Shown: piece by piece, positions 1 to 64,000 of the stretch
How positions within the stretch are numbered: the stretch's first letter is position 1
How the letters are laid out: every line of letters starts with the position of its first letter
From: Torpedo marmorata
Lineage: Eukaryota
Direction: 5' to 3'
Assembly (NCBI GenBank): GCA_977017645.1
Contig: OZ360238.1
Location: 42,966,001-43,030,000, forward strand
DNA length: 64,000 nt
Notes under the pieces: generated by a model
Seen by the model: only the letters and a program-made list of their open reading frames with translations
What the model was told of the DNA's origin: nothing
Databases searched by the model: none
Position numbers and translations under genes: made by a program

Positions 1-58
1 CAGCACAGGCTCGTGGGCCGGAAGGGCCTGTTAACCGTGCTGGATTTCTAAATTAAAA
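1..58 (+). mobile_element. 3' tail of an HE1/V-SINE-like element, cut by the window edge
   Basis: ggctcgtgggccggaagggcctgttaaccgtgctg plus AT-rich tail, the same as the tails of the SINEs at 6643 and 32399. Confidence 0.8.
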
Positions 59-2109
59 ATCAAATCAAACATGATCCAATCTGATCCAACCAAACCCAAC
101 ACATGTAATCATGTCCTATCAGGCAGCCAAACTCCATTCCAGACCCTTACTTGCCAGATATCAATATGTCACACAACTGCCACCACTCAAGAATTAAGAT
201 CTTGGCTATTCACATGAGGAGCTTTCACTGAAAGATATTTGGTCTCAACATTATTTTCAATATCCATCTGTCTCTAGTGTGCTTCATTTTTGGCTATCTT
301 CATACACTTATGTAAACATTATTAAAAATCAAACACTACTTTACTTGAGATTTTCAAGAAGATGAAAAGTCACTGGAACTGAATAGCTGGCAAGAGCCAA
401 CTGCAAAATGCAGTGTGTTTGGCAAGATTGCAATGAATCTTTCAGTACTCCATTCCCAGGAGATAGCATCTCTGTGGAGATGTGGAGCATTTAGAGTGTG
501 TTTTGTAAATGTATCCATTTTTGACAATTGCTATGAATACTGTTGCCACAATAATCATTCGTTTCTCTTCCCTCCTGTTTCACCTGTCAGCATGGTGAAA
601 ACAGATTCAATTGTACTTTTGAAGGGGAACTGGATAGGCGCTTGGAAAGAGGAATGATCAGAGAAGTGGGACTGAACGGATAGGTTAGATGGGTTGAGTG
701 ACCTCTTTGTGCAGTGCATGATTTCGTGAAGAGGTGCCAGTTTGTCGAGATAGTCACTCCCTCCAAGATTTGAACATTTTCAAAAAACATATCAGCATCA
801 TTTCCATTTGACTTCATGCTGTCAAATTTGGGTCAGTGTGGGACAATGGTGCATGATGAGCAAAAAGAATGTCTTGGTCATCTTGCACCACCTTCACATT
901 ATTAATGCCCCCCCTCGCAACAACATGTCACTCAGAAGTCTTCTCTTTGAGCCCCACAGACTTTGAACATATTTAAGGTACTAATTCAAAGGGAAATTGT
1001 TGCTCCTGACCTCACTTGACATCCACACGTCTATATTTGGGGGAATCGCTGGATAGTGAACAGAAGTGAGAGCTGATTCTCCCATTCCCAATTTCAGATG
1101 ACTCCAGGCTAATTGTCACTTGCCAAGGACCAGTGAACTCAGCACAGCTTATCAATCAAACCTGAGGCCTGCTTGCTTTGTACAGCTCAGTTAATCATTC
1201 TATAATGTTCACAGAGGTTGTTAAAAGGGGCACTCTCATCTAGTGTATGGTGGCTGCATCATAAAGACCATGCCTTCTGCGCAAGTCTTCAAACCCAAAC
1301 AGGAGGTTAAAAGGATCAGAAATGAGAGTGACTAACTTCAGGGACATTTCCTCAGTCCCAATGTGTTGCAAATTTAACTGAAGTTTTTAGGAGAGAAGGT
1401 TGGCTTTTGATTGTTTGAGGAATTCAGTCAGATGGAATGATGACAGTGCCCCTTAAATGAGGAAAAAGGAGACATACGGTTGCCTGGATGGTGTGGACCA
1501 ATCAAAGCAAACACTGATTCAAAATGCCTTCAAATAGTAATTAACACATTCTAAGGTTTTGAACATTTGCTAATGATGTATAAAATGGCTCACAGCTGAT
1601 AATATGAATATGATTATAAATGTAATTTTGCTCCACCTCCTCTTATATTCCATCTGCTAATTATTTTTCCAGTGAAATGGCACGAGCAATGTTAATAAAG
1701 TCATGCTATGTTGCCTGTTTTCTGGCTTGCAATCTACAGAAGAGTGATAGAAAACAGCCTGACTTGATCATCTTGCTAAGCCAGTTTCCACACTTGCACT
1801 GCAGATGGTATTCTAGATATGCCAGTTATACTTGTAATAGCCTGGAAGTTAAAAACAAACTGTCACAGGAGAATTTTTGCACTCTTTCCTGAATTTATAA
1901 TATCTGAGACACATTTTAAAGGTTCACTCCGCTTTAATTTTGCACTTAATTCTTTTGTCATATTTTCTTTCATTTTACCTGGTTCCTTTTCGAAAGAGGC
2001 ATTATGGTCCATTGGAGGATTCCCAGGCGCACTAAAAACAATAGATAAAGGCTGACATATCAATAGAACCTTTTATGTTGCTTTCATATTGTTCCAAAGT
2101 GTTTTAATT

Positions 2110-2430
2110 CCAATTTTTGAAGCAAGGTCACTGCTGCAGTGTGGGAAATTGCTGCAATTTCCTTAAATATGAAATGTAATACTGAGTAGGTAATCTCTTT
2201 CTAGTGATGTTGAGGGAGGTATAAATTTTGGCCAGAACACTGGGGATGGCATCCTTGTTCTTTGAAATAGTGCCATGGGATCTTTTGAGAGAGCAGTTTA
2301 AAGTCTCATCTGAACTATGGTGTTGCCAACATTTCAGCACTCCTCCAGTATAACCCTTTGGAGTTTTAGAACTTTGCACTCAAGGCTGTAATGTGGGATT
2401 TAAAACCCAAACCTTCTGATTGAAAGCTAC
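2110..2430 (-). mobile_element. Degenerate Deu-domain SINE (SacSINE1/AmnSINE1-like)
   Basis: gaaatagtgccatgggatctttt...gtttaaagtctcatctgaa is the reverse complement of the recalled Deu core (GATGAGAC..AAAC...AAAGATCCCATGGCACT). Confidence 0.6.
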
Positions 2431-4139
2431 TGTTGACCTTTGAGGCTAATCTTCTTTGTGTTTTGTATTTTTTAAGATCAGTTCTTAAATGAAAGGAAGA
2501 AATGAATAAATTGATTCATTTTATACGTTTAGGGATACCATGGAGTTGAATCTCCTGCAATGGTGAGATCTGAACTTGGCCACGGGAGCTTGATGCTCCC
2601 AGTCCTAACATACCTTGGGCAGGGAGGAGAACACATGATGAGCATTCCCCTACTTCTGGCCACTGTCCAGCAATTGCCTGTGGAAAAGTATATGTGGACA
2701 TCAGAATAGGCTGAGATGTCTCCCTCCTTAGTCAGCAATCATGATTGAACAATGGCTTTTAAGAGATGATGTGACCTGCTGCAAAACCACTCCACGTCCT
2801 TGGAATGATTTGGGGAGAAGAGAAAGTGAAATGAACCATTCTAATGCCTAATGGCAGACTTTTCACCATAATCACACTGCTTTTTCCAGAGCCGAACGCA
2901 GACTAGGTAAACTCAAGTGATGGAGAATAGGAAAATAAACACAAAAAAATACCAGCTGAAATCCATGAATGTTCTACCCCCTTGGGTCTGGGCTGTAACC
3001 AGAGTCTGACAAATGACTTGTGAAAGAGAGTGATGAACCCTTATTGTGCAGACACTCTTTAGTTAATCCGAAACCAGATTTCGAGGTAATTTCACATACA
3101 CTAAAAAGATTGATGGCATGGCCTGCCTTGACAGCTTGCAAATGTTTGGGAGGATTGAAAATGGCATTGCAACTTGATTAAGGATGGTGCAGGGCTTCAA
3201 AGAAGTTTCTTCATTCAGTATATCTATCATTTTAATTTGCAAACTGCCTTTACAACAACTTACAGATGTTTGACCCCTGCCAGAGCAGTTACTGCTGCAG
3301 TCAAATGGGAATCACTGTGGGGAAAAAAAGCTTGTGATTCTTGCCACATAATCTTTTGAAATACAGTCAAGATAAACGTGTACCTGCTCCCGAGCATATT
3401 TCTCCTTCAAGTGTAGAGTTCCAGTGTACAGTTAACTCCCAGTCTCATTTATTGAGATGTATAATGTGTGCAAAGCTGGTGCACATATAACATTTCCTCA
3501 CAAATTAATTCATGTCTGTCAAGGATCCAGGTGCATTTTGAGCCATCTGCCACAGTCTTTCAGGAACTTATTTTAAAAAAAGCAAACAAAGGTTTTTCAA
3601 AATGTAACCAGCTGTAACAAGACAAATGTTGCTTTCCAAGCTGTGATTTTTCAGTCGAAAATATTTCTTTGTAATGCATAATTGGAGTGCCAGTGTTCTA
3701 ATTAAATACAGATATTATAGTTATTGAGAGTCAATTCTTTGGTAAAACTACTCCACAGTATCAAGTCTACTGTAAACCCATTAAAAATAGTGCACCATGG
3801 ATTCAAACCAGGGTGGAAACATGTCTGGATTTCACACACAGTTGAGTCCAAAGGAATGCAGTGTAGCTTGGCTCCATGAAGGATACCCACAATCTCCACT
3901 GGCAAGATACCACTGAAGGTTGGAGTTCGAGAATACCCCCACCATACATCAGATATCTGGTCTTGGTTAGTTATTTTTCCTCTTTGAATATTAAACCATA
4001 TCATTCCAAATTCAACACTTAACAAATCTGACCATATTTACTGCATCTCCTGTTGAACAATGAGATAAGAATGCCATGCTAAAGGCAGAATACAATAGAA
4101 TGGATGCTCTTTACAGGCAATGGAGCTCTCTTTTCTTGA

Positions 4140-4486
4140 ACTGTATTCACTAATGTTGTGGGATATGTGGCAATCAAACTTTGCAAAGTAAACTCTCACA
4201 AATGAGAGTGTGATGGAGCCAGATAATCTGTTTCTTTAACTAATTTCAATTGAAGAACATACATTGGTTGGTACACCAGAAATAACTGCCCTTGGTGTTT
4301 TTTTAAAGAGTATGAGGAGATTTATGATTTGAGAGAACAGGTGGGACCTCAGTTTTACACCTAATTGTGGCACCTTCAACAATGCTGCACCCTTCACCAC
4401 TGAGTTGGATTGAAAGTCCAATTGTATTTGCACTTGAAGCCAAACCTTCACACTCAGAGAAGCAAGACTGCTACCAGTGGAGCCAA
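4140..4486 (-). mobile_element. Second, more decayed Deu-domain-like SINE
   Basis: Same order of blocks as 2110-2430 (agataatctgttt, gggacctcagtttta, caccttcaacaatgctgcac, accttc..actcagag). Confidence 0.45.
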
Positions 4487-4885
4487 CATTTACACCATAT
4501 CAGGCTGACAATAGCATTCAATTGTCAGACCAAAGGTACATAAACTACCAGTTCCAGAAAAATTGTTACTTCACTGACAAAGGTTTCTGAGTTTTAGCAT
4601 GGAACACTGCACAGTGACATCATGATATTGTTCACAGCTTCAGCCATCTTTTATTTTTGATAATAATTTCTGTTAGCACAGAAATCAAACAGTAAAACAG
4701 TGCTCCTTTTCACGATAGCAGATATAGCATCTGAAACAGCAGCTGCAGAAATATCCACTGGTGTGAGCATTACCCCACCCAACTTGGTCATCTTAAACAC
4801 AAGCCGAGGTGGAGAGTGTCTGGTGTCTCAAAGGGATTTGCATCTGAGATGGGCATTGGAGCTAACTCTGCAATCTATCTTATTC

Positions 4886-4888
<3 letters not shown>

Positions 4889-4949
<61 letters not shown>

Positions 4950-4960
4950 TACACACACAC
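4889..4960. repeat. (CA)n microsatellite
   Basis: About 36 AC units with two interruptions. Confidence 0.99.
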
Positions 4961-5939
4961 TTTCTCTTTTTTCTCTCTCAAGAAAAAACCAACAAAGTAA
5001 TAAATAGCAGGAATTTTGTTTGCATTTTTGTCGACCTGATGTTGTTTTGCTATCAAATCATGTTTTAAAGGTACATAAGCACACACACTTGCACACATAC
5101 AGCAAAACAGAAGCTCTCCAGAAGGAAATACATTATGTGGTAAAAAAGAGCAGGAATTTAGTTTCAATTTTTTTGCCCTCCCAATCTTGTTTTGCCATAA
5201 ATATTTTTTAAAAGAACATTTTGAGTTTCAAAAATACCCCTCTTGCTTGTGAAATAATGCTTTCCTTCAACTCTTCCTTTTGTATCTCTCACGTGAGGTT
5301 ATATGCCTGTTGCATTGGGGATGGATAGATGGAAGTAGTGCTTTGACATGACCCTTCATCCATTGCGTTATGGGGTACACTTAATCGACCAGCATATCTT
5401 TTAATGCCCATTAATTTTGCCTATTTCATTTTGCATCACAGCTGTTACTTTAGAATATAGGAATCGAATTTTTATGAGTTCCTGGTGTTTTATTTATGCA
5501 TTAAATCATTCCATTATGATTTGAGACATAATGGAAGCAATGGGAAATTGCTGTTGTCTCACTTATGAATAGATTGATACTTGTGTACAATAGTATACAA
5601 TGCCTCTGCAACCCAGAGGTCAGAACCTTGGCAGCTGGAAAGTTTAAATCAATTAATTAATCAGCAATGAAGTAAAATCATAGTACTTGGATGACTAAGA
5701 ACTACTTATGGAGATGCTGGCCTTGCCAACAGTATCCACATAACCGAAATAAATAAATCAATAAATAGAAACAAATGTTACCATTTTGTTCTCACAATAT
5801 TCAATATTCATAAGGGATCATTTTTTTTAATGTGAAATTGCAAGATATTTACGTTCTAGACTTGCCTATTTTGGGCAGATTCTCAGCTGAAATTAAGTTG
5901 GAATTATAGGCTGACCATTAGCTATGGAATCTCAAGCAA

Positions 5940-6086
5940 AAAAAATCTGGTGAAGGAACTCAATGTGTCAGGCTGTGTCTGTGGAGGGAAATTGATAATT
6001 GACATTTCAGGTTGAATCCTAACTGTCCATTTTCTTCCATGGATGCTGCATGACCTGCTGAGGTCCTGCAGCAACTTGGTTTTTTA
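5940..6086. mobile_element. Short palindromic remnant of Penelope-like terminal repeats
   Basis: ggaactcaatgtgtcaggctgtgtctgtggaggga faces ttccatggatgctgcatgacctgctgaggtcc. This is the same tail motif as the PLE ends at 21470 and 22240. Confidence 0.6.
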
Positions 6087-6642
6087 CCATTAGATATGCT
6101 GCATGAGGGTAAGTAGTTTAGATACATAGAGTTTTTGAAAATAAGAAATTGACCTAAAATTTGTGTAACCTCTTACCTGAACTCACTGACCTTGGAGCAC
6201 TACTAAAACAAGGAAAAGTAGAAAGAGAACCTTGAATGAGAAAGGAACAAATCCACCAATGGATTAACTTCTTAATGGCATTTCATACACATAACATGGT
6301 TTTCAAAAGAATTAACTACTTAGGGAGAATATCCCATGAACACAGATATCAACCTTGTCAATTCTCTGCCAAAGGTATACAGGGACAGAAATTCTTCCTC
6401 AGTTAGGTGCATTGAATGCCCAGTACTGTAGTACATAAACTTTGTAATTCTCTGGTGAAATTCAACTCTACTGAATGTCATGGAGAGGAATTTCAGAAGC
6501 CAAGTTTGATGTTTATTCAATATTTAGAGCAAATGATTGAGAATTCTTTTCCACCCCACTCTGTTTGAATGCATGGGATCATACAAAAATAATTTGTCCA
6601 AAATCATCTATGTTTAACTAATAGATTCAGGTCAACAATTCA

Positions 6643-6896
6643 AGGCAGCACAGTTAGAGTAGTGGTTCACACAATGCTATTACAGCACCAGCGACCCGGG
6701 TTTGAATCCAGAGCTGTCTGTAATGGGTTTGTACGTTCTCCCCGTGTCTGTGCGGGTTTTCTCTGGGTGACCTGGTTTCCTCCCACATTCCAAAGATGTA
6801 CAGGTTAGATGGTTAATTGGTCACATAGGGCGGCACAGGCTCATGGGCCGGAAGGGCCTGTTACCATACTGTATATGTAAATTAAATTAAATTAAA
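6643..6896 (+). mobile_element. tRNA-derived V-SINE (HE1-like), full length
   Basis: tRNA-like head with B-box-like gggtttgaatcc, V-domain ggtttcctcccacattccaaaga, CR1-like tail, (TTAAA)n end. Confidence 0.88.
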
Positions 6897-7800
6897 ACCT
6901 TGTCTTCATTCCAATCCACTTGCTGTGTAATATTTCCCCATCATGCAGATGCACCTAGTCAACATTTCTGTCTACGTACTCCTTTCCCAGTGAGAATATG
7001 GAATGTAAGTACAACACTTCCAAATCCACCGGTGGAGCTGAGCCATAAGATGCCATTGTTTGACTTGGGCAATAGGTAATGATTGTAATTTGGGACCCCA
7101 GTTAATTTTGCCAACTCTGCCTTGGAATTTTAATCTTTGGAAATCAGTAAAGTCCCTGTTATAACCTTGCTTTATGATTTAGTGATATATTTCCTTAAAA
7201 AATGAACAATTCTATATTTACCATCATACTGTTTTTTGGGACCAGCATATACTGTATAATGCCATACAATGACTTGTATGCAGTTATGAAGTCTGGTGCA
7301 CCACGCAAGATTTGTCTTTTCAAATACAGACCATACTTTGTCCTTAAGCTTTGCTCATCGACCTCTCACAATGGAAGTCATACATGTGAAAAATAAAAAG
7401 ACTGTGATGCTGGGAACAATAATGTCACCTGTTAGCTGCCATCTTTTTGTTGTTTTTAGGTGCGGCATTCGAAATGTTCTTTTAAACAATAACACTCTTT
7501 GTTTTCTATGTTTAATTTGATATTTTAGGAATGCATTGGTCTTATAGTTACTGTAGCTTTTCATACATTTTCACCATTATCTAAGTAAATGAGGGATAGG
7601 GGAGGGAGGTAAGCATTCTGTTAGCATGTTAGCCTGGGGTGTGTTGTAGAGTGCAATTGGGTGGGGGGGGGAATAATGTATAATAATGTAATCAGCTTGG
7701 TTTTCTCTGTATTACGTTAAATGGATGGAAATTTGGGCAAGCTTCATTGTAAGTGTGCAATCCTCTTTGTGTAATTCCACTCACTTGGCTCTGCTTTTGG

Positions 7801-8430
7801 CATCTTAGCCTTTATAAATCAAAGTATTGAGTATAGAAGTTGGGATGTTATGTTGAAGTTGTTTAAGACATTGGTGAGGCCAAATTTGGAATATTGTGGG
7901 CAGTTCTGGTCACCTAACTACAGGAAAGATATCAATAAGATTGAAAGAGTGCAGAGAAGATTTACTAGGATGTTGTTGGGTCTTCAGGAATTGAGTTACA
8001 GGGATAGATTAAACAGGTTAGGACTTTATTCCTTGGAGCGAAGAAGATTGAGGGGAGATTTGTTAGAGGTTTACAAAATTATGAGAGGTATAGACAGAGT
8101 GGATGCGAGTAGGCTTTTTCCACTTAGATTGGGGGAGATAAATACGAGAGGTCATAGTTTTAAGATGAAAGGGGAAAGGTTTAGGGGGAACATTAGGGGA
8201 AAGTTCTTCACAGAGAGTGGTGGGAGCGTGGAATGGGCTGCCATCTGATGTGGTGAATGTTGGCTCAATCTTGTGTTTTGAGAATAAATTGGATAGATAC
8301 ATGGATGGGAGAGGTCTGGAGGGTTATGGAATGGGAGCAGGTCAGTGGGACTAGTGAAATGATGGTCGGCACAGACTAGAAAGGCCGAATGGCCTGTTTT
8401 TCTGTGCTGTAGCGTTCTATGGTTCTATGC
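7801..8430 (+). mobile_element. CR1 LINE 3' fragment
   Basis: ORF 7850-8248 LVRPNLEYCGQFWSP...LERRRLRGDLLEVYKI...TRGH, 3'UTR hairpin ggccgaatggcc, (ttctatgg) tail. Confidence 0.95.
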
Positions 8431-9265
8431 TTTATGACCAGGAGCTGAAAGAGATAATCTCCCACCATCACAGCAGCAACATCTCCCTGTACATTAAAGC
8501 CACGATTTGACTTCCGTTTTCTCTTTATCCAACAGCTAGCCTGGCTTTAAACTTAACCATTGAATAAATAACCTCTGTACATTCTTTAAAGGGTGTCTCA
8601 ACAGCAGTGAAGAAAATCATTGATCTATGCATACCCCGGAGGTACTGCATTGCAAAATCCTTAAAGCTGCAATGTATCCTTGTTCTACAAAAGCTGTACC
8701 TTTGGTGTAAAAGAGACTATTGTCGCAGTTAAACAGCACTGCCATTCATTTTATGGAAAAAAGCGCAAACCGAATGAGTTATATCTCTTATTGCAGTGCC
8801 ATCATTTCATTAAAGCCTATCACCTAAGGTAAATAAGCTAATCATGCTTATTGCCCTGCACACTCAGTGATTTCTGTGTATGATAAAGTATAGAAGGGTT
8901 ATGCTCTGGAACCCATGCGGTATATAATTGTTAAGGTAATGCTCAATCATTCGAAGGTATCACATACCTTTCAGACAGTAACTTTGCCAGGAATCATCGA
9001 TAGACTTTTACACAATCAAATCAGAATGATGAAAGGGGTAATGGATAGATTTGGCACATGTCATTATACCTGTCTTTTTTATGATTGTGCTTCATTAGAG
9101 TGAGCTGAGGTTTTTTTTGGCAGAGCGTTTTTAAAAGCTTCAATACTGTCAGAATAAATTGAAAATTAAAGTTACCAGTCACGTTGTACCGAGGGAGATG
9201 AAACAAATTTTCACTATTCAATGTGTTTAAGTCTTAATTATTGGAATTGTTCTAATGAATATTTA

Positions 9266-9290
9266 TCTTTCATTTTGTGTTCTTTTCCAG
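9266..9290 (+). promoter_or_regulatory. Polypyrimidine tract and splice acceptor of the WWOX last exon
   Basis: tctttcattttgtgttcttttccag directly before CAA CAG GGA. Confidence 0.93.
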
Positions 9291-9479
9291 CAACAGGGAG
9301 CAGCCACCAGCGTTTACTGTGCCGTTGCTCCGGAGCTGGAGGGTCTGGGAGGGATGTACTTCAACAACTGCTGTCGGTGCCAGCCATCACTGGCTGCCCA
9401 GGATGAAGCGTCAGCTTCTGCCTTGTGGGATCTGAGTGAGAGGCTGGTCCAAGAGAGAGCTGGGAGCCACTCTGTGTAG
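9291..9479 (+). CDS. WWOX: WW domain-containing oxidoreductase, terminal coding exon (C-terminus of the SDR domain)
   Basis: Translates [62 protein letters not shown], matching the recalled human WWOX exon 9 ([30 protein letters not shown]...LWALSERLIQERLG). Phase-0 acceptor and TAG stop. Confidence 0.97.
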
Positions 9480-9628
9480 CATCCAGCCCTGTTTCTGAAG
9501 CTGTGACGTCAAGAACTTTTCAACAGGCAAATGCCACCTTTTTTTTATTTTCTTTCTCTCTCTCTCTCTTTATATCCTTCACCTGTTCCTTGCCTGTATT
9601 ACAAACATACAAGATTGATTGCACCACA

Positions 9629-9634
9629 AATAAA
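9629..9634 (+). promoter_or_regulatory. Candidate polyadenylation signal in the WWOX 3'UTR
   Basis: First AATAAA, 150 nt after the stop codon. Its use is unverified. Confidence 0.4.
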
Positions 9635-10663
9635 GTTTAACCCTTTGAAGAACTCGGCTCAAATCCATCTGTGCTCTGTTGAAGAAATTATCAGATTTTG
9701 CGAACTCAGAAGACATGTAGTCATTAAAACAGTCTGCTATAGAAGCCTCATTACCAATGATTGTTACTAATGAATAATTATTTATAATATTTAAAACAGT
9801 AATAGAAACTAATTTCACTTATGTACACTATGTATGTGAAAGTTGTTACTGGTCTCTCCTCAGAAGGTTGATGATCATAAAGGAGCCACTTCCTTAATCC
9901 AGGTCTACTGAGGTTATGTTGCAAGTAAAGTTTAAATTTCCCTATTGAACAAAACCATTTAGTTCTCATTCATTCTACCCCTTTATTGCTCCACGTGAGG
10001 CATTCACTTAGTTCCAGTTATCATCCCACTCACATTTGGAGGGATCAGCCTCTATGTGCCTTTGAACTCTGGATGACCCCAGTCTCTCATGAATCAATTG
10101 AAGATTTAGTCACAAGGGGGTAATTCAGATGCATCTGATTTTTTCCCTCTCTAATCTACCCTTCCCTTTCACAAGTTGAAGCATCCCAACATCACTGCAC
10201 AAAGTGATGCATAAGGTAATGGTCCATCTAAGACCTAAAGAAAGAAGCAACTCCTTTTTAATAGTCATAGTTCGGACTTAAGTAATGGAAAAAAAAACCC
10301 TGATCACAGAGCTGCAAACCTTTCTACTTATTGCAGTTGCAAGCAACACCCAAAACCCTCATCTATAAAAGGATTCAACCATTCATTGAATCTCCTATTC
10401 AGCAGCGCCATTTGCTATGGGATTTCAAGTGCAGATGCCATCGAGCTTCTAAAGCAGCCATTCTCAACCTTTCTTCGGCTATGGCCCCTTTTGGACTCTG
10501 CTCAAAGTTTATGGGCCCCCTTCACTATGAAGCATTCAAGTTTAGTTGGTTTCTTCCTACCAACTACATAAAACACAAAAAATATTTTATGATTTTAGTC
10601 CTTGGACCCTCCGCCCCACCGTTGAGAATGGCGGTTCTAAAGGGTGTCAAGAGCAAAATACTG

Positions 10664-10900
10664 CCGATGCAGGGATTCTGAAATAAAAACAGAAAATGAT
10701 GGAGATACTCAGCAAGTCAAGCAGCACCTATACAGAGAAAAGGAGAGAGCTCGAAACAGAATTGGCATTTCAGGTCAATAGCCTAGCGCCAAAATGAACA
10801 CAAGATTATAACAGCTGCGCTAAAAAGGGTTGAAATATAAATGCTGTTTCTGCCTCCACAATGTTGCCTGACTTGTAAGCATTTCCATCATTTTCTATTC
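10664..10900. mobile_element. Degenerate inverted Penelope-like terminal-repeat remnant
   Basis: gaaaatgatggagatactcagcaagtcaagcagca at the left and its approximate reverse complement gttgcctgacttgtaagcatttccatcattttc at the right. Confidence 0.6.
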
Positions 10901-11689
10901 TCCACTCCGATAATGGCTAAATGCACTCAATTGATTGCAATTGGCAATGCTTATTGTTCGTTTAAATAAGACTGGTAGGCGAGATTCAGTCCTGTTAATG
11001 CTAAAATGCAACCTTGGACCGGCAAAGCAAAAAGTGATGTTCATGGCTGGTAAGCTGTTGGATTTCAATGTGCCAGTTGATCCTTTTTTTAAGAGAGGGT
11101 TTTAAAGCCCAGAACAAATACTGGCATGCTAAATTCCATAACAAACCCTCACTGTAACTAGATATTCATCAATTTTTCCTTTGTTGAGATTGAAATGTTC
11201 TTTTTAGAAAATCAACACAATTTCTTTGAAAACCTACAGTCATCTCTGTATGGATGTGCTAGTAATGCAAAGTCCAGTGGACTGGACCAGCTCTCATTTA
11301 CCTTGACCTGTTTGGAATCCAATAAACTAATAGGGTGGCCTCAGAGTCTCCCTTTGTGACTACCCGTAATCTAACGTCAATCACAATTTCTGTGAGAATC
11401 GGAAGCACTGTTGAGATATGTGAATATATCAAAGAAGCCTACGTATATACAGAGGGTGCCATCAGCGACTGTGGGACTGAGATCAAGGAGGGTCAGTGAT
11501 TGCCTCATCTCGGTCTTCATTCACAGATTAAGACTGCTTCGCCGATGTGCAGAGTTTTTTTTAAGGTTCCTTTTCTTTGCTCAGTTTTTCTTGCTTTGTT
11601 TTAATAAGTAATGCCAGCATATTGTCAGTCTTGTGATTTCATTGTTAAATACGATCAAGGTCTTTTAATCAAACATCATGCGTGCATTT

Positions 11690-11870
11690 NNNNNNNNNNN
11701 NNNNNNNNNNNNNNNNNNNNNNNNNNNNNNNNNNNNNNNNNNNNNNNNNNNNNNNNNNNNNNNNNNNNNNNNNNNNNNNNNNNNNNNNNNNNNNNNNNNN
11801 NNNNNNNNNNNNNNNNNNNNNNNNNNNNNNNNNNNNNNNNNNNNNNNNNNNNNNNNNNNNNNNNNNNNNN
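11690..11870. other. Assembly gap (N run)
   Basis: 181 N. Confidence 1.
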
Positions 11871-12384
11871 ATCTTCATTTGTTCTTCGCTGTTCTCTCTT
11901 AAAAACAATTGAACCAGGATAAAACTAAACTAGCCAAAGGAGTCTTGAGAATGTTGCTGCGATGTTGTCTTTCTCGTTGCTTATTCTTTCTGTCTGAGGT
12001 TTTGTGCTTTATAGCGGTCTCTGTGCCGCAGGGATAGTTCCAATCTAAGCAATCAGCATTCCAGCATCATGTTTTCTGCAGAGAAAGAAACAATGGAAGA
12101 TAAAAGCAGTGATTAACCTGTGAAGTGTCTTCTCTTAACATTTAATATGTTACTTTACTACAATAGCAATAGCATAACATTTACATTGAACCTTCATTCT
12201 TAATTAAGGAGGGAATATACTTGCATAAGAGGTAGTTCATAAAATGTTGATTTGTGGTGTAAAATAGTGTTCTTATGAGGAATAGTGGAGCTGGTTGGAG
12301 TTGCTGATTGGAGTTTAGGTAATCTTACTGAAAAATAAGATTAGGAAGAGACTGAGAGCATAATCCCTCCTGAGGAAGCCAGAA

Positions 12385-12625
12385 AAATGGCATACATATG
12401 TTTCCAATTCAGATTGGAGACAAGGAGGAATTACTCTCTCAAGGGGTTTATGAATCTTTTGGAGTTCGCAACCTGGAGAATTATCATTCAAAGTTTAAAT
12501 CAGCAGGCCTTTATTCTACAGAGGTATCAAGGGTTCTGGGGATCAGGTAGGAAAGTGGAGTTGAGGTCAAGATCAGACCACCCATAGGCTTGATGGGGTA
12601 AGCAACGATTCCTTTTTTCTGATGC
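12385..12625 (+). mobile_element. Old CR1 3' fragment
   Basis: gagacaaggaggaattactctctcaaggggtttatgaatctttt...aaagtggagttgaggtcaagatcag, a CR1 3'-end layout. Confidence 0.55.
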
Positions 12626-14754
12626 TCTTTTAGTAAGACATTATCCATAATGCAACACAGAAACAACTGAACAAAATTATCTCCCAAGCCATATAAAGAG
12701 ATATTAGGACAGGTAACCAGAGTGGATTTCAAGGGGCTAATGTTTTCAGTTTTACTCTTTGTTGGCAAGAACTATGTATTGCCCAACTCTAAATGTCTGT
12801 GGGAAGATGGTGGTGAGCCTCATTGTTGAACCTCTGCAGTCTTTTTAACGAAGGTACTTCCACAGGGTTGTACAGATGGGGTACCAGGATTTGGACCCTA
12901 CCAAGATGAAATGCCAGTGGTGCATATTCAAGTCAGGATGATGTATGATCAGAAGAATTTGTCGATTTAGGTGTTACCATCCACCTGTGAGTTTGAGCAC
13001 TGCTTGGTCAGATTGTAGGAGGGATTAAAAGAAGTCAGAAGAAGCAGTTTGAGATGGAATTCCAGAGCTAGCTGAAAGCAGTATTCTACTGTAGAGTGAT
13101 TAAAATCGGGGAGCTCTTTTAGGCCAGAATTGAAGGGGTACTAATATCTCTCTCTGGAGAAAGTTATAGCGGTATGAGAGGCAAAGAGAAGGTAAGTTTG
13201 AAAAAAAAAATCAATCTAGTTGCTGTCAGACATGGAGCCAATTAACTAACCAGCACTAAGATGATCAGGTCTTGGTGTTGAGTTAGTTAGCATAGTTTTG
13301 TATGATCTGAAGTGGAGGCTGAGGATGGGAACAGTGAAGTCCACATGTACAAAGGGATAGAGGAACCCTTCAGCAGCAGGTTGATTTGCAGTGAAGCTGA
13401 TGGAGAAAGTGGGATGGCCAAAGAGATTTGAAAATGAAGATGAAAAATCTAGATTGAGGATACAGTGGCTATGAGCATCATTATTTTAAAAAAGTTTTAA
13501 TGTTTTGATGGTTATCTAAATTCAGAGGGGGTTTGTGATGAAGTTCAGAACAAGTCTTATCCCACACTATGAATCATAATTTATAATCGGACACAATATT
13601 TGGTATGTCAGTTTGAACTTGATGGGCCAGAGGTGGGTCCATTTCTCTGCTGTATCTTTCTAGGACTCGATGAGGTCACTAAAACAGATCTGATATTGGA
13701 GTAAAATTGAACAATATTAATCTTAATATGTGAGTTTTCACCGCAAGTTCCAGTATTAAAACAAACCCAATTGTTCACAAAGGATTGTGATGATGCCCCT
13801 TTTTAAAATGATAAACCATTGATTTCCTTGTAATTTTGTGAACTATTTTAATGTGTGATTTCAATGAATGACATGGAGGAAAAATGAATAAATTAACAGC
13901 AGATGGCATGGTTATTAAATGTACTGCCTTGGAAAAATTTTAACTGTAGCCAAAAGTCTGTTAATTCAGCTTGTATTCCCCAACAAGCCAACTGTACTTG
14001 TGTTAGAGCATTAATAATATAGAAAAAAGTCTGTATACTGGAAGGGAACCATTGGAAAAAAATAATGTTTGAATTCATTTGGATTATATTTGCTAATTGT
14101 GACAAATATATGACAAAACAATTGTGAATAGCCTATTTGTTCTTTCCCATCTGAACCCTATTAGTCTGTTGCTTCTTTTTCTTTGGAATCCAACTGTTTG
14201 TCTGTTGAAGTTGATGAAACAGATTAAATGACATATGTGAACAAATCCTGTGACATCTTTGAAGCTATTAGTGAGGTTTCAGCTGCCATTGCAATGTCTC
14301 TTTACTGAAGATAAATAAAATGTCAGAGCTAAGATGAGGGAGATCTACCCACACCTCGCTCTGCGGGAGAAAGAAGCTCTTTACTCACTCAGTGGGCGTT
14401 TCCCTGCCATTATTTGAAGTGCCTGTATCAATTGAAAGTTCTGCGTAAAGATGGCCCTTTGTGTAGCAATGCCTGAAGAGAAGATAATGGGTGAAACCAG
14501 GTTGAACCAGGTTCACTCTATTCCGAGTAAAATATACAGATTCTCAGAGAACAGTTGCATTACCTGAGGTTAGAAAGGCAAAATTTAGGCAATTCTTAAA
14601 GCAGCATCTTGATCTGAATTCCAAAAACTGGGGAAGAACTGAAGTGTGCCCCAACTGATTAGTGGATGCCAAATGCTATTGGTGTGAATATTTAAATATT
14701 TCATTGATATTATAGAATTCAGGCATTGTGTTGAAGTTTCAATTTTCATGAGAG

Positions 14755-14975
14755 TCATATGGAGATACAGCACAGAAACAGGCCTTTCAGCCCAATATGT
14801 CCATGCCAACCATCAACTACTCAATTGTACTAATCCTACACTCATTTCATTTTTTAAGTCTTCCCGTATTCCCACCAACTCCCACTCACCTACACACTCA
14901 GGGCAATTTATAGTGGCCAATTAACCTACTAACCTACATGGCTTTGAGATGTAGGAGGAAACCGGAACAGCTAGG
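14755..14975 (-). mobile_element. Partial V-SINE
   Basis: atacagcacagaaacaggcctttcagccc...caattaacctactaacc...tgtaggaggaaaccggaa. Confidence 0.7.
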
Positions 14976-15004
14976 AGAAACTTATGCAATTGCAGGCAGA
15001 AAGT

Positions 15005-15190
15005 TTGGGCGACACGGCTAGTGCATCACTATGGCAGCGCCAGCGGCCCAGGTTCAATCTCGGCACTGCCTGTACATCCTCCCCACGACCTGCGTGGGTT
15101 TTCCCTGGGTGCTCCAGTTTCCTCCCACCCTCCAAAAGCATACAGGGTTGGTAGGTTAATTTGGTATAATTGGGTGGCATGGGTTTCAGC
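15005..15190 (+). mobile_element. V-SINE (HE1-like)
   Basis: ggttcaatctc B-box-like motif and V-domain gtgggttttccctgggtgctccagtttcctcccac. Confidence 0.75.
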
Positions 15191-15479
15191 AGCCAGAATC
15201 AGCTACTGAATCTTGTCCTGTCCACCTCCAAGTTCAAGTTAAAGTTTATTATTATCTGATTTTATATATACAGCCCAACAAAACAGCGTCTCTCCAGACC
15301 ATGGTGCACACACAACACGATAAGTTGTATCGTTTAAAAAAAAAAGAAAAATTAATGTGCAAGCTCCTCACAAACAGCATCCAAGGTCAGCATTGATTCT
15401 GGGTCTGGCATTGGGAGGAATTGGCTGTACTAGCTGCTCCATTTTTTTCTGCACAATTTTATTTATTTTGAGTATACAC

Positions 15480-16345
15480 TGTTATGGACCATGACTGACC
15501 ATTTGGACTGCGGACGGTCAGCAGGAAGGATGAAGTCTTTTGGAGTACACACTGGGACCAGGTACTGAAAGAGTTAACTTGCCCAGGACTTGGTGTACCC
15601 AGAGAGAGAGAGAGAGCAGAGAGAGACAGGCTGTGGAAAAGATACTTTGTTGCACTTTTGCAAAAGCAGGTGCAGACCTCTGCAAAAAGCAGGCAATTTG
15701 GAGTTGCAAAGGCGAGAGAACACAGCCAAATCCAGGCTTGTGCATCCCAGAGAAAAGGCTGGAAGAATAGCACATGGCCTCCTGTCTCAGAGAAATCCTG
15801 AGTTATAAGCAACTTTTGTGGAGAACAGGCGTGAGATCAGCGAGACCAGCTGTGAGATCCAAGCACACGCCTCAATCAGTGGTATATTGATCTGAATTCG
15901 CAATCCTTATGAAAACACAAGAAGGGAACGTCATCAGAGAAGAAAAACAAGCCAAGTATTTGTAAGCATAAACAGTCATTGTCTCTCTCCAACGTTCATT
16001 CAGAAGTACTTCTACCAGCACACAGAGCTGAATTTGAAACCTGAAGTTAGAGAGTGAATTTTTGTGGACTGTATTATTCTTTTTTTTACTGACTTTTTTT
16101 TATGACTGACCTGGGGTTTTTTGGGGAAAGTTTTTCCATTTTTACATAAGGGTTGGGCACAGACTGTAATGGTCTGGGCTTTACACACACACACACACCT
16201 TTTAGATAAGAATAGTGTTTATAGACGTTTATAGTGGGGTTAATTGTTGTGAAATTATATGTTTAATAGTCTTTAATAAATATAAATGTCAATTTTACCC
16301 CTTTTGCATCGCGTCTTCTGTCGTTGCTGGTTTGATTTTGTAACA
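15480..16345 (+). mobile_element. Solo LTR, 866 bp
   Basis: Begins TGTTA and ends TAACA. Flanked by a 4-bp direct repeat ACAC (15476-15479 and 16346-16349). AATAAA near 16275, about 70 bp from the 3' end. Confidence 0.72.
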
Positions 16346-16389
16346 ACACAGATAATCTGTATCTGGAACATCCAAATACTGATCTCACC

Positions 16390-16597
16390 TTCCCACGGGC
16401 TGTGAGACTGATGTGCAGTATCCTGAAACCATGAAAATCATCCCAAATATTTATATATATTCATTTTGATTATTTATGTGATCATTATGTAGTGTGCATT
16501 GTGTGTTTTTATGTGCGCACCATGGCCTGGAGAGACGTTGTTTTGTCGGGCTGTATATATACAATCAGGTGATAATAAACTTGAACTTGAACTTCAA
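16390..16597 (+). mobile_element. Rex1-like LINE 3'UTR fragment
   Basis: gcaccatggcctggagagacgttgtttt...aataaacttgaacttgaacttc tail. Confidence 0.7.
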
Positions 16598-17049
16598 AGT
16601 GGACAGGACAAGAGGCCTGGTGATGGCTGGCCCAGTATGGACAGGGCACTCTGGCGAGGGCACCTACCTTAGGTGGCAAAGTTTAGAAACCTAACAAGTG
16701 AATGCAGACCGAAACCCCTCCCCCCTTCCATCCCCCCACTCCACACCCACCCACTTCTCAGGCCATTGCCTCTGAGTGCTCAGAGTCTTTGGACTTCTGA
16801 TCTCACCAACCTGAAGTTCTCAATCTGCAAATGTGAATGAGTGGGAAATGGCAAGGTGAACAGCAGGAAAACAGAAAACTCCAGCCAGGGTGTTGGGATG
16901 GCAGACCCACAGAATTACATTGACTTACAGGATGAAAACAGGCCTTTCAGCTCACATGATCTGTGCCAACATCTATCCTTCACTTGAACCAACTCCCTCG
17001 CCACTTTACCCGGTCTTATCATACCAATTTCCCACTGTTCCTCCATAGG

Positions 17050-17642
17050 GCACTTATTAAGCGGGCAAGGATACTGACCACCATCATGTCAACCTTCTAC
17101 AGGAGCTCTATCCAGAGCGTCCTGGCCAGCTGCATCAAAGTGTGGTACGGATGCTGCAGAGAAATGGATCGGAGGTCAATCCACAGGACCATAAGAGTAG
17201 CAGAGAGGAGCATTGGAGTCTCCCTCCCCCCCCCCCCATTGACGTGATCTACAGGGATCGTTGTCTGAAGCGGGCACGCAAAATCATTGACGTCCCCTTC
17301 CACCCCGCATACAGCATCTCAGCTGCTCCCGTCGGGAAAGAGATACAGGAATATCAGAGCCAGCACCACCAGGCTGAGGAACAGCTTCTTCCCACGGGCA
17401 GTGAGAATGCTGAACGACCGAAGGAACTGCTTACACTAACCATCCGAGACTCTCATTGACGAAACAATATTTATTTATTTGTTTGTATCTATATCTATGA
17501 ATACTTGTCCTGAATATGTGTTGTTTCTCTGTATGTGTGTTATGTCTGGTTGTGTATCTGCATGTTTTGCACCGAGGACCGGAGAACACTGTTTCGTTGG
17601 GTTGTACTTGTACAATCAGATGACAATAAACTTGACTTGACT
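17050..17642 (+). mobile_element. Rex1/Babar-like LINE 3' fragment
   Basis: FYRSSIQSVLASCIKVWYG...RLRNSFFP-type C-terminus (frameshifted) and aataaacttgacttgac tail. Confidence 0.88.
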
Positions 17643-18527
17643 AAAGCATCCCCTTAAATATGTCTGTTCTTTTTGCCTCGTGTGTGTGTACATCAAATAC
17701 AAATAAACCTTTACATTTTATCAGTTGAGCTTCTCACAGTCCCCGCAGCCACCCCATTTGGATAGTCAAGTTAGAGACGTAAAAAGTGGCATGTAACTTC
17801 AACCTGACATTCATTGTGAAGAATGATTTTTAAATTCTAGCCGAAAGCCTGTGTTAGCTATGAGCTGGAGACAGGGAAATGTGTTCTCTTCAAGCAGAGC
17901 AGTTATAAACCTGTCGAGGTGTTATGGATGCCCAAGTGATAGAGAATCTTGCCACTATTTGCTGAATATTGAAGGAGGATAGCTAATGGTGTGCAACATA
18001 TAAACCTGTTGTGACCATCATCCATCTGTCTCTGAGGAAGTGAATAGTGGCAGACTCGGATGAAGTGAATTTTTAGCAGGTTTAAATCTGGTGAATGCCT
18101 CTTTAGAAGCTATTGTCGACCATTAACTGTGGTCAGGCGAAAAACGTTTCAGCAAAAACACACAAAGAAGACAATGCATGCAATAAGCCTTTTATCCAGC
18201 TAATGGAAGTTAACCCTTCAAAGAGATTACTTGCTAATTCCAGGTCTGTGCTGAATTGACAGGTTATGACCGGAATCGTAAATCAGGGTGTTACCGTTTG
18301 CCTCAGTGCCTCAGAGCCGAGGGGGATGGTGGTGTCTTGCTAACCATTCGGAATTTCAACATGATTATCATTCAACAACCTAAGTAGTGTGATGTGATCC
18401 CATTTTTGGATTGCATGCATTTTCCAGCAGAGTCAGAGAGCGATACAGCATGGTAAAAGGCCTTTCGGCTCACTGAGTGAATGCTAATTCCGCATCAATC
18501 CCTCATCCTCTCCCCAGATTCTACCAC

Positions 18528-19015
18528 TTGTCAAGTCAAGTTTATTGTCATCTGATTGCACAAGTACAACCCAACGAAACAATGTTCTCCGGTCCACGGT
18601 TCAAAAGGTAAAGTTAAAGGTTCCATTATTGTCACGTAATACTACATTTAGAATGTAACATACATGAAATTCTTTAATTTTTGTCTGCAGACACACAACC
18701 AGACAAAACACACATATAGACAAACAATACATCTGCAAGGACAAGTATTCATATATACAAACAAATAAATAAATAAATATGGTTTCGTAAATATGAGTCT
18801 CGGATGGTCAGTGTGAGCAGTTCCTTTGGTCGTTCAGTATTCTCACTGTCCGTGGGAAGAAGCTGTTCCTCAGCCTGGTGGTGCTGGTTCTGGTACTTCT
18901 GTATCTCTTTCCCAACGGGAGCAACTGAAAGATGCGGTGTGTGGGGTGGAAGGGGTCCTCAATGATTTTGCATGCCCTCTTCAGACAAAGAACCCGAATG
19001 ATCATGTCGATGGTT
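18528..19015 (-). mobile_element. Rex1/Babar-like LINE 3' fragment, same family as 17050, with about 80 bp of another LINE tail inserted near 18607-18687
   Basis: ORF 18808-19296 ends KIIEDPFHP...RYRSTRTSTTRLRNSFFP. Tail gtcaagtcaagtttattg. Confidence 0.88.
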
Positions 19016-19064
19016 TTTGGGGGGGGGGGGGAGGGGGCAGTTGGAGTCGGGGAGGGAGGGGAGG

Positions 19065-19225
19065 GGTCAGTTAACCTACCAGCACGCAAGTCTTTGGGAT
19101 GTGGGAGGAAACCGGAGCATGTGGAGGAAGCCCACAGAGCCACAGGAAGAATGTGTAAACTCCACACTGACAGGATTGCACCCAGGCCTCTGGTGCTGTG
19201 CAGCAAGCACTCCACCAGCTTTGCC
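19065..19225 (-). mobile_element. V-SINE 5' part
   Basis: ttaacctaccagcacgcaagtctttgggatgtgggaggaaaccggagca. Confidence 0.75.
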
Positions 19226-19533
19226 ACTGATTCACTCTTGGTCAGAAATGGAACCTCTGGCACATTTCCTCTCGCAACTTGTCTGGTCTGCCCCAAATTG
19301 TAACTTCCTGAACTTGCATAATGTTATTAGCTCTGGTCACAATGAAGGTGGTTGGATTATTCCCCCCAACCCCCAAAAAATGCAGCCCCTTGACTTTCTT
19401 TAGAGTCAGTGCAAGGACTTTTCTACTTCCTGCAAAATACGCTGACTCCCTGCTAAGACCTGATTGGATGTCCTGACGGCAAGGAGTTCCAGCTTGGCTC
19501 TCACTCACACTGTTCTGTCAGTCGACATAGTTA

Positions 19534-21240
19534 CAATAGACAATAGACAATAGACAATAGACAATAGGAGCTGGAGTAGGCCCTTCGGCCCGTCGAGCCA
19601 GCACCGCCATTTTACAGATCATGGCTGATCACTACTATCAGTACCCCTTACCAGCCTTATCCCCATAACCCTTAAATCCTCTGCCCATTAGAGTCTTATC
19701 TAACTCTCTTTTGAACATAATCAGCGAATCTGCCTCTACCACCCTCTGTGGCAGAGCATTCCACAGATTCACACTTCTCTGGCTAAAGAAATTTTTTCTC
19801 ATCTCCGTCCTAAAGGGCCTTCCCTGAATTCTTAAACTATGCCCTCTAGTCCTCGTCTCTCCCATCATTGGGAACAAGTAATCTGACTTCACCCTGTCTA
19901 TCCCCTTGATAATTTTGTAAACCTCAATCATATCCCCCCTCATCCTCCTAAACTCCATCGAATATAAGTCCAGTTTTTCTAACCTTTCAGCATATGTCAA
20001 CCCTGCCATTCCTGGAACTAACCTTGTAAATCTGCGCTGCACACCCTCTATAGCTAGTATGTCCTTCCTCAAATTTGGAGACCAGAACTGGACGCAATAC
20101 TCCAGGTGGGGTCTCACCAGGGCCCTGTACAACTGCAGAAGGGCGTCTCTGCTCCTATAGTCCAATCCCCTCTTTATGAAAGCCAACATGCCATTTGCCT
20201 TCTTCACAGCTTTCTGTACCTGCATGTTAGCCTTCAGTGACTGGTGAACAAGTACACCCAGATCCATTTGCACTTCCCCACTCCCTAGCTTGTCGCCATT
20301 TAGATAATACTCTGCTTTCCTATTACTGCCCCCAAAATGGATAACCTCACATTTGCTCACATTGAACTTCATTTTCCATTCTTCAGCCCACTCCCCCAAC
20401 CTGTCCAAGTCCCTCTGCATTTTCCTGACATCCTCTTCACACTTTACACCGCCACCCAGTTTAGTGTCATCTGCAAATTTACTCAAGTTATTAATAATCC
20501 CATCATCCAAATCATTTACATAAATGACAAACAACTGAGGACCCAACACCGATCCCTGCGGCACTCCACTCGTCACATCCTGCCATCCTGAAAAAGACCC
20601 GCTTACCCCAACCCTTTGTTTCCTATTTCTTAACCAATTTCCTATCCACGTCAGCACCTTACCATCAATACCATGCTCCCTGATCTTGCCCACTAGTCTC
20701 CCGTGCGGTACCTTATCAAAGGCCTTCTGGAAGTCCAAATACACCACATCCACTGGCTCTCCCAAGTCCACCCTCTTTGTCACATCTTCAAAAAATTCCA
20801 GAAGGTTAGTCAAGCATGACTTACCCTTAAGGAATCCATGCTGACTAGCCCTTATACTATTATTTCTTCCTAAGTGTTCTGCTATTACTCCTTTTATGAT
20901 GGATTCCAATATCTTCCCCACCACTGACGTCAGGCTGACTGGTCTATAATTACCCGTTTTTTCCCTCCCTCCCTTCTTAAAAAGCGGCACCACATCAGCC
21001 ACTCTCCAATCCACAGGTACCTCCCCCGAATCTATGGAGCTTTGGAAAATGTCGACCAGTGCCTCCACAATTTCCAGAGCAACCTCTTTAAGCACCCTGG
21101 GATGCAGCCCATCAGGCCCTGGGGATTTATCAGCCCTCAGTCCCAACAATTTACTCTCAACCTCCTGCTTCTGGATCCTAATATCTATCAGATTCCCTAC
21201 TTCCCCAGGAAAGTTCCCCCAGTCTCCTGATACCGCATGA
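19534..21240 (-). mobile_element. Young 5'-truncated CR1 LINE with an open RT domain
   Basis: 503-aa ORF 19638-21149 with KSPGPDG, YRPVSLTS, YLDFQKAFD, GVPQGSVLGP, KFADD. (aatagac)n tail on the + strand. Confidence 0.97.
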
Positions 21241-21521
21241 CCACTACCCCCTAACTGACCATCACCTATATCTATATCTTCCTTGGTGAAGATACAGAGT
21301 CGTACAGCACAGAAACAGGCCCTTCATCCCACCATGTCCATGCCAACCTTTTTGCCCATCAACACTAATCCCATTTGCCTGTATTAGGGTTGTATTTTCT
21401 GTGACTTGCCAACTTAAGTGTCTCATGAAAGTCTGCAGATGCTGTGATTGTAGTAAAAACATACAGAAATGCTGGAGGAACTCAGCCGGTCTCTCAGCGT
21501 CCATAGGAGGTAAAGATATAT

Positions 21522-21558
21522 TACCAACGTTTCGGGCCTGAGCCCTTCTTCAAGGTAT
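21522..21558 (-). ncRNA. Minimal type-I hammerhead-ribozyme-like motif
   Basis: Minus strand: tacc-TTGAAGA-a-GGGC tcag GCCC-GAAAC-GTT-ggta. Stem I tacc/ggta, stem II GGGC/GCCC, position 3 is U instead of C. Confidence 0.6.
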
Positions 21559-22179
21559 AAGCAAAAAACAGGAAGGTGTCACGTGTCGGAATAAAGACTG
21601 AAGAATGGCATAGGGAGACATACAGACCAACAAAAGGTGTTAATTGGATATGACAAGAGAGGTGAGAATTAATTTTGGCTGTGAAAGGAGACAGAGGGAA
21701 AAGGGAAGAGAGAGAGAGAGAGAGAGAGAGGGATAGAGAGACAGAGCTGGGAAATAGGCAACAGGAGGAAGAAGAAGGGGGGAGGGGTTTAACGGAAACT
21801 GGAGAAGTTGATGTTAATGCCATCCAGTTAGAGGGTGTCCAGACAGAAGATGAGGTGTTGTTCCTCCAATTACAGCACTGCCAGACCAAGACCATCCGCA
21901 AAATGGAGGAACAGCACTTCATCTCCTGTCTGGGCACCCTCCAACCGGATGGCATTAACATCGACTTCTTTGGTTTCCGTTAAAACTCCCTCTTCCTTCT
22001 TCTCCGGTCGCCTTTCCCTCAGCTCTGTCTCTCTTCCCTTTTTCCTCTGTCTCCTTTCACAGAGCCAAAATCAATTCTCCCCTCTCCTCTTATCATCTCC
22101 AATTATCACCTTTTGTTGGTCTGGACTCCTCCCCTTGCCATTCTTCAGTCTTTATTCTGACGCCTTCCTGTTCTTTGCT

Positions 22180-22217
22180 TATACCATGAAGAAAGGCTGA
22201 GGCCCGAAACGTCGGTA
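22180..22217 (+). ncRNA. Minimal type-I hammerhead-ribozyme-like motif
   Basis: tacc-ATGAAGA-a-aGGC tgag GCCc-GAAAC-GTC-ggta. Canonical GUC triplet, but position 3 is mutated. Confidence 0.5.
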
Positions 22218-22892
22218 ATATATCTTTACCTCCTACGGATGCTGCGAGACCGGCTGAGTTCCTTCAGCATTTCTGTGTGTTTTTACTTAAGTGTCTGTCC
22301 AACTGCCTCCTAAATGCAGGAATTGCATCTGATTCCACTACCCCCCCCCCATTGCCGGAACATTCCCAATATTATCCACTCTGTGCAAAAAAACGTACCT
22401 CTCAGATTCCCCTCTTAAAATTCCTACCTCCTTAAATCTATCCTCTTTTGTTTTCGCCCATGAAGGGGAAAAAGTGTGTGGCTAAGATTTAAGCATGCGC
22501 CTATGGTGCTGCAACATGCAGAATCTCAAACCAAATGAGTGTATCAACATTATTTTCTGTCTTCAAAACAAGTCAACTGAATGTTGGAGTTAACTGAAGC
22601 TACGAATGAACCACATCAAGCAAGGTTGTGACAGAACGAGAGAGGGTACAGGAGAAATTTATGAGGATGTTGCCTGGAGAATTGAAAATGAGGAAGCTGA
22701 GGGAAAATGTCATTGAGTGTTTTAAAGTTATGAGAGGCCTGGATAGATTGCAAAGATATGTCAATAATTATAGGAGGCATAGATTTTTAAATAGTTGGTA
22801 AAACATTTATTGGGGAGTGGGTGAAATTTTGTTTCAGCCAGAAAATAATGGGGATCTGGATTTCATTGCATGAAGGGTGGGAGATGCATGCC

Positions 22893-23152
22893 TTTAAATT
22901 TTAAATGTAGACATACAGCACGGTAACAGGCCATTTTGGCCCACGAGCCCGTGCCACCCAATTACACCCAATTAACCTACAACCCCCAGTACATTTCGAA
23001 CGGTGGGAGGAAACCGGAACCCCTGGGGAAAGCCCACGCAGACACGGGGAGAACGTAGCAACATCCTTACAGACAGTGCGGGATTTGGACCCTGGTCCCG
23101 ATTGCTGGCGCTATAAAGGCATTGCGCTAACCGCTACGCCAACCGTGCCGCC
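22893..23152 (-). mobile_element. Young V-SINE (HE1-like), full length
   Basis: CpG-rich. Minus strand starts ggcggcacggttggcgtagcggttagcgca, V-domain present, (TTTAAA) tail. Confidence 0.9.
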
Positions 23153-23352
23153 ACTTTATGTTCTTTAATTTACCGAACTGGAAATTGGCAATAGACAGAA
23201 TACCACATTGTTGGCCAAAATTGACTCAATGCCTCTTTTGAAATTGCAAATTTTAGTGATTCTACAAGCGATGTACGGATTGATTAATAGAAGTCTTCTG
23301 AATCTTAGAATAGAATTCTACCTTTATGTTCATTCAATGAGCTTTTAGCCTT

Positions 23353-25018
23353 TTCAGATTCAGATTTATTGTCAGAGTGCATACATGACATCACATACAA
23401 CCCTGAGATTCATTTTCCTGCGGGCGAGGCAGAATTACCACTTATTGGCAGTGCAAAAAACAACTGTACACAATGTACACATGTAAAGAAATAAAGAAAT
23501 GTAAACAAACTGACTGTGCAATACAGAGAGAAAAAAAAATCAATAAAGTGCAAAAGTAAGATTACTTAAATAAGTAAAAAACACAAATGCTGGAGAAACT
23601 CAGCAGATCAAACAGTGTCTTTATGTAGCAAAGGTAGAAATACATAACCAACGTTTCGGGCTTGAGCACTTCATCAAAGTATGAGAAAATGCCGGCAGGC
23701 GTCCGAACAAAAGAGTGAGGGGGGGAAGGGGGGGTGGCAAAGGCAGGAGATGATAGGTGGAGAAAGGAGGGAGGGGACAGCAGCAAAGAGGAGGAGGAGG
23801 GATGGCTGGGTGGGTGGAAAAACTGGAAGGACAGGTGAGGGGGGAGGGGAAGGAAAAGACAAGCAGGTTAATGCCATCTGGCTGGAGAGTGGCCAGACAG
23901 AAAATAAGATGTTGTTCCTCCAATTTGCGGGTGGTCTGTGTGGGATAGTACATAAGGCCATGGACAGACATGTGAGTGTGGGAGTGTGACTCGGAATTGA
24001 AATGGTTAGCTACTGGAGGTTGCGGACGGAGAGGAGGTGATCAGCGAAGCGATCTCCCAATCTACGACTGGTCTCTCCGATGTAGAGAATGTTACAAAGG
24101 GAGCACCGGATGCAGTAAATAAGTTCTCTGGATGTACAAGTGAAGTGTTGCTTCACTTGAAAGGCCTGTTTGGGGCCACGGACCGTGGTGAGGGAGGAGG
24201 TGTGGGCGCAAGTATTGCACCTCCTGCGGGCACAGGGGAAAGTGCCGGGGGTGCGATGGGTGGGGAGGGATGAGTGCATGAGGGAATCGCGGAGGGAGCG
24301 GTCCCTGCGGAAGGCCGAGAGGGGAGGAGAAGGAAAAATGTGTCTGGTGGTGGGATCCTGTAGTAAGTGCCGGAAATTCCGGCAGATAATGTGTTGGATG
24401 CGGAGGCTGGTGGGGTGGTAGGTGAGGATGAGGGGGATTCTATGTTTGTTGCATCTGGGGGCAGAGGGGGCCAGGGCAGATGAGCGGGAAATGGAGGAGA
24501 TGCGGGTGAGGGCTGAGTTGATGGTGGTGGAGGGGAAGCCACGTTTGTGGAAGAAGGCAGACATTTCAGAAGATCTGGACTGGAAGACCTCATCTTGGGA
24601 ACAGATGTGGCGGAGACGGAGAAATTGAGAGAAGGGGATGGAATCCTTTCAGGGGACAGGGTGTGAGGAAGTGTAGTCCAGATAGTTGTGGGAGTTGGAG
24701 GGTTTGTAGTAAATGTCGGTGGAAAGCTTGTCTCCCGAGATGGAGACAGAGAGATCCAGGAAGGGGAGAGTGTTATCGGAGATGGACCAGGTGAGTTTGA
24801 GATCGGGGTGGAAGTTGGACGCGAAGTGGATGAAGTTGACAAGCTCATCGCCATTGCATGAGGCAGCTCCGATGTCGTCATCGATATACCGGAGGAAGAG
24901 ATGAGGGGTCTTGCCTGTGTAGGCTTGCAGCATGGATTGCTCCACAAGTCCCTGATTGAGTTTGTTGTTGAGGAGTCTGATGGTGGAGGTGTAGCAGCTG
25001 TTCCTGAACCTGGTGGTG
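23353..25018 (-). mobile_element. Rex1-like LINE 3' end split by a Penelope insertion (pieces 23353-23575 and 24946-25018)
   Basis: The two pieces join to match the intact copy at 33176-33490 (cttaaat.agt | ccctgattgagtttgt). Confidence 0.85.
23576..24945 (-). mobile_element. Penelope-like retroelement, 5'-truncated (RT thumb, GIY-YIG endonuclease, terminal repeat)
   Basis: YIDD...LPFLDL...YYKP...YLDYTSSHP; FTCTS...IYCIRC...YIGETSRRLGDRFADH; hammerhead-like motif at 23646-23683. Confidence 0.95.
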
Positions 25019-25203
25019 CCTTTTGACAAAATGCCAATAAACGGAGAGCCATTACTAACAGTTCAAAGCAAAATGACATTGATTGGAGAGTGCAAGAGTC
25101 TATCATATTCCTCAGAACTACACAATGAACAGGGGTCCATGGAAAAGAATTATTTTACAATTCTGAAGCAAAATTATAATGAAATTAAAACAAAAATGTG
25201 CTG

Positions 25204-25309
25204 TAGCCTGAATACAACTGGGATTGTCTGATCTCAGAAGCTAAGCAGGCGCAGGACTGGTCAGTACTTGAAGGGGAGACCGCCAAGGAACACTAGGTGT
25301 TGTAGGTTT
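25204..25309 (+). pseudogene. 5S rRNA pseudogene or 5S-derived SINE head
   Basis: gtctgatctcagaagctaagcagg...tggtcagtacttgaaggggagaccgcc..ggaacactaggtgttgtaggttt aligns with vertebrate 5S rRNA (A box agctaagcagg, mutated C box). Confidence 0.9.
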
Positions 25310-25644
25310 CTGTGAGGGGCTAATGGAACCTTTACCTTTAATTCTATTTGTCACACTTTGCATGAAATGCACCTCAATGTACCAATGTCAGTGAGATATT
25401 AGGAGTAAGATTTATGATCAGTAAAAGTGGCGTGGGTTGCAAACCTATTTAGGTGTTTAATTTTTAAGAGTGACATTCATCAAAATAAGTTGTAGCTTTA
25501 AACCCAAATAAGTACCAGCATATTATTGAAATTGAAAATGAACAATGCAAGACATTTGGGGCTATTGAAATGTTTCTCTTTGTCCATTAACTGACCAATT
25601 CATTCTCCAGTCCTGCCAATGGAGAGAAACACAGCAAAATCCAC

Positions 25645-25742
25645 ATTCAGTGAAGGTCCCAGGCCTGAAATGTTGGTCAGTCTTTTCTACCTATGGATGC
25701 TGCGTGACCTGCTGAGTTTCTCCAGCATGTTTGTGCATTGCA
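25645..25742 (+). mobile_element. Penelope terminal-repeat fragment with decayed hammerhead motif
   Basis: tgaaggtcccaggcctgaaatgttggt...ggatgctgcgtgacctgctgagtttctccagca. Confidence 0.7.
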
Positions 25743-26115
25743 ATATCAACATTCACATCCCTTGATACTCAGAGACACTGAGCTCAGTTTTCAATGTTTT
25801 CTTAGGCAATGACTTATCCAGCAATAGAATGTAATGGCATGGGTAGGTTCCATTCAATCCATCAACTTTGCTTTAGTATTTTCCTACATTAATGTTCCCT
25901 CTTCAAGCCACTATTTAAATCACTTTTAAAAGAATTTGTGGGTGCTGTTTCAACAGCAGCTTAAGGCAGGGGTTTATATATTCTAACCAGGATGCGCATG
26001 AATAACTTTCTTCATGCTTCCTCATTAATCATTACCTTCAGTTTGCATGGGCAACCAATTTCATTATAATGAATGGAAGGTCATCTGATGAATGGTCTTT
26101 AACTGAAAAATTAAA

Positions 26116-26830
26116 GGTGGCACAGTGGTGCAGCTACCAGAGCAGTGTTTTCAAACTTTTTCTTTCCACTCACGTACCACCTTAAGTAATCCCTATGCCA
26201 TAGGTGCTCTGTGATTAGTAAGGGATTACCTAAAGTGGTATGTGAGTGGGAAAAAAAGGTTGAGAACCACTGCTCTAGACCCAATTGTTACTGAAATATT
26301 TTGCTTGAGAAAAATTGTCATTGGTCCATTTCCTTTGGAGTTATGAAACCGTGCACATAACGAGTCAATTAGGTACGATTAAAACAGTGGTTTTCAAACT
26401 TTTTCTTTCCACTCACATACCACCTTAAGTAATCCCTTACTAATCACAGAGCACCTATGGCATAGGGATTACTTAAGGTGGTATGTGAGTGGAAAGAAAA
26501 AGTTTGAAAACCACTATACTAGAGCTACTGCCTCAGAGCTTCAGTGACCCCAGTTCAATCCTGAACTCCAGTGCTATCTGTAGAGTTTGCACATTCCCCC
26601 TGTGAACGCCTTGATTTCCTACAACTGCTCTTTTTTCCTCCCACATCCCAAAAATGAGACGGTTAGTAAATTAATTGGTCAGTGCAAATTGTCTCTAGTA
26701 TGTGGATGGGGAGAAAAGTGAGGAGAATGATAAAAGGGACGAGTGCAGGATTAGCCTAAATGGCTGTTTAATTGTCGGTACGAACTTGGTGGGTTAACAA
26801 ACATGTTTGTGCTCTCCATGACTCTCTCTG
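26116..26830 (+). mobile_element. Old V-SINE interrupted by a MITE
   Basis: ggtggcacagtggtgcagcta | gagctactgcctcagagcttcagtgaccccagttcaatcctg...cctcccacatcccaaa. Confidence 0.8.
26143..26516. mobile_element. hAT (Charlie-like) non-autonomous DNA transposon, composite double palindrome
   Basis: CAGTG(G)TTTTCAAAC termini. 8-bp TSD TACCAGAG/TACTAGAG (26135-26142 and 26517-26524), resembling the NNCTAGAN target of Charlie elements. Confidence 0.9.
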
Positions 26831-26894
26831 AATCCGTTAACTTTGTTTCTCTCTTCATAAATGTTGAATATTTCCATTTTTTTGACTTCATATC

Positions 26895-27746
26895 AGAGTT
26901 AAAAATGGCGGCGCAGCCGGAGCCATTGTAACGGCAGCGTTTCCACTGGTGTGGAGAGCGGGGAGCGGAGATGCAGCGCTCCCGTGGGGTACAACCGTCC
27001 AGTCAACTGCCGTCAGCTCCGCACAGGCTTTGAACGGCCCGTTAAAGGAGCCGACGGTAGTTTTATTTAAAATCCCGCGACCGCGGGGTCTGCGCCCAAG
27101 ATGGCAGCACCTCTGATTGGCAGCAGCCACGAGGGGTTGCAGACTCCAGGGGAGTGGAGGACTGGCGCAGGGCACCAGAAAACGGGGAGACCATCCCCCG
27201 TCTGAGAAGGAGAAGCAGAGGAGACGACCCACGGGACGGTGACCACGGCGGCGGACCAGTGAGGGGCTCTGCAGCTGAAAGACCAATGCATGCGGCGGGC
27301 TGCTGGCGACTCGAGGCGAGGAACCCGCGGAGGCTGTGGGCTGCTGGAGACTGCTGTCGGGAGACTCGTGCCGGGCTGCAGACTGCTGGAGACTGGCTCG
27401 AACTGGCTGAAGGGGTACCAGGTATCGGAACCGGGATGTGAGGGGGTGCCGAAGGCGCTGAAGGATTCCTGACCGTGTTGGAGGTTCGGATCTGGAGCTC
27501 GGGTTGCCAATGGTTTGGACTGGACTCTGTGTGGCTGCGGAGGCTGCGGAAGCGCTGGAGGCGAATCTACAGACACTGGGTGACTCTGGGGGGACTCTCT
27601 TTTGCTTCTCTTTCTCTGACTATAAGAGGCGCTTCAGGCAATTTCTGCCGATGGCGAATCTGTCTGCCTTACAGCAGGCAAAAGCAATTTCGTGTAATAT
27701 AACACTGTTTTATTGCATGACAATAAATTGAATCTTGAATCTTGAA
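26895..27746 (+). mobile_element. GC/CpG-rich non-coding retroposon with a LINE-type (ATCTTGA)n tail
   Basis: Starts aaaatggcggc and ends gacaataaattgaatcttgaatcttgaa. No RT motifs. The 3' half recurs at 55208-55530 on the - strand. Confidence 0.75.
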
Positions 27747-28249
27747 GATTTCTAGCATCCACAATTGTTTTGCTTTTCATTCCAGTTCACTGTTTTAATA
27801 TGCTTTACGTGAAATGCAGATATAAGGGAGAGGGAATAATATAGAAGTGAGAATTTACCTTTTCCTACAATCTTTTTCCACACCCTTGAGTTCCAGGGGT
27901 TATTTTGCATTTAGGTTTGAAGTGGGTGTAATGCACTCACTCTATGCAGGGAGTTATTTGATTTTTCAAAAATCCCGACTGATCTCTCAAACTTTGGCTT
28001 TTGTATCAATAGGGCCTTGTCTCCATCTCCCACTTCTGTTGAGGGGGTATGATGGAGGATCTGAAATGTTCACAGTCGTCTATTGCTCTGATTCATTGGA
28101 TCTTGTGAAACCCTTTCCCATCTCTAGATTATTAACCATCTGTGAAATTAGGTGGGAAAATGTCAGGCCATTTCCTTATATGTCCATGTGAATTGTTCAT
28201 TGAATTGTTTATTGTCACGGGTGAAAAATACAGTGAAAAACTTTATTTT

Positions 28250-28831
28250 CAGAATCAGAATCAAATCAGAATTTATTGTCATGAGCAAGTCATGAAATTC
28301 GGTGTTTTGCGGCAGCATCATAGTGCAATTAACATTCGTATTATAACCATCTTACTATAAAAAATTATAAATAATAGTGCACGAAAAGTAAGGCAGTGTC
28401 TTTGGTTCATTGGTTATTCAGGAATCTGATGACAGCGGGGAAGAAGTTGTCCTTGTGCCGTTGAGTGCTCGTCTTTAGGCTCCTGTACCTTTTTACCGAT
28501 GGTAGCAGAGTGAAGAGGGCATGGCCTGGGTGGTGGGGGTCTTTGAGGATAGAGGCTGCTTTTTTAAGACACCGCCTCATGTAGATGTCCTCGATGGAGT
28601 GAAGTTTGGTGCCTGTGATGTCACAGGCCGAGTTAACAACCCTCTGGAGTTTAACTCTTGTCCTGGGTGTTGGCGCCTCCATACCAGGCAGTGATGCAAC
28701 CAGCCAGAATGCTCTCCACGGTACACCTGTAGAAGTTTACGAGAGTCTTCGGTGACATACCGAATCTCCTCAGACACCTCACAAAGTATAGCCGCTGACG
28801 AGCCTTCTTTGTGATTGCATCAACGTGGAGG
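28250..28831 (-). mobile_element. Rex1/Babar-like LINE 3' fragment, (ATTCTG)n-tail family
   Basis: RRCLKKAASILKDPHHPGHALFTLLPS..RYRSLK; cagaatcagaat tail. Confidence 0.92.
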
Positions 28832-29974
28832 CATGTTATCCAGGCAAATCAACCTATCATTGAGTACTACCGGTAGTACAATAAAACAAAACTGCAGAGA
28901 ATAACGTTACAGAGAAAAAGCTTAATTAATTAAGTGCAAGGGAAGCATCATTTGAGAGGTCCATGCAGTAGGCAAAATGTTGGGGATGGTTTGAGCTCCA
29001 TCTCAGACCAACAACGGGATGTGTGTTTTGTTTCGGTGGGTATTTTATTTTGAGAGCTTTCATTTTTTTGTCGCCAAATTTGCAACCTTGCTTTACATAT
29101 TGCTTGTTTATTATATTATCAATATTTGTCTTCCTTGTCTGCGCAGCACACCACCTATAACAAACACAAGGATCACCAGCGGTTCCAGGACTGCGGGTCT
29201 TCAAGGCAGAATAACAGTGGAAGCTGCAGAACAGTTCAAAGTTACACCCAACTTTTGTGACCTGGCTTTGGTTGAGATGGGATGATAGGAAATTCTGATG
29301 AAAATAAATTGGAAAACTAATTCTGCCTCTTTTGCCCCAGATCTAATATTTCCATTTTCTAAAATTTTATTGGAAGTACCCCTGGGTGACAAACAATGAG
29401 CAGATACAATCTTTGATCTACAGTTGACCGGATTAAAACGATGCCTGTTGGTATTGTTGTAGGGACATTCTATTCATTTTAGTGTGCTTCAATGAGAGAA
29501 CTTCTTATTTCCATTCTTAATCACTAAAATAATCCCAATAAATCAAGGAAAGGTGAAGCCAGGATTGAGTTCAGATGAGTCATCATTCATTGTTGGATAG
29601 TCTGGTAATACTGACTCATCACATGCCAGTTCTGTGCACGAAGACCATGAAAGCATTCCTAAATTGGTAAACCAAGGGTTAAACTAGACAAAATAATGAC
29701 ACCACCACAGGGATTTGAGGAGTTCTTGACAGAGAAAGTTCTATTTATTCTTCTCAATTTTTGGAAGGATAAAAAAAGCTGGATTCTAATACCAGGAAGC
29801 CGCGATTCCCCTTCTGAAGTCTATGGTGTCTGCAGAAAGCATGTGGACTTCTATTGATGAATTAAGAGGACAGAAAATTGGCTAGTGGAATGCGCTCTCA
29901 ATTAGAATAGGTAATACAACTGCAGAGGAGAAACAATTTAAGAGAATTCATTGAATGGGGCTTTTCTTCCCAGA

Positions 29975-30290
29975 GGCATAGATAAGGTAAATGGTCATAG
30001 TAGGGGGCTCTAAACCCAGAGAGAATATACTTAAGGTGAGAGGGGAAAGGTTTAAAGGGGATCTGAGAGAAAACCTTTACACGCAGAGGATCGAGGGAAT
30101 ATGGAACGAGTCGCAAGAGGAAGTCATGGAAACAGGTACGTTCAAAAGACATGTAGACAGATACATGGATAGGAAATATTAAGAACGTTATGGGCCAAAT
30201 GCAGGCAAATAGAACAAGCTCAGGCATGCAACCTGGTGGGCATAGGTGAGTTGGGCTGAAGGGCCTGTTTTAATGCTGTATAACTGAATC
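29975..30290 (+). mobile_element. CR1 3' fragment
   Basis: KVRGERFKGDLRENLYTQR...WN; gggctgaagggcctgttttaatgctgta tail. Confidence 0.85.
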
Positions 30291-30399
30291 TATAATACAA
30301 GACAGGATACCAGTGGGATATTGAGAATTAGGAAACAGGAGGACTGAGGAAAGCATATGCATATCATCCTGAAAAGTAGCAGAACATAGGGAAAAGGAG

Positions 30400-30770
30400 A
30401 TTCAGAGGGTATATATGATACTTTACAGAGAATATGGACAGGGAGGTCATGTTACAAGTGTATAAACCACCTAATGGAGTACTGAGTGCAATGTCGTGCA
30501 TTACAGAAAGAATGTGTTAACACTCCGGAGAGGGTAAGGGAGAGATGTAAGAGAATGCTATTGGGTAGTAAAGCTCAGGTATGTTGGAAGATTGGTCTGT
30601 TTAGAGTTCTTTTGTTCAGAATAGATGAAGCAGAAAGGAGACTTAATGAAGGTGTATAAAATTATGAGAGGCCCAGACAGGGTTGGTGGGAACAATTTAT
30701 TTCCCTTAACAGATAGGTCAATGTTTGGGAGAGGTGGATGATGATGGGGTGGAAAGAGAATGGAACATTG
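30400..30770 (+). mobile_element. Highly decayed CR1 fragment
   Basis: ggagtactgagtgcaa...agggagacttaatgaaggtgtataaaattatgagaggc (LEYCVQ / RGDL.EVYKIMRG remnants). Confidence 0.6.
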
Positions 30771-32398
30771 GAAGTGAAAAGATAATGGGTGTATTTGGGT
30801 GTCACAGGCTCATGGGCTGGAAGGGCCTGTTACCGTGCTTTATCACTAAATCTAAAAGATGAAATAATAGACAAGAGGATGAAAGAAAGAAAAGCGTACC
30901 AAATGTTGGTTGGTTTTAAACTTTTAAACTAAATGAGTGAAAAACAGATAGAGTGGAAAAAAAACTCTCAGCAAACTGAATAACCTAAATGACGAATCAA
31001 TGTCATAACCTCTTAGCTTCAAACCGGGAAATGGGATTCATCTCATTGGCGCTGAATCATCCAACACGGTAATAATGGGCCCAATAGCCTGAGCTGAAAC
31101 ATTAACTTTGTTTATCTCTCAACAGATTCTGCCTGGCTCACTAAGTATTTCCAACATTTTCTTAATTCAGGGTTTCAAACTCGGCCGTAGTTTTTGTTTC
31201 TGGAGAACTCGTTGTGAGCAGGCTTGAACAGCAGAGGAGAATGTTTGAGGATAAACATTTTAAGTTTCACCCTTACCTGTAGCTGAGCATTTGTTTAGCC
31301 TCTTTCAGGTTGTATTGTCCATTCTTTGCTGCTGCATTGATATCATTGGCTGTGTTGAGCCTGGTGAGAAAAAGAAGACATTATATACTTCCAGCCTTGA
31401 CTTATCAGTCAGCAGTGAGTTGCAGTGAGTTTTTACTGTCCATTTCATAATGCTCAGTACTTTTTCAAAGTTCGTCGACTCTCACAATTGATTTATTTCA
31501 ACTTCTTGCCTCTTGCAATTCCTGAAGACTGGTGAACATTTTCAGAATTTTGCATGCTTACAAACTATACATTTAAATAATTATTTCAGGTTCAAGGGCA
31601 TGTTCACTTGCAACAAGTGATAGGGACGTCAAACTTTGGAAAACTGGAAAACATTTTGGCAACTATTTCACTACATCTAATTTAGGCTTGATATCCCACA
31701 AATTGAATGACCAAGGTGCGACAGTCAACTTCCATGATCAACACTTTCTTAATGTGATAGCAAAAAGTTGCTTTGTTTTGGCATCTTTAGCATGACTAAA
31801 TATCAGAGGACACTTAAATTCTATCAGACAAGATCTGACAAAACATTAGCCAAATTGTTTTGTTCCTAAGAATTGAACACATTGCACATTCTCCCAGTGA
31901 ACATGTAAGTGACCTCCGGATGCTATGTTCCTCCCGTTTCCCAAAGATGAGTGAGTCGGTACACCATTGTAAATTGCCCCTAATGTGTAGGTCAGTGGTG
32001 GAATCGGAGAGAATGCAGGAGAAATTAAATGGGACCAGAGTAAATGGATGGTTGATGATGGGTGCTTGATAATATGTGCAGACTTGATGGGCCAAAGAGC
32101 TAGTTTCAGCATTGCAAAACTCTCTGACATTGACGTGTTAGGAGTCCCGTAAAAGTCAGACTAGTAAGGTTGACAGATTTCCTTCTGTTAAAAAAATTAG
32201 TGAAGCAGATGGATTTTTAGAACAAGCCTTAATTCCATGGGCTTCAGGACTCAAACAAGGCCGTAAATTGTAAAGAGATTAAAATTGGGGTTTGGCTTAG
32301 GGTTAGGGGAATGCTCAAAAGACCACATATTGAGGGAGGAGTAAGATCAGGCATTTGAAATCAGTTTCTTTATTTTTTTAAAATTTGATTTAGAGAAG

Positions 32399-32660
32399 GG
32401 GGCAGCACGGTTAGCGTAGCAGTTAGTGCAACGCTGTTACAGCGCCAGTGATGGGTTTGAATCTGGCGCTGTGTATAAGGATTTCTACCTTCTCCCCGTG
32501 TCTGTGTGGGTTTCCACCAGGAGCTCCGGTATCCTCCCACCATTCAAATCGCACTGGGATTGTAGGTTAATTGGGTGTAATTGGGCGGCATGGGCTTATG
32601 GGCCGAGAGGGCCTGTTACCATGCTGTATGTCTAAATTTAAAATTTAAAATTTAAATTTA
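32399..32660 (+). mobile_element. V-SINE (HE1-like)
   Basis: ggggcagcacggttagcgtagcagttag head, V-domain, (TTTAAAA)n tail. Confidence 0.9.
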
Positions 32661-32930
32661 AATTAAAAAATTTAAAATTTATATTTAAGATACACCACGG
32701 TAACAGGCCCTTATGGTCCACGAGCCTGCAATGCCCAATTACAGCCATGTGTTCAATTAACCTGTTAACCCCATATGTCTTTGGAGCGTGGGAAGTAACT
32801 GGAGCACCTGGAGGAAACCCACGTGGTCAAAGGGAGAACGTACAAACTCCTTACAGACAGCGATGGATTCAAATCTGACTCACTGGCACTGTAATAGTAT
32901 TGTGCTAACCGCTACACTAACCATGCTGCT
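32661..32930 (-). mobile_element. V-SINE (HE1-like), tail-to-tail with the previous copy
   Basis: ggtaacaggcccttatggtccacgagcc...gtgctaaccgctacactaaccatgctgc. Confidence 0.9.
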
Positions 32931-33175
32931 TAAAAGGCAGCCTGCTAGACGTCACTGAGCAGAAGGGTACTGAATGGATGGAGTTTGGTGTTACTTTGAA
33001 TACAAGTGGTAGACTTTCAGTGCTCTTCAAGTATGAGGAGGGTACGTTAAAGGTTTCAACAGCAGATGAGCTCATCTGGACTGGGAGCAATATACAGCAG
33101 CTGATTAGCCTACCGTGTCACACATCATTGGATGTGGGAGGACACTGAAGCACCTCGAGGAAACCCACACAGTTG

Positions 33176-34310
33176 ATTTCAGATTTCAGATTTATTGTCA
33201 GAGTACATACATGACATCACATACAACCCTGAGATTCTTTTTCCTGTGGGCGCGGCAGAATTACCACTAATTGGTACTGCAAAAAAACTGTGCACAGCAT
33301 AAACATGTAAACAAACTAAGAACTGCAAACAGATAATGAATGTAAACAAACTGACTGTGCAATACAGAGAGAATAAAAAAGAAAATCAATAAAGTGCACA
33401 AGTAAGAGTCCTTAAATGAGTCTCTGATTGAGTTTGTCGTTGAGGAGTCTGATGGTGGAGGGGTAGCAGCTGTTCCTAAACCTGATGGTGCGAGTCTTGT
33501 GGCACCTATACATCTCTCCTGATGGCAGCAGCGAGAACAGAGCGTGTGCTGGGTGGTGTGGGTCTTTGATGATTGCGGCTGCTCTCCGACGGCAGCGTTG
33601 CCTGTAGATGTACTCAATAGTGGGGAGGGTTTTGCCTGTGATGTCCTGGGCTGTGTCCACTACATTTTGGAGGGATTTACGCTCAGGGGTATTGGTGTCC
33701 CCATACCAGATCATGATGCAGCCGGTCAGCACACTTTCCACCACACCTCTGTAGAAATTTGCCAGGGTTTCTGGTGTCATACCAAACCTCCACAAACTCC
33801 TGAGGAAATAGAGGTGCTGACGTACTTTCTTCATGATGTCATTGGTGTGTTGGGTCCAGGAAAGATCCTCCGAGATAGTGACTCCCAAGAACTTAAATTT
33901 GCTCACCCTCTCCACCTCTGATCCCCCAATGATCACTGGATTGTTTACCTCTGGCTTTCCTTTCCTGAAGTCAACAATCAGCTCCTTAGTTTTGGTGACA
34001 TTGAGTGCAAGGTTGTTGTTGGTGCATCATTCAGCCAATTTTTCAATCTCCATCCTGTATGCTGACTCATCCCCTTCCTTTATACAACCCACTACCGTGG
34101 TATCGTCGGCAAATTTGTAGATGGTGTTATTGTCATACCGAGCCACACGTAGGTGTAAAGTGAGTAGAGCAGGGGGCTAAGAATGCAGTCCTGTGGTGCT
34201 CCGGTACTGATGGAGATTGTGGAGGAGATGTTCTTATCAATCTTCACTGATTGTGGTCTGGAGGTGAGGAAATCTATGATCCAATTACACAGTGGGGTGT
34301 TAACTTCCAG
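33176..34310 (-). mobile_element. Rex1/Babar-like LINE 3' part inserted in a V-SINE
   Basis: [10 protein letters not shown] region, FKFLGVTISEDLSW, FYRGVVESVLTGCI; (agatttc)n tail. SINE halves at about 33100-33175 and 34322-34430. Confidence 0.93.
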
Positions 34311-34830
34311 CTCTTGGAGTAGCAGGGAGAATATGTAAACTCTACACTCAGTACTAGAGGTCAGAATTGAACTCGGGGTTTCTAGTGTTGTGAGGCAGTA
34401 GTTCTACCAGCTGCAATACAGTGCTGCCCCTGAGGTTGAGTAGAGGAGGGAGAAATAGTTGGTCTTAGTAATAGTTGAGGAAGTGTGCTTTGAAACTCAC
34501 TTAAGGATTAATAATAAGCATATAATAAATGGGAAGCAAATATGATCCCAAAGCATGTTTCACCTTGTAAAATAATCGCTGCTCCTGTATCTTAAGTCCA
34601 TTTTACTGGTTAATCTGTATCTACCTTCTTTCCATCAATGTCCAAATGTATATCATTCTCAGTCTCGAATATTTGGAATGTCTGTACATCCACAGACCTC
34701 CGTGGAAGAAACTTTCAAGGCTTTCCAACTGCAGGTAAAGAATCCTAAATGACCAGTTGACCTTGAGACTATAGAACCTTAGTTCCAAATTCTCTGGCCT
34801 GAGAAAACAATTTCCCACATTCTTTTGTCT

Positions 34831-34911
34831 TAGTGCTATCAGCTCTAAATTCCAGAGAGTGTATGCCAATTAGTGGTATCAACTCTAAATTCCAGAGCAT
34901 GTATGCCAATT
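34831..34911. repeat. 40-bp tandem duplication
   Basis: tagtgctatcagctctaaattccagagagtgtatgccaat / tagtggtatcaactctaaattccagagcatgtatgccaat. Confidence 0.95.
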
Positions 34912-35710
34912 CTAATCTCCCCTCAGCTGACCATCCCTTATTCCTGGATGAATCTGGTGAATTGACAAGGAAGTGTCTCCAAAGCCATCATATTCTACAA
35001 TCAGCATGGATACCAACATTTCACACTAGTCCATCCAATGTCCTGTACAGGTATTGCAAGACATCTTACCCTTTTTTCCTGCACTCTTGCAACAAAAGCC
35101 TATTTTCCTGATGGCTTGTTGTACCAGTGTAATGCCAAGTTTGTGAATAAATGGTTAAGCTTCAGAAAGTTGCCAGGGATAAATGAAGTTGTGGCTTGGG
35201 TATTCGTGACAGGGCCCAAAGGCAATGGAGTTCCCATCTCAGTACTTGCCTGAAGGAAACTTATGTTCCTGCAGGCTGTTGAGAGTTTTGACAATGTCGA
35301 GAAGGGAAGGGGTTGAGAGAGGCTGTGGTGAGGTGGAGCTCACTGTCACAGCACACATGAAGAAACAGGTGCTGTGTTTCCAGTCATGCTGCTGAGGTGA
35401 AGCACTTCTCCACAGGCGTGGGCCAGGGTTAGATCTGCAGGAAACATTGGAGGTGATGCTCTCGGAATAGAAAGGGAAGAGAAGGCATCAATGGCTACAT
35501 TTTGGTGGGAGGGGCATGCAACCAGGTGTCCGGCAGCAGAAACATGCTGAAAGTAAGGAATATAGTCCACTGTGATACATAAACCGTGGTTGCTGATAAA
35601 ACTCCTCAAACAGCTGGAAAATATTGAAAGGAGATTTTACAAGTTCAGGAGTTAATCTTTGGAGGAAAATTTAGTATTATTTCCCAAGGGAATGTGCAAG
35701 TCAAAAGCTT

Positions 35711-36182
35711 CAGAATCAGAATCAGAATTTATTGTCATGAACAAGTCATGAAATTCGGTGTTTTGCGGCAGCATCATAGTGCAAACATTCATATTATAAC
35801 CATTTTACGACATTGCTATATAAAAAAAAATAGTGTACGAAAAGTAAGGCAGTTCATTGATTATTCAGGAATCTGATGGCAGCGGGGAAGAAGCTATCCT
35901 TGTGCCATTGAGTGCTCGTCTTTAGGCTCCTGTACCTTTTTCCCGATGGAAGCAGAGTGAAGAGGGCATGCTCTGGGTGGTGGGGGTCTTTGAGGACAGA
36001 GGCTGCTTTTTTAAGACACCGCCTCATGTAGAGCTCCTCGATGGAGTGAAGTCTGGTGCCTGTGATGTCACAGGCTGAGTTAACAACCCTCTGGAGTTTA
36101 TTCTTGTCCTGAGAGTTGGTGCCTCCATACCAGGTAATGATGCAACCAGCCAGAATGCTCTCCACGGTACACCTGTAGAATT
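35711..36182 (-). mobile_element. Rex1/Babar-like LINE 3' fragment, (ATTCTG)n family
   Basis: FYRCTVESILAGCI...KDSFFPAAIRFLNNQ. Confidence 0.93.
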
Positions 36183-36446
36183 TTATGAGATATTGTAGGC
36201 TTTCTCTGATGATGTCTTGCATCTCTGATGATGTTGATGTCTGGCATTCGTTCTTACATTTGATCCATCGAGCCATTACTCCTGGATTTAGCTCGTTTTC
36301 TATCATACACTTTTCACCCTGGCTTTGTCCAGCTTTGTAGGTCCTGGCACCTTGCCGACTGGAAAAAATATCATGCCTTTGACTTCAGTTATTTGGGCTC
36401 TTTAATCAAAATAGCTGAGGTAAAGTTTAAAAATAAACCTTCATCT

Positions 36447-37167
36447 TTTTTTTCCAAAAATAAATTTAATTCACCATAAAATATTTACAAAAATGAAAAC
36501 CATTCAATGTCTTTTCACGTCCTTAGTGTCATATGCATACATTTCCATCAAAATACATTGTTACATTTGTTCTCTATTCAGCACCATTGCCATCACTGTG
36601 GAACTTTGTTGTTACCCTCCCCCCACTGTTGTTTGAGGGGTTTCCCCTCGGTCACAGCCCCTCAATGCCCAGTGACAGAAGGACTCGAGACTGTGATCCT
36701 TGTCCACAGCACCCTTGCGTTGGCTGCACCAAGCCTCAGTGCATCCCTCAGCACTGTTAACGTCCTGGAGGTAGTAGATGTCCTTCACCTCAAATTTGAA
36801 GCAGTCCATCAACACTTTCCTGACAAAAAAGTACTGGGAAAATGGGTTCCCTTCACTCATGCCCTTCACCGCCACCGTGACAGTGTTACATATTCTTTGT
36901 CCTCCTGAGGAATTAGTTTTTGTGGCTATCCTTGTGAGACAGGTGGAGGTAGCCTTACAGTGGAAAAAGGCATTAGATTGGTCCCCCAATCAGCATGGAT
37001 CCGCCCCAGCGTCAGCAGGACAGCCCACACCAGACCATCTCTTCCACTCCAACGCTCCTCCCAGGTATCTTTCTCTTCCTTCTTCATGCTACAGCTTCTC
37101 CCAGATCCAGTTGATCGGCTCACAGTGGACGAACTACACTTGATCTTAGCCAAAAGATTGAGAAGCA
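36447..37167 (-). mobile_element. U2 snRNA-headed, internally deleted Tx1 (Keno-like) retroelement
   Basis: 12-bp TSD aaaccttcatct (36435-36446 and 37168-37179); poly(A) end; U2-derived 5' end; ORF1-like NTVTVAVK...FFVRKVLMDCFKFEVKDIYYLQD followed by ORF2-end-like VLRDALRLGAANARVLW. Confidence 0.85.
37133..37166 (-). ncRNA. U2 snRNA 5' fragment (nt 4-37)
   Basis: Minus strand GCTTCTCAATCTTTTGGCTAAGATCAAGTGTAGT versus vertebrate U2 GCTTCTCGGCCTTTTGGCTAAGATCAAGTGTAGT, 31/34 identical. Confidence 0.93.
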
Positions 37168-37227
37168 AAACCTTCATCTGATTCTGGGAAGGTCGGGGTA
37201 AGGCTTGCAATTGTAAAGGAAGATATT

Positions 37228-38643
37228 GCCAGCTGGCTGATGTTCTCACCGACATCTTTAACATCTCCCTGACCAGTGCCGTGGTACCAACGTGCTTCAA
37301 AGCTGCTACCATCATCCCCGTGCCGAAGAAGTCGACGGTGTCCTGCCTCAATGACTACCGCCCTGTCGCACTCACATCCACCGTCATGAAGTGCTTCGAG
37401 AGGCTCGTCATGAGGCACATCAAGCTTCTGCTGCCCCCCTCACTGGACCCCCTGCAGTTTGCATATAGATCAAACCGCTCCAAAGATGATGCCATCATTA
37501 CCACCCTCCACCTAGCCCTCACCAACCTGGAAAATAAGGACGCGAATGTTCGAATGCTGTTTATTGACTTCAGCTCGGCATTCAACACGATCATACCTCA
37601 GTACCTGATAGGGAAGTTGAGGGGGCTGGGCCTAAACTACACCCTCTGTAATTGGATCCTAGACTTCCTGACGGGAAGACCTCAGGCAGTCCGGATTGGA
37701 AACAGCACTTCTAAGGTCATTACATTGAGCACGGGGGCTCCCCAGGGCTGTGTGCTTAGTCCATTGCTGTTCACCCTGCTGACTCAGGACTGTGCAGCAA
37801 AACACAGCTCGAATCAGATCATAAAGTTTGCTGATGATACAACCGTGGTGGGCCTTATCAGTAAGAATGATGAGTCAGCATACAGAGATGAGGTGCAGTC
37901 GCTAATGGAATGGTGTGGAACCAACAACCTGCAGCTGAACGTAAACAAAACAAAAGAGTTGGTTGTTGACTTCAGAAGTGCCCGGGGGGATCATTCTCCA
38001 TTGACCATGGACGGCTCTACCGTTGAGGTCGTAAAGAGTACCAAGTTCCTTGGAGTGCACTTGGCGGAGAGTCTCAGTTGGTCCCTAAACACCAGTTCCA
38101 TAGTCAAGAAAGCCCAGCAACGTCTTTACTTCCTGCGAAGACTGAGGAAAGTTCATCTCCCACCCCCTATCCTTACTACATTCTACAGGGGATGCAGTGA
38201 GAGTATTCTGAGCAATTGCATCACCGCTTGGTTTGGTAACTGTCCCACCTCGGAGCGAAAAACCCTGCAGAGGATAGTGAGGGCAGCGGAGAAAATTATT
38301 GGAGTCTCTCTCTCCACCATGACAGACATTTACAACACACGATGCATGAGGAAGGCTAAAAACATTGTGAAGGACTTCTCACACCCCTTTGGTAAACTGT
38401 TTTCCACTTTGCCATCTGGAAGGAGGTACCGAAGCACTCGGGCTCGCACGTCCAGACTGTGCAACAGTTTTTTCCCCCAAGCCATCAGGCTCCTCAATTC
38501 CTAGATATATATGTGTATTAGCATGTTATAGTTTTTCTATTGTATTATGATACTTATGTACATCTGCCCATGGTCCTGGAGAAACGCTATCTCGTCTTAC
38601 TGTGTATATGGTAATGAACGACAAATAAAGGTGACTTGACTTG
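37228..38643 (+). mobile_element. Young Rex1/Babar-like LINE, 5'-truncated, open RT
   Basis: 407-aa ORF with [37 protein letters not shown]; gtgacttgacttg tail. Confidence 0.96.
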
Positions 38644-38914
38644 ATTTTGGGTGGTGTACCAAGTAATATCATCTTATGATGAGGTAGGATTCAGATTTAC
38701 GAATTCACTTCCTCTTTTGCGGCTGATCAAAAGGCAAGTTCAGACTGAGAGAGTGAGTATCGACAGGAACTGATTGTCAGCTGCTAGGGGTAGGTGGTCA
38801 CCAATATAATACTTACCTATCATCTCTGCCAAGTATGTACAGCATTGAGGCCGATGAAAGGAAAATAATTGAATTCTGAGATTTTGTAGGAAAATCATTC
38901 CGGCGGCTAATAGA

Positions 38915-39400
38915 AAATAGAACATTATACCACAGTACAGGCCCTTCAGCCCTCGATGTTTTGCCAACCTATAGAAACCTACTCCACAACAATTTAACCC
39001 TTCCCTACATCAACCCATAGCCCTCTATTCTCTAACATCCATATGCCCATCGAAGAGTCTTTTGAATGTCACTATTATACCAGCCTCCATCTCCACCCCT
39101 GGCAAGGCACCCACCACTCTCTGTCTAAAAATCTTACCTCGGACATCTCCTCTAAACTTTTCTCCTCTCACCTTAAACAGAGGTCCTCAGGTATTTGCTA
39201 TTGTTTCCCAAGGAAATATATGAGCTGGCTGTCCACCCAATCTAAGCCTCTTATTAAATCACCTTTCACCCTTCCTCACAAAGAGAAAGGCCCTAGCTCT
39301 GTCAACCTTGCCTCAGAAGACATGTTCTCCAATCGAGGCAACATCCTGGTAAATCTCTGCACCCTCTCTAAAAAACCTACATCTTTCCTGTAATGTAAAT
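38915..39400 (-). mobile_element. CR1 3' fragment
   Basis: YRKDVGFLERVQRFTRMLPRLE; cacagtacaggcccttcagccc tail. Confidence 0.85.
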
Positions 39401-39522
39401 GGTGCATGGAACAATAAATTAGTTTGTTCAGTGCCTGGACAGTGCCAATTTTCTCCAACAGCTCTTCCCAATCTCCCAATCCCTACCACGGATGACAAGC
39501 ACATCTCGGTGGGCATCCCAGG

Positions 39523-41945
39523 TGTGATGATTCTTCTATTACAATAAAGAAACTTGGGTTCTTTTTAAACAACTACATTTATTAACTAAAGCAAACAGCA
39601 CTAAGAACAGAACACATACAGACAAGATCTAATGTGGAGGCATCCATCTTGATTCTACCCAAGATGCAACAGGTTTCCCAAGATGCAACAACAACTCATC
39701 TCCAATTCCTCCTGGTGGTAGCACTCTATCTCTACATCCCCTTTCCTTGAGATGTTTAATCTAACATGACACACTAATACAGTATTCATTTCAATTTAAA
39801 GTTCAACACAAACGTAAAAACAAACATCAGCAACACAAACTTTTTAAGTGTGCAGTTATTTTTCTTTTAGAGATTCAGTCTGTCGGGTGCTTTGATAACA
39901 CGTGTGGATCTTCTTAACACAGGTGCTTGTGTCGGCTCTGCTGGTCCACTACTGTCTAGCACTGGTGGTGTTTCCTCTGTTGCTGTGCAGGCTGAATCTT
40001 CTGCATCAGTCTGTTCCTGCAGTATCTCTTGCGTTTTCAGAAGGCTCTTTCAATTCCTCCTCAGTATTTGACCATCCTCTGTTCTGACAGTGTAGGATCT
40101 TGGACTTACTTCCTCCAGAACAGTAGCCATTTTGTCCCAAGTGTTGGAATCTCTGAGTCTCACTGCGTCACGTCGTGCCAGTGGCCCTAAGCTTCTTGCT
40201 GACTTGTCATAATTTGCCTTTTTGTCTCCATTGCAGACGCTTTTGTTTCCATTCGACATCTTCGACATCTCTGTTCTTGTTTGGGTCTGCAGAGTAGGGA
40301 AGTGTGGTGCGTAGTCTACGTCCTATCAGAAGCTCAGCCGGTGACATGCCATGTTCAAGTGGCGAAGCTCTGTAACTCAATAGAGCTAGATACGGGTCTG
40401 AGCCACTGTCTTGTGCTTTCTTGACCAACTGTTTAACTATGTGAACTCCTTTCTCTGCTTTACCACTTGACTGTGGATGCAGAGGACTTGAAGTCACATG
40501 TCGAAAATCATACTCTTCTGCAAAGTTCTGGAATTCTCTACAGCTGTAGCATGGTCCATTGTCACTGTAGACAATTTTAGGAATTCCTTTTCTTTTAAAA
40601 ATATTTTTATTGAGTTTCAATAATAAACATGTATACAGAGTAACAAGATTAAGAAAAACATTCAAAAAATCAGCTGGTATTCATACATGTATATAAAAAA
40701 AAAACTAAGTAAATTGTCATAACTAAATTCTTAATATAGGTTAAAACTCTAGTTCCTTATAATTATCTTTAAAAAAACCCACTTGAAAATAAAATAAAAA
40801 GAAAGAAAAAAAAGACAAAAAAAACCAAACACCAATAACTAATCTATTCTAACCTCTCGCTCTAAGCAAGGTTACCTTGATATTGTAAAAAAGGATATGG
40901 ATCCTGTAGCGACCTCCAAGCATCGGACAGAGAGTCCCCGGGATAGTCAGTTTTGTTAATTCTTCCAATCATGATAGTATTCAATGAATGGCCCCCAGAT
41001 CTTTAAAAATTGAAAATTAACATCATGTATATATAATAATTTATTGGAAATCAGAGTAGCTTCTATGACGGGGATCAAGAATGAATGGGAATGAGACTTG
41101 AATGTTACATTTTCAAATCAAGATTGGTACAATGCTCTTGATCTAATTAACGCCTCATCTTTTTGCGCTAGACACTGTTTATTACAATTTAAAGTGGTGC
41201 ATAGAATTCATATGTCTAAACTTAAACTATCACGTTTTTACTCTGACATAGATCCATTGTGTGAGAGATGTAAAATTTTTGAAGCTTCACTGATACATAT
41301 GTTTTGGGAATGCCCTAATTTGGAGAGATTTGGAAGGATATTTTTAAATCTTTATCATTGATTTTTAATATTAATATTGAACCATGTCCTATAATTGCTC
41401 TGTTTGGTTTTTCACGTGAACCTAACATACCTTTGTCTGCATCACAGGAAAAAGTTTTAGCTTTTTCCACGTTGATTGCCAGACGGGCAATTTTATTGAA
41501 ATGGAAAGATGAGTTATCACCAACACATAGACAGTGGTTACTAGATGTAATGAGTTTGGAGAAAATTAGATATAATATTAAAGACAATTTGAGGAATTCC
41601 ATGTCTTGCAAAGATTGATTTCATATATTTGATCACAAAAGCAGCAGAAATGCTAGGAAACAGCGCTATCTCCGGATAGTTCGATAGATAGTCAAAACCA
41701 GCAAGTAATTCTTTCCATCCATGTGGAACAGATCAGCCCCAACTTTCTGCATGGTTCTGCTGGTAAGTCAGTTATGATCATGGGTTCCTTTGCCTGCTTT
41801 GCGTGATGTTTCAAACAGGTATCGCTGCTGGAAACCATCCTGTCAATGTCATCGTTTATCCCTGGCCAATAAACAGCAGCTCTGGCCCTCCTCTTGCATT
41901 TTTCCATTCCAAGGTGCCCCTCATGCACCCTTTTCAGCATCTCTT
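39523..41945 (-). mobile_element. Gypsy LTR retrotransposon 3' part (integrase, polypurine tract, 3' LTR), interrupted by L1
   Basis: HEGHLGMEKC...C..C zinc finger (41692-41940); GIP.IVYSDNGP...SSPLHPQSSGKAE (40207-40587); minus-strand PPT AAGGAAAGGGGA directly before TGTAGAG; LTR about 39736 to 39523. Confidence 0.9.
40588..41581 (-). mobile_element. L1 3' insertion with 5' inversion
   Basis: 19-bp TSD agacaattt(t/g)aggaattcc (40569-40587 and 41582-41600); 3' end on the - strand, upstream ORF2 C-terminal part (CERC..HMFWEC, EKIRYNI) on the + strand. Confidence 0.9.
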
Positions 41946-44900
41946 TTTAAAAAAAAATATTTTATTTAAAATTTAAATCACAAAATACATAGAAAAAAAT
42001 ATAAAATTATCAAAAATACTTGTGATACATTTTCACCCACCCTCCCACCCTCCCCTCCCCAACCCTCCCAACCCCACTAATCTAATAAAATGTAAAAAAG
42101 AAAGAAATAGAGAAGAAAAAGATAAGGTAAGGAGAATGTCAATCTAATAAATACATCTATAAACTAATTCTATTATGGAGGTTAGGTAGCCAGTAGATCC
42201 AATGTCCAGAGATCTTCAAATCCTTAATCCAACAGCTTTCATATAAGGGCTCCATATTTTTAAAAATAAATGATATTTATTCCGTAAATTATAAGTAATT
42301 TATTCAAGTGGTATACATGAACGAAGTTCTGCATGCCATCTTTCTAGCCCTAAATCAACATCAAATTTCCAAGTAATAGCAATGCATTTCTTTGAAACAG
42401 CTAAAGCAATTCGCAAAAATTCTATTTGATACATATTTAATTTCATCTTAATACTAAATTTTTTAATATCTCCAAACAAAAATATCATAGGATCCATCGG
42501 AAATATAATCTTAAATACTTTATCTAAATTTTTTTTAACTTTAAACCAAAAATCATAGACTTTTGGACAAAACCATGTAGAATGAACAAAAGAACCTTCC
42601 TCTTTATTACATCTGAAACATAAACCTGATAAGGTCGGGTTAAATTTCTTTAATTTTTTAGGTGTTAAATATAATTGATGAAAAAAATTGTATTGTACTA
42701 ATCTATATCTAACATTAATAATCTTCGTCATACTTAATTTACATAATTCCTTTCAATGATTTTCATCTATTATTACATTCAAATCTAATTGCCATTTTAA
42801 TCTTGATTTATGAATTCCTACTTTAGGAATTTTCCTCTGAAACAATTTATACATTTGAGAAATAAATTTGTTTACATCTTCTTTAGTAACTAATAATTCT
42901 AATTCATTCTGTCTTGGTAAAGTCAAAGCATGACCTAATTTCTCAATCAAAAAAGCTCTAATTTGATAATAAGCAAAAAGTGTATTATCTAATATATTAA
43001 ATTTATCTTTCATTCTTTGAAAAGTAATAAATTTCCCAGCTTCAAAACAATCATTTATTTTCTTAATTCCTTTTTGAAACCAAATTTTAAATAGTTGATT
43101 ATTAATAGTAAATTGAACAAGTCCATTTTGATATAAAGGCATCCTTGAAGAAATCAATCCTTTTCCTCCTATTTCCTTATCCATCTTATTCCATATTTCT
43201 AACAAATGTTTAAGAATAGGAGAATTTTTCTTTCTTGTTGATATTAATTTAGAATCCCATTTATAAGTAACTTCTTCTTTGGAATCTTCTTCTATATTAT
43301 TTAGTTCTAATTTAATCCAAGCAGAAGATTTAGTTGAATCAAAAAAATTCATTAACAAATTTTAATTGAGCTGCTTTATAACAATTTTGGAAATTAGGAA
43401 GTTGTAAACCACCCATTTCATAATTCCAAGTTAATTTTTCCATACCTACTCTTGCTAACTTTCCTTTCCATAAAAATTTTCTAATAATTGAATTTAAATC
43501 TTTGAAAAACTTTTGAGGAATTTCATAAGGAATTGATTGAAAAAGATATTGAATTCTTGGAAAAACATTCATTTTAATACAATTTACTCTTCCCATTAAA
43601 GTTATAGATAAATCTTTCCAATTTTCTAAATCCTTTTTTATTTTCACAAATAATGGTAAATAATTTAATTTATATAAATTAGCCAATTTTGTGTCAATCC
43701 TTATTCCCAAATATTTAATTCCTTCCTTTGCCCATTTAAATTGTGTAATTTCTTTACACTTACTATAATCCCCTTGTGATAATGCCATAATTTCACATTT
43801 ATCAGAATTAATTTTATATCCTGATATTTCCCCATATTCTCTCAATAACACAGACAGTTGTACTAAAGATGTAGTAGATTTTGTCATATATATCAATACA
43901 TCATCTGCAAATAAACTAATTTTATGTTCTTCCGTTCCAACTTTAATACCAACTATTTTAGGATCTTTTCTAACTAATTCTGCCAAAGGTTCTATCGCCA
44001 AAATAAATAACGCTGGTGACAAAGGACATCCTTGTCTAGTAGATCGAGTCAAAGGAAATCTTGAAGAAATCTGTCCATTTGTAACCACTTTAGCAGATGG
44101 TTCTTTATATATAGTTTTAATCCAATTAATAAACGTAATTCCAAAACCAAATTTCTCCAACACCTTAAATAAAAAATTCCACTCTAGTCTATCAAAAGCC
44201 TTTTCGGCATCTAACGTTAATACTAATGGTAAATCTTCTTTCTTTTTTTGTAAATTAATTAAACTAATTAATCTAGCTATATTATCTTTTGAATATCTAT
44301 TCTTAATAAAACCAGCTTGGTCTACATGAATTAAATCTGGTAAATAATTGGCCATCCTATTAGCTAAAACTTTTGCCATTATCTTGTAATCTACATTTAA
44401 CAATGAAATAGATCTATATGATTCAGTTTTCAATACATCTCTATCTTTTTTTGGTATAACTGTAATTATTGCATTTAAAAATGTATCCAGTAGTGAATGG
44501 GTTCCCGTAATTTGATTTAATACATCCATATACGGAGGTATCAATAAGTCTTTAAATTCTTTATAAAATTCTGCTGGAAATCCATCATCACCTGGAGATT
44601 TACCACTCGTTAAAGAAGTAAGAACTTCATTAACTTCCCTCATTGAGAAAGGTAAATCTAAAGCTTCTCTACTTTGAATATTTAATTTAGGTAATGTAAT
44701 CTTAGATAAAAATCTATTAATTTTATAATCATCTTGATCAATCTGAGATTTATATAAATTTAATTAATAATCCTTAAAAGAATCATTTATTTCTCGAGGT
44801 TTATAAGTTATTTCCCTCAAATTCATTTTCTTAATAGCATTTATACTTCTAGAAGTTTGATCTTTTTTTAATTGCCACGCCAAAACTTTATGTGCTCTTT

Positions 44901-45264
44901 CCCCTAATTCATAATACCTTTGTTTAGTTCTTTCAATTAATTTTTCCATTTTATATGTTTGTAATAAATTATAATGTAATTTTTTCCCAACTAAATTATT
45001 GCTTTTTTGAATTGATCTATTTTTCTGTAAGTCTTTATCCAAACACTCAATTTCCTTCTCTAAATTATTAACCTCTCTCAGATAATCCTTCTTAATTTTT
45101 GCTGAATAACTTATTATCTGACCTCTTCAATAAGCTTTTTAGGCTTCCCATATAATAAATTTATTATTAGTAGAATTGGAATTTATTTGTAAAAATTCCT
45201 GAATTTCCCTTCTCATATAATCACAAAAATCTTTTCTTTTTAATAAAGAAGAATTAAATCTCCA
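41945..45264 (-). mobile_element. AT-rich L1 element, 5'-truncated, frameshifted ORF2
   Basis: GKSPGDDG, YRSISLLNVD, LDAEKAFD, TRQGCPLSP, LFADD, CFRC..HSTWFC; T-rich 3' end at 41945. Confidence 0.96.
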
Positions 45265-46010
45265 GCTTACATCTATCACAGATAGGATTAACGTTAGGAA
45301 AAATACGAGCCAACCTGTCTTTCGACAGATGAGCTCGATGAACCACTTTAAACTGGATTAAAGAGTGTCGGGCACATATTGAAGAGGTATTAACCAAGCT
45401 AAAAATCTTCTCCCATATTTCCTCTGAGAGATGCAACTGAAGTTCTACCTCCCAAGATTTTTTAATTTTATCATTAAAATTAGATTGCGATCTCAATAAC
45501 TTATTATAAATATTACCTATTAAACCTTATGAGTAGGGTTCAAATGAAAGAAAGTATCAATCAAACCCAATTGATAGGATGTTGGAAAATTAGGTAATAT
45601 AGTATTCAAAAAATTTCTAATTTAGAGATATCTTAAAAAAAATTGATTTTGGTATGGCGTATTTATTTGATAGGTATTCAAAAGACATCAAATTACCATC
45701 TATAAACAAATCTGAAAAAGTAACAAGTCCTTTAGTTTTCCAAATGGTAAAGGCTTGATCAATTATAGACGGTTGAAAAAAATAATTAAGAGAAATAGTA
45801 CTGGATAGAACAAACTTTTTAAGACCAAAAAACCTCCGAAATTGAAATCAAATCCATAATGTGTGTTTAAGTATTGGATTAAGAGTATGTCTACTAACCT
45901 TAGAAAGTACAAAGGGAAGGGCCACTCCCAATAAGGAAGCAACTGAGTATCTCTGTACAGAGTTCAATTCCAAATCTACCCACAAGGGGCGTTGGGATTT
46001 ATGAGGAGGC
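45260..46010 (-). mobile_element. Fragment of a second L1 family (ORF2 C-terminal region)
   Basis: VNTSSICARHSLIQFKVVHRAH...CDRC. Confidence 0.88.
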
Positions 46011-47243
46011 TCTCTCTGAGGAGGAAATTAAGGAAGTGACCCTTGGAGATAGTAAAGTTAAGACTGTGTCAGTAACTCTTGTAAAGTTACCCACTTTGTT
46101 TGCTTTGCCTAAAGAGATTCAATCCGATCAGGGGAGCGATTTCATGTCAGGATTGTTTCAGCAGTTAGCTTGTAGAGTGGGAGCTAACCAGATCACATCA
46201 TCTGAATATCCTCCAGAGTCTCAAGGGGCATTGGAGAGGTTCCATTCGACTCTCAAACCTAGGATGAGGACCTGTTGTGTTGAGCATGAGAAGGACTGGA
46301 ATAAGGGTGTCCATTGGCTTTTGTTTGCTGTACAAGAGTCATTGGGCTTTAGCCTTTTTGAGTTGGGGTTTGGACAGCAAGTTAGAGGACCTTTAGGGTG
46401 GTTGAAGGAACAATGGGTTAATGAGGATGTCCAGTTGAAATTGTTAGATTATGTCTCGAAATTTAAAGATCATTTGCGGAAAGTCTGTGAATTGGCCCAA
46501 GTGAAACTATTTGACAAACTTTCAAAGGCCAACCTTACTGTTAATTTGGTGAAGAGTGAACTTGGCCATTCTACTGTGACGTACCTCAGGTATGTAGTTG
46601 ATCAAGGCAAGTTGGCGCCTGTCCAGTTCAGACGATTTCCAAGTTCCCCATTCTCATGGATAAGAAAACCATTGGGAGACTTCTGGGAATGGTTGGGTGT
46701 TACAGAGAGTTCTGTAAAAAATGTTGCTGTTTGCCTTTCAAGAGGTTAAGTTTGCAGAGTTACTGAAAAATGTATATTTGCCTGTATTATGTCATGTAAT
46801 GTATTATTTCAAACATAGTGAGTTGCAGTTAAAATTTTGCTCTTACAGCTCAAAATTTTATTTGACGGTGGAAGGTGTGACGTTCTCCCATTTTTCAGTT
46901 CATTTTATTTGTGTGGGATTGTCCCTTTAAGAGAACAGATTTAACAAAAGCCTGCAGGTTTTGGACAGTGTCTGCGAACTAGCAGCAGGCTTCGAAGACA
47001 GCATGTTCTTAACTTGATACATTTGCAGAGTGAAGGGAAGAAGCCCTGAAGCAGAGACCATGTGACCAGCTTATTGAAGAGACAATGCACATTTTGCTCA
47101 GGAGGTCATTTTAAGAAGGCAGCACAAGAGTAAAGTGTTCTTCAACCTCCTTTGTGGGAATGAGAAACCCACTTGGCCCCATTGTGTGGTTATAGACAAA
47201 CTGTCAGATTTCCTCCTGTTAGTTATAGAGGGATGAGAAGACC

Positions 47244-47430
47244 ACTTCGACTGCCCCACGAAAAGGGTTCTATTTGTAGAAGAAATACTGCACTCTACTT
47301 CGACTGACCCACAAAAAGGGTTCTATTTGCAGAAGAAATACTGCACTCTACCTCAACTGACCCACGAAAAGGGTTCCAGTTGCAGAAGAAATACTGCACT
47401 CTACTTCGACTGACCCACGAAAAGGGTTCT
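47244..47430. repeat. 53-bp minisatellite, about 3.5 copies
   Basis: Unit ACTTCGACTGACCCACGAAAAGGGTTCTATTTGCAGAAGAAATACTGCACTCT starts at 47244, 47297, 47350, 47403. Confidence 0.97.
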
Positions 47431-47607
47431 GGAAGCTTCGTGAGCATCACTTGCTTCTTATCCCCTACGCCAAAGAAGAGGGGAATTTTAGTTGGCACTC
47501 GTCTAAAAAGAACACTTTGTTGAAGCACCTCAACAAGGGTTTCATGAGTTAATCAATGTTCTGTTACCCCCGGTCTCTTTCATCCACTTCATGAACTGCT
47601 AATTTCA

Positions 47608-47700
47608 TCTAAAGCCTACGGGTCACATTCATCTAAGGCTTGTGTGTCTCAAGATTCTAAGGCCTGTGTATCTCAACCATCTAAAGCCTGCGTGTCAATC
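47608..47700. repeat. Degenerate 24-bp tandem repeat, about 4 copies
   Basis: tctaa(a/g)gc starts at 47608, 47632, 47656, 47680. Confidence 0.85.
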
Positions 47701-47830
47701 ACAAATGGGATTTGCTACGTTTTCTGCCTTGAATTCAATATGTGGCCAAGCATCATTGCTAGAAATGCTTATGATCTTGGACTGTTTAAATTTCTGCATG
47801 AATTAAAATATTTTTGTTAATTTTTTCTTA

Positions 47831-48080
47831 GGGGCTGCACAGTTGGCGTAGCAGTTAGCACAATGCCTTTACATCAGCAGCGATCGGGAACGGGGTTCGA
47901 ACCCCGTGCAGTCTGTAATTTGTACATTCTCCCCGTGTCTACGTGGGTTTTCCCCGGGGGCTCCGATTTCCTCCCACCGTTCGAAAAGTACCAGGGGTGT
48001 AGGTTAATTGGGTATAAATTGGGCGGCACTCGTGGGCCGAAATGGCCTGTTACCATCCTGTATGTCTAAATTTAAATTTT
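47831..48080 (+). mobile_element. Young V-SINE (HE1-like)
   Basis: ggggttcgaacccc B box, V-domain, (TTTAAA) tail. Confidence 0.9.
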
Positions 48081-48589
48081 TTTAAAAATAAAAATTAAAA
48101 ATTTAATCTTTCTTGTACTTTATCCACATGTAAATGGTTGTGAACACTTGCTGAGGTTATATTCTATGGAGGTTACTGGGCAGCTGCCTCACTACTGGTT
48201 CCTTCACCCTATGGAGTCCCAGCTGGTGTGTGTTCCCATATTACCTTATGATGTAGAAGGAGGCCATTTTGGCTCATGAAGTCTATGATGGCTCACAGAT
48301 CAGTCCCATTCCCCACTATTCTTTTCCCTGCAACTCCCTTCTCTTCACACTCGCATTACCTGTCGTCATTCGTTTCCCAAGATCCAACATCCCTGAGCTA
48401 TAATGCCCAAGGTCAGATGCCCACATGTCCACAGGAGTTTGTGGTCATCTGTCTGAAAGGTCAGAGGTGAGGTGCAGAAATGTAGGTCTACGTCACTGGA
48501 ATTCCTGGTAACACTGTAGACTCTGGGTCAAGCTGATGGAGTTTCCAGGTGTGGCCCAAAAAGTTGAAAGGGAGAAGCCATACAAAAAG

Positions 48590-48810
48590 TGTAGCACAGT
48601 GGTGCAGCTCGTGGAGCCCCTGCCTCATTTTAACTCAGGTTCAATCTTCACCTCTTGTGCCACCTGTGTGCTGTTTGAATGTTCTCCCTGTGACTGCTTA
48701 GGTTTCCTACCTCATTCCAAAGACGTGTGGATTGGTCAGTTAATTGCCCTTGACAAATTGCCCCCAGTGTAAAATCGAGGGTAAATTGATGGGAATGGAG
48801 AATAAAATGA
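48590..48810 (+). mobile_element. Old V-SINE
   Basis: gcacagtggtgcagct...ggttcaatc...cattccaaagacgtgtggattggtcagttaattg. Confidence 0.75.
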
Positions 48811-49253
48811 AAAAACCCAGAAGGTGCAGATGCTGGAATCTTGAGCAAACTCAGCAAGTCAGACCATATCCATTGGTACAAATGGTCAGTCAATGTTTCA
48901 GGGCAGAAACCTTTATCAAGACTAAGATTAAAAAAAGGTGAGGGAAAAGAATCTGGCAGAGGGGACCAGAAGTGATATAGAACAGAAGATGTGAAAGGTA
49001 GAGCGAGCCAGAGGGAGAGGCCACTAGGAAGGTGGTGGAGGGGGGAGGGGAAGAAACATTAGAAAGAAGGAAAAAAGGTAAGGTGTGGGTAAAGAAGAAA
49101 AGGAAACAGTGGAATCAGATAGGGGTGGGGGTGACCTAAGATTGGAATAATCTAAGTTAATTCAGTTAAGTTTCAGGCTGTTCATGAGGAACATGATCAA
49201 GTTTATGTTTGGCAATGGATGAGAGTGAGGACAGACATGTGACTGTAGGAATG

Positions 49254-50536
49254 TAGTTTACACAAAAATACTGGAGAAACTCAGCAAGTCATGCAGTGTT
49301 CTTTATGGAGCAAAGATAAATATACATTACCAAAGTTTCAGGCCTGAGCCCTTCAACAACAACCTTGCACTCAACGTCAGCAAAACCAAGGAAATGATTG
49401 TGGACTTCAGGAGGAAGTCAGGGGAACACGACCCAGTCCTCATTGAGGGCTCAGTAGTGGAGAGGGTCAAGAACTTCAAATTCCTGGGTGTCAACATCTC
49501 CGAAGATCTGTCCTGCAGCCTCCACGTTGATGCAATCACAAAGAAGGCTCGTCAGCGGCTATACTTTGTGAGGTGTCTGCGGAGATTCGGTATGTCACCG
49601 AAGACTCTCGTAAACTTATACAGGTGTACCGTGGAGAGCATTCTGGCTGGTTGCATCACTGCCTGGTATTGAGGCGCCAACTCTCAGGACAAGAATAAAC
49701 TCCAGAGGGTTGTTAACTCGGCCTGTGACATCACAGGCACCAGACTTCACTCCGTCGAGGACATTTACATGAGGTGGTGTCTTAAAAAAGCAGCCTCTAT
49801 ACTCAAAGACCCCCACCACCCAGGCCATGCCCTCTTCACTCTGCTACCATCAGGAAAAAGGTACAGGAGCCTAAAGACGAGCACTCAACGGCCCCGCTGC
49901 CATCAGATTCCTGAATAATCAATTAACCAAAGACACTGACTTACTTTTCGTGCAACATTATTTATATATTTTTTTATAGTAATGTCGTAAGATGGTTATA
50001 ATATGAATGTTTGCACTATGATGCTGCCGCAAAACACCGCATTTCATGACTTGTTCATGACAATAAATTCTGATTCTGATCAAGGTATGAGCTAAAAGCA
50101 TGCAGATGCTGAATAAAATGATGGGGGGAGGAGCACAGGGCTACAGGCAAGAGGTCATAGGGGGATAGGGGTGGGAGGGCACAAGAGAAAAAAGCTGAGA
50201 AGTGATAGGGCAGGGGATAGTTCTCTGAATGGATAGGGTGGGGGGGGGAGCGTGGGTGGGAATGGAGGTTTTGAGAAGTTAGGGGGAAGTGGAGGGTTGG
50301 GGAGGTCGACTTGCCTGTGGGACTGTGCTCCTCCCCCTGCCCCTCCGTGCCCACACCATTTTATCCAGGTGCCTGCCTGCTTTTACTTCATACCTTGGTG
50401 AAGGGCTCAGGCCCGAAACGTTGCTTATGTATCTTTATCTTTGTTACCTAAAGAACGCTGCATGACTTATTGAGTTTCTCCATCATTTTTGTGCAAACTA
50501 TAATCACAGTGTTTGCAGATTTTTGCATTTAATTCG
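49254..50536. mobile_element. Palindromic PLE terminal-repeat element nested in the older PLE
   Basis: Inverted arms; TSD ctg(t/c)aggaatg (49243-49253 and 50537-50547); hammerhead-like motif at 50391-50425. Confidence 0.82.
49356..50079 (+). mobile_element. Rex1/Babar-like LINE 3' fragment, (ATTCTG)n family
   Basis: MIVDFRRK...FKFLGVNISEDLS; caataaattctgattctga tail. Confidence 0.94.
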
Positions 50537-51904
50537 CTGCAGGAATGGTCGGCTACAGGAAGCTCAAGGTTAGACCCATAAACAGTGCGTAGATGTTCGG
50601 CGAAGTGGTCACCTTATCTGTGTTTGGTCTCACCGATGTAGAGGAAGCCACACCAAGTACATCGAAAGCAGTAGATTAGGTTGCACGATGTGTATGCAGA
50701 GCTCTGCCTTGCCTGGAAGGTCTGTTTGTGGCCCTGGGTGGAGGTGAGGGGGGAGATGTAAAGACAGCTTTTGCACTTTCTACAATTAAAGCGAAAAGTG
50801 AGAGGGGGTGATGGTAGGGTGGGTGGGGATGGAAGAGCAGACTTGTGATTCTCGGAGAGAGTTATCCCTATTGTTAAAAGATAGAAAAAACGTGCACAGT
50901 CAGAATTTCTTAAAGTATGTTACAGCTGATGTGGTCAGTTGCTGGTTACACATATAGACCAAGACCAGGTTCAGCACAAATGAGGAAGTGAGCGTGGGAC
51001 TGCAACAAAAAAAAACTGGAAAAAAAAACTGCAGATGCTGAAAACCCTAAATAAAACTGGAAAATGCGGAAAAAAAACATTCACCAGGTCAGGGAACATC
51101 AATGGAGTAAGAATGGAGTCCACATTTTAAATCAATGATTTTCCCACTTGCTTACAATGTCAAGTTCAAGCATTTTTTCTTTTTATCCGGATAGGGACAT
51201 CATGATGTGTGTGACTTGGTTAACTGTCAGGCTGTTCTTTGCATCCTTTCTCATTCATAAATTAAAGTAGCCAAAGTGCCTATATTTTTACCTAAAAACT
51301 GTGGTTTACAATTAATTAGGATTTCCCCTTTTCTTAACATATCGGTTCTCCTGAAAGGGGGCTTTCCCTAACTTCAGAGTTGAGCATTAGTTGAGTTATA
51401 CATTCCCTCAAACACAATGTCGTAGTGGGAGTGAGAAAAGACATCAATACTTCTTACAGCTCACCTCTTCATCTCCTCACAATGATTAACAATGGGAAGT
51501 GCGGTCGTGATATCTAAAAATTGATACAAAGGCCTTTTTTGTGGTTCTACCAATTAAGAAAGGATGAGTAAAAAGGCACAGATTATGTCATGCATTTCTT
51601 TATGTTTATGCTGTGTAAAGCCTGTGATCCCGTTGTTATACATCTCATGTGCTTGTAACACTTTCATGATTAACGTATGTCCTTTTGACTGATATTCAGT
51701 ATATTGTCTTATTTGGCTGATCCCAATATAACTAATGAACATCTCATGTGACTAATATGTATTTATCTGTGGATTACATATAACTAACATACCGGTATTT
51801 CCTTTCATGAGACGACATGCATCTCTCATGAGACTAAAATAATTCTTTAATGCGACTAGCCTCAATCCTTTAATTTGAGAGCCAAGAGGTAGGACAATTC
51901 CCAA

Positions 51905-52477
51905 TGTTGCAATCACGAAGAAGGCTCGCCATCAGTTATACTTTGTGAGGAGTTTGAGGAGATTTGGTATGAAACCAAAGACTCTTGAAAACTTCTACAG
52001 GCGTATCGTGGAGAGCATTCCGACTGGTTGCATCACTGTCTGGTATGGAGGTGCCAATGTTCAGGACTAGAAAAAACTCCAGAGGGTTGTTAACTCGGCC
52101 TGCAACATCGTGGGCACCAGTTATCATTCCATCGAGGATATTTACAAGAGGCGGTGTCTTAAGAAAGCAGCCTCTATCCTCAAGGACCTCCACCACCCAG
52201 GCCGTGCCCTCTTCACTCTGCTAACGTCGGAAAAAAGGTACAGAAGCCTGAAGACGAGCACTCAGTGACACAAGGACAGCTTCTTCCCCTCTGCCATCAG
52301 ATTTCTGAATGAACAATGAACCATAGACACTACCTTACTTTATCTTTTTCTTTTTCTTGCACTATTTTTATTTATTTATTTTGTAATGTGGTTTATATAA
52401 ATGTTTGCACTGTGATGCTGCCACAAAACAATGAATTTTGTGACATGTTCAATGCAATAAATTCTGATTCTGATTCT
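51905..52477 (+). mobile_element. Rex1/Babar-like LINE 3' fragment (related subfamily)
   Basis: tactttgtgaggagtttgaggagatttggtatg...; aataaattctgattctgattc tail. Confidence 0.9.
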
Positions 52478-53019
52478 TATTTATTGTCATTCCTATTCCT
52501 GTTCCAGCTCATGTTCGCATAACTTTCAATGAGGGTGAAGAGATCTCCAGCTCCAGTTCAGTCCCCATGTACATTTACATTGATAACAGATGGGACCCTT
52601 TTCCTTGCCCTTGGTTCAGGATTCCGCCATTTATACACAGAGCGATGGTGACAAGGCAGATGACCTTCTGTGTCCCATTCACCTTCGCACTGACCTATCA
52701 GTGTGAAAACTGGTTCAGCCATTGCAAGCCAATTCCATCCCTGTCTGCTGCAGCTTATTGCCAATGATTCAACAAAGCAAGAAGAAAAAGAAAACAATTC
52801 TTAAAGTGAACCGAAAGAACAAACTTTGCAAAGAATAGCAACAAGGTAGAAATTAGTACTTCGGTAGTAACTTTCATGCCTCACCCCTTCCACTCATTGA
52901 ACATCATATCAGCTCGTAATAACAACAGCTAGCCCTTCTAAATTGCTTTTAATATTGCTGAGTATCCTGAGTTATTTTGAATGGACATTATCAGTTGAAG
53001 TTAATTCAGATACAGAAGA

Positions 53020-53232
53020 GCTCATACAAACCTTCCGTGACTGAACTATTTAGTTAACAATAATATTTATTTATTTTAATATTTGTACGTACAAACTGTG
53101 CATATGTGTCATTTGTCTGAATGTGTGTTATGTCTGTATGTGTGTTTACAGTGTGTTGCACCGAGGACCGGAGAGCGCTGTTTCGTCAGGTTGTACTTGT
53201 ACAATTGGAAGATAAATAAACTTGAACTTGAG
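53020..53232 (+). mobile_element. Rex1-like LINE 3'UTR fragment
   Basis: gcaccgaggaccggagagcgctgtttcgtc...aataaacttgaacttga, matching 17570-17640. Confidence 0.8.
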
Positions 53233-55207
53233 AAGAGGAATTATTAGGACAGGTAATCTACATAACAAAATAAAAAATGGGAGCAGGAGTCAGCCATCTG
53301 GCCCATTGAGCCTGCTCTGCTATTTAATAAGATCACGGCTGATCGAGCTGTGGACTTAGTTCCACTTACCAGCCTTTTCCATGCAACCCTTAATTTTTCT
53401 ATGATGCAGAACTCGATGCAACTGTGTCTTAATCTGAGGTAAGAGACAGGTGGGGAGGTTTAGTGAGAGGCTCAAGAGATACAGTCCCAGGCAGCTGAAT
53501 AGTGGAGTAAAGTTGCAGAGTTGGGAGAATGTATTCTCAGTGGCTTTTTGACACTAGAGATGATAGCAGAAACAGGGAGAGTCCATTCTGTAGCAGGACT
53601 CGAACCGGAGAATGATCATTTAAAAAATAACCTGTCAGGTCCATGACTCCATTACCTGACTGAATCATTTGGTTTATTAAATCTGTAATGAGTATTCCCA
53701 TCAACAGCTCTCTGGGGAATTGGATGATAGCTGCAAGAAGAGTGTGAGGAGCAAGAGAGAATTAAAAGTCCATTCTTCCAAGGTTTGCACAGACATTTAT
53801 GTTTTAAGATGCACTGTCCATCAAATCTTGATCTTAAGAATGTTGGCACACTGCAGTCCCACACAGCACTCTGCTCACCATTCATTATATTAAGCATTTA
53901 ATATGGAAATCAGCTTGTCACAAAACTGATACGCAGGGAAGCTGAGACCAGAAAAAGTAATTTAGACTAATCGTATTGGGGGAGGGGAGAAAATAAAAAA
54001 AAAGGATTGGAATTTTCTGTGAGAATTTACAATTTTCTTTTCCCCACATTCTGCCCATCAAGACTTAGAGAAGGTTAAGAAAGGGACAGCAAGAGTGAAT
54101 CAAACAGTAATGTAATACAAGCTTTTCAACAATGCACCATGTTCAAGGTCAGAGGGCTTTTGCACAGAATGCACTTTATACACCAGGGAGAATTGCAATC
54201 TGACTCAACCCTTTTAGAATAATGATTAAATAATTACCTCTTTAAACACAAGTGTCTAGATCACTGGGAATTGAAGTTGAGGCATTCAGGAATTAGTCAG
54301 CATAAGCCCCCACTGTTTATATTCCTCAACTGCGGTATGGAACCATCTTTTCCTTCTTCCTTCTATTGTCTGCCAGGTCTTCACATACAGACCAGGACAG
54401 GATGCATGGTGACCAAAGCTTCATGAGCCTGGCAAAGTGGCTCTCCAGAATAGGGCTTTAAATCACAATCAGGACTTTGGTCCAAGACTGATCTCCCACA
54501 GGCATTGGCGATAATCAAAGACCCCAGCAGCTAACCCTGGCTGGGGCTGCATGATTCAGCGTGGATCTGGGATTGGACAGCTTGAATAGATTTATTTTTA
54601 TATGTCATAATTAATTTGTTTTCATTTGACAGGAAGAATCCAGTTTCATGTTGAATATTGCACTAATTTCTTTTCTTTTGCCAAGAATTCTCTCTAATAA
54701 TTTACAAATAGTGAAAATGACATCCAGATTCATAGTTATCAGGGAGATTTGCTGATTTTACAGAGGTCTTGTCCCATTATATTAATTCAGCTGAGCTAAA
54801 GAGATGTCATTTTTAAAGGCCTTGTTTTATTTTGGTCGAGAGGAAGAACTATTTTACTGAAGTTTAAGTGCCTTTTCAAAAATAGTTCGAAGATTGTGTG
54901 GATCAAAATCACCGAGATTGGAAGGTTATCTGATCAATTTTATTTGCAGAAAATAATATGTAATTTCACGTAATTTGTAACTTTTCATAAGAAGTGAGGG
55001 ATGAAATAAAGTGTCCTTTCCTATAGTAATGAAAAGTTCTTGAAAATTTGATGTAAGGATGAAGGAGGCAGAGATACTCCTTGGAACAGAGAAAATACAG
55101 GGTTATACAGTAGGGAAATTCTAGGCAGTTGATGGAGTCAGTTATTGTGTCAGCGCAACACTGTGGACGAAGGGATGTACTGTGCTGTAGATTTCTATGT
55201 TCTATGA

Positions 55208-55530
55208 TTCAAGATTCAAGATTCCTTTATTGTCATATAATAGTACAGATCATGCAATATTACACCAAATTGCCTTCTGCCTGCCGTAGGTCAGACAGAG
55301 AGTCGCCATTAATGTCACCGGCATCCCTTACAGTACGAGAGAAAGAGAAGCAAAAGAGAGTCCCTTCAGAGTCACTGAGTGTCCGTCGATTCAACTCCAG
55401 TGCTCCCGCAGCCGCTGCAGCTGCACAGACTCTTGTTCGATTCATTGGCATCCGAAGCTCCAGATCCAAACCTCTGACATGATCAGGAAGCCTTCAGAAC
55501 CTGAGTCCCTTCAGGAGCCTTTCTTGCCCT
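55208..55530 (-). mobile_element. 5'-truncated relative of the GC-rich retroposon at 26895
   Basis: ttcaagattcaagattcctttattgtca tail; gagaaagagaagcaaaagagagtccc is the reverse complement of 27591-27616. Confidence 0.8.
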
Positions 55531-56177
55531 CAGTCGTTAAGAAGTGCCTTTCCAAAAGGAACCATTTCAATTTATTGGGAGGGGATGCCATTGAGAGAAT
55601 GATCTGTTCAAACTGAAAGTCTCCTACAACTTGTTTTTATATTTCAAAAACATTGGAAGATGTTACAAAAAAAATTCTGACGTATGGCCGCATATCCAGG
55701 CACTTCGCAGATTTTAAGGAATGTCTTAAAGGAAGTACGAGGGAGATGGAAAGAGGTTACAGATGGAATTTGTGAGCTTAATAATTGAAGGCATTGAGTA
55801 TCACATTACTTTTGTTGGAAATACACAACACATTGTGGAATTTCAATTTGATTTTCAGCCAGATTACCTAGGTAGAATCATGCATAATTCCAATAAAAGA
55901 TTGACACATCTAAAACAATGAATGTGTTGCACTTTTAACTACTCGCTTATAAAAGAGCACAAATGATTCCTAATGCAGATCAAAGTATTAATGGAAGGTA
56001 ATGAGCAAGTGAAACCGAGTGCATCAAATCATCGATTGAAGATCTGCTCATTTCCTGACAGACGTGAGGCCTGGAGAGAGTCAGGGAGTTATGGGCAAAA
56101 GGTAGAAAGTGTTGAGGCCAAGATCCAGTCAGCCATATTCATTTTGAATGGTTTATGATGCTGTGCAGGATCTGCTT

Positions 56178-59100
56178 TCTTTCTTTTTAAAATACTTTTA
56201 TTGATTTTATACATTAAAAAAAACCAGTACATAGTTCATATGGAATGAAAAACGTAAGTAAAAAATTACACAAATCAACATATTACATCACATCCATAAA
56301 AACATAACAAAGTAAATATAATATACAAAGACAAAAAAAAACAACAAAAGATAAAAAACAAAAACAAAAGTCAAAAATCAAAAGTTACCGGTAATCAAAA
56401 CCCCATCCCACGTGCACCCCAAGGATGTGTGCTTAGCCCACTGCTCTACTCGTTATACACCCATGACTGTGTTGCCAGGCACAATTCCAATGCCATCAAC
56501 AAGTTTGCCGATGACACCACAGTTGTCAGCAGAATCACAAACGGCAATGAGGAAGCGTACAGGAGGGAGATAGATCAGCTCGTTGAATGGTGTAACGACA
56601 ACAACCTTGAGCTCAATGTCAGCAAAACCAAGGAAATGATTGTGGACTTCAGGAGGAAGTCAAGGGAACACGACCCAGTCCTCATCGAGGGCTCAGTAGT
56701 GGAGAGGGTCAAGAACTTCAAATTCCTGGGTGTCAACATCTCCAAGGATCTGTCCTGGAGCCTCCATGTTGATGCAATCACAAAGAAAGCTCGCCAGCAG
56801 CTATAATTTGTGAGGTGTCCGAGGAAATTCGGTATGTCACCAAAGACTCTCGTAAACTTATACAGGTGTACCATGGAAAGCATTCTAGCTGGTTGCATCA
56901 CTGCCTGGTATGGAGGCGCCAACTCTCAGGACAAGATAAACTCCAGAGGGTTGTTAACTCGGGCTGTGACATCACAGGCACCAGGCTTCACTCCATCGAG
57001 GATATCTACACAAGGCGGTGTCTTAAAAAAGCAGCCTCTATCCTCAAGGACCTCCACCACCCAGGCCATGCCCTCTTCACTCTGCTACCATCGGGAAAAA
57101 AGGTACAGGAGCCTAAAGGCGAGCACTCTACGGCATAAGGACAGCTTCTTCCTCGCTGCCATCAGATTCCTGAATAACCAATGAACCAAAGACACTGCCT
57201 TACTTTTGTGCACTATTATTTATATATATTTTTTTATAGTAATGTCGTAAGATGTTTATAATATGAATGTTTGCATTATGTTGCTGCCGCAAAACACCGA
57301 ATTTCATGATTTGTTCATGACAATAAATTCTGATTCTGATTCTAACAACGTTGCATGGCAGAAAGAAACAACAATAAACTTCACTCCTAAAAGTGAAATG
57401 AAAAAAGCCAACAAAACTCAGATTATAAATTATATCTAAAGATTGTGATAATAATTCAAAAATGGTCCCCACAACGCTTGGAATCTTATGCTAGAATTAT
57501 TAATTGAATATCGAATCTTTTCCAAACTTTACCAAAACATAATATCTTTCAGCCACTGAGCATGAGTAGGCGGGGTGGTGTCCTTCCACCTGAGTAGTAC
57601 AGCACGTCTAGCCAAAAGAGAAGTAAAAGGCAAGATGCGACATTTATTTGGAGTCAACAAAACATCTTCTCCCGTTGTACCGAAAAGAGCTACCAAAGGA
57701 TTCGGTTCTAACTTTATATCAAAGATTAAAGATAAAGTTTGGAAAACCTCCTTCCAGTACTTTTCAAGATTAGGACAGGACCAAAACATGTGAATTAAAG
57801 AGGCCTCATCTCTCTTGCATTTATCACAACACGAATTTACCTCTGGATAGATATGAGATAATTTGGCTTTGGAAATATGGGCCCTGTATACAACTTTAAA
57901 TTGTAATAAACAATGGTGGGCACATAACGACGTAGTATTGACTAACCTAAAAATTGAATCCCAGATCTCTTCCGACATGGACAAATTTAAATCCTGTTCC
58001 CAAGCATTTTTAATTTTAAGTATCGGGGCATACCTTAGGTCAGCCATTTCATTATAAATAAAGGATATTAAACCTTTACGCGAAGGTTGTAAACTAAAAA
58101 ACGTATCCACGACATTCACATCTGGTGCCCTAGGAAAACTAGGTATTTGAGATTGAAGAAAATGCCTGATTTGCAAATATCTAAAAAATGAGTATTCGGT
58201 AAATTGTACTTCTCAGAGAGTTGTTGAAATGATGCAAAACACTGAATTTCATGACTTGCTCATGACAATAAATTCTGATTCTGATACTGATTCTGAACTA
58301 TTATCAAAAAAAATCTCTGAAACGTTCAATATCCTTTATATGCCAAATTTGAAAAGCAGAATCTTGCAAAGCTGGTTGGAAAAGGTAATTGAATAAAATC
58401 AGACTTGAAAGAAAAAAAATCATGAAATCCAAAATGCTTCCTGAACTGAATCCATACTCTCACAGAGTATCTGACAACTGGATTGTCAATTGACTTATTG
58501 AAAGAAAAAGGGAGTGAAGATCCAAGAAGCGCTGGATTGGAAAACATTTCAGCGAAGTTAAGCTCCATTGTAACCCATGATGGACAATCGACTCGGTTAT
58601 GAAAATATAACTAAAACGTGAGGTTACGTATATTGACCGCCCAATAATAAAACCTAAAGTTAGGTAGCACCATGCCTCCATTCCTTTTCGATTTTTGTAA
58701 ATTAACTTTATTTAGACGAGGGCGCTTACCCTTCCAAATATAAAATGATATAACTGAATCAGGCGAGCCAAAAAACGATTTAGGAATAAAAATTGGTATA
58801 GATTGAAAAAGGTATAAAAATTTAGGTAGAATATTCATTTTAATAGAATTAATACGGCCAACCAAAGTTATAGACGGGGAGACCAATGTGTGAAAGATTG
58901 TTTCACATGATTTAATAAGTTAAGAAAATTTTCTTTGAAAAGATGTTTATGATTTTTAGTAACTATGATATCAAGATAAATTAATTGATTTTTCACAATC
59001 TTAAAAGGAGAACTAGTATACACTGAAGCAGATGCATTCAAAGGAAGAAGTTCACTTTTATGTAAATTTAAGTTATATCCTGAAAACTGACTAAACTGAG

Positions 59101-59262
59101 AGAGTAATGACAACATATGGGGAAAGGAGGTATCAGGGTCTGATATGTAAAGTAAAAGATCATCCGCATAGAGAGAGACTTTATGTTCAATCCCCTTCCT
59201 CCAAATCCCAGAGATATCTTGACACTCCCGAAACACAATCGCTAATGGCTCTATGACCAGAT
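56178..59262 (-). mobile_element. L1 3' part, frameshifted, interrupted twice by Rex1-like sequence
   Basis: HKVSLYADD, GRINSIKMNILPKFLYLFQ, CDKC..HMFWSC; T-rich tail at 56178. Confidence 0.93.
56411..57342 (+). mobile_element. Rex1/Babar-like LINE 3' fragment, (ATTCTG)n family
   Basis: [13 protein letters not shown]...KFADDTT; (ATTCTG)n tail. Confidence 0.95.
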
Positions 59263-59744
59263 CTCCTTGTTTCAGCACCTGAACTGCTTGATTGCACTAA
59301 TCCAAGGGATATTTTACAAATGAGGTGCTTGCACAGAAATTTGATACCACTCTACTTCAATAAATTCTGGGTACATTTTACCATTTGCAACCCCAGCAGA
59401 TACCCCTCAGTCGTGCATCCTTTAAATGTAACTTTGTTTATTACTTTGCAATGTGAGCCTAATGACTGGGATTCAGGGACTAAAACAGAAGGCTGGTTAC
59501 GAACCTAAATATTAGTCTCTTGAACCCAATTGCATAATGGCCTATGTAAAGTCGGACAGAAGGAATACTACCACTGTGTCTTTGGTGCGAGCTATCAGCT
59601 ACCCTTTAACATTGATCCCCACATTCCCATCAACTCTTACCCGATTTTACCACTCACCTACATACTAGGGCCAATTTACTGTGGCTAATTAACCTTCTAG
59701 CTCATGTGTATTTGAGATGGGGGCAGGAAACCAGAATAAGGATT

Positions 59745-59992
59745 GAGATGAGGGAGAAACTTCTTCACACAAAGAGTTGTGAACTTGTGGAACTCCCAAC
59801 CAGAGAAAGTTGCTGAGGCCACTTCATTTGATTTATTCAAAAGGGATCCCTTGTAGCTAAAGAGATCAAGGGGTATGGAGAGAAAGCAGGAATAAGGTGC
59901 TGGTCAAATGGTCAGCCATGACCATGTTGAACGGTGGAATAGGCTCAAAGGGCTGAATGGATTTCACTTGCTTCTATTTTCCATGTTTCTAT
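59745..59992 (+). mobile_element. CR1 3' fragment
   Basis: gagatgagggagaaacttcttcacacaaagagttgtgaacttgtggaactc...ggctcaaagggctgaatgg. Confidence 0.8.
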
Positions 59993-60039
59993 GTTTAACA
60001 GGAGGAAACCCATGTGTTCATAGAATCATGGAGTCTCTT

Positions 60040-60745
60040 AACACATGTATAGCACAGACGTGGGTACTCTCTGACCTAATGCTGGCAAATGGGATTGACA
60101 CAGATGACTGTCTACACTCATCCCCTTTGCTTGCATTAGGCCCATGCCTTCTCCACCGTTCCTATCTGAGCACGTCCAAATGACTTATAAATGTTGCATT
60201 TTTTGTCTGCTGCAACTACTTTCTCTGGCACCTCATTCCAAATAACCACCACCTTCTCTGTGAGATCTCCAATACCTTTATTCTCCTCACATTAAACCTG
60301 TGCCCTCTCGCTCTCATCTCCCCTGTCCGCTATCTATCCTATCTATGCCCCTCATAATATTATAAGCATCCATTAGGTCACCACTCAGCCTCCTACATTC
60401 CAGTGGGAATAGGTCCACCCTTTCCAAGCTCTCATAACTACAGCCCTCCATCCAGGCAGCATCCTGCTTAATCTTTTCTGAAGTAAATCACGAAAATCTG
60501 TAGACACCGTGGTACCACATCTTTCCTCTTGTGTGCCGACCAGAATTGTACACAATGCTCCAGGTGCAGTCAAACCAACGATTTGCACAATGACAACTTG
60601 ATGTCTCAACTCATATACTCAATGCCGTGGCCCATGAAGGCACACAGACCAAATGCCTTCTTCTGTATCCTATCCACTTGCTCTGCCAATTAAGGGAATA
60701 ATAAACTTGCACCCCAAACTCCCTTTGCAATGTGAGCTATTTATT
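60040..60745 (-). mobile_element. Decayed CR1 fragment
   Basis: cagaattgtacacaatgctccagg (LEHCVQF) and gcctcctacattccagtggga (PLECRRL) on the minus strand. Confidence 0.7.
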
Positions 60746-60763
60746 CTCCGTTCTCCCGAATTT

Positions 60764-62032
60764 GAATCAGAATCAGAATCAGAATCAGAATTTATTGTCA
60801 TGAACATGTCATGAAATTCGGTGTTTTGTGGCAGCATCATAGTGCAAATATTCATATTTTAACCATCTTACGACAATACTATAAAATATATATATAAATA
60901 ATAGTGCATGAAAAGTAAGGCAGTGTCTTTGGTTAATTGATTATTCAGGAATCTGATGGCAGTGGGGAAGAAGCTGTCCTTGTGCCGTTGAGTGCTCGTC
61001 TTTCGGCTCCTGTACCTTTTTCCCGATGGTAGCAGAGTGAAGAGGGCATGGCCTGGGTGGTGGGGGTCTTTGTGGACAGAGGCTGCTTTTTTAAGACACC
61101 GCCTCATGTAGATGTCCTCAATGGAGTGAAGTCTGGTCCCTGTTATGTCACAGTCCGAGTTAACAACCCTCTGGAGTTTATTCTTGTCCTGAGAGTTGGC
61201 GCCTCCATACCAGGCAGTGATGCAACCAGCCAGAAAACTCTCCACGGTACACCTGTAGAAGTTTACGAGAGTCTTTGGTGACATACCGAATATACTCAGA
61301 CACCTCACAAAGTATAGCTGCTGGCGAGCCTTCTTTGTGATTGCATCAACGTGGATGCTCCAGAACAGATCCTCGGAGATGTTGACACCCAGGAATTTGA
61401 AGTTCTTGACCCTCTCCACTACTGAGCCCTCGATGAGGACTGGGTCGTGTTCCCTTGACTTCCTCCTGAAGTCCACAATCATTTCCTTGGTTTTGCTGAC
61501 GTTGAGCTCAAGGTTGTTGTCGTTACACTATTCAACGAGCTGATCTATCTCCCTCCTGTACGCTTCCTCATTACCGTTTGTGATTCTGCTGACAACTGTG
61601 GTGTCACCGGCAAACTTGTAGATGGCATTGGAATTGTGCATGGCCACACAGTCATGGGTGTATAACGAGTAGAGCAGTGGGCTAAGCACACATCCTTGGG
61701 GTGCGCCTGTGTTGAGACGTTGTTTCCAATTCGTACTGACTGTGGTCTTCCGATGAGAAAGTCAAGGATCCAGTTGCAGAGGTGGGTACAGAGGCCTAGA
61801 GTTTGTAGCTTCTTGACCAGCACCGAGGGAATAATGGTATTGAAGGCCAAGCTGTAGTCGATGAAGAGCAGCCGTATGTATGAATTGCTGTTTTCGAGGT
61901 GATCCAGAGCTGAGTGGAGAGCCAGTGATATTGCATCTGCTGTGGAGCGATTGTGACGATAGGCGAATTGCAGTGGGTCCAGATCTTTGCTTAGGTACGT
62001 GTTAATTCTGGCCATGACCAGCCTCTCAAAGA
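60764..62032 (-). mobile_element. Rex1/Babar-like LINE 3' part, (ATTCTG)n family
   Basis: [27 protein letters not shown]...; gaatcagaatcagaatc tail. Confidence 0.95.
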
Positions 62033-62859
62033 CTTTGTGTCACAGACAGCACCAGAGGTCACGATCAAACACAGGTCGTGGACCTCTGAAACAGCAACTC
62101 ATCTCGGACCACCCACTGTGCCACCCAGCATCATCATGCCTCATACAAACTGGCCCATTCCTCCCACTCCAACCCATAAGAGCTCCTGTAATTCAGTTTG
62201 AAAATAGAGAAAGTAAGACTAAGTTAACACCACAGGTCTATTACTGTAGAGAGCTCAAGGAGAAAGTTTTGGGTGGGGCTGGAAGGAAAACAGGTCAGAC
62301 TTTGCAGCTGCCACAGATATCAGTTGTGGAACATGACTATCTGAAGTCACCGTACAATAATTTGCCAGCGTAAAGGTGCTCATGCAGCAGCAGCAGAGAG
62401 ATGTTTGGTTCTGCATCTCCAGCTGATGAAAGACTTCACAGTGAAAGCAGAGGTAGGTAATGAAACATTCATATGTGTCCAATGAACATGTGCATGCACA
62501 TATACGCAGACACACACGCACACAGAAATGTGCATACATCCACGCGCGCACGCATGCACACACACACGTATGATGTAGCTCAATGGGTCAAAGATATGTC
62601 AAAGTCAGTAGGGATAGCAGATGCCCTGTACAACTGCAGGGAAACATAAGACAGGCATGAGATCAGAAGGGAACAAAGCTTGTCTCGCATAATATGTTCT
62701 GTGTGGCTCCACAAAAAAAATTAGAGAAGTGATAATGTGGCCCCAGGTGTACAAGTTAGAAACTACCTGTTGCATATTAATTTACATTTTAAATCATAAT
62801 TATGCTGGTAAATGTTGGCACAAGGTTCAGTTCAAGAAAACTCATGAGTTTTTTCAGGT

Positions 62860-63190
62860 TATGGTATCACTGACAAGGCCAACATTTATTGCCTATCCCC
62901 TTTTTCCCTTCTGAAGGAGGTGGTAAATGATGTATGACTGATTAGCTTGCCTGGGCATTTAATAAAAATCCAACTGCATGAACCAGACCAGGTGAGGATG
63001 GCAGATTTGTTCCCCTAAAGGGCATTAGGGAGCAGGATGGGTACTTACAGTAATCCAGAAGTTTTTTGATCATCATTATGAAGACTAAATGTTGTAGCAA
63101 ATTCCTAAATTATATTCCATAAGCTACCCTTTGGGATTTGAACTCAGGTCTCTGGATTGTTAGTCCAAGCCACTGGATTACTAGCCGGGC
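62860..63190 (-). mobile_element. Old SINE-like repeat
   Basis: gggatttgaactcagg (reverse B-box-like). The block gaccaggtgaggatggcagattt..ccctaaag also occurs near 32157-32220. Confidence 0.5.
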
Positions 63191-64000
63191 AAATTAATCA
63201 CCTCAAAACCTTGTGGCAACAGTGGATGAGTAAAGCATGAGTTCATAAAGCAGATGTTAATCAAAAATGTAAGCAAGTAATTAGCCCAAGTGTCAAGATA
63301 ACAGTTTTACATTCACACACTGTTAAGCCTGGGCATCCTTATTTTACATAAACTCTCATAGGTTATTTTATTCATTTATTTCTGATTTGGATTCTTTCTA
63401 GCATGAAATTGTCATGGCAATGCGACAGACCCTCAGGCAAATATTTGTGTGAAGCACTCGAGATTCATTCACTGATTGAATTTGTTGACTGTTATTTATT
63501 TATTTATTTGTTTGCTTATTTGTCATTATTGTGCTACCTGCTTCACAAGTTGACTTGTCTGAATAGCACGCAAAATAAAATCTTTTTACTGCATTTCGAT
63601 ATACGTGACAATGAACAATTCAAGTTTTGACTGCACCATGGAGATTTTATCTGACTTCAGAACCAGTCCATCAATTCAGATATGGGCCAAAATTTCATCC
63701 AATCAATAGGTTTCAACTGGTTTTTTTTCATGCAGCTTGGAGAAATCTTGATGAATTAGGAAATATAACTAACCTCCACCCCCTTCCCCTTCTCCCCTAT
63801 GCACTACCTCACTCCCATCCCCATTGTTCAATGGTTTACAACGTTTCCCTGTAAACTGCCAATTGGAAAGGCTGTAAAGAGAATAGAATAAACACGGAAA
63901 TTATATTCCTAACAAATAATTTTGGGAGACACACAATGGGTGATTAACCTGCTCATTGAATAAACTTCATTGTCTCTACTCATCCCAAAGTTCAAGTTTA

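Follow-up and report, generated by a model that had tools for sequence, protein, structure and literature searches.

Keno elements, which belong to the Tx1 clade, encode an AP endonuclease and are specific to U2 genes (Kojima and Fujiwara, 2004, as reported in PMC4494074, PMC4640811 and PMC6136364), and their insertion site lies 37 nt into U2 (PMC6136364). The only elements listed as targeting snRNA genes in PMC4640811 are Keno and Utopia, in U2 genes, and Dada, in U1 and U6 genes. The Tx1-Mar LINEs of crocodilians have snRNA-derived heads, from U2 in Tx1-11_Crp and from U1 in Tx1-2_Crp, Tx1-2B_Crp and Tx1-4_AMi (PMC4494074). The same source describes SINEU-1, -2 and -3 as short, multi-copy families of ~7,700, 1,058 and 1,600 copies, respectively, mentions Bov-A, HAL1 and Vingi derivatives as internally deleted non-autonomous LINEs, and leaves open both the transcription of SINEU and the origin of its U1 and U2 heads (Kojima, 2015; PMC4494074).

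We analyzed a 721-bp unit with a U2 snRNA head in a 64,000-nt stretch of the Torpedo marmorata genome (contig OZ360238.1, positions 42,966,001 to 43,030,000; hereafter "the window", in whose numbering all positions of the unit are given). It is a single member of family A, our name for an old and dispersed Keno/Tx1 LINE family with a length of 5.4 kb.

Structure of the window copy

The unit lies on the minus strand between the two arms of a 12-bp target-site duplication (TSD), at positions 37168–37179 on the 5′ side of the element and 36435–36446 on the 3′ side. The arms are identical at 12/12 positions, a match with a chance probability of ~5.5e-5 when 25 x 25 (625) boundary offsets are allowed; the duplication starts with AGAT, and the insertion site is a non-U2 site. 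The element itself opens with U2 snRNA nt 4–37 (37166–37133, minus strand), which agrees at 31/34 positions with the U2 of this genome's own tandem array and ends at the Keno insertion site. This head scores 24.9 bits against the Rfam U2 model (E 0.011), under the gathering score, and Rfam at gathering level finds nothing in the window. The head is followed by the family A 5′ leader, or 5′UTR (36930–37132, minus strand), which aligns to L175, a near-complete natural family A copy (5377 nt) that shares this head and tail, and by the first ~58 codons of ORF1 (36755–36929, minus strand), in which Pfam recognizes an RNA-binding domain (RBD_ZCCHC3_1st, E 8.6e-7). The ORF1 piece, whose start codon has decayed to ATA, agrees at 33/50 positions with the ORF1 of L159, a sister copy of full length. 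Head, leader and ORF1 start together align to L175 positions 12 to 382.

At 36753–36760 (minus strand) the alignment breaks at a private junction where ~4.7 kb, equivalent to L175 positions 382 to 5083, has been removed, with 2-nt GT microhomology at the join and a 6-nt loss directly before it. Beyond the join lie the last ~30 codons of ORF2 (36662–36754, minus strand, with the stop at 36662–36664), which align to L175 from 5083 and to L159 from 5171, then a 3′UTR (36454–36661, minus strand), and finally a tail of 7 A (36447–36453, minus strand), read from the sequence. The 3′UTR matches the best family A tail at 84% over 230 nt, can be aligned to tails of the sister family B over only 62 nt, and at 36465–36471 has a motif resembling a poly(A) signal in decayed form. 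The anatomy given in a preliminary description of this DNA (the TSD, the U2 nt 4–37 head, the leader with a Tx1-type ORF1 start, and the terminal 3′UTR and A-tail) is therefore correct, and the jump to ORF2-terminal codons that it placed near 36760 is real and can now be located more exactly. Splicing was considered as the cause of the deletion and rejected: the removed stretch can begin GT but ends AC, not AG.

A 440-codon open frame with RT and an ALKBH8_N-like domain (37182–38504, plus strand) begins right beside the TSD. It is a 5′-truncated LINE of another kind, and a fragment related to it lies at 35854–36384 (minus strand).

Families A and B, and the timing of the deletion

Family A was found by reading onward from U2 heads. 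A 33-nt head-plus-leader pattern identified 49 places within one mismatch (0 for the reversed control), and the 14:35 ratio of exact to one-mismatch matches gives a hand estimate of ~150–270 headed copies. Family A copies differ from the column majority by ~12%, and a tree of 46 of their 5′ regions, which gives a rough view only because one row is mis-cut, is star-like with end branches of ~0.12. Family B is a younger sister family of 5.6 kb, with a head of U2 nt 1–52 and 66 heads within two mismatches. In the sister copy L159, Pfam identifies ZCCHC3-type RNA-binding domains, a zinc knuckle, an AP endonuclease and RT, and family A aligns to this copy at 75–82% across ORF2 DNA; the two-ORF layout of a non-LTR element with AP endonuclease and RT, as in Keno, is thus present. 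In a protein search, no named Keno or Tx1 entry was among the matches, and the highest identities (53–64%) were those of partial matches in Heterodontus francisci, in keeping with a cartilaginous fish. Some family A copies (L180, L204, L207) have many units of a repeat with a ~42-nt period, which lies in the C-terminal region of ORF1. A single family B insertion recurs within shared flanks at three loci (L242, L244 and L261, on C31, C32 and C830), as a segmental duplicate or a haplotig.

The preliminary description had proposed that a deleted master copy inside a U2 gene gave rise to a SINE-like family, transcribed from the U2 promoter and mobilized in trans. We found no such family. Searching the 6.2-Gb genome with the whole 721-nt unit yielded 42 places (best 40 of 5005 candidates), and the matches other than the window copy cover either ~positions 1–409 or 413–721, never both halves in one piece (0/41). 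A 121-nt query across the junction yielded 40 places (best 40 of 1750 candidates), with the join spanned by 0/39 matches other than the window copy. Moreover, the 33 clean deletion junctions among 63 family A copies all differ from one another (33/33), and the nearest relative of the window copy is 18.6% away in the 5′ region. A junction present in one copy alone is the outcome that the preliminary description had itself named as refuting its proposal. The enclosure of head and body by one TSD is what a U2-promoter-driven, non-autonomous mini-element would also present, and very diverged sisters could escape a scoring that covered the best 40 candidates of each search; however, every half-length match would score below a sister that shared the junction, no such sister is among the matches listed, and none of the 33 clean junctions of the family is shared. 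We consider a mini-element family highly improbable. A SINE-like family would consist of numerous copies built on a single short structure, and no full-length LINE would be needed to explain it; here every clean junction is private and full-length headed copies exist (L175, L186, L199, L206). The head belongs to a full-length autonomous family rather than to a mini-element, the 721-bp form has not amplified within the range of the searches, and the window copy itself is an ordinary decayed family member. Two other copies, L179 and L180, have an apparent common junction when aligned on a family B scaffold, in which the window junction is not involved; on a family A scaffold, a repeat-rich stretch of L180 blocks the placing of its junction.

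We counted deletions in 63 family A loci, each of 1.9–9.5 kb, the tail being visible in 29. More than 500 bp of L175 was missing from 24/29 of these head-plus-tail copies, or from 21/26 when three loci too short to show long copies were left out. For family B, 60 loci gave 38 distinct head-plus-tail copies after two segmental duplicates and 20 loci without a tail in range had been dropped. Deletions of more than 500 bp were observed in 0/22 young B copies, defined as ~90% or more identical to L159, and in 6/16 older B copies (Fisher p 0.003). For the deletion rates of young B, older B and A, Fisher p values were 0.003, 0.003 and 9e-10 (the last against family A), in a gradient that partly confounds age with family. 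Within family B, the distance to the nearest neighbour is greater for deleted than for undeleted copies (n = 38, p 0.004), and three of the deleted copies (L245, L246, L252) retain clear TSDs, like the window copy; the TSD control was passed by only 10/28 B copies and 6/29 A copies (7 counting the window copy). Private large deletions thus rise with copy age, indicating that the window deletion likely occurred after insertion. We judge it probable that the window unit is a dead member of a dispersed family of U2-headed, Keno-type LINEs of 5.4 kb, inserted at full length by its own machinery and later shortened, and the deletion may reflect post-insertion repair at the microhomology.

The sizes of the deletions bear on this reading. 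They skew large in family A (18/33 exceed 1.5 kb, and that of the window copy is the largest of the 33), which simple random decay does not predict and which counts against plain post-insertion decay. The skew could be due to selection against long copies, or to a jump during insertion, in which the RT would have copied the 3′ end and then moved to the 5′ part of that RNA or of a different one; the second template could be, for example, a prematurely ended transcript from the U2 promoter. Such a jump is consistent with the one dominant, very large gap of most deleted copies and with the retention of both ends and the TSD, and template switching has been invoked for the heads of SINEU by Kojima (2015; PMC4494074). 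By contrast, the absence of such gaps from the 22 young B copies, as opposed to six of the 16 older copies, is not what a jump at insertion would give, and several family A copies have two or three gaps. A weak concordance between 5′ and 3′ subfamilies (Mantel r 0.20, p 0.04, n = 18) is slightly against the joining of different RNAs but does not speak against a jump within one RNA. We regard a jump during insertion as unlikely, and prefer full-length insertion followed by shortening.

Junctions with snRNA genes and the origin of the heads

This genome has a tandem array of 11 near-identical U2 genes with a 2926-bp period (L093–L094 and L112–L122, on C78), and at the end of the array the A tail of a broken family B copy runs straight into U2 nt 38–191. 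A search with U2 nt 38–191 listed 40 places, and among the 20 examined of 25 further loci, a Keno tail stands in front of the U2 3′ part at five (one B, three A and one without family assignment). Family B tails meet U2 exactly at nt 38 in L307 and L092 and near nt 38 in L216; family A tails precede U2 from nt 39–43, as placed by BLAST, in L316, L321 and L322; and the tail in L308 has no family assigned. Exact patterns combining tail and U2 3′ part matched no family A copy, as expected at ~12% decay, and the DNA search found some. A second, diverged U2 type, ~85% identical to the array gene (L311, L312, L314–L318, L321, L322, L216), has T at nt 38 where this position is visible, and the family A junctions lie in this type. 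The 3′ junction at U2 nt 37/38 is therefore a property of the family and not of the window copy, and the Keno-type body that had been proposed for the unit is supported by family tails standing before the U2 3′ part. None of the headed copies examined (63 A and 60 B) has U2 gene flank on its upstream side. The Keno and Tx1 labels used here are best taken as assignments by junction and domain layout, not by a tree.

Family B is not strictly U2-specific, since it also joins U1. A pattern of an A tail followed by U1 nt 34 onward matched 5 distinct places (control, 0). Four of the five have family B tails (94–99%), joined exactly to U1 nt 34 (L292:1505, L294:1508, L298 and L299, on C5 and C80), and one does not. 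Two of these four loci share the flank behind U1, and three lie on C80, where U1 genes with an upstream octamer are also located (PSE and octamer being names for the motifs upstream of U1). No U1 5′ half was found within 6–8 kb upstream of the four copies. At the other end of the element, stacked U1+U2 heads are present in 13/61 B copies (11 by pattern, plus L159 and L170 with a shorter piece), in which U1 up to nt 46 of this genome's U1 is joined to U2 from ~nt 13; the U1 pieces start at nt 4–14 (11 copies). Rfam U1 scores reach 149 bits on full copies. The B locus L231, on C74, consists of U1 nt 7–46, a full B copy, U1 nt 34–47 and a second Keno 3′ piece within one outer duplication, with U1 nt 34–46 on either side of the full copy; it has the look of a read-through product of a U1 gene that received two insertions. 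In family A, U1 sequence from ~nt 40 stands behind the copy L099. Among well-supported family B TSDs, 7/10 start with AT or GAT (a post hoc comparison; background 0.14, p 7e-5), and both snRNA target sites likewise begin with AT or GAT. In the literature covered, which excludes most subscription papers and Repbase, we found no report of a U1-targeting Tx1 element or other LINE, nor of such elements in cartilaginous fishes.

U1 sequence also occurs in other arrangements. U1 stands in front of the family A copies L050 (to nt 78), L197 (nt 1–21 plus divergent sequence) and L040 (nt 2–21). A U1 pattern search gave 117 matches, and 28 of the 30 loci examined (L262–L291) hold a U1 copy, in most cases with an A-rich tail and with flanks that are unrelated; in L277, copies of U6, U1 and SRP RNA stand in a row, and L272 has U1 followed by a U2 5′ piece.

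We compared 83 U2 heads with the U2 gene. The match starts at nt 1–19, 6/83 heads extend 1–4 nt past nt 1, and agreement with the upstream flank of the gene is near chance; the heads thus begin at or inside nt 1 and lack upstream flank, as expected of promoter-driven transcripts. The match stops at nt 36–37 in family A and at nt 52 in family B. When the family A leader was read as decayed U2 nt 37–52, shuffled sequences did as well in 457/1000 cases. The heads of both families equal the gene over U2 nt 13–36, and the leaders diverge directly after; hence the head looks refreshed from U2. All 63 loci chosen by a 5′-end match carry the head or part of it, in agreement with the earlier suggestion that head and body moved together.

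The accompanying suggestion, co-transcription from an snRNA gene, fits the geometry of the heads, but no master copy stands behind a U2 promoter in the assembly: all matches of the 300-nt U2 upstream region (11/11) are intact array genes, in an assembly where array copies may be collapsed and for a family A that is old. Likewise, no locus has U2 nt 1–52 and U2 nt 38 onward around one copy, so that the corresponding 15-nt duplication in U2 is one that we infer, and it would be longer than the 11–13 nt common elsewhere. In a search of sequencing runs, five DNA runs sharing 0.04 of the words were listed, and no RNA run. Judged from the sequence, promoter borrowing appears likely, if unproven.

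The cycle that we propose starts from insertions that the junctions record: both families entered U2 genes at nt 37/38, and family B entered U1 genes as well, at nt 33/34. A master copy inside an snRNA gene would be read from the snRNA promoter, and its RNA would begin with the first bases of the snRNA. The head would then run to the end of the upstream half of the target, at U2 nt 36–38 in family A, U2 nt 52 in family B and U1 nt 46 in the U1+U2 subfamily. Headed copies stand at many unrelated sites, some with TSDs of 10–17 bp, and may have been dispersed by target-primed reverse transcription with relaxed specificity.

Alternatively, the head could come from a template switch onto free U2 snRNA, or could be a fixed part of the element with an internal promoter. 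Consistent with this, no promoter-linked master is present in the assembly, free U2 and U1 retrocopies are common in this genome, and in L050 and L197 the U2 head is preceded by U1 pieces of different lengths, resembling the recurrent extensions of SINEU-2 (PMC4494074). However, in each family the head stops at a single position, which is the target site or lies beyond it by the length of one TSD, and matching snRNA 3′ halves stand behind the tails. The structure of L231 is what read-through would give if a U1 gene had been hit twice. A fixed head should have drifted together with the leader, but the head did not drift. We consider a switched or fixed head quite unlikely. We think it slightly more likely than not that this Keno lineage targets both U2 nt 37/38 and U1 nt 33/34, lacks a significant promoter of its own and relies on the snRNA promoter of the gene that it enters, such that each passage adds the 5′ end of that gene as a head, first U2 and then U1+U2.

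Comparison with described elements

U1- and U2-headed Tx1 LINEs are already known from crocodilians, and the useful part of the present analysis is the family context rather than the window copy. Like the Tx1-Mar elements, families A and B are dispersed Keno-cluster Tx1 LINEs with 5′ ends derived from U1 or U2. By contrast, the crocodilian LINEs prefer Mariner-N4_AMi, whereas no common flanking repeat was seen upstream of the heads here, and in this genome the snRNA genes themselves have received insertions, which ties the head to the target.

With SINEU, the window copy shares a U2 head, an A tail and Tx1 machinery, and the stacked U1+U2 heads have a parallel in the sister family; the 721-bp form differs in being single-copy and built of LINE coding remnants. 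If true, dual-target promoter borrowing would provide a LINE-based origin and a route of transcription for the U1 and U2 heads of SINEU. One genome shows both halves of a cycle that could make snRNA-headed retroelements, namely tails joined to U2 nt 38 or U1 nt 34 and dispersed progeny with the matching 5′ halves, and a LINE endonuclease with two snRNA targets, together with young copies (~95% alike), makes both the targeting of snRNA genes and the transcription of SINEU testable.

The derivatives of Bov-A, HAL1 and Vingi type similarly combine the 5′ end and the 3′ end of a LINE, but were amplified with one shared junction, whereas here every junction is private. Finally, the families resemble Keno in combining AP endonuclease and RT with a CCHC ORF1, as seen in the sister copy, and in having tails followed by U2 from ~nt 38. 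They differ from it in the position of most copies, which stand outside U2 genes and have a U2 head, and in the additional joining of family B to U1, at nt 34.
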